Source: Escherichia phage ECO4
DNA length: 64,000 nt
Sequence record: NC_054911.1
Direction: 5' to 3' (one strand)
Positions within the stretch are counted from its first letter, which is position 1. Every line of letters begins with the position of its first letter. Both the position numbers and the translations under genes were made by a program. Below the pieces are notes generated by a model. It saw nothing but the letters and a program-made list of their open reading frames with translations. It had not been told where the DNA came from and searched no databases. Positions 1 to 64,000 of this stretch are shown here, in pieces.

Positions 1-828
1 GAGAATAAATGGAGCGTCTTGAAGTGGATAGACTAAGTCACCAGTTTTGTAAATTTCCAATAGTTGGAGTCCACCACGGCAAGCATGACTCAGAGCTTTC
101 CAGTCAATGCCCTCATTCGCTTCAGCCTTACGAGCACGTTCGCCGTATTCAGCATCAAGTTTATTCAAAGACTGCTTAAGCTCAATAAGAGAAAGCGTTG
201 TTTGATATTTACGACCCAACACAGTGTAGAACGTTTGTGGACCTGTTTTCTCATGATTATGGAATACCCATTCACAGAATTCGTTCTCTGGAAGACGATG
301 CTTAATATCTTCAACTTTAGTTCGACGCTGCTTAATGGAACCGTCTTCTTGGTAATCAACCCATTGCTCAGGGATTTGATTAACTACTTTCAACACATCA
401 CGTAATGCGGCCAAACGAGAACCCTTAACACCGTATTTAGAAGCTTGCTTGCGAACATATCCTAAGTAGGATTTCATGTTGGTCGTATAAAAACGAGAAC
501 GGTTGTCTTGAATAAACTTCCATACATCAGGCAAATCAGATTTAACTACTAGTTCCGGTGGAGTGTGGAGCATATCCAATGCTACAGTTTCACCATCTGC
601 TGCTAATTTAAAGAAATACTTAAGACTGTATAGTTCATGGTCAATATCATCTTTAGTGTTTTTAGATGATGTGTTGTTAGTGTTTTTACTCATATGCTCT
701 TTAACATTTCCAATAAGAATATCGCGAGCAGGAGGAACAAAGATTTCTTTAAAATCTACATCAGATTCTGGAGTAGAAGTTCCATAAAGATGACTACCAA
801 AATAGCTTTTCATTACTGTTTTCATCAT
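1..828 (-). CDS. nucleotidyltransferase-like protein, partial (C-terminus beyond window start)
   Basis: Open frame runs off the window start; ATG at 826-828 overlaps the upstream stop (ATGA); N-terminus MMKTVMKSYFGSHLYGTSTPESDVDF carries a G-S-x9-D-x-D motif typical of Pol-beta-superfamily nucleotidyltransferases. Confidence 0.5.
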   Translation of the reverse strand, partial: MMKTVMKSYFGSHLYGTSTPESDVDFKEIFVPPARDILIGNVKEHMSKNTNNTSSKNTKDDIDHELYSLKYFFKLAADGETVALDMLHTPPELVVKSDLPDVWKFIQDNRSRFYTTNMKSYLGYVRKQASKYGVKGSRLAALRDVLKVVNQIPEQWVDYQEDGSIKQRRTKVEDIKHRLPENEFCEWVFHNHEKTGPQTFYTVLGRKYQTTLSLIELKQSLNKLDAEYGERARKAEANEGIDWKALSHACRGGLQLLEIYKTGDLVYPLQDAPFIL

Positions 829-1286
829 TCAGCCTTATATTCAATAACAGGACATACTTTAGCTTTACGAGCTTTTAAAAATTCAACGATAATCGATTTC
901 TTGGGTTGAATAGGAGGTAAACCTTTATACGCTCTATCAATATTTTCTACGTGTAAAGCATAATCCTTTTTCCATTTATAATCTTTATATTTTTCACGCA
1001 AATGTGCAGGAATAACAAATGAACAGATAATAAGTAAAACAACCAAAAGCGCAAGTATAAATGCCGATGGAAGAAGAGTCCATAAACTACCAAAAATAAG
1101 CCAACGTTGTAAACTTTCTGCACAGATAATTGTTAGCCCTACGAGTATAGCACATCCAAAAATAGAAACGAAAAATGTAGGAATGGCAATAGACCAAAAA
1201 TATGCGCATAGTGTCTTAGGTCGTTGCCATTCATCGTTAAACAATTTGAATAATTTATAGTGCCAAGAGTTTTCATTAATAATCAT
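825..1286 (-). CDS. membrane protein, 153 aa, several hydrophobic helices
   Basis: ORF track; long hydrophobic stretches. Confidence 0.5.
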   Translation of the reverse strand: MIINENSWHYKLFKLFNDEWQRPKTLCAYFWSIAIPTFFVSIFGCAILVGLTIICAESLQRWLIFGSLWTLLPSAFILALLVVLLIICSFVIPAHLREKYKDYKWKKDYALHVENIDRAYKGLPPIQPKKSIIVEFLKARKAKVCPVIEYKAE

Positions 1287-1288
1287 AA

Positions 1289-1540
1289 TTATCCTTTCAT
1301 TGAAGGCGTAACGGTTGTTAAATACTTAATCATAGCTTCAGCTTCTGATTTTGACAATGAAATTTCTCCATTGTTTTGACGAATAGAAATAAAATCCGGA
1401 TGACGGTCACCACCAGCTTTTAAAACACACATATAAGTATCAGTTTCGCCTTCAATATTTGAAATGATTGAAGCAGTTCCACATGAATGCGGTTTTTGAT
1501 AAATCAATACAGCTTTTCTTCCGCCATTTGGACTGCTCAT
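1289..1540 (-). CDS. hypothetical protein (start uncertain, overlaps the upstream ORF by about 90 nt)
   Basis: ORF track; ATG at 1538-1540. Confidence 0.3.
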   Translation of the reverse strand: MSSPNGGRKAVLIYQKPHSCGTASIISNIEGETDTYMCVLKAGGDRHPDFISIRQNNGEISLSKSEAEAMIKYLTTVTPSMKG

Positions 1541-1811
1541 AGGCTTTTAATACATCAAACAAATCAGTTCTTTTATCAATAGCTAAAATGTTATTTTCAT
1601 CTTCAATGTTAAATCCTTCGGATACTTCATAAAGTGTCACCCATAAATCGCCAATATCAATAACAGCGTTCACTTTTCCATGACTTTCAAGAGCATGACA
1701 AATTTTCTTGATTTCGTCATAACTCATTTTAATAATATCATCTCCTTGAATAAGAAAGATGTCATTTTTAAATTCAACACGAATTAAACCACTTCCACTT
1801 GAAATAAACAT
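1452..1811 (-). CDS. hypothetical protein, 119 aa
   Basis: ORF track; GAGGA Shine-Dalgarno upstream of the ATG. Confidence 0.5.
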   Translation of the reverse strand: MFISSGSGLIRVEFKNDIFLIQGDDIIKMSYDEIKKICHALESHGKVNAVIDIGDLWVTLYEVSEGFNIEDENNILAIDKRTDLFDVLKAYEQSKWRKKSCIDLSKTAFMWNCFNHFKY

Positions 1812-2032
1812 ATTTCCTCACTTTGAAATCATAGTTGGAATGACAGAATCAAGATAAGTCTTTAGCGCAATAGCTTCGTCTTTGGTAAATGTGACAATAT
1901 GTGATCGAAAATCGTCAATTTGGCGAATAGTTAAGACATCTCCCTCTTCATAACATTTTGATACATTTAAAAGAGTTTCATCATTCTGATTGCAAGCGTT
2001 AGTAATAATAGCATTGCAATTTTTGAGCCATT

Positions 2033-2371
2033 TTAAACTATGTTTTCTTTCATTAGAATAATAAAATATTTAATCTTAGCTATAAAACTATCCCAATGGA
2101 TAACTGATAAACACATTGACTCGCTTTTAATATTAAATCCTGGGCATGAAGAATAAAAATGAATTTTATGCTCATCATTAATGCTTACAATTTTATCAGT
2201 GTAAGCATATTCAATTTGAGTTAAACGAACAATTTCACTAGGTGTAAAATACAGCATATCGTCTTCTTGCGTCAAACGATACATATTATTTACTTTTTCT
2301 ATAGCCAATTCACCAAAAAGTGGACTAACTTCTAATACTAATCGTTTCATATTAATCCTTTTTATTGGCAC
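2033..2371 (-). CDS. hypothetical protein, 112 aa
   Basis: ORF track; same orientation and tight packing with neighbours. Confidence 0.45.
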   Translation of the reverse strand: MPIKRINMKRLVLEVSPLFGELAIEKVNNMYRLTQEDDMLYFTPSEIVRLTQIEYAYTDKIVSINDEHKIHFYSSCPGFNIKSESMCLSVIHWDSFIAKIKYFIILMKENIV

Positions 2372-2630
2372 GAATTTGTTCTAAAATTTTAGAGTATTCC
2401 TTTGTATCAGATTTACGTACAATCGATACACTATACGGCATACTATCGGTGTCTTTTATAAAGCGTTCCAAATGACATTCTAATAAAATTTCTGGATTAT
2501 AAATCGTGTACATCAAATTACCTGTTGCTCCACGATATTGACAGATTTCTACTGATTGAACACCATTCCATAATTTTGTTAAGACCAAATCACCTACTTC
2601 TAATTTAGGAAAGCCCATGTTATTCACCAA
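2352..2630 (-). CDS. hypothetical protein, 92 aa
   Basis: ORF track. Confidence 0.45.
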   Translation of the reverse strand: MVNNMGFPKLEVGDLVLTKLWNGVQSVEICQYRGATGNLMYTIYNPEILLECHLERFIKDTDSMPYSVSIVRKSDTKEYSKILEQIRANKKD

Positions 2631-2805
2631 TTAAAGTTTCAATATAAGAATCAAGATTTACTTTAGCTTCTTCCATAAGAGTTTTGTATTTAATCTTGTT
2701 GGCATGTCCGGAGAAAGCTGATTCATCAATAATTGTTGATGTATGAACAGCTTTACTATACGTCTCAATTAATTCTCTTAATTTAAAAGCCTGCTCACTT
2801 GTCAT
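2620..2805 (-). CDS. hypothetical protein, 61 aa
   Basis: ORF track; ATG at 2803-2805. Confidence 0.4.
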   Translation of the reverse strand: MTSEQAFKLRELIETYSKAVHTSTIIDESAFSGHANKIKYKTLMEEAKVNLDSYIETLIGE

Positions 2806-2909
2806 TACATACTCCTCTGAATCATATCAATAATGTTGTTCACCAGATTATAAGTAAACATTGGGTAATTATATTGAATCATCACATACACAACAAACAA
2901 AACTTTCAT
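2805..2909 (-). CDS. small hydrophobic peptide, 34 aa (MKVLFVVYVMIQ...), not in ORF track
   Basis: Manual translation; strong SD AAGGAGAAGAGA before the ATG; stop overlaps the next start codon. Confidence 0.3.
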   Translation of the reverse strand: MKVLFVVYVMIQYNYPMFTYNLVNNIIDMIQRSM

Positions 2910-2937
2910 TCTCTTCTCCTTGGCAGTTGACAAGATT

Positions 2938-2967
2938 ACTATACCATAACCTTGTCAACTTGTAAAC
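2938..2967 (-). promoter_or_regulatory. T4-type early promoter (-35 GTTTAC, 18-nt spacer, -10 TATAGT)
   Basis: Reverse complement of 2938-2967 read directly. Confidence 0.55.
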
Positions 2968-2969
2968 CA

Positions 2970-3125
2970 TTAAATGACGTTTTCGATAAAATTCTGAAGC
3001 TTTGTATGAGCATCAACCATGATTTTCATTTCTTCTTTGGCAAAAGCTGTGCCTCTTTCACGAGAAGAACATTCATAGTCAGAAACTGCATTAGCATATT
3101 CTTCAATTAGCTTCATTAAAAACAT
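2970..3125 (-). CDS. small ORF, about 51 aa, not in ORF track
   Basis: Manual translation of the minus strand (MFLMKLIEEYANAVSDYECSS...). Confidence 0.25.
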   Translation of the reverse strand: MFLMKLIEEYANAVSDYECSSRERGTAFAKEEMKIMVDAHTKLQNFIENVI

Positions 3126-3132
3126 CTGCTTT

Positions 3133-3327
3133 TCAGTTTTCATTATTCCACCTAATCATTTCAAGATATTGAACTAACTTAGCTTTAGATTTATCCAAAT
3201 CCTTTTTAGCTGTTGCTATACCTTCGTATGAATATCCTTCGCAATGCTCAACTGCTAATTGATATGAATCTATTTCAACATCGCGTGCTAATTTAATGAT
3301 TTTTTCAAACTGTTCGTGTGTTAGCAT
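3133..3327 (-). CDS. hypothetical protein, 64 aa
   Basis: ORF track. Confidence 0.4.
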   Translation of the reverse strand: MLTHEQFEKIIKLARDVEIDSYQLAVEHCEGYSYEGIATAKKDLDKSKAKLVQYLEMIRWNNEN

Positions 3328-3329
3328 AC

Positions 3330-3569
3330 TTAAACTCTCGTATTATGATCGATAATTTCATCAAGAAACATATCTAACGCTTCTAAAGCATTATCAACTT
3401 TAGCTTCAAAGTCTTTAATGCCTTTATTTGCAATGCCTGACGAAAACCAAGCAAAGTCACTAAGTTCCTCATCTGCTTTACGAATTAAAGCTACCAATTC
3501 CTTAATTTTATCCGCTTGTTCGATACTAATCATTATTCCACCACATATGAAAGAGAGAATATTGCACAT
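3330..3569 (-). CDS. hypothetical protein (79 aa, or 67 aa from the internal Met)
   Basis: ORF track. Confidence 0.4.
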
Positions 3570-3721
3570 GCCATGTGAGTTGCAACTTCATCACACATAT
3601 TATAACGTTTCTTAAGAAGTTCTACAAGTTCTTCACTGGTAACTTCATCCATGTCGACGAAAAAATCACCATTAATGATGACGTAGATATTTCCTTCTTG
3701 ATTAAGTGCTTCAATTTTCAT
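3533..3721 (-). CDS. hypothetical protein, 62 aa (MKIEALNQ...)
   Basis: Track ORF 3533-3868 trimmed to the Met that follows the early promoter at 3750-3779. Confidence 0.4.
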
Positions 3722-3749
3722 GATGTTCTCCTCTTTATCCGATGGTTGT

Positions 3750-3779
3750 ATAGTATCACAGCTCAAACGGAAAGTAAAC
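3750..3779 (-). promoter_or_regulatory. T4-type early promoter (-35 GTTTAC, 18-nt spacer, -10 TACTAT with TGa extension)
   Basis: Read directly. Confidence 0.55.
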
Positions 3780-3793
3780 CGGTAAAATGAAAA

Positions 3794-3811
3794 AGTCTCC
3801 CGAAGGAGACT
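3794..3811 (-). terminator. intrinsic terminator hairpin (UUCG tetraloop on the minus strand) followed by a T-run
   Basis: AGTCTCC-CGAA-GGAGACT with A5 upstream on the plus strand. Confidence 0.55.
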
Positions 3812-3815
3812 AATG

Positions 3816-4202
3816 TTATTCGAGGGAAAGAAGATACTTACTCTGGTAAAACATCCCAGTAATATCATCTATCGTGCTTTGAATGGCTGGAGGCATTTCT
3901 TTATAAATGCTGTTAGATTGGTCTAGTATGCGATCAATCATTTTAATTGTGTCGGTAGGAAGTTTACTGGCATCTGGAATTGAAGGCGTGTATTTTCTAC
4001 CAGAATACCCCAAATATTGCTCACCAAATTTATCAATCAAATCTGGCAATTCGGAGAAAATAAAATCGTATGCTTTGTGTCTAGCATAACTTTTAGTTTC
4101 AAAATGCGCAGAATGAAAATAAGCTTGTGCAGCCATTAATAAACCTAAGTATTCATCTGCCTTTGAAGGTTTTCCACTTTGTGAAAAGTCGCTGAATTTC
4201 AT
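3816..4202 (-). CDS. hypothetical protein, 128 aa
   Basis: ORF track; immediately downstream of rI. Confidence 0.5.
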
Positions 4203-4492
4203 TCAGTCTCCAATTTAATGTTCATAATTCTAGCGTATGATTGTGCCATCTCCGCGCCTCGTTCTATACATTCAAAATCAGAAGAGCACGGGTCATTTTT
4301 ATAGGTCGTTCTCATAAAACTATAGAACTGTTCAGATGATTCTACGCTTTTATTTTCAAAAAGCATATAAACATGTCTAATACCAGATTCCATAAATTTA
4401 TCAAAATGAGGATCGACATTCGCTTCAATTGGTGGAGATAAAGCAAATGACAATCCTAGCATGGCAAATAGTGCCGTTGCTTTTAAGGCCAT
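4199..4492 (-). CDS. rI: lysis-inhibition regulator RI-like periplasmic protein, 97 aa
   Basis: N-terminal signal-anchor (MALKATALFAMLGLSFALSPPIEA), length equals T4 RI, position next to tk. Confidence 0.7.
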   Translation of the reverse strand: MALKATALFAMLGLSFALSPPIEANVDPHFDKFMESGIRHVYMLFENKSVESSEQFYSFMRTTYKNDPCSSDFECIERGAEMAQSYARIMNIKLETE

Positions 4493-4504
4493 AAAGGCCT
4501 CCTA

Positions 4505-4717
4505 TCATTTTTGTCCTGTATTTACTTTATGCCGATGCACGGCCTTAACTTTATCAAGGTATTTTTCAAAATTTCGCAATCTAGTATAGTCTGCCGGAGA
4601 TTGGTTGAGTGATACTTCTCGACGCAAAGCTGAAATGATATTTCCAACTTCCCTACGAATTTCATCTAATTGAAGCACAGTAAGATTGCGAAGTTGCTTT
4701 TCAGTTAATTGTAGCAT
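4505..4717 (-). CDS. hypothetical protein, 70 aa
   Basis: ORF track; ATG at 4715-4717 downstream of a late promoter. Confidence 0.45.
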
Positions 4718-4742
4718 ATATACCCCTTTAGTTAGATAAACC

Positions 4743-4750
4743 TATTTATA
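4743..4750 (-). promoter_or_regulatory. T4-type late promoter -10 element (TATAAATA on the minus strand)
   Basis: Plus strand reads TATTTATA, about 26 nt upstream of the 4717 start. Confidence 0.5.
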
Positions 4751-4759
4751 ACTTTTGCA

Positions 4760-5341
4760 CTAACCGAGCTTTTTAGTTAATTCATTCCAATGTTTTCTAC
4801 ACAAAGAAACATAAATTTCATCACCAATACAGATTTGATTACCTTCTTTAACTGGTGTTCCATCTTCCATTAATCGAGCTGTCATAATCGCTTTTTTGCC
4901 GCAATGACAAACTGCCTTTAGTTCAATAAGTTTATCTGCAATCGCTAAAAGTTCTTTAGAACCTTCAAACAATTTTCCAGCGAAATCAGTCCTTAATCCA
5001 TAAGCCATAACAGGAACATTATATGTATCAACAATTCGACTTAATTGATGCACCTGTTCAGTTTTTAAAAACTGAGCTTCATCTACAAATACGCAATGAA
5101 TATCTTTTTGTGCTTCAGCCCATTTATAGAACTCGAAAATATCCATATCATCTGTAATAATATTCGCTTCCTGTTTAATTCCAATGCGAGAAACAACTTC
5201 ACAGACAGAATCGCGAGTATCAATAGCAGGCTTAAGAACTAATACACTCATTCCACGTTCTTTATAATTATGTGCAGCAGTCAAAAGAGAAGCAGATTTT
5301 CCAGCATTCATTGCTGCATAAGTAAAAATTAAACTCGCCAT
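4760..5341 (-). CDS. tk: thymidine kinase
   Basis: 193 aa; P-loop MNAGKS; C-terminal zinc cysteines; length equals T4 Tk. Confidence 0.9.
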   Translation of the reverse strand: MASLIFTYAAMNAGKSASLLTAAHNYKERGMSVLVLKPAIDTRDSVCEVVSRIGIKQEANIITDDMDIFEFYKWAEAQKDIHCVFVDEAQFLKTEQVHQLSRIVDTYNVPVMAYGLRTDFAGKLFEGSKELLAIADKLIELKAVCHCGKKAIMTARLMEDGTPVKEGNQICIGDEIYVSLCRKHWNELTKKLG

Positions 5342-5350
5342 ATCACCTTC

Positions 5351-5536
5351 TTAAAGCGTATTCACATAAGCTATTAATTCATTTTCTTTCTTATCAAACC
5401 GATCAGCAAATTCTTCCTGCTGTTCGGGAGATAGCGGGCCGTATTCATCATAAAAGGTGTTTGCTTCTGTATGCTCATCTAGAAGTTCATGGATAAGCTC
5501 AAACAATTTATCTTTTTGTTCTTTGCTTAGACTCAC
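5351..5536 (-). CDS. hypothetical protein, 61 aa (GTG start)
   Basis: ORF track. Confidence 0.4.
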   Translation of the reverse strand: MSLSKEQKDKLFELIHELLDEHTEANTFYDEYGPLSPEQQEEFADRFDKKENELIAYVNTL

Positions 5537-5709
5537 AGTATGTCAATCCCCAAAAGTTTTAAAATGACTCGTTTCTGATTCATAACCGCTACGATTGAAT
5601 GACCGTTGTGGTCTTTTTGACCTGATCCAATTATAAATCCTTTTTGCGCAGAAAGTTCAATCAAAACATCAAGTTCACGTAATAATTGATATTTTAAATC
5701 ATCATTCAT
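5533..5709 (-). CDS. small ORF, about 58 aa (MNDDLKYQLLRELDVL...), not in ORF track
   Basis: Manual translation; ATG overlaps the upstream stop (ATGA). Confidence 0.3.
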   Translation of the reverse strand: MNDDLKYQLLRELDVLIELSAQKGFIIGSGQKDHNGHSIVAVMNQKRVILKLLGIDIL

Positions 5710-5933
5710 TTTGGTTTACCTTCTTTAACGAAATCAGGATAAGGATAAAATCCCGAATAAAATCCTTCACCTTTATGATTGATGCATCCTTTATTAGAAC
5801 AATAGCACCAATAATCGAAATCACAAGCCATTTCATCGTTGCATAAAGCAAAAACAACCGGCCACTTACACTTTTCACAGTGGGCATTTTTAAGAATACT
5901 AGTTTGGCTCATAACCATGTAACCTTTAAGCAA
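5706..5933 (-). CDS. cysteine-rich small protein, 75 aa, probable zinc-binding
   Basis: ORF track; multiple C-x2-C pairs. Confidence 0.45.
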   Translation of the reverse strand: MLKGYMVMSQTSILKNAHCEKCKWPVVFALCNDEMACDFDYWCYCSNKGCINHKGEGFYSGFYPYPDFVKEGKPK

Positions 5934-6121
5934 TATTCTTCTACATGTTGTTTACGACCTTTCTTATCAATAAAGGTATATTCAACGAATGTTCCAATGT
6001 AGTCTTTATCTACATCATGTGGACTATTAATTGGACATTTAGTACGGCAAATGCGTTCCCATTGACGAATAATTTCCACTTTGTTTTTAGGATCAAACGG
6101 ATGTGGGTAATGTACTTTCAT
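5909..6121 (-). CDS. hypothetical protein, 70 aa
   Basis: ORF track. Confidence 0.4.
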   Translation of the reverse strand: MKVHYPHPFDPKNKVEIIRQWERICRTKCPINSPHDVDKDYIGTFVEYTFIDKKGRKQHVEEYCLKVTWL

Positions 6122-6572
6122 AATCCACCACTATTAAATCAATATCAGGAGTAAACATGTCGATTAATTTAGAAACCTTATCCCAATCGCCGCCAGCAAT
6201 ACCACAACCTATGCGTGGAATGTAAATTACTGGTTTAAACAAAAGGGTTTCTGCCTGTAGATTTAATTCTATCATGCAGTTTACTAAAGCACCATAATCA
6301 AGATTAGGACCTGGTTCGTATTGCGTGTACAAGTTATAACATATGCCAAAACCATTAGGTTTATGTTTAAAAACAATAGACATATCGCCTAATTTATCAC
6401 GAGAACCGTACTCAGTAGTGGTTTTATCTATTTCTAAAATTTTGGGATAGGCTCTTGCTAATTGACCCGCTACACCTGAACCCATAGTATGAAAACAATT
6501 GCACCCGTGCGCAATAATATTACCTTGAAGAAATAGGGCGACAATATCGCCCTTGATATATTTTACAATCAT
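6093..6572 (-). CDS. macro-domain protein (ADP-ribose binding/processing fold), 159 aa
   Basis: Motifs KGDIV...GNIIAHGCNCFHTMGSGVAGQL and IPRIGCGIAGGDW resemble macro-domain signatures; ATG at 6570-6572. Confidence 0.6.
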   Translation of the reverse strand: MIVKYIKGDIVALFLQGNIIAHGCNCFHTMGSGVAGQLARAYPKILEIDKTTTEYGSRDKLGDMSIVFKHKPNGFGICYNLYTQYEPGPNLDYGALVNCMIELNLQAETLLFKPVIYIPRIGCGIAGGDWDKVSKLIDMFTPDIDLIVVDYESTLPTSV

Positions 6573-6910
6573 CTAGTACTCAATCCTCGATTATAAGAAT
6601 CTACCAAACGGTCAACCATTGAATGACAAGCGGCTTTATCTTTCTCCTCCGCAACTGAACATTCTAAGGTATTCCACTTTTTAGCATATCGTTTTAACAA
6701 TGTATCGTTTTTGTATCTGCTTGATTTATCTCTTTCTCCGTCTTTATATGCATATATTAATTTCTGCGCAAATTCAGCTTGGCATGCTTTATTTTTCCCG
6801 CAATAATCCGCTGCAGTACGGTTTACATACTCTCTAATTTCAGTATATGATGTATCTGCTAACGCAGAAAATGAAATTAATCCTATACATAAAACCAAAA
6901 TTTTAGTCAT
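6569..6910 (-). CDS. secreted cysteine-containing protein with signal peptide, 113 aa
   Basis: N-terminal MTKILVLCIGLISFSALA signal peptide. Confidence 0.5.
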   Translation of the reverse strand: MTKILVLCIGLISFSALADTSYTEIREYVNRTAADYCGKNKACQAEFAQKLIYAYKDGERDKSSRYKNDTLLKRYAKKWNTLECSVAEEKDKAACHSMVDRLVDSYNRGLSTR

Positions 6911-7448
6911 TTACTATTTCCAAAAGTTTATTATTTTTAAGGTAATTAGCCTTTTCTAGGACTTCAGAAGCATATTTAGAACCTGCTTTAACATTCCATC
7001 CCGAATTATAAGAGGATATTGCTTTTCTTATATCGCCCTTATGTATATTTAACCAATAAGAAAGTTCAATGTACGCCCAGGAAGCTGAATTGGACCGTTT
7101 ATTCAACATTCTTTTTATTTCAGCATCGGTCATATTATAACCAAGTTCCTTAACTCTTGCTCGCATAGTAGGCAAATAATTTTGGAACATTCCATAAGCG
7201 TGATGCTTTGGTTTAGATTTTAAATTAACTCCGCCAGAGCTTTCTTGCCATAAAATAGCAGCCATTATATGACCTAATCCGCTCTTGTGGATATTTTTGT
7301 GTGTTTTATATTTTCCATCCTTAGAAAATTGTTCCCCGAATTGATACGCGTAACGCATGTTATCGAGTTGGACATTACTGAAAGTATGCTCGGAGCTATG
7401 TGCCATCATTGAAATGGCCAATAGACCAGCGAGTAGTGCTTTTCTCAT
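6903..7448 (-). CDS. periplasmic SLT-like lytic transglycosylase, 181 aa
   Basis: Signal peptide plus SLT motifs (AILWQESSGG, HAYGMFQ, SSYNSGW). Confidence 0.6.
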   Translation of the reverse strand: MRKALLAGLLAISMMAHSSEHTFSNVQLDNMRYAYQFGEQFSKDGKYKTHKNIHKSGLGHIMAAILWQESSGGVNLKSKPKHHAYGMFQNYLPTMRARVKELGYNMTDAEIKRMLNKRSNSASWAYIELSYWLNIHKGDIRKAISSYNSGWNVKAGSKYASEVLEKANYLKNNKLLEIVND

Positions 7449-7455
7449 GCTTACC

Positions 7456-7917
7456 TCATTGAGTTTTAATTACTGCTTTAGAAGCCTTTCCTGGTAAACG
7501 ACGACTGTTGATAATTGCCATCCTACATTGAAGTGACGGGTCTTTGAACTTCGCATTAGGTTTACAAACTGTAAATCCAAGCCAAAGATTTCCATCTGTG
7601 ATTTCTAAACGTCCAGGACGATATTCAACCCCATCAATAAAATCCTCGTCAATGTCAGGACGCGGAGGCATACTCAGGAATTCATTAACTTCTAAAACAT
7701 GGTCTTTTATTTTATGGAATAATTCAAAAACATATGTCTCATCAATCTCCCGTTGAATTGCACGATCAAGAAGATGTTGAGAATATTTTAGATGAAACGA
7801 TGAGACTCCTGCTGCTTTTGATGCCTCACGAATCTCATTGTTAATTTGACGAAACTCCGACTCAAAGTGACGACGAAGCTTATTTCGACGGATAAAAACT
7901 TCTGTATTGATAGTCAT
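7456..7917 (-). CDS. regB: RegB site-specific endoribonuclease
   Basis: 153 aa; sequence matches T4 RegB as I recall it; early promoter immediately upstream. Confidence 0.85.
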   Translation of the reverse strand: MTINTEVFIRRNKLRRHFESEFRQINNEIREASKAAGVSSFHLKYSQHLLDRAIQREIDETYVFELFHKIKDHVLEVNEFLSMPPRPDIDEDFIDGVEYRPGRLEITDGNLWLGFTVCKPNAKFKDPSLQCRMAIINSRRLPGKASKAVIKTQ

Positions 7918-7944
7918 GTTATTCTCCTCTTAACTGATAGAAAA

Positions 7945-7974
7945 ATTATACCACAGTCAAGAGGAAAAGTAAAC
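7945..7974 (-). promoter_or_regulatory. T4-type early promoter (-35 GTTTAC, 18-nt spacer, -10 TATAAT)
   Basis: Read directly; about 28 nt upstream of the regB ATG. Confidence 0.6.
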
Positions 7975-7976
7975 AG

Positions 7977-8255
7977 TTATTCTTTAAATCTAATCAATTT
8001 ATTCATAGACTTTGAAACCTCTGCACGAACCTCATGTAGATTTTTGAGCTGTTCAAGACGCTGCTCATAGTAAGCAATTTCATCTTCTTCGAGACAGTCC
8101 TGTGAATCTTCTTTAAGATAACGTGCATAGTCCTGGAAAGCGTTACGAACTACTTCCTGGAAGTCATCAAGACTTTGAATTTTCTTAGGAGCAGCAGATA
8201 CACGACGAGGGGCAGTATAATACTCATAACCAAACCCTGCGCTTAATTGAGCCAT
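7977..8255 (-). CDS. hypothetical protein, 92 aa (track ORF trimmed to first ATG)
   Basis: Track ORF starts at GTG; ATG at 8253-8255 with AGAGGA SD. Confidence 0.45.
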
Positions 8256-8521
8256 TAGTATTTTTCCTCTGGTTGGAACACTGCGCGACAAGCCCACATA
8301 CTGGCTTCTTTGAGTTTCGTTTTAGCAATAGTTAACTGATCGAGGCTTTCGGCGTAATTCTTCGCGAGTTCATCATCTTCACAGCTATCAAATGCTTCCC
8401 AAAATTCATCGTATAAAGCATCAAAGATAAGTCCTAAACGAACTTCAGCGTCTTTAATAGCATTTACTTTACCGATTTTTTCGTCGGTGTGTGGCTTATA
8501 ACCTTTAATATCTTCAATCAT
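8255..8521 (-). CDS. hypothetical protein, 88 aa (track ORF trimmed to ATG with SD)
   Basis: Track ORF starts at TTG; ATG at 8519-8521 preceded by GAGGAAG. Confidence 0.45.
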
Positions 8522-8735
8522 ATTTGACTTCCTCACCAGTGCATAAATCATATTCAACTAAACGAATAGGTTCATGAATGCCATATCCCTGAACAGAAAT
8601 TTCTGTCGTAGGATAAATTCCATTAATATCACCCATGTTCCATGCTTCGTTAAATTGCTGTTCGCCTGAATTACTAAACCACTCGGCGAAAGCATTTAGC
8701 ACATCTTCAGAACCTTCAATAATTATCTTTGCCAT
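8514..8735 (-). CDS. hypothetical protein, 73 aa
   Basis: ORF track; ATG at 8733-8735. Confidence 0.4.
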   Translation of the reverse strand: MAKIIIEGSEDVLNAFAEWFSNSGEQQFNEAWNMGDINGIYPTTEISVQGYGIHEPIRLVEYDLCTGEEVKYD

Positions 8736-9097
8736 TACAAACTCTCGGTGAAGGTACGAGCGATAACGTCGCGCTGCTGTTCCGGAGTCAGAGAGTTAAA
8801 GCGAACTGCATAACCGGATACACGGATGGTCAGCTGCGGATATTTTTCCGGATGCTTAACTGCATCTTCCAGAGTTTCACGACGCAGAACGTTAACGTTC
8901 AGGTGTTGACCACCTTCAATTTTAACTGTAGGTTGTGTTTCAATTTCAATTTCACGGGCATGCAAACCATAGAAAATTTCTGGGTCTACAAAAGAGTCCT
9001 CTTTAAAGGTTTTAGAAACAATAATTCGCGCTTGAATACCATCTTCAAAATAAATAGTACCTTTATGCGTGCCTTCAAGAATTTGATATGCTTTCAT
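8735..9097 (-). CDS. autonomous glycyl-radical cofactor (GrcA/YfiD-like), 120 aa
   Basis: C-terminal glycyl-radical motif [25 protein letters not shown]; ATG at 9095-9097 with SD (track start is TTG). Confidence 0.75.
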
Positions 9098-9105
9098 ATA
9101 ACCTC

Positions 9106-9435
9106 TCAATTAGAAAATAAATTTATCCAAGATTGTTCTTTAATTAAAAATGGCTCAGAATCGTATGCCATTAAACTTTGGGTGATTAGTCCTTTAAAAG
9201 GTCCATCAATAAATTCCATAGTAAAATATGGAATTTTATTCATTAATCTTGCATTAGGAGCAGTACACAAAACTCTGCATCCTTTGAATACGCCTTTTTG
9301 TAATTTGTATTGCTTGGGATAAAATTCGCTCAAAATGTTATTTTTTGCCAAAATTTCAAAATGATTCACCAATTTATTTTTAATAGTTTTTGGCGAAAAA
9401 TAAAGATATTCGAAAAGTTGCGTATCTGTCATCAT
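9106..9435 (-). CDS. hypothetical protein, 109 aa (track ORF trimmed to ATG)
   Basis: ATG at 9433-9435 overlaps the upstream stop (ATGA). Confidence 0.4.
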
Positions 9436-10019
9436 TGCATTCCGATTACGAAAAACTGTGGACGAGTAATACCACCAATGCAACATTTAATATTACAGCA
9501 GCAGTGTACAGTGTCAATATGGACACTATAAATCTTATCCATATCAGGAGATTTGACAGGCTCATCAATTATATACAAAATTCGCGAAAGCGATAAACCT
9601 CTGAACTTGCTTCCTTTATTACCAATAAAACTGCGCACAGAATCAGTAAATAAACGAAAACGTATATCATCATTAGAATAACGCGAAAATTCCTTTTTAA
9701 TATTATCTGCGGAAATTTTAGCGTAAGCTGAAGTATTAGAAAGAACAATAACTGTTCCGCCATCATACAGCCAATTAGCAGCAAAGTTAGTCACAGCAAT
9801 TGATTTGCCGGATTGACGTCCACCATCTATACGAAGTGTGCAGTACTGTTTAAGTAATTCTTCAAATGGCGGGATATAATCGTTTTTACAAATTTCTTCT
9901 ACTCTAGCATCAGAATGGTGTGTAAAAGCATTCATCAGGGATAGATAAGGACCAGTTAAAAATGTTCTCATTTTATTCTCTCTAGGTTTGGGCCATTCCG
10001 TGGCACATGAATTGTCCAT
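9432..10019 (-). CDS. P-loop NTPase with Walker A/B motifs and a cysteine-rich C-terminus, 195 aa
   Basis: Walker A GGRQSGKS, Walker B ILYIIDE, C-terminal HCCCNIKCC. Confidence 0.5.
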   Translation of the reverse strand: MDNSCATEWPKPRENKMRTFLTGPYLSLMNAFTHHSDARVEEICKNDYIPPFEELLKQYCTLRIDGGRQSGKSIAVTNFAANWLYDGGTVIVLSNTSAYAKISADNIKKEFSRYSNDDIRFRLFTDSVRSFIGNKGSKFRGLSLSRILYIIDEPVKSPDMDKIYSVHIDTVHCCCNIKCCIGGITRPQFFVIGMQ

Positions 10020-10124
10020 TTCTGTATTTACCCATTACCGCACTTGGGCTCGACCTTATTACAGGTTGGCGGGAATCCCTCATAGAATCATGAGGTCCAG
10101 CTTGTTCCCATATTTCTTATTTGC

Positions 10125-10598
10125 TTATTTAAATGATTTGACGTACTGAACAGAACCTTTACTATTCACGAAAGCGATTTTACCATTTTTATTATACATG
10201 GTAGCAGTACGCTGATAGCCATAAGTTTGCTTACCAGATTGATAACCAACTAATGCAAAATTATCTTCACCCATTTTATTCTGTTTAGCGCGAATGCGTT
10301 CATGACCATGTGCCATAAGAACCTTAGCATCACCCGTTGCAATGGATCTACGAGTTTTTTCATCTTCAACTGTATTAACAAAATCATCAAATGAATCAAA
10401 TTTAGCATGAGATTTATTATACAGTTTTCCATCTACTGCATAATTATATCCTTGCACATCCATCTCAACTTCTGTACCATCATCCAATACAGCAGTGATT
10501 TTCTGTCCTTTTTTAAATTTCAAAAGATCAGTAAAAGATTCAGCAATAATTTGAGAATTAATAGCTGCTTCAGTGATAAATTCTTGATATGTTTTCAT
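10125..10598 (-). CDS. internal-protein-like head protein with N-terminal capsid-targeting sequence, 157 aa
   Basis: N-terminus MKTYQEFITEAA closely matches the ipI N-terminus in this window (MKTYQEFTST). Confidence 0.6.
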   Translation of the reverse strand: MKTYQEFITEAAINSQIIAESFTDLLKFKKGQKITAVLDDGTEVEMDVQGYNYAVDGKLYNKSHAKFDSFDDFVNTVEDEKTRRSIATGDAKVLMAHGHERIRAKQNKMGEDNFALVGYQSGKQTYGYQRTATMYNKNGKIAFVNSKGSVQYVKSFK

Positions 10599-10607
10599 AT
10601 GTTTCCT

Positions 10608-11024
10608 TTAAATGTAAATATTTTTGCCGTAATACTTGTACCAGTGTGGCTTCATTAAAATTTTTTCATCGAGTCGTTGTTGACTCAATTTAATAGCTGA
10701 TTTGCATGGATTATAATCATTTTTCCATTCTGCTGGAATATCGCTGATGTCAGGAACTTCAGTATCTTTTATACTAAACCCGCGTTTTAAGCATTCCGTT
10801 ATAATGTCTGATTGACGCTTTCGCAAAAATTCTAACTTATCGTAAAAGAACGTAACATGACCAGAACCTAAAATAAACTCGGAAGATATTTTAAAATCTT
10901 TAACCCGCTTACCATTTGCCACATGTTTACGAACTATACCAAAAACACGTGGCAATTCACGGTATTCTGCGATTAAATGCTGATCAGCAAGTTCAGATAC
11001 TAAAGTCAAATTAATACGAGTCAT
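10608..11024 (-). CDS. denV: endonuclease V (pyrimidine-dimer DNA glycosylase)
   Basis: 138 aa; [17 protein letters not shown]... matches T4 DenV as recalled. Confidence 0.9.
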
Positions 11025-11049
11025 TTTATCCCTCCAAGTAACTGTGAAT

Positions 11050-11079
11050 ATACTATCACAGTTCTAGGAGAAAGTAAAC
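11050..11079 (-). promoter_or_regulatory. T4-type early promoter (-35 GTTTAC, 18-nt spacer, -10 TAGTAT)
   Basis: Read directly; upstream of denV. Confidence 0.55.
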
Positions 11080-11083
11080 AACT

Positions 11084-11614
<531 letters not shown>

Positions 11615-12070
11615 TTAAAAGAGGTTGTTCATTATTCGGTAAAGTGAAGGACCCATCACATATTGCCACTGAGTACGAGGAATAAGAGCAAAAGCGTCCA
11701 TCTCTGGAATCATAACACCATCTTTATTTTCAAAATAAGACTCACAATGGCAATTTCTAAACATCTCATGCTCTACTGGAATCGTATAATAAAATAACTG
11801 TAAGTCTTTATTACTAGAATATTTAAATACACCTAGGTCTTCTAGAAGGTCTGGATTATAATTGCTAAAACCGGTCTCTTCTAAGCATTCTCTTTTTGCA
11901 GCTTCCAGTGCATTCAAATCAGAACTTTCTACACGACCTTTTGGAATATCCCAACGATGTGCCATCATTCCAGGCTTACGAGAACCAGTAACCCGACCCA
12001 TAAATAAATCTTTATCTTCTGTCATGAAGATAATACCAGCTGATAATGTTTTCATTTTAATTTCCTGCAT
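11615..12070 (-). CDS. nudE: Nudix hydrolase
   Basis: 151 aa; Nudix box GRVESSDLNALEAAKRECLEETGF. Confidence 0.8.
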   Translation of the reverse strand: MQEIKMKTLSAGIIFMTEDKDLFMGRVTGSRKPGMMAHRWDIPKGRVESSDLNALEAAKRECLEETGFSNYNPDLLEDLGVFKYSSNKDLQLFYYTIPVEHEMFRNCHCESYFENKDGVMIPEMDAFALIPRTQWQYVMGPSLYRIMNNLF

Positions 12071-12540
12071 TCAGTGATAAAGCTATTTAAATTTTGAGCA
12101 TATTTCTTTTCATCATAAATCTTTTGCTGTCTGCGTAAACGCCATGGCATTTCAATGAACGTGTACCATATCCCAGATAATATTGCTGCTGTAAAAATAT
12201 TAACAAGTATGGTTAAAATAATCCAATCTCCCGTTCTGTCTACTGGACTTTCTCCAAAGAAGCAAAATACAAATGATGTCACAGGAAAACTAATAATGTA
12301 CCACAGAATCATAATTTTATCTGTGAACCAATCAGCGTTCGTTAATTTAGCGCGACCATTATGAATACACACGAATTTATCATCTGTTACAGTAGATGGC
12401 TTAACTGCTTGATATCCCATTCTAAACTCCCTAATTAATCGTTTCTTTGTATCTTCAGAACAGCCGCTCCAGTCAACTCTATCGACTGAAATGCCATCGT
12501 CCCCATCATCTAAATCATACCAGCGAGTTTTTAAAATCAT
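12052..12540 (-). CDS. membrane protein, 162 aa (soluble N-terminus, two C-terminal TM helices)
   Basis: ORF track; hydrophobic C-terminal half. Confidence 0.5.
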   Translation of the reverse strand: MILKTRWYDLDDGDDGISVDRVDWSGCSEDTKKRLIREFRMGYQAVKPSTVTDDKFVCIHNGRAKLTNADWFTDKIMILWYIISFPVTSFVFCFFGESPVDRTGDWIILTILVNIFTAAILSGIWYTFIEMPWRLRRQQKIYDEKKYAQNLNSFITECRKLK

Positions 12541-12899
12541 TTGATTTTCCTACAATCATTCACGAATTCTTTCATTGATTCATTTTCAATATAAGACATG
12601 TAGTTATTATATTCTTTTAATTGTATTTTGTAATCCTTTTTTCTTTGCCAATTTATTTTAAAATTATCATAATGAAAATATAAAATGATACTAAAGAATG
12701 AAAATAATGAAATTGCTATAGTATAATGAAGTTCACTCCAAACTTCTATTATATTTACTGTGCCGTCAATGTTTAAAATAATACAGTCAATTAACAATCC
12801 AAAAAGACTACCCGCAAGAGCTGCAGCCAACGCCACAGCAAAAATTAAAAATGACTCAGGAAGAGAATATTTGACTTTATTTAGTTTTGGCTTTTGCAT
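12537..12899 (-). CDS. small membrane protein, 120 aa, two TM helices
   Basis: ORF track. Confidence 0.5.
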   Translation of the reverse strand: MQKPKLNKVKYSLPESFLIFAVALAAALAGSLFGLLIDCIILNIDGTVNIIEVWSELHYTIAISLFSFFSIILYFHYDNFKINWQRKKDYKIQLKEYNNYMSYIENESMKEFVNDCRKIK

Positions 12900-13273
12900 C
12901 GTGATTCCTTAACAAATTTCATAATTTCATCAAATTCATGTGCAGCAAGTTTAAGCTGATGTTCCTTTTTAATCTTTTTACACTGGGCTTTCCAATCACG
13001 TACACGTTTACGATAGTGTCTTCCTTGATACCAGTATCCCACCCAATTTACAGGTACTAATAAAAATGGAACTATCATTGGAAGAATTAGTGTTGACGCA
13101 AATATTATATTAGATTCAATATCAGTCATAACATCTATAACTATTCCAACCCCCAGTAGAATTACAAATGATACAGCTATTACAGGACCTATTAATACAT
13201 CAGTAGAAATTAGCTGGCGCTTTAATTCATACTTCAACGGTTTACTTGGAAGATACATTGATGGCTTTGACAT
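12881..13273 (-). CDS. small membrane protein, 130 aa, two TM helices
   Basis: ORF track. Confidence 0.5.
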   Translation of the reverse strand: MSKPSMYLPSKPLKYELKRQLISTDVLIGPVIAVSFVILLGVGIVIDVMTDIESNIIFASTLILPMIVPFLLVPVNWVGYWYQGRHYRKRVRDWKAQCKKIKKEHQLKLAAHEFDEIMKFVKESRCKSQN

Positions 13274-13844
13274 ATTCTCTACATTCCTTCACAAATTTTT
13301 CTAATAATAAATCGCTTTCAAAATTGGGATTTTCTACGAATTTATCAAAAAGATCATCAACAATAGTTAAGATATTCTTTTTACTAAGAATACGCTTATT
13401 TTCATGCTTCGTTTCAGAATCAACTATAAGAGTAAAGAAATATTTCTTGCCCTGAAATTTTACAGTAGTATCAATATAGAATAAATTTGACTTTTGTAAA
13501 TTACGTTTAAACCATGCATCACTTAAACTATAAACGCCAAGATAATCATAATCGTCGTTTAAATAACAGACCGTCCATTCAGGAGAAACAAAATCAGTAA
13601 ATTCAACGTCAAAATCGCATGTTAATGAATGAATTGATTCAATACTGTTAATAAGTATTCCAGGACGTATTAAAGACTTTTTACCTCTAGAAAATCTTCC
13701 AGAAAGATTTTCATCAGTTTCATATGAAGAACCCCAATAATAATTACGTCCTTCTGCCATACGTTTAAGAGCATTTAATAATTGGTCTGGAACATCAACT
13801 TGTCTTTGGAATTCTTCAAACATTGAATTGAAATCACTTTGCAT
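13242..13844 (-). CDS. hypothetical protein, 200 aa
   Basis: ORF track. Confidence 0.5.
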   Translation of the reverse strand: MQSDFNSMFEEFQRQVDVPDQLLNALKRMAEGRNYYWGSSYETDENLSGRFSRGKKSLIRPGILINSIESIHSLTCDFDVEFTDFVSPEWTVCYLNDDYDYLGVYSLSDAWFKRNLQKSNLFYIDTTVKFQGKKYFFTLIVDSETKHENKRILSKKNILTIVDDLFDKFVENPNFESDLLLEKFVKECREYVKAINVSSK

Positions 13845-13871
13845 TTTTCATTCCTATTTACTCCAAGTAAT

Positions 13872-13887
13872 AGGGGCCGAAGCCCCT
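13872..13887 (-). terminator. GC stem-loop with tetraloop (AGGGGC-CGAA-GCCCCT), possible terminator
   Basis: Perfect 6-bp GC stem just downstream of the 13893 stop. Confidence 0.4.
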
Positions 13888-13892
13888 TATCA

Positions 13893-14486
13893 TTATTTCA
13901 GAGAATTAATATATTCCTGAACATCGGCAGAGGTAGTTTCAACCCCAGAAATATTGCCATTAAAGGTTTCAACTCGGGCAAGAGTATCTTCAATATCAAC
14001 CTTAGTCAGCGCTGCAATTTCAACTACATCATCAGCAGTACTAATTCCGAGGGCATTCGCGGCGCGAGTTTCACGGATATATTCCAATTTAACTGCAAGT
14101 TCTTGGCGAGCATCATCTAACTCAACTACTTTCTTGGCGATTTCAATTCGCATTTCAGCATAACCATCAGCTTTAGTAGTCAGCTGCTCAGCTGTTCGAC
14201 GATATAGTAAACCGAGTTTAGCATGCATTGTTACATCTTGACCTTCAGAAAGGAGCTTGCGAATTTCGCGCTCTTTTGATTCGGCCTGCTTATTCTTTTC
14301 GACAATAAGTTCACGAATACGCTTTTCTTCGTTAATAGATTTAATGGAAGCAGTTTTTAGGTCTTTAATCTTATCAAGTAGTTTTGCTGCTGCAGCAGTA
14401 TACTGTTCTTCAACAGATAGATTTTTAGCCATAACAGAACCAAGTTTAGTGCGAATAAACTCAACAATTTTCTTCAGTGTGTTCAT
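13893..14486 (-). CDS. coiled-coil protein, tentatively PspA/IM30-like, 197 aa
   Basis: Long heptad-rich helical sequence with segments resembling PspA ([15 protein letters not shown]); tentative. Confidence 0.4.
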
Positions 14487-14527
14487 AGTATTTCCTTAGG
14501 TTGATTAAAATTAAAATCCACAGAAAA

Positions 14528-14557
14528 ATTATATCATGCTATTTAAGAGATGTAAAC
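14528..14557 (-). promoter_or_regulatory. T4-type early promoter (-35 GTTTAC, 18-nt spacer, -10 TATAAT)
   Basis: Read directly; overlaps the 3' end of the upstream ORF. Confidence 0.5.
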
Positions 14558-15062
14558 TATTTTTAATTTTACAAATTCGTTCAGCTTCTTCAACAGCGGC
14601 AGTGATAATGCTTTTAGCTATAGGAGTACTAATACTAGTAGCTTTTACACTTAACACGATTTCTTTATCTTTACCAGGCCAACCCCACGATTTTTCACCA
14701 TGAGTGCCTTTAATTACAGCAGACACCTCAAGTGAGCATCCATTATCACATGTTTTTACATTAACAACCCAAGTGTCACTTTTCTCAACCGGTTTATCCC
14801 AGTAAATATTGAGAATACGCGGGACATCAAATTTAGCAGGGCAAATCTTAACCGTAAGACCTTCGCTTTCTAGCCAATTAATAAGAGGACGTTCATACAT
14901 GCGGCGATGTGGGCTTTGAACTCGACAAGCCTTGTACCCATTGCTTGCGGCTTCACTAAGCTCTTCTAATACCTGCTTTTGCATTATTGATAAGATACCA
15001 TCAAAAGATTTTTCGGAAGTTTCATTCAGTTCGGTATAAAGAGACATAACAGTTTTCCTCAA
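14529..15062 (-). CDS. hypothetical protein (177 aa from TTG, or 172 aa from ATG at 15047)
   Basis: ORF track. Confidence 0.5.
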   Translation of the reverse strand: MRKTVMSLYTELNETSEKSFDGILSIMQKQVLEELSEAASNGYKACRVQSPHRRMYERPLINWLESEGLTVKICPAKFDVPRILNIYWDKPVEKSDTWVVNVKTCDNGCSLEVSAVIKGTHGEKSWGWPGKDKEIVLSVKATSISTPIAKSIITAAVEEAERICKIKNSLHLLNSMI

Positions 15063-15073
15063 ATTATAGGCTC

Positions 15074-15103
15074 ATAATATCTCAATCATGAGCCTATGTA
15101 AAC
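15074..15103 (-). promoter_or_regulatory. T4-type early promoter (-35 GTTTAC, 18-nt spacer, -10 TATTAT) overlapping an 8-bp inverted repeat
   Basis: Read directly. Confidence 0.5.
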
Positions 15104-15367
15104 TTATTTCATATTATTGAAATATTCTTCTGCAATTTCGTCGTTATCATGATAAACTTTAGAAGACAGTTTAACATAACCTTCAGCAGTGAACATGTTA
15201 ATCACAACCTTTACAGTATACCACTGACCATCTTCATTACCCATTACTGCGTAAGTTTCAAACATCGGATGATCAGGACCGATAACTTTAATATCATTCA
15301 CTGTACGACCAAAATCTTCTGAAACACATTTCATAAAGAAGTTGAACAGTTCGCCGTAATTATCCAT
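15104..15367 (-). CDS. hypothetical protein, 87 aa (track ORF trimmed to ATG with GGAGA SD)
   Basis: Track start is TTG; ATG at 15365-15367. Confidence 0.5.
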   Translation of the reverse strand: MDNYGELFNFFMKCVSEDFGRTVNDIKVIGPDHPMFETYAVMGNEDGQWYTVKVVINMFTAEGYVKLSSKVYHDNDEIAEEYFNNMK

Positions 15368-15410
15368 TTCATTCTCCAAGTTGTTTTCTGTATCAGTAGT
15401 TGATAGTTGT

Positions 15411-15440
15411 ATAGTACCATGGAAGAACAGGGATGTAAAC
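15411..15440 (-). promoter_or_regulatory. T4-type early promoter (-35 GTTTAC, 18-nt spacer, -10 TACTAT with TGg extension)
   Basis: Read directly; shares an upstream AAATTTTTCACAAA element with the promoters at 18649 and 19017. Confidence 0.6.
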
Positions 15441-15573
15441 AGTTTTGTGAAAAATTTTTTAAAAAGTTTTGGGGAATTCTAGGGCAAGGAGGGGAAATCA
15501 AAGGATAGGATAATATATTATAAAGGGTAGAAACTAAATGATGCCTAGAGAGGCCTGGAAAGGCCTAGATACC

Positions 15574-15604
15574 AAAAAGCCCCAACCTTTTGGTCGGGGC
15601 TAAG
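15574..15604 (-). terminator. intrinsic terminator hairpin plus T-run; copy 1 of a 31-bp direct repeat
   Basis: AAAAAGCCCCAACCTTTTGGTCGGGGCTAAG; 10-bp stem with one mismatch; identical to 16131-16161 except one loop base. Confidence 0.6.
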
Positions 15605-15745
15605 AATGTTATTTGATTTGTTTAGCAGACCAAATGCGGTCTTTAATAATTTTTTGGATGTCTTCAACATACTCTAGGTCATGAGCATGTGGGTTATCTT
15701 TAAAGCTATGAGCACGAGCTAGCTTTTGGCCTTCAGTTTTGATTA

Positions 15746-16084
15746 CTAAAAGCTCTTTAAGGATAGCTTCATATTTGGAGATAATTCCTTTAACGATATT
15801 TTTTTTTCTTGTGCGACTTTAGGATCTGCTTTAGGAGCAGGTTTACCCGAAGCCTTTGCAAAAGCAGCGCCAGTAGCAACTAAACTTTTCCAGGCCATAC
15901 TAACTGCATTTCCCGTAAATCCTTCCGCTTTCATGTCGCGTGCGAACTGAAATCGCGATTCATCAGAAGCATCTTTGTAAGAATATTTACCCGCTGCAAT
16001 GGCTGCTTTTGCGACAGCTTGAATTTCGGTGCTAGATGCTTCATTTAACACCGCTTCATTTAAAAATTGAGTATATGATTTCAT
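15746..16084 (-). CDS. internal-protein-like protein with capsid-targeting-sequence-like N-terminus, 112 aa
   Basis: N-terminus MKSYTQFLNEA resembles the IP leader MKTYQEF; Ala/Lys-rich; own late promoter and SD. Confidence 0.55.
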   Translation of the reverse strand: MKSYTQFLNEAVLNEASSTEIQAVAKAAIAAGKYSYKDASDESRFQFARDMKAEGFTGNAVSMAWKSLVATGAAFAKASGKPAPKADPKVAQEKKISLKELSPNMKLSLKSF

Positions 16085-16120
16085 CTTATTTCCTGTTTTA
16101 ATTCGTGGATTTAATATACT

Positions 16121-16128
16121 TATTTATA
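16121..16128 (-). promoter_or_regulatory. T4-type late promoter -10 element (TATAAATA on the minus strand)
   Basis: Plus strand TATTTATA, 37 nt upstream of the ATG at 16084. Confidence 0.55.
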
Positions 16129-16130
16129 CT

Positions 16131-16161
16131 AAAAAGCCCCAACCTTTCGGTCGGGGCTAAG
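16131..16161 (-). terminator. intrinsic terminator hairpin plus T-run; copy 2 of the 31-bp direct repeat
   Basis: AAAAAGCCCCAACCTTTCGGTCGGGGCTAAG. Confidence 0.6.
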
Positions 16162-16465
16162 CCTTGCGGCAACCTTGTCGGGGTTCCACCTGCTAAGGCA
16201 AGTGTTTGTACGAAACGCCGGGATTCGAACCCGGTTATCAAGCAGTTGACGCTACTCAATATTTTTAAAAGGCCATATCTCGACCATATCCGAACGTTCC
16301 GTCAAAAACGCTACTCGGTTTACGGCAAAGATATTTCCTCGAATCGATAATTCGGTGCGCCGTTTCTGCTGTGATAGTAAAGAGCCAGAACACAGTAAAA
16401 CTGTGGGAGGAAACTATACTCCAGGGAACATCAGTCCGACGACTTACCGGTAGCGACCCGGTTTC
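16162..16465 (-). ncRNA. candidate stable structured RNA(s) with a tRNA-like T-arm; no credible ORF
   Basis: About 300 bp, GC-richer than flanks, between the 16466 ORF and the terminator; perfect T-arm-like element at 16218-16234; only ORF is antisense. Confidence 0.35.
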
Positions 16466-16816
16466 TTAGTATTCTTTTAAAGCATCAACCTGTTCACGAC
16501 GTTTACGCCATAAATCAATTACTTCATACGCAGATTCAGCATTTCGAATTGGACGGCATTTATATAAAGACTTGTGATTTTGATATTGTGTAGATAACGG
16601 AATTTTATCTAAAAGGTCTTTACGTTCAAAATATTCGTAACCATCTAAACCAAATGAACGATTTTTGAGAAATTGCCAATGACCAAATTCGTTTTCGACA
16701 TAAACATAATCTGCGTGTTGATAAAGCAAATTAGTTTCACGAGATGAGATATGGTTTTCATATTCATTGAAGTAAAATGTTAAATCATGAACTACTAAGT
16801 AAACATTACCTTTCAT
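16466..16816 (-). CDS. hypothetical protein, 116 aa
   Basis: ORF track; directly downstream of the tRNA array. Confidence 0.5.
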   Translation of the reverse strand: MKGNVYLVVHDLTFYFNEYENHISSRETNLLYQHADYVYVENEFGHWQFLKNRSFGLDGYEYFERKDLLDKIPLSTQYQNHKSLYKCRPIRNAESAYEVIDLWRKRREQVDALKEY

Positions 16817-16834
16817 ATTTTCCTCACTTATAAT

Positions 16835-16910
16835 TGGTCGAGGCAGTAGGGATCGAACCTACGACCCAGGACTTAGAAGGTCCTTGCTCTTCCTTCTGAG
16901 CTATGCCTCG
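16835..16910 (-). tRNA. tRNA-Arg (anticodon TCT), CCA encoded
   Basis: Manual cloverleaf fold of the reverse complement; anticodon loop CTTCTAA. Confidence 0.8.
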
Positions 16911-16914
16911 TATT

Positions 16915-16989
16915 TGGCGGACGTGATAGGATTCGAACCTATAACCAATCACTTAACAGGCGATCGCTCTGCCATTGAGCTACACATCC
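16915..16989 (-). tRNA. tRNA-Asn (anticodon GTT), CCA encoded
   Basis: Manual fold; anticodon loop CTGTTAA; T-loop TTCGAAT. Confidence 0.65.
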
Positions 16990-16993
16990 AAAT

Positions 16994-17080
16994 TGGTGGG
17001 GAGTGATGGAGTCGAACCACCCGAGTCGCAATGACAATGGATTTACAGTCCACACCGCTACCTCTACGGGATAACTCCCC
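16994..17080 (-). tRNA. tRNA-Tyr (anticodon GTA), type II with long variable arm, CCA encoded
   Basis: Manual fold; anticodon loop CTGTAAA. Confidence 0.65.
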
Positions 17081-17089
17081 AAATTAATT

Positions 17090-17164
17090 TGGTGGCCCTG
17101 GGTGGAATTGAACCACCATCTGGCGATTATGAGTCGCTTGCTTGAACCTTCCAGCTACAGGGCC
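17090..17164 (-). tRNA. tRNA with CAT anticodon (Met, or Ile reading AUA after anticodon modification)
   Basis: Manual fold; anticodon loop CTCATAA; one A-C mismatch in the anticodon stem. Confidence 0.7.
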
Positions 17165-17165
17165 T

Positions 17166-17241
17166 TGGTGCTGATTGACGGAATCGAACCGCCGACCTTC
17201 TCATTACAAGTGAGTTGCTCTACCTACTGAGCTAAATCAGC
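17166..17241 (-). tRNA. tRNA-Thr (anticodon TGT), CCA encoded
   Basis: Manual fold; anticodon loop CTTGTAA. Confidence 0.8.
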
Positions 17242-17246
17242 AAAAC

Positions 17247-17336
17247 TGGCGGAGGCGATAGGATTTGAACCTATGAGTCGCCGGAGCGACTGCCGGTTTT
17301 CAAGACCGGTGCATTAAACCACTCTGCCACGCCTCC
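17247..17336 (-). tRNA. tRNA-Ser (anticodon TGA), type II, CCA encoded
   Basis: Manual fold; anticodon loop CTTGAAA; long variable arm. Confidence 0.8.
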
Positions 17337-17338
17337 AG

Positions 17339-17412
17339 TCTCCGCGGCAGGATTTGAACCTACGACATTCTGCTCCCAAAGCAGACGCTCTACCAAACTG
17401 AGCTACACGGAG
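17339..17412 (-). tRNA. tRNA-Pro (anticodon TGG), CCA not encoded
   Basis: Manual fold; anticodon loop TTTGGGA. Confidence 0.8.
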
Positions 17413-17422
17413 TAAATTAAAT

Positions 17423-17496
<74 letters not shown>

Positions 17497-17501
17497 AAAT
17501 T

Positions 17502-17588
17502 TGGTGCGAGAAGTGGGACTCGAACCCACAAGGAAATCATTCCGCAGCATTTTAAGTGCTGTGCCTTTACCAATTTGACCATTCTCGC
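17502..17588 (-). tRNA. tRNA-Leu (anticodon TAA), type II, CCA encoded
   Basis: Manual fold; anticodon loop CTTAAAA. Confidence 0.8.
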
Positions 17589-17589
17589 G

Positions 17590-17662
17590 CTGGGAATAAA
17601 GGACTCGAACCTTTGCATCCTGGAATCAAAATCCAGTGCCTTACCAACTTGGCTAATTCCCA
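17590..17662 (-). tRNA. tRNA-Gln (anticodon TTG), CCA not fully encoded
   Basis: Manual fold; anticodon loop TTTTGAT. Confidence 0.8.
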
Positions 17663-17759
17663 ATTATTAACAAAGGCTCTCTAACAAGAACCCTTGATGA
17701 TAGAGGGTATTAATCAGTGCGGTATGAGTTAATAATAACAAATAATTCTTAAAGCATAT

Positions 17760-18053
17760 TTACCATTTATGATAATACATATTTACGATGCATTCAAGAC
17801 CCAAAGGATTCTTGAAAATATCATATTCAAGAGGACCTTTTTCTGTTTCAATAAAGAAATCAAAATTTACTGTATTAAATTTACGGTCTTCCTTCACTAA
17901 TTTAACTTGTGAAGATGAACGGTCAATGTAAACCTTTTCAACTTCAAAATATGTTAAAATGCCATAATCATCAATCAAGGCTTTAGCCGCGTCTTGATCA
18001 TATTTATATCCATTTTCAATGGATGATACTTTCGCATAAAGAATCATTATCAA
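17760..18053 (-). CDS. hypothetical protein, 97 aa
   Basis: ORF track. Confidence 0.45.
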   Translation of the reverse strand: MIMILYAKVSSIENGYKYDQDAAKALIDDYGILTYFEVEKVYIDRSSSQVKLVKEDRKFNTVNFDFFIETEKGPLEYDIFKNPLGLECIVNMYYHKW

Positions 18054-18472
18054 CCTTCATCAACAATAGTGTGCGTATTGGCATTTACAATTTGCCACCA
18101 ATCAAAGCGATTAGAACCATAATCTAGTTTGTTTTCATTTTCTTTGATAATGTCACGGAGTTCATCTTCGGTAGCGGCTTTCGCTATTAAATCAGCATAT
18201 CCACCACGAGGATAATAATTATCACCTGCAAAAAGTAAAAAGTTTGGTTTAATGTTATTGAACTCTTCAAGAGTAATAACTTTTCCTAGTGGTAGTTGAA
18301 CAATCTCTACATATTTATATCCTAATTTTTGAGCAGCATCTACTGCTTCAAGCAAAGTATCATGAGCCCATCCAATTTGACAACCTGGCTTTTCCGATGG
18401 ATTAGCCTGATAATCCGCATACACTTTGTACATTCTATTCACCTTTAGAAATTTTATCCATAACGATAGCAA
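18050..18472 (-). CDS. hypothetical protein, 140 aa
   Basis: ORF track. Confidence 0.5.
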   Translation of the reverse strand: MLSLWIKFLKVNRMYKVYADYQANPSEKPGCQIGWAHDTLLEAVDAAQKLGYKYVEIVQLPLGKVITLEEFNNIKPNFLLFAGDNYYPRGGYADLIAKAATEDELRDIIKENENKLDYGSNRFDWWQIVNANTHTIVDEG

Positions 18473-18620
18473 TTAAACCAATTAAAAATGCTACTACAAG
18501 TGAAAACACATTTTCTGCTGTAGTCAATAATCCGCATATAAATCCAACAAACATTGAAAAACTAAAAGCGGAAGCAGAAATTGCAATAGCAACATTTCGA
18601 ATTAATTCACAACGTTTCAT
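18435..18620 (-). CDS. small membrane protein, 61 aa
   Basis: ORF track; ATG at 18618-18620 downstream of an early promoter. Confidence 0.4.
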   Translation of the reverse strand: MKRCELIRNVAIAISASAFSFSMFVGFICGLLTTAENVFSLVVAFLIGLIAIVMDKISKGE

Positions 18621-18648
18621 TTTATTCTCCTCAGTAGTTGATAGGGTA

Positions 18649-18678
18649 ATAGTATCACAACTAAAACCCTATGTAAAC
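18649..18678 (-). promoter_or_regulatory. T4-type early promoter (-35 GTTTAC, 18-nt spacer, -10 TACTAT with TGa extension)
   Basis: Read directly. Confidence 0.6.
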
Positions 18679-18696
18679 AACTTTGTGAAAAATTTA

Positions 18697-18981
18697 TTAC
18701 AAAAGATTTTTAGCAATAATTTTAAGCTGAGCTACTGAAATATGCTTGGCTTTAAACAAAGCAGTTTCTTCAGCAGGTGAGATAACGATTGTAGCACCAT
18801 CTTTCTTAGCGGACCATCCATCACCCAGGTAAACAGTACCTTTGACTTCTTCGCCATCAACCAGGCTAATCATCGGTTTACCTTCACGTCCTTTGTTTGC
18901 TTTAATAACTTCAGAAGTAAGGGTCGCTTCAGTCAAAGTAGAAGCGTTAGTCGTTGAAGTGAATTCTTGATAAGTTTTCAT
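18697..18981 (-). CDS. ipI: internal protein I (packaged head protein)
   Basis: 94 aa; capsid-targeting leader MKTYQEF; position between the tRNA array and 57B as in T4. Confidence 0.8.
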   Translation of the reverse strand: MKTYQEFTSTTNASTLTEATLTSEVIKANKGREGKPMISLVDGEEVKGTVYLGDGWSAKKDGATIVISPAEETALFKAKHISVAQLKIIAKNLL

Positions 18982-19016
18982 TTTATTTTCCTAAATTAAT
19001 AAATGTGTTGATGGAG

Positions 19017-19046
19017 ATAATATCACTTCTCCATCATCGTGTAAAC
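19017..19046 (-). promoter_or_regulatory. T4-type early promoter (-35 GTTTAC, 18-nt spacer, -10 TATTAT with TGa extension)
   Basis: Read directly; upstream of ipI. Confidence 0.6.
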
Positions 19047-19063
19047 AACTTTGTGAAATTATT

Positions 19064-19742
<679 letters not shown>

Positions 19743-19743
<1 letters not shown>

Positions 19744-20468
19744 TATAGTACCTTTAGTGTATTTTTAATTTTAGAAAAAAGTTCTTCAAGAGAACCATCG
19801 TTTGTAATTACTAAATCACCATCACGAATTGGCAATCCAGCTTCTGTAATATGTGTATCATTGGATTTTTGACCAGGACGAACTACATGAATTACTGTAG
19901 CACCCATCGCCCTAGCCGCATCCATTTCATGATCTTGACGGGTATCAGGAACGATATAATAATCATAACCTGAGTTAAATTTATCAAGATAATCTAAAGC
20001 AAATAATTTTACCCAGTACATGCGGTCGAAGTTATTAACAATCAAATCCGTACCTAGGGCTTGCATCAGACGACGGACTGACCATTGATCTTCAATATTA
20101 TTTATAACGTCAATAATCTTGTTAAATGCTACGGAATTAACTGATTCTTGTCCTTCGTCATCAAAAACAAACACACCCTTAATTGGGCTTTTACCATTAA
20201 GATAGCAAAATGCTTGTTCCATAATCGTAATTACTTCTAATTTAGTCAGATTTAAATTAGTTTCACGATCATAGTCAATTCCTTCAAACTCTTTACGAGT
20301 TAAACAAGGATAGTCAGTGTTTGCTGCAAATACACCCCATGCATAAGCCAATGCATCCTTAATAGGACCAGCAAGTTGGTATTTAACTGCAGAATAATTG
20401 CTCATGATAAAATCAGCAGTAGTATCTTTTCCACTACGCTTTACACCGCTTAAAAAGATTAGTTTCAT
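19743..20468 (-). CDS. 1: deoxynucleoside monophosphate kinase
   Basis: 241 aa from ATG at 20466-20468 with GAGGAG SD; P-loop GVKRSGKDT. Confidence 0.85.
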
Positions 20469-20517
20469 GTGTTTCTCCTCAAATTTAATTAAGATTATAA
20501 CACACAAAACTGAAGCA

Positions 20518-21048
20518 TTAAACTTCCGCTATAATTTTTCCATCTTTTTCTACTTGAAAATAGGTGTAAGGAATCGTTGCAGTACATACTAAAGCCGGGT
20601 CTGAATCTTCTGTGTAGCTAAATTCTACTTCAGATAGGTCAGAAACCCAAGGCTTATAAAAATTTATTGACATCACGATTTCAGTTTTGCTATTATCTAA
20701 GATGTAAAGCGTAATGTACTCAGGACCTGTTTTTTGGGCAGTATTTTCACCTGTAAGATAGTTGCTAGTTCCTAACATCCATTCATACATTCCTATCCAC
20801 GACTTAAGTTCTTCATCAACTATAAATCTCACAATGAGTGGATCATACTCAAATGTAACACCTGGACGTTGTGCTCGGCCCAGTCCAAACGGCCCAGTCA
20901 CGGTATCAGTAACAGGTATCCTAATTCCCGGAATAGGAACTGACTGAGCATTTAAAGTAAAAGCAGATGTAGTATTACTATGCGGTATTGATACTACAAA
21001 GTTAGTTGTATTTGCTTGGTTAAAAATTTGTTGTAGTGCTTGCGACAT
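20518..21048 (-). CDS. 3: gp3 tail completion / sheath terminator protein
   Basis: 176 aa from the ATG with SD, equals T4 gp3 length. Confidence 0.8.
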   Translation of the reverse strand: MSQALQQIFNQANTTNFVVSIPHSNTTSAFTLNAQSVPIPGIRIPVTDTVTGPFGLGRAQRPGVTFEYDPLIVRFIVDEELKSWIGMYEWMLGTSNYLTGENTAQKTGPEYITLYILDNSKTEIVMSINFYKPWVSDLSEVEFSYTEDSDPALVCTATIPYTYFQVEKDGKIIAEV

Positions 21049-21154
21049 ATATTCCTCATAATGCTTCATAAATGTTGGTGGTATAATGGGTCTAAGTCCC
21101 TTCCATTCAATTCCAATTAGAACAAACAACAGAAAAGAATGGAAGATAATAGAA

Positions 21155-21979
21155 TTAGATATTTGACCAGACTTTGTTTGCAGAGAAACGTTTTCCTTTT
21201 GAAACGAACTGCTGAAGTGGCATCAACACAACGTTCGCCCAGTCTTTCGGGGCGATTTCAACGAGGCTACCCATAATATTACCGGGTATATATGCCTTAA
21301 TCATTTGATCTGCACCCCTAAATCCTTTCACTTGACTCCAATCAATTTTTAATTTCGTTTTATTAGTAATAGTAGGTGTATTTGAATATTGCTTTAAAAG
21401 CTCTTCTAGAAATTGCTGACGAGCTTTAGGTGGAATATAGTGCAAGTTCAATCCGTACATTAAATTATGCTTACCTAAACCAAGGTAAATTATCAAAGGA
21501 AATTTATCCCAGTAAGGAAGAGTTTCCTTGTGTTTAGCATCATAAGCAAAAGCATATATTCGTCCCGGCTGCGGGCGAACAACTTTATGTCCTTTTACTT
21601 GCTTAATAGTTTCAGCAAACCATTTTCTGGTTTTATTATTAATTGCTGCACCTTCATTACGAATTTTATCGCGCAATGTTTGTCTGAATGAATTTATCAT
21701 AAGCAGTTGTCTTTCTTGCTTATTGAGTTTATTCATTGGTTTTGATTCAAGCTTTTGAATCTTTTCAGCTGTTTTAATTCCTGAAGCATATTTTGACATT
21801 GCCGAAGTAAACGTAGAGTATTTGATTCCTCTTTCTTCAGCAAATTGCTTTCCTGTCATTCCTTTTGCTTTGGCCTTTTTGTATTCAAGACCTATCTGAA
21901 TCCATTTCTTTTCGTTTAATGATTGCTTAACCTTTGGAACTTGGGGAGTACTTTCATTAATTATTTGAAAAATAGCCAT
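21155..21979 (-). CDS. 2: gp2 DNA end-protector protein
   Basis: 274 aa; position between genes 3 and 4. Confidence 0.8.
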
Positions 21980-22431
21980 TATGCCCCCTTAAAGCCAAGA
22001 GCTCGTAATCCATCTTCTGTTAGAATTCTAAATTTTATTCCACGCTTTTCAGCTAAAGCTTGCGCTGCTTTCCATTTGTCAGTATTAACGGAATATGTAT
22101 AAATTTCATTCATAAATCTTTTCTTCGCTGCAGTTGTTAGATGTGCTGGTTTAACTGGTGGTTGTGTTTCTTTTTTAGGTTTTATTTCAATAAAAAATTC
22201 TTGCCCAGAAGAATCTTTCATCCAAATATCCATGAAGTATCTACGTTTTTTCCCTTCTGCATTACAAAAATAAGGAATTACTGCTGTTTCACTACCCCAT
22301 GCAATAATTTCTGGATTTTTATCTAACCATTCAAAAAAGAATTTTTCCCAATTTGATCTATACGTAATTTTTTTAGGGTCACCTCTATATTTTGATATAT
22401 TTTTAGGAACCCATTTTCCAGAATATGCCAT
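21979..22431 (-). CDS. 4: gp4 head completion protein
   Basis: 150 aa; position. Confidence 0.8.
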
Positions 22432-22442
22432 TGGATTCTCCT

Positions 22443-22450
22443 TATAAATA
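22443..22450 (+). promoter_or_regulatory. T4-type late promoter TATAAATA (gene 53)
   Basis: Exact TATAAATA 29 nt before the ATG. Confidence 0.6.
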
Positions 22451-22457
22451 GATAATA

Positions 22458-22465
22458 TATTTATA
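22458..22465 (-). promoter_or_regulatory. T4-type late promoter TATAAATA on the minus strand (gene 4), divergent from the gene 53 promoter
   Basis: Plus strand TATTTATA; 27 nt upstream of the gene 4 ATG. Confidence 0.5.
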
Positions 22466-22478
22466 AACAGGAGGGCCC

Positions 22479-23069
22479 ATGCTCTTTACATTTTTTGATC
22501 CGATTGAATATGCGGCCAAAACGGTGAATAAAAACGCGCCGACTATTCCTATGACAGATATTTTTAGAAACTATAAAGACTATTTCAAACGCGCTCTTGC
22601 GGGATATCGCTTACGCACTTACTATATCAAAGGTTCACCACGCCCGGAAGAATTAGCAAATGCTATATATGGAAATCCACAGCTGTATTGGGTTTTATTG
22701 ATGTGTAATGATAATTATGATCCATATTATGGATGGATTACTTCGCAAGAAGCTGCTTATCAAGCATCTATACAAAAATACAAAAACGTAGGTGGAGACC
22801 AAATAGTATATCATGTGAATGAGAACGGTGAAAAATTTTACAATTTAATATCATACGATGATAATCCATATGTTTGGTATGATAAAGGCGATAAAGCTAG
22901 AAAATATCCTCAATATGAAGGAGCGCTTGCTGCGGTCGATACGTATGAAGCGGCTGTTCTTGAAAATGAAAAACTTCGTCAAATAAAAATAATAGCAAAA
23001 TCAGACATCAATTCATTTATGAACGACCTTATACGTATAATGGAGAAATCTTATGGAAATGATAAGTAA
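22479..23069 (+). CDS. 53: gp53 baseplate wedge protein
   Basis: 196 aa; position before gene 5. Confidence 0.85.
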   Translation: MLFTFFDPIEYAAKTVNKNAPTIPMTDIFRNYKDYFKRALAGYRLRTYYIKGSPRPEELANAIYGNPQLYWVLLMCNDNYDPYYGWITSQEAAYQASIQKYKNVGGDQIVYHVNENGEKFYNLISYDDNPYVWYDKGDKARKYPQYEGALAAVDTYEAAVLENEKLRQIKIIAKSDINSFMNDLIRIMEKSYGNDK

Positions 23070-24780
23070 TAACCTTAATTGGTTTGTTGGTGTTGTTGAA
23101 GATAGAATGGACCCATTAAAATTAGGTCGTGTTCGTGTTCGTGTGGTTGGTCTGCATCCACCTCAAAGAGCACAAGGCGATGTAATGGGTATTCCAACTG
23201 AAAAATTACCATGGATGTCAGTTATTCAACCTATAACTTCTGCAGCAATGTCTGGAATTGGAGGTTCTGTTACTGGACCGGTAGAAGGAACTAGAGTTTA
23301 TGGTCATTTTTTAGACAAATGGAAAACTAACGGAATTGTCCTTGGCACGTATGGTGGAATAGTTCGCGAAAAACCGAATAGACTTGAAGGATTTTCTGAC
23401 CCAACTGGGCAATATCCTAGACGTTTAGGAAATGATACTAATGTATTAAACCAAGGCGGAGAAGTAGGATATGATTCGTCTTCTAACATTATCCAAGATA
23501 GTAACTTAGACACTGCAATAAATCCCGATGATAGACCACTATCAGAGATTCCAACCGATGATAATCCAAATATGTCAATGGCTGACATGCTTCGCCGTGA
23601 TGAAGGATTAAGACTAAAAGTTTATTGGGATACTGAAGGATATCCGACAATTGGTATTGGTCATCTTATCATGAAGCAGCCAGTTCGTGATATGGCTCAA
23701 ATTAATAAAGTTTTATCAAAACAAGTTGGTCGTGAAATTACTGGAAACCCAGGTTCTATTACGATGGAAGAGGCGACGACTTTATTTGAACGTGATTTGG
23801 CTGATATGCAACGGGACATTAAATCACATTCTAAAGTAGGACCAGTCTGGCAAGCTGTCAACCGTTCTCGTCAAATGGCGTTAGAAAATATGGCATTTCA
23901 AATGGGTGTTGGCGGTGTAGCTAAATTTAACACAATGTTAACTGCTATGTTAGCCGGAGATTGGGAAAAAGCATATAAAGCCGGTCGTGATTCATTGTGG
24001 TATCAACAAACAAAAGGCCGTGCATCCCGTGTTACCATGATTATTCTTACGGGGAATTTGGAATCATATGGTGTTGAAGTGAAAACCCCAGCTAGGTCTC
24101 TATCAGCAATGGCTGCTACTGTAGCTAAATCTTCTGACCCGGCTGACCCTCCTATTCCAAATGACTCGAGAATTTTATTCAAAGAACCAGTTTCTTCATA
24201 TAAAGGTGAATATCCTTATGTGCATACAATGGAAACTGAAAGCGGACATATTCAGGAATTTGATGATACTCCTGGACAAGAACGATACAGATTAGTTCAT
24301 CCGACTGGAACTTATGAAGAAGTATCACCGTCAGGAAGAAGAACAAGAAAAACTGTCGATAATTTGTATGATATAACCAACGCTGATGGTAATTTTTTGG
24401 TAGCCGGTGATAAAAAGACTAACGTCGGTGGATCAGAAATTTATTACAACATGGATAATCGTCTTCACCAGATAGATGGAAGCAATACAATATTTGTACG
24501 TGGCGACGAAACGAAAACTGTTGAAGGAAATGGAACTATCCTAGTTAAAGGTAATGTTACTATTGTAGTTGAAGGTAATGCTGACATTACAGTTAAAGGA
24601 GATGCTACCACTTTAGTTGAAGGAAATCAAACTAACACAGTAAATGGAAATCTTTCTTGGAAAGTTGCTGGGACAGTTGATTGGGACGTTGGTGGTGATT
24701 GGACAGAAAAAATGGCATCTATGAGTTCTATTTCATCTGGTCAATACACAATTGATGGATCGAGGATTGACATTGGCTAA
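23053..24780 (+). CDS. 5: gp5 baseplate hub / tail-associated lysozyme (cell-puncturing device)
   Basis: 575 aa; internal lysozyme domain (DEGLRLKVYWDTEGYPTIGIGHL); C-terminal VxGxxxxx beta-helix repeats. Confidence 0.95.
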   Translation: MEMISNNLNWFVGVVEDRMDPLKLGRVRVRVVGLHPPQRAQGDVMGIPTEKLPWMSVIQPITSAAMSGIGGSVTGPVEGTRVYGHFLDKWKTNGIVLGTYGGIVREKPNRLEGFSDPTGQYPRRLGNDTNVLNQGGEVGYDSSSNIIQDSNLDTAINPDDRPLSEIPTDDNPNMSMADMLRRDEGLRLKVYWDTEGYPTIGIGHLIMKQPVRDMAQINKVLSKQVGREITGNPGSITMEEATTLFERDLADMQRDIKSHSKVGPVWQAVNRSRQMALENMAFQMGVGGVAKFNTMLTAMLAGDWEKAYKAGRDSLWYQQTKGRASRVTMIILTGNLESYGVEVKTPARSLSAMAATVAKSSDPADPPIPNDSRILFKEPVSSYKGEYPYVHTMETESGHIQEFDDTPGQERYRLVHPTGTYEEVSPSGRRTRKTVDNLYDITNADGNFLVAGDKKTNVGGSEIYYNMDNRLHQIDGSNTIFVRGDETKTVEGNGTILVKGNVTIVVEGNADITVKGDATTLVEGNQTNTVNGNLSWKVAGTVDWDVGGDWTEKMASMSSISSGQYTIDGSRIDIG

Positions 24781-24814
24781 TATACTTCCAATGAGCGCTG
24801 ATTTAGGAGAATCC

Positions 24815-25309
24815 ATGGAAGGTTCTTCTATCGACGTCACCTTTACCGCTCAATTAGAAACAGGTGAAACGTTAGTATCTATAAATATAACTAGTTACGA
24901 AGAAACTCCTGGGGTTTTAGTAGAAGAAAATCGCTTATACGGAACATATGAATCTGTGTTTGGATTTGGAAATGACGCGTTGAAATATCGTTTAGGCGAT
25001 GAATTTAAAACTGCTGCTTCATGGGAAGAACTTCCTACTGATTCTGATACTCAGTTGTATTTATGGAAAGCTCCTCAAAACCTCCAGAAGACATTCACTT
25101 ACGAAGTAACATTAATATATGACTACCAAGAACAAAGTGAATCTGGAGGTTCTGGCAGTAATTCTAGGTCATCTTCTGATACTACTGAACCGACAGATCC
25201 TCCTGCTCCAGTAAGAAAAACTCTCGTTAAAAATTATACTAAAACTATAGTTGGAAATTGGAGTCGTTGGGCTAATAAATTAAGAAGCTATGTGTATGAG
25301 AGGTCATAG
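24815..25309 (+). CDS. 5.1: gp5.1-like hypothetical protein (start uncertain)
   Basis: Track ORF trimmed to the ATG preceded by AGGAG. Confidence 0.5.
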   Translation: MEGSSIDVTFTAQLETGETLVSINITSYEETPGVLVEENRLYGTYESVFGFGNDALKYRLGDEFKTAASWEELPTDSDTQLYLWKAPQNLQKTFTYEVTLIYDYQEQSESGGSGSNSRSSSDTTEPTDPPAPVRKTLVKNYTKTIVGNWSRWANKLRSYVYERS

Positions 25310-25603
25310 ATGTCAGGATTAAGTTATGATAAGTGTGTTACTGCCGGCCATGAAGCATGGCCTCCAACAGTTGTGAATGCTACACAAAGTAAAGTATTCA
25401 CTGGAGGAATTGCTGTTCTCGTAGCAGGTGATCCAATTACAGAACATACAGAAATTAAAAAGCCATATGAAACACATGGCGGAGTGACACAACCTAGAAC
25501 TTCTAAGGTATATGTCACTGGAAAGAAAGCGGTTCAAATGGCTGATCAAATATCATGCGGTGATACTGTGGCTCAGGCATCATCTAAAGTATTCATTAAA
25601 TAG
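25310..25603 (+). CDS. 5.4: gp5.4 PAAR-like spike tip protein
   Basis: 97 aa; position after gene 5. Confidence 0.7.
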
Positions 25604-25611
25604 GATTTAAA

Positions 25612-27594
25612 ATGGCAAATACCCCTGTAAATTATCAATTAACAAGAACAGCAAATGCTATTCCCGAGATATTCGTCGGGGGTACGTTTGCTGAAATAAA
25701 ACAAAACCTCATTGAATGGCTTAATGGCCAAAATGAATTTTTGGATTATGATTTTGAAGGCTCAAGATTAAACGTTCTGTGTGACCTTTTAGCTTATAAT
25801 ACATTGTACATTCAACAGTTTGGTAATGCTGCTGTGTATGAAAGCTTTATGCGTACTGCTAACTTACGAAGTTCAGTTGTTCAAGCTGCACAAGATAACG
25901 GATATTTACCTACTTCAAAATCCGCTGCGCAGACCGAAATTATGTTAACATGCACCGACGCATTGAATAGGAATTACATTACTATTCCTCGCGGAACTCG
26001 CTTTTTAGCATATGCAAAAGATACTTCTGTTAATCCATATAACTTCGTTTCTACCGAAGACGTTATTGCTATTCGTGATAAAAATAACCAATATTTTCCG
26101 CGTTTAAAATTGGCCCAGGGACGTATAGTAAGAACTGAAATCATTTATGATAAATTAACACCTATTATCATTTATGATAAAAATATTGATAGAAACCAGG
26201 TTAAATTATACGTTGATGGAGCAGAATGGATTAACTGGACAAGAAAGTCAATGGTTCATGCTGGTTCTACATCAACAATTTACTACATGCGTGAAACTAT
26301 TGATGGAAATACTGAATTCTATTTTGGTGAAGGTGAAATTTCTGTTAATGCTTCTGAAGGAGCTTTGACCGCTAATTATATCGGAGGTCTTAAACCTACT
26401 CAGAACTCTACGATTGTTATTGAGTACATCAGTACTAATGGTGCTGACGCGAACGGAGCAGTCGGATTTTCATACGCAGATACATTAACAAATATAACTG
26501 TCATCAATATTAATGAAAATCCAAACGATGACCCAGATTTTGTTGGGGCAGATGGCGGCGGTGATCCAGAAGATATTGAGCGTATTCGCGAATTGGGTAC
26601 TATTAAACGCGAAACCCAGCAACGCTGCGTAACTGCAACCGACTATGATACATTCGTCTCAGAAAGATTCGGTTCTATTATTCAAGCGGTTCAGACTTTC
26701 ACTGATTCTACTAAACCTGGTTATGCATTTATTGCTGCTAAACCTAAATCAGGACTATATTTAACTACTGTACAACGTGAAGATATTAAAAATTATCTCA
26801 AAGATTATAATTTAGCTCCTATTACACCATCAATTATTTCTCCTAATTATCTTTTTGTTAAGACTAATTTAAAAGTCACATATGCTTTAAATAAGCTGCA
26901 AGAATCAGAACAGTGGCTAGAAGGTCAAATAATTGATAAAATTGATCGTTATTATACCGAAGACGTAGAAATTTTTAATTCATCTTTCGCTAAATCTAAG
27001 ATGTTGACATATGTAGATGATGCAGATCATTCTATTATTGGCTCATCGGCGACAATTCAGATGGTACGTGAAGTACAAAACTTCTATAAAACGCCTGAAG
27101 CGGGTATTAAATACAATAATCAAATAAAAGATCGTTCTATGGAATCTAATACGTTTTCATTTAATTCTGGACGAAAGGTTGTAAATCCTGATACTGGTTT
27201 AGAAGAAGATGTATTATATGACGTTCGTATAGTATCAACAGACCGAGATTCTAAAGGAATTGGTAAAGTTATTATTGGTCCATTTGCTTCTGGCGATGTT
27301 ACAGAAAATGAAAACATTCAGCCGTATACAGGCAACGATTTTAATAAATTAGCAAATTCTGATGGACGCGACAAATACTATGCTATCGGTGAAATAAATT
27401 ATCCAGCTGACATGATTTATTGGAATATCGCTAAAATTAATTTAACATCCGATAAATTTGAGGTTCAGACTATTGAGCTATATTCTGATCCAATAGACGA
27501 TGTTATCTTTACTCGCGATGGTTCACTGATTGTATTTGAAAATGATTTACGTCCACAATACTTAACTATCGATTTGGAGCCTATATCACAATGA
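25612..27594 (+). CDS. 6: gp6 baseplate wedge protein
   Basis: 660 aa; position. Confidence 0.9.
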   Translation: MANTPVNYQLTRTANAIPEIFVGGTFAEIKQNLIEWLNGQNEFLDYDFEGSRLNVLCDLLAYNTLYIQQFGNAAVYESFMRTANLRSSVVQAAQDNGYLPTSKSAAQTEIMLTCTDALNRNYITIPRGTRFLAYAKDTSVNPYNFVSTEDVIAIRDKNNQYFPRLKLAQGRIVRTEIIYDKLTPIIIYDKNIDRNQVKLYVDGAEWINWTRKSMVHAGSTSTIYYMRETIDGNTEFYFGEGEISVNASEGALTANYIGGLKPTQNSTIVIEYISTNGADANGAVGFSYADTLTNITVININENPNDDPDFVGADGGGDPEDIERIRELGTIKRETQQRCVTATDYDTFVSERFGSIIQAVQTFTDSTKPGYAFIAAKPKSGLYLTTVQREDIKNYLKDYNLAPITPSIISPNYLFVKTNLKVTYALNKLQESEQWLEGQIIDKIDRYYTEDVEIFNSSFAKSKMLTYVDDADHSIIGSSATIQMVREVQNFYKTPEAGIKYNNQIKDRSMESNTFSFNSGRKVVNPDTGLEEDVLYDVRIVSTDRDSKGIGKVIIGPFASGDVTENENIQPYTGNDFNKLANSDGRDKYYAIGEINYPADMIYWNIAKINLTSDKFEVQTIELYSDPIDDVIFTRDGSLIVFENDLRPQYLTIDLEPISQ

Positions 27595-30500
27595 CAGTAA
27601 AAGCACCTTCAGTCACTAGTCTCAGAATTTCCAAGTTATCCGCAAATCAGGTGCAAGTACGCTGGGATGACGTTGGTGCTAATTTCTACTATTTTGTAGA
27701 AATCGCTGAGACAAAAACAAACTCGGGAGAAAATCTCCCGAGTAATCAATATCGTTGGATTAATTTAGGATATACAGCAAATAATAGTTTCTTTTTTGAT
27801 GATGCTGATCCACTGACATCATATGTTATTAGAGTAGCTACAGCTGCGCAAGATTTTGAGCAGTCTGATTGGATTTATACCGAAGAGTTTGAAACTTTTG
27901 CTACGAATGCTTACACATTTCAAAATATGATTGAAATGCAATTAGCTAATAAATTCATTCAGGAAAAGTTCACTCTTAATAATTCTAATTATGTCAATTT
28001 CAATAATGACACAATAATGGCTGCGTTGATGAATGAATCATTTCAGTTCAGCCCATCGTATGCTGATGTTTCATCAATAAGTAATTTTATTATTGGTGAA
28101 AATGAGTATCATGAAATACAAGGTTCTATTCAACAAGTATGTAAGGATATTAACCGAGTTTATTTGATGGAATCAGAAGGGATTCTATATCTTTTTGAGC
28201 GTTATCAACCTGTAGTTAAAGTATCTAATGATAAAGGACAAACCTGGAAAGCTGTGAAGCTCTTCAATGACCGTGTAGGATATCCTTTATCTAAGACAGT
28301 ATATTACCAATCTGCGAACACAACATACGTTCTAGGATACGACAAGATTTTCTACGGCCGTAAATCAACTGATGTTAGATGGTCAGCTGATGATGTCAGA
28401 TTTAGTTCACATGATATAACATTTGCTAAACTTGGCGACCAATTACATCTAGGATTTGATGTAGAAATTTTTGCCACTTACGCGACTTTACCAGCGAATG
28501 TATACCGCATTGCAGAAGCTATTACTTGCACCGATGATTACATTTACGTTGTCGCCAGAGACAAAGTTAGATACATAAAAACGAGTAATGCACCTATAGA
28601 TTCTGATCCATTATCTCCAACATATTCGGAAAGACTTTTTGAACCTGATACCATGACTATAACCGGAAATCCTAAAGCAGTATGCTATAAAATGGATTCT
28701 ATCGGTGATAAAGTTTTTGCTCTTATTATTGGTGAAGTTGAAACATTAAATGCTAATCCTAGAACATCAAAAATAATTGATTCCGCTGATAAAGGAATAT
28801 ATGTTTTAAATCATGGCACGAAAACATGGAAAAGAGTTTTTGGCAACACTGAAGAAGAAAGAAGACGTATTCAACCTGGATATGCGAATATGTCAACTGA
28901 TGGTAAATTAGTTTCTCTATCTTCGAGTAATTTTAAATTTTTAAGTGATAATATTGTTAATGACCCTGAAACTGTGGTGAAGTATCAGTTAATCGGTGCT
29001 GTTAAATATGAATTTCCTCGTGAATGGCTAGCTGATAAGCATTATCATATGATGGCATTTATAGCAGATGAAAAATCTGATTGGGAAACTTTTACACCTC
29101 AGCCAATGAAATACTACGCAGAGCCGTTCTTTAACTGGTCTAAAAAATCTAACACACGCTGTTGGATAAACAACTCTGATAGAGCTGTAGTAGTTTATGC
29201 TGATTTAAAATACACTAAAGTTATAGAAAATATTCCGGAAACATCACCAGATAGATTAGTTCATGAATACTGGGATGATGGTGATTGTACGATAGTAATG
29301 CCAAATGTTAAATTCACTGGATTTAAAAAATATGCGTCTGGGATGCTTTTCTATAAATCCTCCGGTGAAATAATTTCTTACTATGATTTTAACTATCGAG
29401 TGAGAGACACGGTTGAAATAATTTGGAAGCCAACTGGAATATTTTTAAAAGCATTTTTACAAAACCAAGAGCATGAGACTCCTTGGTCACCAGAAGAAGA
29501 GCATGGATTAGCTGATCCCGATTTAAGACCATTGATTGGCACAATGATGCCTGATTCTTATTTGCTACAGGATTCGAATTTTGAGGCATTTTGCGAAGCA
29601 TATATTCAGTATCTTTCTGATGGATATGGAACTCAGTATAATAATTTACGAAATTTAATTCGTAACCAATATCCGCGAGAAGAGCACGCGTGGGAATATT
29701 TGTGGTCAGAGATATATAAAAGAAACATTTATTTAAATGCTGATAAACGTGATGCTGTTGCAAGATTTTTTGAATCACGTAGCTATGATTTTTATTCTAC
29801 TAAAGGAATTGAAGCATCATACAAATTTCTTTTTAAAGTTCTTTATAATGAAGAAGTTGAAATTGAAATTGAATCTGGGGCTGGTACTGAATATGATATA
29901 ATCGTTCAATCTGATTCTTTGACTGAAGACTTAGTAGGACAAACGATTTATACAGCTACAGGAAGATGTAATGTTACTTATATAGAAAGAAGCTATTCTA
30001 ATGGTAAATTGCAATGGACCGTAACTATTCATAATCTTTTGGGAAGATTAATTGCCGGTCAAGAAGTTAAAGCAGAAAGACTCCCTAGTTTTGAAGGCGA
30101 AATTATTCGTGGGGTTAAAGGAAAGGATTTGCTTCAAAATAATATAGACTATATTAATAGAAGTCGATCATATTATGTAATGAAAATTAAATCCAACTTA
30201 CCTTCTTCCCGCTGGAAATCTGACGTTATTCGTTTTGTTCATCCAGTAGGATTTGGATTTATAGCAATTACTCTTTTAACTATGTTTATTAATGTTGGTT
30301 TAACTCTTAAACATACAGAGACCATAATTAATAAATACAAAAACTATAAATGGGATTCTGGATTGCCTACTGAATATGCTGATAGAGTAGCTAAATTAAC
30401 TCCGACTGGTGAAATTGAGCATGATTCGGTAACAGGCGAAGCAATTTATGAGCCTGGCCCAATGGCTGGTGTAGAATATCCTCTTCCTGATGACTATAAT

Positions 30501-30689
30501 GCTGAAAATAACAATTCAATATTTCAAGGTCAATTGCCGTCTGAACGACGTAAATTAATGAGTCCTCTATTTGACGCATCTGGAACAACATTTGCGCAAT
30601 TTAGAGATTTAGTTAATAAACGTCTAAAAGATAATATAGGAAATCCAAGAGACCCTGAAAATCCAACACAGGTTAAAATAGATGAATGA
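27591..30689 (+). CDS. 7: gp7 baseplate wedge initiator
   Basis: 1032 aa; position. Confidence 0.9.
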   Translation: MTVKAPSVTSLRISKLSANQVQVRWDDVGANFYYFVEIAETKTNSGENLPSNQYRWINLGYTANNSFFFDDADPLTSYVIRVATAAQDFEQSDWIYTEEFETFATNAYTFQNMIEMQLANKFIQEKFTLNNSNYVNFNNDTIMAALMNESFQFSPSYADVSSISNFIIGENEYHEIQGSIQQVCKDINRVYLMESEGILYLFERYQPVVKVSNDKGQTWKAVKLFNDRVGYPLSKTVYYQSANTTYVLGYDKIFYGRKSTDVRWSADDVRFSSHDITFAKLGDQLHLGFDVEIFATYATLPANVYRIAEAITCTDDYIYVVARDKVRYIKTSNAPIDSDPLSPTYSERLFEPDTMTITGNPKAVCYKMDSIGDKVFALIIGEVETLNANPRTSKIIDSADKGIYVLNHGTKTWKRVFGNTEEERRRIQPGYANMSTDGKLVSLSSSNFKFLSDNIVNDPETVVKYQLIGAVKYEFPREWLADKHYHMMAFIADEKSDWETFTPQPMKYYAEPFFNWSKKSNTRCWINNSDRAVVVYADLKYTKVIENIPETSPDRLVHEYWDDGDCTIVMPNVKFTGFKKYASGMLFYKSSGEIISYYDFNYRVRDTVEIIWKPTGIFLKAFLQNQEHETPWSPEEEHGLADPDLRPLIGTMMPDSYLLQDSNFEAFCEAYIQYLSDGYGTQYNNLRNLIRNQYPREEHAWEYLWSEIYKRNIYLNADKRDAVARFFESRSYDFYSTKGIEASYKFLFKVLYNEEVEIEIESGAGTEYDIIVQSDSLTEDLVGQTIYTATGRCNVTYIERSYSNGKLQWTVTIHNLLGRLIAGQEVKAERLPSFEGEIIRGVKGKDLLQNNIDYINRSRSYYVMKIKSNLPSSRWKSDVIRFVHPVGFGFIAITLLTMFINVGLTLKHTETIINKYKNYKWDSGLPTEYADRVAKLTPTGEIEHDSVTGEAIYEPGPMAGVEYPLPDDYNAENNNSIFQGQLPSERRKLMSPLFDASGTTFAQFRDLVNKRLKDNIGNPRDPENPTQVKIDE

Positions 30690-31686
30690 TTCAAGTGTTA
30701 TCTATCGTGCGATAGTTACTTCAAAATTTAGAACAGAAAAAATGTTGAATTTTTATAATTCAATTGGAAGTGGTCCGGATAAAAACACTATCTTTATCAC
30801 ATTTGGAAGATCAGAACCGTGGTCATCAAATGAAAATGAGGTGGGCTTTGCTCCACCTTATCCAACTGATTCTGTATTAGGCGTAACTGACATGTGGACG
30901 CATATGATGGGAACCGTAAAGGTTCTTCCATCTATGCTTGATGCAGTTATTCCTCGTAGAGATTGGGGAGATACTAGATATCCGGATCCATATACATTTA
31001 GAATTAACGATATTGTAGTATGTAACTCAGCTCCTTACAATGCTACCGAATCAGGCGCAGGCTGGTTAGTATATCGCTGTTTAGATGTTCCTGACACAGG
31101 AATGTGTTCAATTGAGTCTTTAACTAATAAGGATGAATGCCTTAAGTTAGGTGGAAAATGGACTCCTTCTGCTAGGTCAATGACTCCTCCTGAAGGTCGA
31201 GGAGACGCGGAAGGAACAATCGAACCTGGAGACGGGTATGTATGGGAATATCTTTTTGAGATTCCGCCTGATGTATCTATAAATAGATGTACGAATGAAT
31301 ATATCGTGGTTCCTTGGCCCGAGGAATTAAAAGAAGACCCGACTAGATGGGGGTATGAAGATAACCTCACTTGGCAGCAAGATGATTTTGGGTTAATTTA
31401 TCGTGTTAAAGCTAATACAATTCGTTTTAAAGCATATTTAGATTCAGTTTATTTTCCTGAAGCTGCATTGCCGGGAAATAAAGGATTTAGACAAATATCG
31501 ATAATTACAAATCCTCTTGAAGCTAAAGTTCATCCAAATGATCCAAACGTTAAAGCTGAAAAGGATTATTATGATCCTGAAGATTTAATGAGGCATTCGG
31601 GTGAAATGATTTATATGGAAAATAGGCCACCTATTATTATGGCAATGGATCAGACAGAAGAAATCAATATTCTGTTTACATTTTAA
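30682..31686 (+). CDS. 8: gp8 baseplate wedge protein
   Basis: 334 aa; position. Confidence 0.9.
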   Translation: MNDSSVIYRAIVTSKFRTEKMLNFYNSIGSGPDKNTIFITFGRSEPWSSNENEVGFAPPYPTDSVLGVTDMWTHMMGTVKVLPSMLDAVIPRRDWGDTRYPDPYTFRINDIVVCNSAPYNATESGAGWLVYRCLDVPDTGMCSIESLTNKDECLKLGGKWTPSARSMTPPEGRGDAEGTIEPGDGYVWEYLFEIPPDVSINRCTNEYIVVPWPEELKEDPTRWGYEDNLTWQQDDFGLIYRVKANTIRFKAYLDSVYFPEAALPGNKGFRQISIITNPLEAKVHPNDPNVKAEKDYYDPEDLMRHSGEMIYMENRPPIIMAMDQTEEINILFTF

Positions 31687-31691
31687 ATTAA

Positions 31692-31709
31692 GGGAGCCCA
31701 TGGGCTCCC
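31692..31709 (+). terminator. intrinsic terminator: perfect palindrome GGGAGCCCATGGGCTCCC followed by TTTTT
   Basis: Read directly after the gene 8 stop. Confidence 0.65.
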
Positions 31710-31717
31710 TTTTTCTT

Positions 31718-31725
31718 TATAAATA
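31718..31725 (+). promoter_or_regulatory. T4-type late promoter TATAAATA (gene 9)
   Basis: Exact TATAAATA 25 nt before the ATG. Confidence 0.6.
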
Positions 31726-31749
31726 CTATAAACTCATAAGGAAACCGCT

Positions 31750-32616
31750 ATGTTCATTCAAGAACCAAAGAAATTGATTGATACCGGCGAAATTGGTAAC
31801 GCTTCTACTGGTGATATCTTATTCGACGGTGGTAATAAAATTAATAGTGATTTTAACGCAATTTATAATGCGTTTGGCGATCAACGTAAAATGGCAGTAG
31901 CAAATGGCACTGGAGCTGATGGTCAAATTATCCATGCTACTGGATATTATCAAAAACACTCTATCGCGGAGTACGCAACTCCAGTAAAAGTTGGCACTAG
32001 ACATGATATTGATACTTCTACCGTAGGTGTTAAAGTTATCATTGAAAGAGGCGAACTTGGCGACTGCGTTGAATTTATTAACTCGAATGGATCAATATCA
32101 GTTACTAATCCTTTAACGATTCAAGCTATTGATTCAATTAAAGGCGTTTCAGGTAATTTAGTAGTAACTAGTCCATATAGTAAAGTTACTTTACGTTGTA
32201 TTTCATCTGATAATTCTACGTCGGTTTGGAATTATTCTATTGAAAGTATGTTTGGGCAAAAGGAATCACCAGCTGAAGGTACATGGAATATTTCTACATC
32301 TGGATCAGTTGACATTCCACTATTTCATCGTACTGAATATAACATGGCTAAATTGTTAGTTACATGCCAATCAGTAGATGGAAGAAAAATTAAAACAGCA
32401 GAAATAAATATTCTTGTAGATACTGTTAATTCAACGGTCATTTCTTCTGAATATGCTGTCATGCGGGTTGGGAATGAAACTGAAGAAGACGAAATCGCTA
32501 ATATTGCATTTAGTATTAAAGAAAATTATGTAACGGCGACTATAAGTTCTTCAACTGTCGGTATGAGAGCAGCAGTTAAAGTTATCGCTACGCAGAAAAT
32601 CGGGGTGGCTCAATAA
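31750..32616 (+). CDS. 9: gp9 baseplate wedge / long tail fibre socket
   Basis: 288 aa; position. Confidence 0.9.
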   Translation: MFIQEPKKLIDTGEIGNASTGDILFDGGNKINSDFNAIYNAFGDQRKMAVANGTGADGQIIHATGYYQKHSIAEYATPVKVGTRHDIDTSTVGVKVIIERGELGDCVEFINSNGSISVTNPLTIQAIDSIKGVSGNLVVTSPYSKVTLRCISSDNSTSVWNYSIESMFGQKESPAEGTWNISTSGSVDIPLFHRTEYNMAKLLVTCQSVDGRKIKTAEINILVDTVNSTVISSEYAVMRVGNETEEDEIANIAFSIKENYVTATISSSTVGMRAAVKVIATQKIGVAQ

Positions 32617-34421
32617 TGAAACAAAATATTAATATCGGTAATGTTGTTGATGATGGTACCGGTGACTACCTGCGTAAAGGTGGTATAAAAATAAATGAAA
32701 ACTTTGATGAACTTTATTATGAACTTGGTGATGGAGATGTTCCATATTCAGCCGGTGCCTGGAAAACTTATAATGCTTCATCTGGACAAACACTAACGGC
32801 AGAATGGGGAAAATCATATGCCATTAACACTTCATCTGGAAGAGTAACTCTACAACTTCCTAAAGGAACCGTTAATGATTATAATAAAGTAATTAAAGCT
32901 AGGGATGTATTTGCAACATGGAATGTTAATCCAGTTACTCTAGTAGCCGCTTCTGGTGATACAATTAAAGGGTCGTCATCGTCAGTTGAAATTAATATTC
33001 AATTTAGTGATTTAGAGCTCGTTTATTGCGCTCCAGGACGCTGGGAGTATGTCAAAAATAAGCAAATTGATAAAATTATCAGTTCAGACATTAGTAATGT
33101 AGCTCGTAAAGAATTTTTAGTCGAAGTTCAAGGGCAAACAGACTTTTTAGATGTTTTTAATGGAACTAGTTATAATGTCAATAACATCAGAGTAAAACAT
33201 CGTGGTAACGAATTGTATTACGGCGATGTATTTAGCGAAAACAGTGACTTTGGCTCTCCGGGCGAAAATGAAGGCGAATTAGTTCCTCTTGATGGATTTA
33301 ATATTCGATTAAGACAGCCTTGTAATATTGGTGACACTGTTCAAATTGAAACATTTATGGATGGTGTATCACAATGGAGAAGTTCATATACAAGACGCCA
33401 AATAAAAGTACTGGATTCAAAACTAACATCAAAGACTTCTTTAGAAGGAAGCATTTATGTTACTGATTTATCGGCGATGAAATCAATTCCATTCTCCGCA
33501 TTTGGATTAATTCCAGGAGAACCTATTAATCCTAATTCTCTTGAAGTTCGTTTTAATGGAATTTTACAACAACAAGCTGGAACAGCCGGATATCCTCTGT
33601 TTTTATGTGAAGGCGCTAATTCAGATACGCAAGAAGGATGTATATCTCTTGGTGGCGAATGGAAAGAATCAAACACCGATTATTCTATAGAATATGAAGA
33701 CGGAAAACCTATCAGTCTTTTATTTGATAGAAAATTTGAATCCGGTGACATTATCGTTATAACATGGTTCAATAATGATTTAGGAACTCTTTTAGAAAAA
33801 GATGACATTATTGAATTAACTGATGACCGTTATGTTAGTAAAGGATCATCTACTGAAGTTACTGGTGATGTAGCCTTAACAGATTTTGATAAAATCGGTT
33901 GGCCAAATGTTGAAAAAGTTGATTCTTATACTAGAACGTATAATTCAATATCATCTATTTTCGACAGCATTTATCCTGTTGGTTCAATTTATGAAAATGC
34001 TATAAACCCAAATAATCCGGTGACTTATATGGGATTTGGTTCATGGAAATTATTTGGTAAAGGACAAGTTTTAGTAGGATGGAATGATGATGTTACAGAT
34101 CCAAACTTTGCATTAAACAATAATGATTTAGATTCTAGCGGAAATCCTTCACATACCGCCGGTGGAACAGTTGGTACAACATCAGTAACGCTTGAAAACG
34201 CAAATCTTCCTGCAACTAAAACCGACGAAAGAGTTTTAATTGAAGACGAAAATGGATCGGTTATTATTGGAGGTTGCCAATATGACCCAGATGAAACTGG
34301 TCCTATATATACAAAATACCGTGAAGATTACGCAACAACAAACTCTTCACATACTCCTCCTGCTAATATTAGTAATATTCAACCGTCTATTACTGTATAC
34401 CGTTGGATAAGGATTGCATAA
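32616..34421 (+). CDS. 10: gp10 baseplate wedge / short tail fibre attachment
   Basis: 601 aa; position. Confidence 0.9.
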
Positions 34422-35080
34422 TGAGTTTACTTAATAATAAAGCGGGAGTTATTTCCCGCTTAGCAGATTTTCTTGGTTTTAGAACTAAGAAAAATGATAT
34501 TTCGGTTATGAATAATCAGCCAGTAGGTGCTGTAACAATTTCACAAATAGCAAAAGGTTTTTATGACCCAAATGTAGAATCTGCTATTAATGATGTTAGA
34601 AATATGGCAGAGCAACAGGTTGGAGCTGTATTAGTTAATATAAGCGGCGTATCTCCTACTGGAGTGCAACAAACAGACTACTGGTCATTTGAAGGAACTG
34701 TCAATGATACTTCAGCCAAACCGGGTGACACAGTTATTGTTAACATGTTTGGTATTCCAGTTAAAGCTACTAATGGAATGACTTCAATCGAATTTACCAG
34801 TGCCGTTAGAACAGCTCTACAGGAAATGGTTGCAAAATTTATTGCAATTGATTCATTTGAAGACCATCCTACCATAGGAAATAAAATACAAGTTAAGTAT
34901 TTAGATAACCAAGAACATATCTTAGAACAATACTCTGATAAAGGAATTACTTTCAAACAAGAAATAATTTCTCCTTCTAAACCTGGATACGGAACTTGGC
35001 AATTATTAGGTGCGCAAACTGTCACGCTAGATAGTCACACACAACCTACGGTATTTTATTATTTTGAGAGAATAGCATGA
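34421..35080 (+). CDS. 11: gp11 baseplate wedge / short tail fibre connector
   Basis: 219 aa from the ATG overlapping the gene 10 stop ([10 protein letters not shown]...). Confidence 0.85.
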
Positions 35081-36627
35081 GTAACAATACATATCAGCAC
35101 GTATCAAATGAATCAAAATATGTTAAATTCGATCCTACCGGATCGAATTTTCCTGACACTGTCACGACAGTGCAGTCTGCATTATCAAAAATAAGTAATA
35201 TCGGCGTAAATGGTATTCCTGATGCAACTATGGAAGTTAAAGGAATAGCAATGATTGCGTCAGAGCAAGAGGTTTTAGATGGAACTAATAATTCTAAAAT
35301 CGTTACACCCGCTACATTAGCAACAAGATTATTGTATCCAAATGCTACTGAAACTAAGTATGGTTTAACGCGCTATTCAACAAATGAAGAAACATTAGAA
35401 GGCTCAGATAATAATTCATCAATAACGCCGCAAAAACTGAAATACCATACTGACGATGTGTTCCAAAATAGATATTCGTCTGAGTCATCAAACGGGGTTA
35501 TTAAAATATCATCTACACCTGCAGCTTTAGCTGGAGTTGATGATACTACGGCAATGACTCCATTAAAAACGCAAAAACTTGCAATAAAATTAATTTCACA
35601 AATAGCTCCTTCCGAAGATACTGCATCAGAATCTGTGAGAGGTGTAGTTCAATTATCTACTGTTGCGCAAACTCGTCAAGGAACTCTCCGCGAAGGATAT
35701 GCAATTTCTCCGTATACCTTTATGAATTCTGTTGCAACACAAGAATATAAGGGTGTTATACGTTTAGGAACACAATCGGAAATTAACAGTAATTTGGGAG
35801 ATGTTGCTGTAACAGGTGAAACATTAAATGGTCGAGGAGCTACCGGTTCTATGCGTGGGGTAGTAAAATTAACGACGCAAGCCGGTATTGCCCCTGAAGG
35901 TGATAGCTCTGGAGCATTAGCATGGAACGCAGATGTAATTAATACTCGCGGTGGACAAACTATTAATGGTTCTTTAAATTTAGATCATTTAACAGCAAAT
36001 GGAATTTGGTCACGCGGCGGAATGTGGAAAAATGGCGATCAACCTGTTGCCACTGAAAGATATGCGTCCGAAAGGGTTCCAGTTGGAACTATTATGATGT
36101 TTGCTGGAGATTCAGCTCCTCCTGGTTGGATTATGTGCCATGGTGGAACTGTGTCAGGAGATCAATATCCTGATTATAGAAACACAGTTGGAACGAGATT
36201 TGGTGGCGATTGGAATAATCCTGGCATTCCTGATATGCGAGGTCTTTTCGTCAGAGGAGCTGGTACTGGTGGTCATATTTTAAATCAACGAGGGCAAGAT
36301 GGTTACGGGAAGGATAGACTTGGTGTAGGATGTGACGGAATGCATGTTGGCGGGGTTCAAGCACAACAGATGTCATACCATAAACATGCTGGCGGTTGGG
36401 GAGAATACCAAAGACATGAAGCTCCATTTGGCGCGTCCGTTTATCAAGGATATCTTGGAACTAGAAAATATGCCGACTGGGATAATGCTTCATACTTCAC
36501 TAATGATGGATTTGAATTAGGTGGACCGAGAGATGCCCTTGGTACACTTAATCGTGAAGGATTAATTGGTTATGAAACTAGACCATGGAATATATCATTA
36601 AACTATATTATTAAAATTCATTACTAA
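35077..36627 (+). CDS. 12: gp12 short tail fibre
   Basis: 516 aa; position. Confidence 0.9.
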
Positions 36628-36636
36628 GGATTACAA

Positions 36637-38094
36637 ATGATTGAATTAAAAGATTTACCTTTTGTTGATAGCGTTCCTGGCGAAGGTCAGGAACGTATTT
36701 CATGGATTAAAAATGGTGAAGAAATACTAGGAGCTAGTACTAAGTATGGAAACGATGGATCAATGAATAGACCAACTGTGTCCGTATTTAAAAATGTTGA
36801 GGTTCTTGATGAAAATATAGGAATTCTTAAAACTGCCGTTGAAACATCACAGGAAGATATTAAAACAATTCAAGGCATTTTGGATGTATCTGGAGATATC
36901 GAAGCACTATCACAGATTAGCGTTAATAAAAATGACATATCAAATTTAAAGACGCTTACGAATGAACACACTGATATATTAAATGGTACAAATACTACGG
37001 TTGATAATATTCTTTCTGATATTGGTCCATTTAATTCGCAAGCAAATTCAGTTTATAGAACGATTAGAAATGATTTGTTATGGATTAAAAGGGAATTAGG
37101 ACAATATGCTGGGCAAGATATTAATGGTCTTCCTGTTGTAGGAAATAGCAGCACGGGGATGAAGCACCGTATCATTAATAATACAGATGCTATAACTTCC
37201 CAAGGAATACGTCTAAGTGATTTGGAAGAAAAATTTATTGAATCTGATGTAGGTTCACTGACAATTGAAGTCGGAAATCTTAGACAAGAACTTGGACAAA
37301 GACCATCTTCATTTAGTGAAAGCATATATTCACGTGTGCATAATTTAGATCAATCACAGATTAATCTTAGTTCCGAAATTAAATCTATCAAAACTTCTAT
37401 TGGATATCCAGGAAATACTTCAATAATCACAGATGTCAATGTCAACAGTCAAGAAATTTCAGCTTTAAATGATGAACTAAATAAAAGTGGCGGCGTTAAA
37501 CAGCGATTAACTGTTATTGAAACATCGATTGGTTCAGATGATATTCCTTCTAGTATTAAAGGTCAAATTAAAGATAATACCACTTCTATTGAATCTTTAA
37601 ATGGAATTGTAGGTGAAAACACCTCGTCCGGTTTAAGAGCTAACGTTTCATGGCTAAATCAGATAGTTGGAACTGATTCTAGCGGAGGTCAACCTTCTCC
37701 TCCGGGGTCTCTTTTAAATAGAGTTTCAACTGTTGAAACCTCTGTTAATAGACTTAACAATGATGTTCAAAACTTACAGGTTGAAATTGGTAATAACAAT
37801 TCCGGAATTAAAGGGCAAGTTGTAACACTAAATAAATTAGTAAATGGAACAAATCCGAATGGTTCAACTGTCGAAGAACGCGGATTGACTAATTCAATAA
37901 AAGCTAATGAGACTAACATTTCTTCAATTAATCAAGAGATTCGTAGTATTAAAGGTAATGTGTCCTCATTGCAGAGGGATGTCCAGACTTTACAAGAAGC
38001 TGGTTATATTCCTGAAGCTCCAAAAGATGGTCAAGCTTACGTTCGTAAAGACGGCGAATGGGTATTGCTTTCTACCTTTTTATCACCAGCATAA
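36637..38094 (+). CDS. wac: fibritin (whisker, neck coiled-coil protein)
   Basis: 485 aa; long heptad-repeat coiled coil; C-terminal foldon-like [27 protein letters not shown]. Confidence 0.9.
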
Positions 38095-38098
38095 CATG

Positions 38099-38112
38099 GG
38101 GCCGCAAGGCCC
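38099..38112 (+). terminator. GC stem-loop with GCAA tetraloop (GGGCC-GCAA-GGCCC)
   Basis: Read directly between wac and gene 13; no clear T-run. Confidence 0.4.
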
Positions 38113-38125
38113 TAAAGGATTTTAA

Positions 38126-39827
<1,702 letters not shown>

Positions 39828-39868
39828 TAAATATTATAAACTAATTAAAGCCCAGATTAGGAGAAATC

Positions 39869-43009
<3,141 letters not shown>

Positions 43010-43037
43010 TATTAAAGCATATTAAAGAGGATTAAAA

Positions 43038-45017
43038 ATGACTTTATTATCTCCGGGCATTGAGCTCAAAGAAACTACGGTTCAAAGCACCGTGGTTAAT
43101 AACTCTACTGGTACAGCAGCTTTGGCCGGTAAATTCCAGTGGGGTCCTGCTTTTCAGATCAAACAGGTTACAAATGAAGTAGATTTAGTTAATACTTTTG
43201 GTCAACCTACAGCTGAAACTGCTGACTATTTTATGTCTGCAATGAATTTCTTGCAGTACGGAAATGACTTACGAGTAGTTCGTGCTGTTGATAGAGATAC
43301 CGCTAAAAACTCATCTCCGATTGCTGGTAATATTGAATACACAATTTCTACCCCAGGTAGTAACTATGCAGTTGGAGATAAAATCACGGTCAAATATGTT
43401 TCAGATGATATTGAAACTGAAGGTAAAATTACTGAAGTAGACGCAGATGGAAAAATTAAGAAAATTAATATTCCTACTGCAAAAATTATCGCTAAAGCAA
43501 AAGAAGTTGGTGAATATCCAACACTAGGTTCTAATTGGACTGCAGAAATTTCTTCATCTTCTTCCGGTTTAGCTGCAGTAATAACTCTTGGAAAAATTAT
43601 TACTGATTCCGGTATTTTATTAGCTGAAATCGAAAGCGCTGAAACTGCTATGACAGCAGTTGATTTTCAGGCAAATCTTGAAAAATATGGAATTCCAGGA
43701 GTAGTAGCTCTCTATCCAGGCGAATTAGGCGATAAAATTGAAATTGAAATCGTATCTAAAGCTGACTATGCGAAAGGCGCTTCTGCATTACTCCCAATTT
43801 ATCCAGGTGGTGGTACTCGTGCATCTACTGCTAAAGCGGTGTTTGGATATGGACCACAAACTGATTCACAGTACGCTATTATAGTTCGTCGAAATGATGC
43901 TATTGTTCAAAGCGTTGTTCTTTCAACTAAGCGTGGTGAAAAAGATATTTACGATAGTAACATCTATATCGATGACTTTTTCGCAAAAGGTGGTTCAGAA
44001 TATATTTTTGCAACTGCACAAAACTGGCCAGAAGGCTTCTCTGGAATTTTAACTCTGTCTGGTGGATTATCATCAAATGCTGAAGTAACAGCAGGAGATT
44101 TGATGGAAGCTTGGGACTTCTTTGCTGACCGTGAATCTGTTGACGTTCAGTTGTTTATTGCGGGTTCTTGTGCCGGTGAATCTTTAGAAACAGCATCTAC
44201 TGTCCAAAAACACGTCGTTTCAATTGGTGATGCTCGCCAGGATTGCTTAGTATTGTGCTCACCACCGCGTGAAACTGTAGTTGGAATTCCTGTAACCCGT
44301 GCTGTTGATAACTTAGTCAATTGGAGAACTGCAGCAGGTTCATATACTGATAATAACTTTAATATTAGTTCAACCTACGCAGCAATTGATGGTAACTACA
44401 AATATCAGTATGACAAATATAATGATGTGAATCGTTGGGTTCCATTAGCAGCTGATATTGCTGGTTTATGCGCGAGAACCGATAACGTTTCTCAGACTTG
44501 GATGTCTCCAGCTGGTTATAATCGTGGCCAGATTCTTAACGTTATTAAACTTGCTATTGAAACTCGCCAGGCTCAGCGCGACCGTTTATACCAAGAAGCT
44601 ATCAACCCGGTAACTGGTACAGGTGGTGATGGTTACGTATTGTATGGTGATAAAACAGCTACTTCTGTTCCTTCTCCATTTGATCGTATTAACGTTCGTC
44701 GTCTGTTTAATATGTTGAAAACGAATATCGGACGTAGTTCAAAATATCGTTTGTTCGAATTAAACAATGCGTTTACTCGTTCTTCATTCCGTACAGAAAC
44801 TGCTCAGTACTTGCAAGGAATTAAAGCTCTTGGCGGAATTTATGAATATCGTGTAGTTTGCGATACAACAAATAACACTCCGTCAGTAATTGATAGAAAT
44901 GAGTTTGTTGCAACATTCTACATCCAACCGGCGCGCAGTATAAATTATATCCAGCTTAACTTCGTTGCGACTGCTACTGGTGCAGATTTCGATGAGTTAA
45001 CTGGTCTTGCTGGTTAA
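43038..45017 (+). CDS. 18: tail sheath protein
   Basis: 659 aa; position. Confidence 0.95.
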   Translation: MTLLSPGIELKETTVQSTVVNNSTGTAALAGKFQWGPAFQIKQVTNEVDLVNTFGQPTAETADYFMSAMNFLQYGNDLRVVRAVDRDTAKNSSPIAGNIEYTISTPGSNYAVGDKITVKYVSDDIETEGKITEVDADGKIKKINIPTAKIIAKAKEVGEYPTLGSNWTAEISSSSSGLAAVITLGKIITDSGILLAEIESAETAMTAVDFQANLEKYGIPGVVALYPGELGDKIEIEIVSKADYAKGASALLPIYPGGGTRASTAKAVFGYGPQTDSQYAIIVRRNDAIVQSVVLSTKRGEKDIYDSNIYIDDFFAKGGSEYIFATAQNWPEGFSGILTLSGGLSSNAEVTAGDLMEAWDFFADRESVDVQLFIAGSCAGESLETASTVQKHVVSIGDARQDCLVLCSPPRETVVGIPVTRAVDNLVNWRTAAGSYTDNNFNISSTYAAIDGNYKYQYDKYNDVNRWVPLAADIAGLCARTDNVSQTWMSPAGYNRGQILNVIKLAIETRQAQRDRLYQEAINPVTGTGGDGYVLYGDKTATSVPSPFDRINVRRLFNMLKTNIGRSSKYRLFELNNAFTRSSFRTETAQYLQGIKALGGIYEYRVVCDTTNNTPSVIDRNEFVATFYIQPARSINYIQLNFVATATGADFDELTGLAG

Positions 45018-45033
45018 TACGGTGCATTCTAAA

Positions 45034-45051
45034 GGCCTGTTTCGACAGGCC
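45034..45051 (+). terminator. stem-loop with UUCG tetraloop (GGCCTGT-TTCG-ACAGGCC) after gene 18
   Basis: Read directly. Confidence 0.5.
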
Positions 45052-45052
45052 A

Positions 45053-45060
45053 TATAAATA
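45053..45060 (+). promoter_or_regulatory. T4-type late promoter TATAAATA (gene 19, distal)
   Basis: Exact TATAAATA. Confidence 0.55.
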
Positions 45061-45111
45061 CACTATATCCTTAATTCTTTAATTCTATATGCCCTAGGTT
45101 AAACATAGGGA

Positions 45112-45119
45112 TATAAATA
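45112..45119 (+). promoter_or_regulatory. T4-type late promoter TATAAATA (gene 19, proximal)
   Basis: Exact TATAAATA 15 nt before the ATG. Confidence 0.55.
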
Positions 45120-45133
45120 CTACAGAGGCTAAT

Positions 45134-45625
45134 ATGTTTGTAGATGATGTAACACGAGCGTTTGAATCTGGTGATTTTGCTCGACCTAACTTATTCCAAG
45201 TAGAAATTTCTTATCTTGGACAAAATTTTACGTTCCAATGTAAAGCCACTGCTTTACCAGCTGGTATTGTAGAAAAAATTCCAGTCGGATTTATGAACCG
45301 TAAAATTAACGTAGCAGGTGATCGTACATTCGATGACTGGACTGTTACAGTAATGAACGATGAAGCTCATGATGCTCGCCAGAAGTTTGTTGATTGGCAA
45401 AGCATTGCTGCTGGTCAAGGAAACGAAATTACTGGTGGAAAACCTGCAGAGTATAAAAAGAGCGCTATTGTTCGTCAATATGCTCGTGATGCTAAAACAG
45501 TAACAAAAGAAATTGAAATTAAAGGTCTGTGGCCTACTAACGTGGGTGAACTTCAATTAGATTGGGATTCAAACAATGAAATCCAAACCTTTGAAGTAAC
45601 TCTTGCTCTCGATTATTGGGAATAA
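45134..45625 (+). CDS. 19: tail tube protein
   Basis: 163 aa; position. Confidence 0.95.
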   Translation: MFVDDVTRAFESGDFARPNLFQVEISYLGQNFTFQCKATALPAGIVEKIPVGFMNRKINVAGDRTFDDWTVTVMNDEAHDARQKFVDWQSIAAGQGNEITGGKPAEYKKSAIVRQYARDAKTVTKEIEIKGLWPTNVGELQLDWDSNNEIQTFEVTLALDYWE

Positions 45626-45630
45626 AATGA

Positions 45631-45648
45631 ATGGGGAGAAATCCCCAT
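45631..45648 (+). terminator. stem-loop with GAAA tetraloop (ATGGGGA-GAAA-TCCCCAT) after gene 19
   Basis: Read directly. Confidence 0.5.
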
Positions 45649-45657
45649 CCTGCTTAA

Positions 45658-47282
<1,625 letters not shown>

Positions 47283-47283
<1 letters not shown>

Positions 47284-47531
47284 TGGAAGGTTTAATTGAA
47301 GCTATTAAATCAAACGACCTCGTAGCCGCTCGTAAATTATTTGCTGAAGCCATGGCTGCAAGAACGATTGATTTAATTAAAGAAGAAAAAATCGCTATCG
47401 CTCGTAATTTCTTAATTGAAGGTGAAGAACCTGAAGACGAGGATGAAGATGATGACGAAGATGGTGATGATAAAGACGACAAAAAAGACAAAGACTCTGA
47501 CGAAGATGACGAAGACGAGGATGATGAATAA
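47283..47531 (+). CDS. 67: gp67 prohead core protein with poly-acidic C-terminus
   Basis: 82 aa; Asp/Glu-rich tail. Confidence 0.8.
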
Positions 47532-47956
47532 TGCTTCTGATCCCTGAAACTCATGAATTAGTTCTCGAGAATGTCGAAGCACTTATTCCTGAAGCACAGG
47601 GTCGCTTTGACGAATTGTCTTCTGCTTTAAATAAAGACGATATAAATACAATTGTCGAGAATATGCTTGATGATGAAACTGATTTAGCAGTTGCATTAGC
47701 TTCTATTAATGAAAATATGCCGTTAAATGAATTCATCGTTAAACATGTTTCTGCCCGTGGTGAAATTACTCGCACTAAAGATCGCAAAACCCGCGAACGA
47801 AATGCATTTCAAACCACCGGGCTGTCTAAAGCAAAACGTAGACAAATTGCTCGTAAAGCTACCAAAACGAAGATTGCCAATCCAGCAGGTCAATCTCGTG
47901 CTCAGCGTAAGCGTAAAAAAGCTCTTAAACGCCGTAAAGCATTAGGATTAAGCTAA
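47531..47956 (+). CDS. 68: gp68 prohead core protein
   Basis: 141 aa; basic C-terminus. Confidence 0.8.
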
Positions 47957-48594
47957 TGAATGAACCCCAATTACTAATTGAAACTTGGGGTCAACCTGGC
48001 GAAATTATTGATGGTGTGCCAATGCTTGAATCCCACGATGGAAAAGACCTAGGTTTAAAACCGGGTTTATACATCGAAGGAATATTCATGCAAGCGGAAG
48101 TCGTCAATAGAAATAAACGTCTTTATCCAAAACGCATATTAGAAAAAGCGGTAAAAGACTATATCAATGAGCAAGTTTTAACTAAACAAGCTCTCGGAGA
48201 ATTAAATCATCCTCCACGCGCTAATGTTGACCCGATGCAAGCCGCTATCATTATAGAAGATATGTGGTGGAAAGGAAATGACGTATACGGACGAGCTCGT
48301 GTTATTGAAGGTGACCATGGTCCTGGAGATAAATTAGCAGCTAATATTCGTGCCGGATGGATTCCAGGAGTTTCTTCTCGTGGATTAGGTTCATTGACTG
48401 ACACAAATAAAGGTTATCGTATCGTAAACGAAGGATTCAAATTAACTGTAGGTGTTGATGCAGTATGGGGTCCAAGTGCTCCAGATGCATGGGTAACTCC
48501 TAAGGAAATTACCGAATCACAGACGGCGGAAGCCGATACAAGTGCCGATGACGCCTATATGGCTCTCGCAGAGGCCATGAAAAAAGCGTTATAA
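47956..48594 (+). CDS. 21: prohead core protease
   Basis: 212 aa; position. Confidence 0.9.
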   Translation: MNEPQLLIETWGQPGEIIDGVPMLESHDGKDLGLKPGLYIEGIFMQAEVVNRNKRLYPKRILEKAVKDYINEQVLTKQALGELNHPPRANVDPMQAAIIIEDMWWKGNDVYGRARVIEGDHGPGDKLAANIRAGWIPGVSSRGLGSLTDTNKGYRIVNEGFKLTVGVDAVWGPSAPDAWVTPKEITESQTAEADTSADDAYMALAEAMKKAL

Positions 48595-48597
48595 ATA
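48590..48597 (+). promoter_or_regulatory. T4-type late promoter TATAAATA (gene 22)
   Basis: Overlaps the gene 21 stop. Confidence 0.6.
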
Positions 48598-48624
48598 TTA
48601 TTATCTAAACAACAGGACTACAAA

Positions 48625-49434
48625 ATGCTTAAAGAACAACTGATTGCCGAAGCGCAGAAAATTGATGCTTCCGTTGCTCTTGATAGTATTTTCGAATCAG
48701 TTAATATTTCTCCGGAAGCAAAAGAAACTTTCGGCACTGTATTCGAAGCTACCGTCAAGCAGCACGCCGTTAAATTAGCTGAATCTCATATCGCTAAAAT
48801 TGCTGAAAAAGCAGAAGAAGAAGTAGAAAAAAATAAAGAAGAAGCAGAAGAAAAAGCTGAGAAGAAAATCGCTGAGCAAGCTTCTAAATTCCTTGACCAT
48901 CTTGCAAAAGAATGGCTCACTGAAAATAAATTAGCAGTAGATAAAGGTATCAAAGCCGAACTGTTTGAATCCATGCTTGGTGGATTGAAAGAGCTCTTCG
49001 TTGAACACAACGTTGTTGTTCCAGAAGAATCAGTTGATGTTGTAGCTGAAATGGAAGAAGAGCTGCAAGAACATAAAGAAGAATCAGCTCGTCTGTTCGA
49101 AGAACTCAATAAGCGTGACGCATATATCAATTATGTGCAGCGTGAAGTGGCATTGAGCGAAAGTACTAAAGATCTGACTGAGTCTCAAAAAGAAAAAGTC
49201 TCTGCTCTGGTCGAAGGTATTGATTATTCAGATGCATTCTCAAGCAAATTGAGTGCCATCGTAGAAATGGTGAAGAAATCTAATAAAGATGAAAGCACTA
49301 TTACTGAGAGTATAAATACTCCTGATACTGAAGCAGCCGGACTGAATTTCGTCACTGAAGCTGTAGAAGATAAATCTGCACAAGGTGCAGAAGATATTGT
49401 AAGTGTATATGCGAAAGTCGCATCTCGTTTCTAA
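48625..49434 (+). CDS. 22: prohead core scaffold protein
   Basis: 269 aa; Glu/Lys-rich helical scaffold. Confidence 0.9.
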   Translation: MLKEQLIAEAQKIDASVALDSIFESVNISPEAKETFGTVFEATVKQHAVKLAESHIAKIAEKAEEEVEKNKEEAEEKAEKKIAEQASKFLDHLAKEWLTENKLAVDKGIKAELFESMLGGLKELFVEHNVVVPEESVDVVAEMEEELQEHKEESARLFEELNKRDAYINYVQREVALSESTKDLTESQKEKVSALVEGIDYSDAFSSKLSAIVEMVKKSNKDESTITESINTPDTEAAGLNFVTEAVEDKSAQGAEDIVSVYAKVASRF

Positions 49435-49452
49435 TTTTAAAGGTTAACACAA

Positions 49453-51018
49453 ATGACTATCAAAACTAAAGCTGAACTTTTGAACAAATGGAAGCCATTA
49501 CTGGAAGGTGAAGGTTTACCGGAAATTGCTAATAGCAAACAAGCGATTATCGCTAAAATCTTTGAAAACCAGGAAAAAGATTTCCAGACAGCTCCGGAAT
49601 ATAAAGACGAAAAAATTGCTCAGGCATTCGGTTCTTTCTTAACAGAAGCTGAAATTGGTGGTGACCACGGTTACAATGCTACCAACATCGCTGCAGGTCA
49701 GACTTCTGGCGCAGTAACTCAGATTGGCCCAGCTGTTATGGGTATGGTACGTCGTGCTATTCCTAACCTGATTGCTTTCGATATTTGTGGTGTTCAGCCA
49801 ATGAACAGCCCGACTGGCCAGGTATTCGCGCTGCGCGCAGTATATGGTAAAGATCCAATCGCTTCCGGCGCTAAAGAAGCATTCCACCCAATGTATGGTC
49901 CAGATGCAATGTTCTCTGGTCAGGGTGCTGCTAAGAAATTCCCAGCTCTGGCTGCTAGTACTGAAACTGTTGTAGGTGATATCTATACTCACTTCTTCCA
50001 GGAAACCGGTACTGTATATCTGCAAGCTTCAGCTGTTGTGACAATTGATTCTAGTGCAAATGATGCAGCTAAATTAGATGCTGAAATTAAGAAACAAATG
50101 GAAGCAGGTGTACTGGTAGAAATCGCTGAAGGTATGGCTACTTCTATCGCTGAACTCCAGGAAGGTTTTAACGGTTCTACCGATAACCCATGGAATGAAA
50201 TGGGCTTCCGTATCGATAAGCAAGTTATCGAAGCTAAATCTCGTCAGCTGAAAGCTGCTTACTCTATTGAATTAGCACAAGACCTCCGTGCTGTTCACGG
50301 TATGGATGCTGATGCTGAACTGTCTGGTATTCTGGCTACCGAAATCATGCTGGAAATCAACCGCGAAGTTGTTGATTGGATTAACTACTCAGCTCAGGTT
50401 GGTAAATCTGGTATGACCCTGACTCCAGGTTCTAAAGCTGGTGTATTTGACTTCCAGGATCCGATTGATATTCGTGGTGCTCGCTGGGCGGGTGAATCCT
50501 TTAAAGCTCTGTTGTTCCAGATTGACAAAGAAGCAGTTGAAATTGCTCGTCAGACCGGTCGTGGTGAAGGTAACTTCATTATCGCTTCCCGTAACGTAGT
50601 TAACGTTCTGGCTTCAGTTGATACCGGCATTTCTTATGCTGCACAGGGTCTGGCTACCGGCTTTAACACTGATACTACCAAGTCAGTATTTGCTGGTGTT
50701 CTGGGTGGTAAATACCGCGTATATATCGACCAGTATGCTAAACAAGATTATTTCACTGTAGGTTATAAAGGTCCGAACGAAATGGATGCTGGTATTTACT
50801 ATGCTCCATATGTAGCTCTGACTCCGCTGCGTGGTTCCGATCCGAAGAACTTCCAACCAGTAATGGGATTCAAAACTCGTTACGGTATCGGTATCAACCC
50901 ATTTGCAGAATCCGCTGCTCAGGCTCCGGCTTCTCGCATCCAGAGCGGTATGCCTTCTATCCTGAACAGCCTTGGTAAAAACGCTTACTTCCGCCGTGTA
51001 TATGTTAAAGGTATCTAA
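49453..51018 (+). CDS. 23: major capsid protein
   Basis: 521 aa; position; strongly biased codon usage. Confidence 0.95.
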   Translation: MTIKTKAELLNKWKPLLEGEGLPEIANSKQAIIAKIFENQEKDFQTAPEYKDEKIAQAFGSFLTEAEIGGDHGYNATNIAAGQTSGAVTQIGPAVMGMVRRAIPNLIAFDICGVQPMNSPTGQVFALRAVYGKDPIASGAKEAFHPMYGPDAMFSGQGAAKKFPALAASTETVVGDIYTHFFQETGTVYLQASAVVTIDSSANDAAKLDAEIKKQMEAGVLVEIAEGMATSIAELQEGFNGSTDNPWNEMGFRIDKQVIEAKSRQLKAAYSIELAQDLRAVHGMDADAELSGILATEIMLEINREVVDWINYSAQVGKSGMTLTPGSKAGVFDFQDPIDIRGARWAGESFKALLFQIDKEAVEIARQTGRGEGNFIIASRNVVNVLASVDTGISYAAQGLATGFNTDTTKSVFAGVLGGKYRVYIDQYAKQDYFTVGYKGPNEMDAGIYYAPYVALTPLRGSDPKNFQPVMGFKTRYGIGINPFAESAAQAPASRIQSGMPSILNSLGKNAYFRRVYVKGI

Positions 51019-51032
51019 TCTTTGACGATTTA

Positions 51033-51050
51033 AGGGACCTTCGGGTCCCT
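51033..51050 (+). terminator. intrinsic terminator (AGGGACC-TTCG-GGTCCCT plus T-rich tail) after gene 23
   Basis: Read directly. Confidence 0.6.
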
Positions 51051-51066
51051 TTAGTTGTTTTTATGG

Positions 51067-51074
51067 TATAAATA
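51067..51074 (+). promoter_or_regulatory. T4-type late promoter TATAAATA (gene 24)
   Basis: Exact TATAAATA 28 nt before the ATG. Confidence 0.6.
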
Positions 51075-51101
51075 AATCATATAAACTGAAAGGAAAGCGC
51101 A

Positions 51102-52385
51102 ATGGCTAAAATCAACGAACTTCTGCGCGAATCAACCACAACGAATAGCAACTCAATCGGTCGCCCAAATCTCGTTGCTTTGACTCGCGCTACCACTAAA
51201 TTAATATATTCTGACATTGTAGCAACGCAAAGAACTAATCAACCTGTTGCTGCTTTTTATGGTATCAAATACCTTAACCCAGACAATGAATTTACATTTA
51301 AAACTGGTGCTACTTATGCTGGCGAAGCTGGATATGTAGACCGAGAACAAATCACAGAATTAACGGAAGAGTCTAAATTAACTCTTAATAAAGGCGATTT
51401 ATTCAAATATAATAATATCGTTTATAAAGTATTAGAAGATACACCATTTGCTGATATTGAAGAAAGTGATTTAGAATTAGCTCTTCAGATTGCAATTGTT
51501 CTTTTAAAGGTTCGTCTATTTTCTGACGCAGCGTCAACAAGCAAATTTGAAAGCTCTGATAGTGAAATTGCGGATGCTAGATTCCAGATTAATAAATGGC
51601 AAACCGCAGTTAAATCTCGTAAACTTAAAACTGGTATCACAGTTGAATTAGCACAAGATTTAGAAGCAAATGGATTCGATGCTCCTAATTTCTTAGAAGA
51701 TTTGCTTGCAACTGAAATGGCAGATGAAATCAATAAAGATATTCTGCAGTCTTTGATTACAGTATCAAAACGTTATAAAGTTACAGGAATTACTGATACT
51801 GGATTCATTGATTTGAGTTATGCATCTGCACCTGAAGCTGGTCGTTCATTATACCGAATGGTATGTGAAATGGTTTCGCATATCCAAAAAGAATCAACTT
51901 ATACAGCAACGTTTTGTGTTGCTTCAGCTCGTGCCGCTGCGATTCTTGCTGCATCTGGTTGGTTAAAACATAAACCAGAAGATGATAAATATCTTTCACA
52001 AAATGCCTACGGGTTCTTAGCTAATGGTTTACCGCTTTATTGCGATACTAACAGCCCATTAGATTATGTAATCGTTGGCGTAGTAGAAAATATCGGTGAA
52101 AAAGAAATTGTTGGATCAATTTTCTATGCTCCGTATACAGAAGGTCTCGACTTAGATGACCCTGAACATGTAGGTGCATTTAAAGTTGTTGTTGATCCAG
52201 AAAGCTTACAACCGTCTATCGGTTTATTAGTTAGATATGCTTTATCTGCAAATCCTTATACCGTAGCAAAAGATGAAAAAGAAGCAAGAGTAATTGATGG
52301 TGGAGACATGGATAAAATGGCGGGTCGTTCAGATTTGTCTGTTTTATTAGGTGTTAAGCTACCAAAAATTATTATCGATGAATAA
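51102..52385 (+). CDS. 24: capsid vertex protein
   Basis: 427 aa; position. Confidence 0.9.
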   Translation: MAKINELLRESTTTNSNSIGRPNLVALTRATTKLIYSDIVATQRTNQPVAAFYGIKYLNPDNEFTFKTGATYAGEAGYVDREQITELTEESKLTLNKGDLFKYNNIVYKVLEDTPFADIEESDLELALQIAIVLLKVRLFSDAASTSKFESSDSEIADARFQINKWQTAVKSRKLKTGITVELAQDLEANGFDAPNFLEDLLATEMADEINKDILQSLITVSKRYKVTGITDTGFIDLSYASAPEAGRSLYRMVCEMVSHIQKESTYTATFCVASARAAAILAASGWLKHKPEDDKYLSQNAYGFLANGLPLYCDTNSPLDYVIVGVVENIGEKEIVGSIFYAPYTEGLDLDDPEHVGAFKVVVDPESLQPSIGLLVRYALSANPYTVAKDEKEARVIDGGDMDKMAGRSDLSVLLGVKLPKIIIDE

Positions 52386-52388
52386 AAC

Positions 52389-52410
52389 AAAGGGACCTTT
52401 CGGTCCCTTT
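52389..52410. terminator. bidirectional intrinsic terminator (AAAGGGACC-TTTC-GGTCCCTTT) between gene 24 and rnlB
   Basis: 9-bp stem flanked by A-run and T-run. Confidence 0.6.
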
Positions 52411-52414
52411 TTAT

Positions 52415-53419
52415 TTAGCTCACCAACTCAATCCAAGCCGGACGAAGTACATCTTGTACCATTTTAACTAATTCCTTTTTAATCAAAGAAGGATTATCTG
52501 CTTGAGTTAGAGTAATACCTTCACGAGAAGTTTCTTCCAAAATATCTTGGACAGTTAGCCCCATCACCTTTCCAAAATCCTTTGGACCAATTTCGCCAAT
52601 TTTAGAAATAACGTTATTTACTCGGTTCAGTGTAACGTAACAAGCTAAAATTCCCACCAATTTGTTATCAGCTTCTGACAATTCAACTTTAGCTTTAATA
52701 GGCTTATCAGACTTTTTCTTTTCACTAAATTTAGAATTCTTGCATTTGATGGCTACACGATTGCGATTAGGCAGCCAAGAAGGCTAACAAGGTTTCAATA
52801 CATATCCTTCAGCGGTAAATACTTCGCCTTTGGCTTCGGCATTCCAAACGCATTTATTTGCATCAACTAATCCAGCATGGTCTACTGTAAAATTATAATC
52901 TTGGACGACAGAATCTAAATCATTTGGCAATTTAATAAGCTCTTCAAATTTACCGCGACCTAAAAGTGGAGCCATTTTAAATTTAAATGTATTGCAGAAT
53001 GATTCCATCATATAATCATCGACATAAGTCACGTCACCACTTTCTGTAGTGACAATAATGTCAAATACATAAAAATCTTTATCACCATAATCAACATTCT
53101 TCTGAATGCCAGGTCCAGCGAATTCGCCAAAAACTTGATAAGTCACAACAGCTGAAGTTTCCATAATATCTTGTACTGCTTTAATGGAATCAGCGTAATT
53201 CTTTAGAATAATTTCATACCCAAAGAAATCTTCAGCAGGAAGAATCGGTCCAGTACGTTTAGCGCAAGTTACTTTATCACGCTCAATAATCAATGAGAAA
53301 TTTGTGCCGTGAATCTTTTCACGAGCTACCCATTCGCCGCCAGTCAATCCCAAGCTATAAAGTTTTTCAATAAATTTAGAGTTGTAATGATTTTCAAGAC
53401 TGCTATACTTTTTAAACAT
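52415..53419 (-). pseudogene. rnlB: RNA ligase 2 (Rnl2) reading frame interrupted by a single in-frame amber codon (TAG at 52784-52786)
   Basis: N-terminal 211 codons with ligase motif I (KIHGTN), then TAG, then 122 in-frame codons; total 334 equals T4 Rnl2 length. Confidence 0.7.
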
Positions 53420-53428
53420 AATTAATCC

Positions 53429-53707
53429 TCAAAATGTAATTTCTAACCAATCACCATCACGCTGATCACTATTGACTTTAAAATTAAATCCTTCTTTTCT
53501 CAGCCAATCACCAATTTCTTCAGTAATCAATTTATCACGAGCAGTACAATAATAACTAAAATATGTTTTACCTTGTTCAGCTGCTTTATTAGCAAGTTCT
53601 GAAAAATCTTTAATAAAACACTCTAGTTTAAACTGTTTACTTTTTAATGCTTTTTCACGTAATTGATTAGCAAAAGATTCATTTTCATAAAGATCATACT
53701 GTTCCAT
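53429..53707 (-). CDS. hypothetical protein, 92 aa
   Basis: ORF track; ATG at 53705-53707. Confidence 0.5.
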   Translation of the reverse strand: MEQYDLYENESFANQLREKALKSKQFKLECFIKDFSELANKAAEQGKTYFSYYCTARDKLITEEIGDWLRKEGFNFKVNSDQRDGDWLEITF

Positions 53708-53909
53708 TTTTCACCTTTTTATTAATGTGTCTTTTTCTATAGACAACTTTTTCTCGAGTCTCAAATTTATTCTTTGCAGTCATAGCTCGAGCCCATAATA
53801 CAGCCACTTCTTTCGCCTGTAAGTTTAATTCACGAGCAATTTCAATGAATGACTTTCCAGACTCATGAAGTGTAAACACCACAACTTCAGTTCTCATAAT
53901 CAATCTCAT
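53694..53909 (-). CDS. hypothetical small protein, 71 aa, possible helix-turn-helix
   Basis: ORF track. Confidence 0.45.
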   Translation of the reverse strand: MRLIMRTEVVVFTLHESGKSFIEIARELNLQAKEVAVLWARAMTAKNKFETREKVVYRKRHINKKVKNGTV

Positions 53910-53977
53910 GTTATCGAGTTGGTGCCATTATATACATCATTTTCTGATTGTGTTTTGTGTGCTTTCAAAATGAAGAA

Positions 53978-53993
53978 AGGGGCCGAAGCCCCT
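53978..53993 (-). terminator. intrinsic terminator hairpin (AGGGGC-CGAA-GCCCCT) downstream of hoc
   Basis: Same hairpin sequence as 13872-13887; T-rich tail on the minus strand. Confidence 0.5.
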
Positions 53994-53998
53994 TTCGA

Positions 53999-55417
53999 TT
54001 ATGGATAAGTATAGATGATACCAGTTTCTAAAGCAGTTTTATGGATGATGTATCCATTACGTGATTCTTGAACATCAACTTCTGGATAATCTTTCATCAT
54101 CTTCTGAAGCGTATAACGATGCAAGTAGTACTTACTATCTGGATCTTCAGTTTTCCAATCTTTACCTTCTTCAGTCATTTTTTGGATTTCATCCATAACC
54201 CACCAACCGCACCAGATATAAGCTGAAGTACGATGTGGAAGAGGATGAACATAAGGCAATTCACCTTCTGGTTCCGGAGCAACTTTATCAGTTACCTGAA
54301 CTTGACCTGTTGTTTTAACTGTTTTGCTATCATAGTCAGTTGCTGTAACGACAGCAGTAACTTCAATAGTTTGACTTCCAACAGATGAGGTATCAACAGT
54401 ATATACGTTAGTTGACCCTTCTACAGGAGAAGAATCTTTCTTCCATGAGTAAGTAATTTGTGCTTCTTCTGGAGCATCCGTAACATTAGCAGTAAATGTA
54501 GCCGAAGCATCTTGCTGAACGTTAATAGAAGGAGGAGTCAATGTAACCTGTGGATTCATTGTCTTCTTATTAACTGTCAATGATACTTCATTAGAAGTAA
54601 CTTCCTTTTCATTGTAATTTTCTGCTGTTACTTGGGCTACGCATTTAATTCTTTTTACTCCACTTGTAGTTGGAGTATAGCTAAATGTAGAGCTAGTTTC
54701 TCCACCAACTTGTGAATCATCTACATACCACTGATACGTAGCAGATGCTCCATCAGGTTGAGAAGCTAAGGCAGCAGTAAATTGAACTGGGGTTCCAATT
54801 ACTCCAGCTGAAGGACTAGCAGGAGTTACTGCCAATGTAGTTGTCTGTGTCTTTTTATTAACAGTCAGTGATACTTCATTAGAAGTAACGGTTTTTTCAT
54901 CATAATTTGTCGCGGTTACTTGAGCTACACACTTGATTTTTTTAACTCCGCTTGCGGCAGGAGTGTAATTGAATGTAGCAGAAGTCGCTTCGTCTACAGG
55001 AGAACTGTCAACGTACCATTGATACGTAGCAGATGCACCTGATGGCTGCGAAGCTAAAGCAGCGGTAAATTTAACAGCTGTTCCAATTACTCCTGCTGGA
55101 GGACTATTGGGAGTTACGGCTAAGGTAGTCGTCTGAGTTTTGTTTTTGACTGTGATAGTTGTAGTAGCTTCTGCTGTTTCAGCTTCAGATTCTGGAACTG
55201 TATTTGTTGCAACAACTTTAATAGTCTTTTGACCAGCAGGACCTTTTAATACATAATCAAAAGTTGCTTCAGACCCATCTTGTGGAGCATTATCTACACT
55301 CCAAGCATAAGTAATAGTTCCACCTCCAGTTTCACCACTAGGTGCAGCAGTAAACTGCTTGGTTTCATCAATAACTCCTGACGGTGTTTTAGGAGTTATA
55401 TCAACTGTAAAAGCCAT
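53999..55417 (-). CDS. hoc: Hoc outer capsid decoration protein with four Ig-like domains and a C-terminal capsid-binding domain
   Basis: 472 aa; repeated Ig-like modules; C-terminal YVHPLPHRTSAYIWCGWWVMDEIQ region; position before inh. Confidence 0.85.
   Translation of the reverse strand: MAFTVDITPKTPSGVIDETKQFTAAPSGETGGGTITYAWSVDNAPQDGSEATFDYVLKGPAGQKTIKVVATNTVPESEAETAEATTTITVKNKTQTTTLAVTPNSPPAGVIGTAVKFTAALASQPSGASATYQWYVDSSPVDEATSATFNYTPAASGVKKIKCVAQVTATNYDEKTVTSNEVSLTVNKKTQTTTLAVTPASPSAGVIGTPVQFTAALASQPDGASATYQWYVDDSQVGGETSSTFSYTPTTSGVKRIKCVAQVTAENYNEKEVTSNEVSLTVNKKTMNPQVTLTPPSINVQQDASATFTANVTDAPEEAQITYSWKKDSSPVEGSTNVYTVDTSSVGSQTIEVTAVVTATDYDSKTVKTTGQVQVTDKVAPEPEGELPYVHPLPHRTSAYIWCGWWVMDEIQKMTEEGKDWKTEDPDSKYYLHRYTLQKMMKDYPEVDVQESRNGYIIHKTALETGIIYTYP
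54569..55144 (-). repeat. tandem direct duplication of about 288 bp inside hoc (two adjacent Ig-like domain units)
   Basis: Protein units NKKTQTTTLAVTP...VTSNEVSLTV occur twice back to back; DNA units diverged but alignable. Confidence 0.7.
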
Positions 55418-55426
55418 AAGTTATCC

Positions 55427-56107
55427 TTATTTTAATGTTACGAAAGAAGAATTGCGTGTTTCACGAATTAAAACTGATCCGTCGCGATTAATGTAATAAA
55501 TTAAGCTAAACAAAGTTTGGTGTGCTGACGCGTGTTCAAAACTAGTTGGGTGAGATTTCCAATCCGGAGTTTCAGCAATCCACTGGTAAATCCACCAAGG
55601 AACGGTACAGAATCCTGGATTTTTTCCAATCAACTGAAGATTCGGACTAAAGTTTTCCGGAAGAGTAAATACAGACGGCTTTTCAGATTCAATAATCTCA
55701 GCTACAGCCTGTTCGAATTTTTCTTCAACAAAAGGAGTATCTTCAATTAAAACAGTAGTATTTTCAGGAATTTTATCCGTTTCTACTACTTCAATTTTAA
55801 TGTCAGATTTAACCGGAGAATCAATCAGAAGTGCTGCCTCTGGATTGACTTCTTCATCGTCATATTTTAATCCGTCTGCGGCATCAGCAGCATCAATTAA
55901 GTCTTTAATAGATAACCCATCAGTCTCTGGCATAGGTTCACTAGCGAGCTTCTGGAGAGCTTCTTCAATATCATTAACGATATTATCAAAAGATTTATTC
56001 TTTTTGACCTTTATACCAAACTGTTCAGCGTATTCAGCTAATTTAGCTTTAGCTTCTTTATTATCATCAAGAGCCTTCAGCTCTGCAATATAATCTTTAT
56101 CTATCAT
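55427..56107 (-). CDS. inh: Inh inhibitor of prohead protease
   Basis: 226 aa; position after hoc. Confidence 0.8.
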   Translation of the reverse strand: MIDKDYIAELKALDDNKEAKAKLAEYAEQFGIKVKKNKSFDNIVNDIEEALQKLASEPMPETDGLSIKDLIDAADAADGLKYDDEEVNPEAALLIDSPVKSDIKIEVVETDKIPENTTVLIEDTPFVEEKFEQAVAEIIESEKPSVFTLPENFSPNLQLIGKNPGFCTVPWWIYQWIAETPDWKSHPTSFEHASAHQTLFSLIYYINRDGSVLIRETRNSSFVTLK

Positions 56108-56120
56108 AATATTTCCTCAG

Positions 56121-56128
56121 TATAAATA
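56121..56128 (+). promoter_or_regulatory. T4-type late promoter TATAAATA (segE)
   Basis: Exact TATAAATA 29 nt before the segE ATG. Confidence 0.55.
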
Positions 56129-56156
56129 TAGATATATTTATTACTCGGAAAATAGT

Positions 56157-56774
56157 ATGTACCACTTTGTATATGAAACAACAAATCTAATAAATGGTAA
56201 AAAGTATATAGGAAAACACTCTACTGATGACTTGAATGATGGTTACCTTGGTTCCGGTAAGGCAATTCAGCAGGCTATAAAGAAATATGGTGAAAACAAT
56301 TTCTCTAGAACAATACTAAAAGAGTTTAAAACTTCCGAAGAAGCGTACATGTATGAAGAAGAAATTATAACTCCTGAAATAATAAAAAGCAAAAATTATT
56401 ATAATATGAAACCTGGTGGAATTGGTGGAATTGTTATGACTACAGAGGTTATAGCAAAGATGAAAGAATCTTCCGCTAAGAGATTTGAAAACTCACCGGG
56501 CACGGTATTAGGTACAACTTGTTACACTAATGGAACTAAAAATATTTTTATTAAACCTGGAGAACTTGTTCCAGAAGGATTTGTAAAAGGGATGGTTCAT
56601 CCTAATAGAAAGTCCAGAAAAGGATGTAAAGTCAAACCAACTACCACAGGAACTTTTTGGGTCAATAATGGTGCAATAAATAAATTAATACAACCAGACG
56701 GTATTATTCCCGACGGATTTATTAAAGGTCGTCTCATGAAAAGAGATTCTAAAGGCAAATTTAGTAAGGCATAA
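56157..56774 (+). CDS. segE: GIY-YIG homing endonuclease
   Basis: 205 aa; N-terminal GIY-YIG-type motif (YHFVYETTNLINGKKYIGKHS); position between inh and uvsW. Confidence 0.75.
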   Translation: MYHFVYETTNLINGKKYIGKHSTDDLNDGYLGSGKAIQQAIKKYGENNFSRTILKEFKTSEEAYMYEEEIITPEIIKSKNYYNMKPGGIGGIVMTTEVIAKMKESSAKRFENSPGTVLGTTCYTNGTKNIFIKPGELVPEGFVKGMVHPNRKSRKGCKVKPTTTGTFWVNNGAINKLIQPDGIIPDGFIKGRLMKRDSKGKFSKA

Positions 56775-56776
56775 TT

Positions 56777-58285
56777 ATGGATATTAAAGTACATTTTCAC
56801 GACTTCAGCCATGTACGCATCGATTGTGAAGAGAGCACGTTCCACGAATTAAGAGATTTCTTTTCGTTTGAGGCCGATGGATATAGGTTTAATCCTCGCT
56901 TCAGATATGGCAACTGGGATGGACGAATCCGTCTTTTAGATTATAATCGTCTTCTTCCATTCGGCTTAGTCGGGCAAATTAAAAAGTTCTGTGATAACTT
57001 TGGCTATAAAGCCTGGATTGACCCACAAATTAACGAAAAAGAAGAATTATCAAGAAAAGATTTTGATGAATGGCTTTCTAAATTAGAAATCTATTCAGGA
57101 AATAAAAGAATTGAACCACACTGGTATCAAAAAGATGCAGTGTTCGAAGGATTAGTTAATCGTCGTAGAATTCTTAATCTTCCAACATCTGCAGGTAAAT
57201 CTTTAATTCAGGCTCTGCTTGCGCGATATTATTTGGAAAATTATGAAGGTAAAATTCTTATCATTGTTCCAACAACTGCTCTGACAACTCAGATGGCTGA
57301 TGACTTTGTTGATTATCGTTTATTCAGTCACGCAATGATAAAGAAAATTGGTGGCGGAGCATCAAAAGATGATAAATATAAAAATGATGCACCAGTCGTT
57401 GTTGGTACATGGCAAACTGTAGTAAAACAACCAAAAGAATGGTTCTCACAGTTTGGAATGATGATGAATGATGAATGTCATCTTGCTACAGGAAAAAGTA
57501 TTTCATCTATCATATCAGGTTTAAATAACTGCATGTTCAAATTTGGTCTATCTGGTTCATTACGTGACGGCAAAGCCAATATCATGCAGTATGTTGGAAT
57601 GTTTGGCGAAATATTTAAGCCAGTAACGACTTCTAAGTTAATGGAAGATGGGCAAGTAACTGAGCTAAAAATTAATAGTATTTTTCTTCGTTATCCTGAT
57701 GAGTTCACTACTAAATTAAAGGGAAAAACTTACCAAGAAGAAATAAAAATTATTACTGGGCTCAGTAAAAGAAATAAATGGATAGCTAAATTAGCTATTA
57801 AGCTTGCGCAAAAAGATGAAAACGCTTTTGTCATGTTTAAACATGTATCACATGGTAAAGCTATTTTCGATTTAATTAAAAATGAATACGATAAAGTTTA
57901 TTACGTATCAGGGGAAGTTGATACCGAAACCCGCAATATAATGAAAACCTTAGCTGAAAATGGCAAAGGAATAATTATAGTAGCTAGTTATGGTGTATTT
58001 TCTACTGGTATTTCAGTTAAAAATCTGCATCACGTTGTTTTAGCGCACGGTGTTAAATCAAAAATCATTGTATTACAAACAATCGGTCGTGTATTACGTA
58101 AGCATGGTTCTAAGACAATAGCAACAGTCTGGGACCTCATAGATGACTGTGGTGTTAAGCCAAAATCTGCTAATACGAAAAAGAAATATGTTCATTTGAA
58201 CTATCTTTTAAAACACGGCATTGATCGTATTCAGCGCTACGCAGATGAAAAATTCAATTACGTAATGAAAACAGTTAATTTATAA
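56777..58285 (+). CDS. uvsW: UvsW DNA/RNA helicase
   Basis: 502 aa; Walker A PTSAGKS and DECH box. Confidence 0.9.
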   Translation: MDIKVHFHDFSHVRIDCEESTFHELRDFFSFEADGYRFNPRFRYGNWDGRIRLLDYNRLLPFGLVGQIKKFCDNFGYKAWIDPQINEKEELSRKDFDEWLSKLEIYSGNKRIEPHWYQKDAVFEGLVNRRRILNLPTSAGKSLIQALLARYYLENYEGKILIIVPTTALTTQMADDFVDYRLFSHAMIKKIGGGASKDDKYKNDAPVVVGTWQTVVKQPKEWFSQFGMMMNDECHLATGKSISSIISGLNNCMFKFGLSGSLRDGKANIMQYVGMFGEIFKPVTTSKLMEDGQVTELKINSIFLRYPDEFTTKLKGKTYQEEIKIITGLSKRNKWIAKLAIKLAQKDENAFVMFKHVSHGKAIFDLIKNEYDKVYYVSGEVDTETRNIMKTLAENGKGIIIVASYGVFSTGISVKNLHHVVLAHGVKSKIIVLQTIGRVLRKHGSKTIATVWDLIDDCGVKPKSANTKKKYVHLNYLLKHGIDRIQRYADEKFNYVMKTVNL

Positions 58286-58299
58286 GGGCTTCGGCCCTT
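58284..58299 (+). terminator. stem-loop with UUCG tetraloop (AAGGGC-TTCG-GCCCTT) after uvsW
   Basis: Read directly. Confidence 0.5.
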
Positions 58300-58544
58300 T
58301 GGAGAAAAAGATGTTACTAGAATTTAAACAATTTCTTTATGAAGCTTCTATTGATGAATTTATGGGTAAAATTGCCTCTTGTCAAACATTAGAAGGTTTA
58401 GAAGAACTTGAAGCTTATTATAAGAAAAGAGTCAAAGAAACTGAATTAAAAGACACTGATGACATCTCTGTGAGAGATGCTTTAGCAGGAAAAAGAGCTG
58501 AATTAGAAGATTCAGACGATGATGAAGTAGAAGAAAGCTTTTAA
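58299..58544 (+). CDS. uvsW.1: UvsW.1-like small acidic protein
   Basis: 81 aa; position after uvsW. Confidence 0.6.
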   Translation: MEKKMLLEFKQFLYEASIDEFMGKIASCQTLEGLEELEAYYKKRVKETELKDTDDISVRDALAGKRAELEDSDDDEVEESF

Positions 58545-58599
58545 ATTAAAAAAGGCCCAACCGAAAAGGAAGGGCCAAAACTATAGACTAAAGGTCACA

Positions 58600-58767
58600 C
58601 TATAGCAAAAGTTGTGTTTCATTTAATTGTTCTTCCGAACTTTCTGAAACTGGTAGTTCTTTAATGTAATTATAGCAAGGCCCAGGATGTACAGGACCTT
58701 TGTCTGTTTCAACAACCAATGCAGAATCGATTGGAGTTTTACAGACAACACAAATCTTATCTGACAT
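58600..58767 (-). CDS. small cysteine-containing ORF, 55 aa (MSDKICVVCKTPIDS...), not in ORF track
   Basis: Manual translation; position upstream of the uvsY operon. Confidence 0.3.
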   Translation of the reverse strand: MSDKICVVCKTPIDSALVVETDKGPVHPGPCYNYIKELPVSESSEEQLNETQLLL

Positions 58768-58795
58768 GATTGTCTCCTCTGAATTATATATCTAT

Positions 58796-59020
58796 TTATA
58801 CAACTCTCATATGCATATCAATGCCCATATCTTTAGAATAAAAATATTCATCAAGATATCCGGCAAATTTTCCTTTAACATAAAGGACATCTTCACCGCA
58901 TGGATGGTCGGCCAGGATACGAATATCCTGACGCTTAAGATTATGCTTTTTCATTAAGAATTGAATCTCAGTTTCAAATTCTTCTTCATAATTAAAAGCA
59001 TCATCAATGTTATATCTCAT
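58796..59020 (-). CDS. hypothetical protein, 74 aa
   Basis: ORF track; ATG overlaps the uvsY stop. Confidence 0.5.
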   Translation of the reverse strand: MRYNIDDAFNYEEEFETEIQFLMKKHNLKRQDIRILADHPCGEDVLYVKGKFAGYLDEYFYSKDMGIDMHMRVV

Positions 59021-59433
59021 TATTTTCCAGCCTCAAATGCCCGCATGTCTTGAATATGCTTAATAGCAAATCCGCGTGATTTGATAGCATCAAGAGCTCC
59101 GCTACAGAAATCTAATAAAATTCCCCAATATTGTAATGAAGTATCAACCTTTAAAACATCCTTATCAGCTGATAGAACTGTTTTCATTTCTGATTTCTCG
59201 TAACGATCCATACTAAATTCATCACCATCTCCTCGTCCCGAGTAGTAGTCTAATTTAGCTTTAAGAGCAACTTTTTTCTGTGCTTCAATTCTAAGCATTT
59301 CCTTTTTAATACTTGAATGCTTATTAAGCCATTTACTATATAACATCACATTATTAGCTGCTTCATACTGTAATTTAGTCGAATCTATAAACACATCTTT
59401 CTTCAATTCTTCTTGAAGATCTTCTAATCTCAT
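59020..59433 (-). CDS. uvsY: UvsY recombination mediator
   Basis: 137 aa; sequence consistent with T4 UvsY. Confidence 0.9.
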   Translation of the reverse strand: MRLEDLQEELKKDVFIDSTKLQYEAANNVMLYSKWLNKHSSIKKEMLRIEAQKKVALKAKLDYYSGRGDGDEFSMDRYEKSEMKTVLSADKDVLKVDTSLQYWGILLDFCSGALDAIKSRGFAIKHIQDMRAFEAGK

Positions 59434-59473
59434 ATTGTTCTCTATTCAATTGTTATTGGATGGACTTAGATTC

Positions 59474-59499
59474 ATTATACCACGTTTTAACGTGAAGCA
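59474..59499 (-). promoter_or_regulatory. MotA-dependent middle promoter (MotA box AATGCTTCA, 13-nt spacer, -10 TATAAT) upstream of uvsY
   Basis: Minus strand reads GGTATAATGCTTCACGTTAAAACGTGGTATAATG. Confidence 0.55.
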
Positions 59500-59898
59500 T
59501 TATACCCTATTACTGGAAGCCAGTTGCAGTTTTATCTGCTCAATATCATCAGGATTATCGATGACTGAAAAGCGTATTTCTACTATCAAAGTATAATCAT
59601 CATAAACCGGTATTACATTAACTGCTAATTTATCAATACGTGGCTCATAGTTTCTTACTGCGCTTTCGATATTACGCTCAACCGTGTCAGCAGTAAGAGG
59701 AGTCATATTCTCAAAAAGTTGGTCAGATAAATCGCATCCAAATTCAGGGTCAAACGGTCTTGAACCTTTTCTTGTTGTAATAATTCCTAAAAGACTATTT
59801 TTAATTGACCTTAATCCAAGTGATCTTGAAACGTCTTTGTTCCAATCCATTTTCATCTCTGGGTCAATATCAGAATAAAGCTTATTAATATTTGCCAT
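59500..59898 (-). CDS. 25: gp25 baseplate wedge protein
   Basis: 132 aa; position. Confidence 0.85.
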   Translation of the reverse strand: MANINKLYSDIDPEMKMDWNKDVSRSLGLRSIKNSLLGIITTRKGSRPFDPEFGCDLSDQLFENMTPLTADTVERNIESAVRNYEPRIDKLAVNVIPVYDDYTLIVEIRFSVIDNPDDIEQIKLQLASSNRV

Positions 59899-60524
59899 TA
59901 CAATAGCTCAAAGAATTCTTTGAGTCCTCTTATTACATGAGCGTGGGTTTTTCCACACTCTGGACATTTAATTGGAACAGCCAAATAAACAGTAGGCTTT
60001 AAAAGCATATCTTTTATAGCTACAATATCTGACTCTGTGATGATAGAATATAAATCTTCCAATTCTTTTTCATTTAAGTCTTCAACTGGAATGCTTTCAC
60101 CGTTAGCATGAATCGTTTCTATACATGATACTATCATGTGGGCTATATTTTTATCATCAAAAATTTTAGGGTAATGGAATTTAATTTTAATGTCACCCAG
60201 TGTATACCAGAGGTCTTCTGGTGCATCTATTTGTGTATGTAATAGATTTATATGGGTTGGTATTTCAGTTCCACAGGTGCACTTCCAGGAGTTTTCGTGA
60301 TTAACTTCTCCAAGAGAATGCGCCCATAAATGAATCAGTAATAGTTCTGATTCTTGGCGGTTTAAATCTTTTGCATTTGTGCAGTCTTTGATTAGCTTTT
60401 TAACAATTACTTCTACGGAACCATTATTTTTGGCAGTAATAAGTTCTAGATATTCTTTAAGAGTAAATGCACGACAGTTGATTATTTTAGAACCAACTCT
60501 CACGTCAAATTTGTATTCATACAT
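59898..60524 (-). CDS. 26: gp26 baseplate hub protein
   Basis: 208 aa; position. Confidence 0.85.
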
Positions 60525-60545
60525 ATTTAGCTCCTTTATTTATCA

Positions 60546-60553
60546 TATTTATA
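60546..60553 (-). promoter_or_regulatory. T4-type late promoter TATAAATA on the minus strand (gene 26), overlapping the divergent gene 51 promoter
   Basis: Plus strand TATTTATA. Confidence 0.5.
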
Positions 60554-60557
60554 AATA
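60550..60557 (+). promoter_or_regulatory. T4-type late promoter TATAAATA (gene 51)
   Basis: Exact TATAAATA 18 nt before the ATG. Confidence 0.55.
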
Positions 60558-60574
60558 GAATAAAAGGAGCATCT

Positions 60575-61324
60575 ATGGCAAACATTATTCGTTGTAAATT
60601 ACCTGATGGTGTTCATCGTTTTAAACCATTTACGGTAGAAGATTATCGAGATTTTTTGTTAGTTCGAAACGATATAGAACATCGGTCATCACAAGAACAA
60701 AAAGAAGTAATTGCTGATTTAATTGCTGATTATTTTGGAGACTATCCAAAGACTTGGCAACCATTTATATTTTTGCAGGTATTTGTAGGTTCAATAGGTA
60801 AAACTAAAGTACCAGTCACATTCATATGTCCAAAATGTAAAAAAGAAAAGACAGTTCCATTTGAAATATATCAAAAAGAATTAAAGGAACCTATTTTTGA
60901 TGTAGCTAATGTTAAAATTAAATTAAATTTTCCTTCTGAGTTTTATGAAAATAAAGCAAAGATGATTACTGAAAATATTCATTCTGTTCAAGTAGATGAA
61001 ATGTGGTATGATTGGAAGGAAATTAGTGAATCAAGTCAAATAGAACTTGTTGACGCCATCGAGATAGAAACATTAGAAAAAATTCTCGATGCAATGAATC
61101 CTATTAATTTAACATTGCACATGTCGTGTTGTGATAAGTACATTAAAAAATACACTGATATAGTAGATGTGTTTAAGCTATTAGTTAATCCAGATGAGAT
61201 ATTTACTTTTTATCAAATTAATCACACGCTTGTAAAAAGTAATTATAGCTTAAATTCAATAATGAAAATGATTCCTGCCGAGCGCGGATTCGTATTAAAA
61301 CTGATTGAGAAGGATAAACAATAA
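60575..61324 (+). CDS. 51: gp51 baseplate hub assembly catalyst
   Basis: 249 aa; position. Confidence 0.85.
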
Positions 61325-62496
61325 TGAGTATGTTGCAACGCCCCGGATATCCAAATCTCAGCGTTAAATTATTTGAGAGTTATGACGCTTGGAGTAATAA
61401 TAGATTTGTTGAATTAGCTGCTACTATTACCACATTAACTATGCGTGACTCTCTTTATGGTCGAAATGAAGGAATGCTACAATTTTATGATTCTAAAAAC
61501 ATTCATACAAAAATGGATGGAAATGAAATAATTCAGATTTCTGTAGCTAATGCAAACGATATTAATAATGTTAAAACACGAATTTATGGATGCAAGCATT
61601 TTTCCGTGTCAGTAGATTCAAAAGGCGATAACATCATTGCTATTGAATTGGGAACTATTCATTCTATAGAAAATCTTAAATTTGGTAGACCATTTTTCCC
61701 TGATGCCGGGGAATCTATAAAGGAAATGCTTGGTGTCATTTATCAAGACCGCACATTATTAACTCCAGCAATAAATGCTATAAATGCTTATGTTCCTGAT
61801 ATTCCATGGACTAGCACATTTGAAAACTATTTGTCATATGTAAGAGAAGTTGCTCTAGCGGTAGGAAGCGATAAGTTCGTATTTGTATGGCAAGACATCA
61901 TGGGAGTTAACATGATGGACTATGATATGATGATAAATCAAGAACCATATCCAATGATTGTGGGTGAGCCAACTTTAATAGGTCAATTCGTCCAAGAATT
62001 GAAATATCCATTAGCATATGATTTTGTTTGGTTGACTAAATCAAACCCGCATAAACGTGATCCAATGAAAAATGCTACTATCTATGCTCATTCATTTTTA
62101 GATTCTTCATTACCAATGATTACTACAGGAAAGGGTGAAAACTCTATTGTAGTGTCAAGGTCAGGTGCTTATTCTGAAATGACTTATAGAAATGGATATG
62201 AAGAAGCTATTCGTCTTCAGACTATGGCGCAGTATGATGGTTACGCTAAATGTTCTACTGTCGGTAATTTTAACTTGACTCCTGGCGTTAAAATTATTTT
62301 TAATGATAGTAAAAACCAATTTAAAACAGAATTTTACGTTGATGAAGTTATTCACGAATTATCAAATAATAATTCCGTAACTCATCTTTATATGTTCACT
62401 AATGCAACGAAACTGGAAACAATTGACCCAGTTAAGGTTAAAAATGAATTTAAAACTGATACTACCACTGAAGAAAGTAGTTCTTCCGATAAGTAA
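61324..62496 (+). CDS. 27: gp27 baseplate hub protein
   Basis: 390 aa; position. Confidence 0.9.
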
Positions 62497-62977
62497 TAAA
62501 GAAGTTTCTATTCCTAAGATGGGTCTTAAACATTATAACATTTTAAAAGATGTTAAAGGTCCTGATGAAAATTTAAAGCTTCTTATTGATTCTATTTGTC
62601 CAAATTTATCACCGGCAGAAGTTGATTTCGTTTCTATTCATTTGCTAGAATTTAATGGAAAGATTAAATCTCGTAAAGAAATAGATGGTTATACTTATGA
62701 TATTAATGACGTTTATGTATGTCAAAGATTGGAATTTCAATACCAAGGAAATACATTTTATTTTAGACCTCCTGGAAAATTTGAACAATTTTTAACTGTA
62801 AGCGATATGTTATCCAAATGCTTGCTTAAGGTCAATGATGAAGTTAAAGAAATTAATTTTCTTGAGATGCCAGCATTTGTTTTAAAATGGGCAAATGATA
62901 TTTCTACAACTTTAGCAATTCCTGGCCCTAATGGTCCAATAACCGGAATTGGCAATATTATTGGATTATTTGAATGA
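62444..62977 (+). CDS. 28: gp28 baseplate hub distal protein
   Basis: 177 aa from the ATG at 62444, overlapping the gene 27 end. Confidence 0.7.
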
Positions 62978-64000
62978 AAAAGCCACAAGAAATGCAAACG
63001 ATGCGTAGAAAAGTTATTTCAGATAATAAACCAACACAGGACGCGGCTAAATCCGCTTCTAATACTTTATCTGGTCTTAATGACATTTCTACAAAATTAG
63101 ATGATGCTCAAGCTGCTTCTGAATTAATAGCTCAGACTGTTGAAGAAAAATCAAATGAAATAGTTGGAGCAATTGATAACGTTGAAAGCGCAGTAAGTGA
63201 TACTACTGCCGGTTCTGAGTTAATTGCTGAAACTGTTGAAATTGGAAACAATATTAATAAAGAAATCGGTGAATCGCTCGGAAGCAAATTAGATAAATTA
63301 ACAAGTTTACTGGAACAAAAAATTCAGACAGCTGGAATTCAGCAAACTGGAACGAGTTTAGCAGTAGTCGAAAATGCTATTCCTGTTAAAGTCGTCGAGG
63401 ATGATACAGCTGAATCTGTGGGTCCTTTATTACCGGCTCCTGAAGCAGTTAATAATGATCCTGATGCTGATTTTTTCCCTACTCCTCAGCCAATTGAACC
63501 AAAACAAGAGTCTCCAGAAGAGAAGCAAAAAAGAGACGCATTTAACTTAAAATTATCTCAAGCTTTAGATAAATTAACAAAGACAGTTGATTTCGGATTT
63601 AAGAAATCTATTTCAATTACTGATAAAATATCTAGCATGCTATTTAAGTATACCGTCAGTGCTGCTATTGAAGCTGCTAAAATGGTTGCATTGATAATGG
63701 CTGTTGTTATTGGAATAGACCTGCTGATGGTTCATTTTAAATACTGGTCAGATAAATTTTCAAAAGCCTGGGATTTATTTAGCACTGATTTTACTAAATT
63801 CTCTAGCGAAACCGGAACATGGGGTCCTTTATTACAGAGCATCTTTGATTCTATTGATAAAATTAAACAACTTTGGGAAGCTGGAGATTGGGGCGGATTG
63901 ACAGTAGCTATTGTTGAAGGGCTTGGAAGTGTTCTTTATAATTTAGGAGAGCTTATTCAATTAGGTATGGCTAAATTATCTGCAGCAATTCTTCGAGTCA
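62974..64000 (+). CDS. 29: gp29 baseplate hub / tail length determinant, partial (continues beyond window end)
   Basis: ATG at 62974 overlapping the gene 28 stop; open to the window end. Confidence 0.85.
   Translation, partial: MKKPQEMQTMRRKVISDNKPTQDAAKSASNTLSGLNDISTKLDDAQAASELIAQTVEEKSNEIVGAIDNVESAVSDTTAGSELIAETVEIGNNINKEIGESLGSKLDKLTSLLEQKIQTAGIQQTGTSLAVVENAIPVKVVEDDTAESVGPLLPAPEAVNNDPDADFFPTPQPIEPKQESPEEKQKRDAFNLKLSQALDKLTKTVDFGFKKSISITDKISSMLFKYTVSAAIEAAKMVALIMAVVIGIDLLMVHFKYWSDKFSKAWDLFSTDFTKFSSETGTWGPLLQSIFDSIDKIKQLWEAGDWGGLTVAIVEGLGSVLYNLGELIQLGMAKLSAAILRV

Follow-up and report, generated by a model that had tools for sequence, protein, structure and literature searches.

The open reading frame at positions 53999–55417 (minus strand) of the analyzed sequence, a 64,000-nt stretch of Escherichia phage ECO4 (NC_054911.1; hereafter, the window), is hoc, the gene for the highly immunogenic outer capsid protein. 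It begins with ATG, ends with a TAA stop codon, and encodes a five-domain form of 472 aa. The product matched T4 Hoc (PDB ID: 5vf3, chain Z) with an E-value of 7e-219 and PHROG 1149 ("Hoc-like head decoration") at 1e-138, and PHROG 21694 matched its C-terminal domain (aa 377–472). Comparison of the window ORFs with the annotated T4 and BECP11 loci placed the gene at the conserved late head-gene position inh–hoc–24.3–24.2–rnlB–gene 24, with inh (55427–56107) upstream, then the homologues of 24.3 and 24.2, rnlB, and gene 24, in the same order as in T4 and BECP11. The section of the window from 40000 to 64000 was 98.1% identical to phage AR1. In T4-type phages, a single Hoc molecule is known to occupy the middle of every gp23 hexamer of the mature head; Hoc is a standard example of a mucus-binding phage capsid protein and a major platform for T4 vaccine and vector display.

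The gene is flanked by putative expression signals. Directly 3′ of the stop codon lies a terminator-like hairpin (53967–53996, minus strand) with a 9-bp GC-rich stem, a TTCG loop, and a T-rich tail, and at the matching site by its hoc match, phage NBG2 has an annotated "terminator." A Shine–Dalgarno-like AAGGA (55424–55428, minus strand), whose function is presumed, is located 6 nt 5′ of the hoc ATG and overlaps the inh stop codon. A search of the hoc strand between 53000 and 57500 yielded no exact T4 late-promoter motif (TATAAATA); only a 7-of-8 match (AATAAATA) was present, at 56135–56142 upstream of inh, which we do not claim as a promoter.

Two observations concern the neighboring genes. 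The rnlB gene for RNA ligase 2 (52415–53419, minus strand) contains an in-frame amber codon at codon 212 (52784–52786), with TAG in place of the TAT (Tyr) of T4 and BECP11; it differed from BECP11 rnlB by 19 mismatches over 1005 nt and no indels. Barring suppression of this codon or a sequencing error, translation would stop after 211 aa. Between inh and uvsW, as in T4, the window encodes a GIY-YIG homing endonuclease of 205 aa (56157–56774, plus strand; PHROG 314) that is absent from the otherwise very similar BECP11, and an exact copy of the T4 late-promoter motif is found just upstream of this ORF (56121–56128, plus strand).

Repeat units and domain architecture of Hoc

Tandem Repeats Finder detected a single array in hoc (54560–55135; period 288, 2.0 copies, 77% matches, score 684), and an ungapped repeat search aligned 54560–54847 with 54848–55135 at 76% identity. 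Set in the register of the protein domains, repeat unit 1 corresponds to aa 93–188 (54854–55141, minus strand) and repeat unit 2 to aa 189–284 (54566–54853, minus strand); we refer to these D2-type Ig-like domains as type A (D2a) and type B (D2b), respectively. The two units were identical at 217 of 288 nucleotides (75%) and 78 of 96 amino acids (81%), and the nucleotide value was far above chance, as 2000 shuffles of the units gave 26% ± 2.5% with a maximum of 38%. These results confirmed the proposal of an earlier note on this DNA that a tandem repeat of about 288 bp encodes two paralogous Ig-like units. The coordinates given there (54569–54856 and 54857–55144) correspond to this repeat with the register offset by a few bases, the choice of register being arbitrary for a tandem array.

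Alignment with T4 Hoc (376 aa) paired residues 1–103 of the window protein with T4 1–103 and residues 189–472 with T4 93–376, both stretches being near-identical, demonstrating that the extra length corresponds to exactly one 96-aa unit. The length difference given in the earlier note (472 aa against about 376 aa) was therefore correct by both ORF length and alignment; the hoc CDS in a T4 record is 1131 nt. The unit that is extra relative to T4 was the first one: unit 1 was 77.4% identical at the nucleotide level to the single D2 of T4 (dS 0.96) and has no T4 counterpart, whereas unit 2 was 91.7% identical (dS 0.19) and is the orthologue of T4 Hoc domain 2. The units are adjacent, in frame, and of equal length, and each coincided with one domain of the AF2 model, which is the arrangement of an intragenic tandem domain duplication.

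On the basis of these alignments and the structural model, Hoc is predicted to consist of domain 1 (D1), D2a, D2b, D3, and a C-terminal capsid-binding domain. D1 (aa 1–92; 55142–55417, minus strand) aligned with T4 Hoc 1–92 and was modeled as a beta-sandwich with a pLDDT of approximately 79–92. D3, named after domain 3 in T4 numbering (aa 285–376; 54290–54565, minus strand), aligned with T4 189–280 and gave sub-threshold Pfam matches to Ig_3 and I-set at aa 289–356. The C-terminal domain (aa 377–472; 54002–54289, minus strand) is near-identical to T4 Hoc 281–376. The window protein accordingly contains four Ig-like domains compared with three in T4, in agreement with the extra Ig-like domain that had been proposed for it. 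An equal number of domains in T4, which would have spoken against that proposal, is thereby excluded.

The AF2 model (mean pLDDT 83.8) showed four beta-sandwiches at aa 1–92, 93–188, 189–284, and 285–376, with block pLDDT values of approximately 79–96, although the model drew on a shallow alignment of 29 close sequences and had low confidence in the C-terminal domain. Both repeat units were well modeled (pLDDT 89–95 for unit 1 and 93–96 for unit 2) and exhibited an identical strand pattern. Pfam detected a PKD domain above threshold (aa 197–267) and Ig_3, Ig_2, and I-set below threshold. The best Foldseek matches were strings of four or five Ig domains, such as those of Sidekick, Dscam, and ICAM (E-value 1e-13), and neither RB49 nor T4 Hoc was among the top 50 matches against the PDB; because longer eukaryotic Ig strings outscore phage Hoc, this result supports the fold class only. 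Pfam, AF2, and Foldseek thus each pointed to an N-terminal string of Ig-like domains of the PKD/I-set type.

The C-terminal domain was homologous to T4 Hoc ~281–376 and retained the residues that contact gp23. Residues H299 and R300 of T4 Hoc and D336 of gp23 have been described as capsid contacts (PMC10385173). The corresponding H395 and R396 did not vary in the 29 homologues compared, and D336 is retained in the gp23 of the window. Through this conserved domain, Hoc would presumably still bind the center of the gp23 hexamer.

Divergence, distribution, and mosaicism of the units

Differences between units 1 and 2 were concentrated at third codon positions (14, 12, and 45 at positions 1, 2, and 3, respectively), and the Nei–Gojobori method gave dN 0.13, dN/dS 0.10, and dS 1.35, the last lying in a range (near 1.3) that is close to saturation. 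In comparison, dS between the window and T4 was 0.31–0.42 for the orthologous D1, D3, and C-terminal domain. Every unit was under purifying selection, with dN/dS between 0.07 and 0.30. Moreover, the two copies were only 75% identical to each other but 92–94% identical to their positional orthologues in T4, BECP11, and IMG contigs, which is not the pattern of a recent or lineage-specific origin.

Nucleotide clustering, limited to 18 units from nine genomes (the window, T4, BECP11, slur08, ESh36, moskry, and three IMG/VR contigs), grouped the units by their position in the array and not by genome. All first units formed one clade, which also contained the sole unit of one contig (IMG_L007), and second units grouped with the single units of T4 and another contig (IMG_L005). 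Similarly, unit 3 of slur08 paired with unit 2 of ESh36 (95%) and unit 4 of slur08 with unit 3 of ESh36 (99%). The same positional pattern emerged when 171 units from 122 Hoc sequences were clustered at the protein level. The 82 single-unit Hocs, namely 80 cluster representatives of 376 aa, one of 379 aa, and T4, comprised 44 of type A, 32 of type B, 3 of type C, and 3 in a separate small cluster. Forty proteins (39 cluster representatives and that of the window) contained multiple units, all of the D2 type; the 55 within-protein unit pairs among them were 56–85% identical, and none of the 40 arrays included near-identical units, such that no recent duplication was sampled.

Next, we assessed the frequency of the different forms. 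Hoc lengths of 376, 472, 568, and 664 aa correspond to one to four D2-type units, and the best 120 protein clusters comprised lengths of 376 aa (80), 472 aa (29), and 567–570 aa (9); the Hocs of ESh36 and slur08 are 568 and 664 aa, respectively. Megablast with the hoc gene matched 685 phage records, many of them with an uninterrupted match of 1419 nt; the best match was vB_EcoM-UFV09 (98.2% over all 1419 nt), and identity was 97.3% for Sf23 and BECP11. Because whole-gene coverage joins both pieces of a one-unit gene to 100%, length forms were distinguished by the span in the record: among 60 records sampled evenly, 15 spanned approximately 1419 nt and 33 approximately 1131 nt. Using tblastn with one unit (E-value ≤ 1e-25, each unit counted as a separate place), we identified 878 D2-type units in 612 phage records (mean 1.43), and an even sample of 60 records included 33 with one unit, 24 with two, one with three, and two with four. 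The five-domain form therefore represents roughly a third of Tequatrovirus-type hoc genes, and the three-Ig Hoc of T4 is not typical of its genus.

These data indicated that the D2 doubling is ancient and predates the divergence of these hoc genes, as dS between the copies far exceeds the 0.3–0.4 that separates the window from T4 and the units are orthologous by position. Together with its presence in about a third of the relatives, this argues against the reading implied by the earlier note, in which the duplication was a change particular to this phage. Reduction to the 376-aa forms is no less probable than expansion to the 472-aa form. For the window itself, the consequences are small, since its allele is a frequent natural one and the protein is well studied.

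The description of the repeat as a recombination hotspot is too strong for this genome. At 75% nucleotide identity and with a longest identical run of 21 nt, the two copies are poorly suited to homologous recombination with each other. Over evolutionary time, gain, loss, and mosaicism of units have clearly taken place. Relative to BECP11, the repeat units (54566–55141) were 94.4% identical compared with 98.6–100% for D1, D3, and the C-terminal domain, and thirds of units differed in their nearest neighbors; the higher divergence of the units than of their flanks, combined with this mosaic pattern, suggests that recombination has shaped the repeat region over time. The region looks like a recombination patch within the repeats relative to BECP11. 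The first third of unit 1 was only 89% identical between the window and BECP11. Assignment of thirds of units to type A, B, or C from the protein sequence was too noisy in the first third to locate deletion junctions and was taken as evidence of mosaicism only, and the heavy mosaicism found by segment typing blurs any tree of units. Phage moskry (MN850651.1, 637–2055), which is classified as Mosigvirus, encodes a 472-aa Hoc of the Tequatrovirus type whose array consists of A and B units, which suggests that hoc has been exchanged between genera.

Explanations for the number of units

We consider it highly probable (roughly 85%) that the window encodes a D1–D2a–D2b–D3–C-terminal Hoc in which the D2 doubling is ancient, both copies have been kept, and the array is common and variable among relatives. 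According to this account, a 96-aa D2 module would have been duplicated in tandem and in frame long ago, giving rise to D2a and D2b, and both copies would then have been retained under purifying selection, with differences mainly in loops. The module would constitute a copy-number-variable array of one to four units in Tequatrovirus hoc, in which the unit types A, B, B′, and C are orthologous by position between phages, the window having A–B and T4 only B. Present differences in copy number would reflect loss and gain of whole units and mosaic recombination of diverged units or alleles, and not new duplication.

The adjacency, shared frame, equal length, and clear paralogy of the units would also be expected from a recent tandem duplication specific to this lineage, the fresh adaptive gain that the first reading had implied. 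We regard this as very improbable, because the copies have diverged at 25% of nucleotides with a synonymous divergence several times that between the window and T4, each is closer to units in other phages (94% for BECP11 and 92% for T4) than to its neighbor, and the two-unit form occurs in many independently sequenced genomes. Hypermutation of one copy could reconcile a recent event with this divergence, but the predominance of synonymous differences speaks against it. Wrong expansion of the repeat during assembly or annotation is more improbable still: tandem repeats can be mis-assembled, but with 71 differences in 288 positions between these units, reads place uniquely, the reading frame is intact, and the same 1419-nt gene form is present in dozens of independent phage genomes and metagenomic contigs. 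An origin of the two-unit form by unequal, short-homology recombination between diverged A-type and B-type single-unit hoc genes, with the single-unit state ancestral, was also considered. Both A-only (44 of 82, including IMG_L007) and B-only Hocs (32 of 82, including T4 and IMG_L005) exist, units are mosaic, and hoc moves between genomes, as in moskry, a Mosigvirus with the Tequatrovirus-type gene. However, the array began with type A in 39 of the 40 multi-unit proteins, no B–A array was seen among them, and the three- and four-unit arrays share the order A–(B)–B′–C, which is more easily explained by one array followed by losses of units; we therefore consider this origin unlikely.

A separate question is whether the number of units matters to the phage. 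Unit number might be selectively neutral and drift by recombination, as Hoc is non-essential; T4 Hoc is dispensable in laboratory growth, and one to four units coexist among very similar phages of the same hosts. On the other hand, every unit is under purifying selection, the arrays remain in frame, and Hoc is kept across T4-like phages, in addition to the published link between its Ig domains and mucus adherence. Together, these points argue that the domains matter, but this does not extend to their number, and neutrality of the number is a real possibility, if a somewhat doubtful one. Tentatively, and with rather low confidence, we also envisage an ancient position-orthologous array of one to four units in which copy number is maintained by selection, T4 has been secondarily reduced to a B-only form, and paralogue-specific loop residues (unit positions 48, 51, and 52) give first and second units different ligand preferences. 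If this were true, selection could tune fiber length, avidity, or glycan specificity to mucosal environments.

To return to the ancient, retained, and variable array, its most likely consequences for the window phage would be a fiber longer by one Ig domain and, for each of the 155 fibers, an additional potential binding module. Scaled from the 180 Å of the four-domain T4 protein, the fiber may be longer by roughly 45 Å. The architecture and the properties of other Hocs suggest that one more glycan-binding module, with a second copy of an S-L-T motif, would be displayed. The number of Ig-like domains sets both the reach of the fiber and the number of potential glycan-binding modules, and the natural series of one to four units represents ready material for testing domain number against mucus adherence.

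Binding residues and comparison with known Hoc proteins

In the BAM model, the Ig-like domains of Hoc attach to mucin glycans (fucose). Residues reported to bind ligands in other Hocs were found in several domains. D1 carries E29 and G33, which have been reported as MUC2-binding residues in D1 of phage PNJ-6 Hoc. The S-L-T motif, reported as a MUC2 contact in D2 of phage PNJ-9 Hoc, occurs twice (S183-L184-T185 and S279-L280-T281). In D3, D342 is the equivalent of T4 D246 and was invariant among homologues. Published binding residues thus vary, being located in D1 in PNJ-6, D2 in PNJ-9, and D3 in evolved T4, and because they differ between phages, a functional gain from the second D2 is speculative. 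Variation from unit to unit was concentrated in loops, and three unit positions (48, 51, and 52) distinguished first units (P/E/A) from second units (Q/G/E) in a nearly fixed manner. In view of the mucin-binding literature, an adaptive role for domain number is plausible.

We found no explicit description of the 472-aa T-even Hoc in the literature searched, only general statements on domain number and the cases of PMBT63, PNJ-9, and Muldoon; likewise, that literature yielded no paper on the one-to-four-unit series in T-even phages or on the orthology of its units by position. The paper on PP01 contains no Hoc data, and that on the evolution of the T4 virion describes only the gp23/gp24 duplication. 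In sequence records, the 472-aa relatives are annotated as "Hoc-like head decoration," "PKD domain protein," or "highly immunogenic outer capsid protein," and the GenBank record of moskry annotates a repeat_region over the tandem units of its 472-aa hoc.

More distant Hocs also vary in length. Mosigvirus-like Hocs on the IMG/VR contigs L008–L014 (hoc from position 1501), which start with "MAYTV..." and end with "...GIIYDYVY," were 282, 377, or 471–472 aa long; a D3-type unit is present twice in the 471–472-aa forms, and D2 is missing from the 282-aa form. The doubling of a D3-type unit in this distant lineage indicates that a change in domain number has also occurred independently with a different module. 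On another contig (IMGVR_UViG_2706796453_000001, from position 1501), the reading frame through the Hoc match is 1039 aa, much longer than in the other Hocs retrieved; it ends, as they do, with "...ALEIGIIY" but lacks the usual N-terminus "MKTPNDWAGTKT" at its start. It could be a many-domain form like that of Muldoon, or its start could have been called too far upstream.

Among known systems, the 472-aa Hocs of other Tequatrovirus phages, such as UFV09, ECP52, Sf23, BECP11, G28, and PP01, share the architecture, length, and orthologous unit types of the window protein and differ by point substitutions only, which are concentrated in the two repeat units. T4 Hoc resembles it in gene position, D1, the B-type D2, D3, and the C-terminal domain, including the H299/R300 pair, but lacks the type A unit (aa 93–188 of the window protein), resulting in three Ig-like domains. 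The 568- and 664-aa Hocs of ESh36, UGKSEcP1/2, slur08, slur03, and Sfk20 have the same D1, D3, and C-terminal domain and begin their arrays with A and B units, but contain one or two more D2-type units (B′ and C), giving six or seven domains in total. Beyond these, the Hocs of PMBT63, PNJ-9, and Muldoon likewise combine a conserved capsid-binding domain with a variable string of Ig-like domains, although they belong to other lineages and use other modules. The Hoc-like protein of Klebsiella phage PMBT63 is 468 aa long with four Ig-like domains, one more than T4 (PMC13435897), and shares only 46% identity with T4 Hoc; that of PNJ-9 consists of three domains and lacks D3 (PMC11853027); and the Hoc-like protein of Serratia phage Muldoon has 10 Ig-like domains. 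The PMBT63 study states that Hoc domain number varies widely (PMC13435897). Variation in the number of Hoc Ig domains is already known and published, and the four-Ig Hoc of the window is an old, widespread, and ordinary instance of it.
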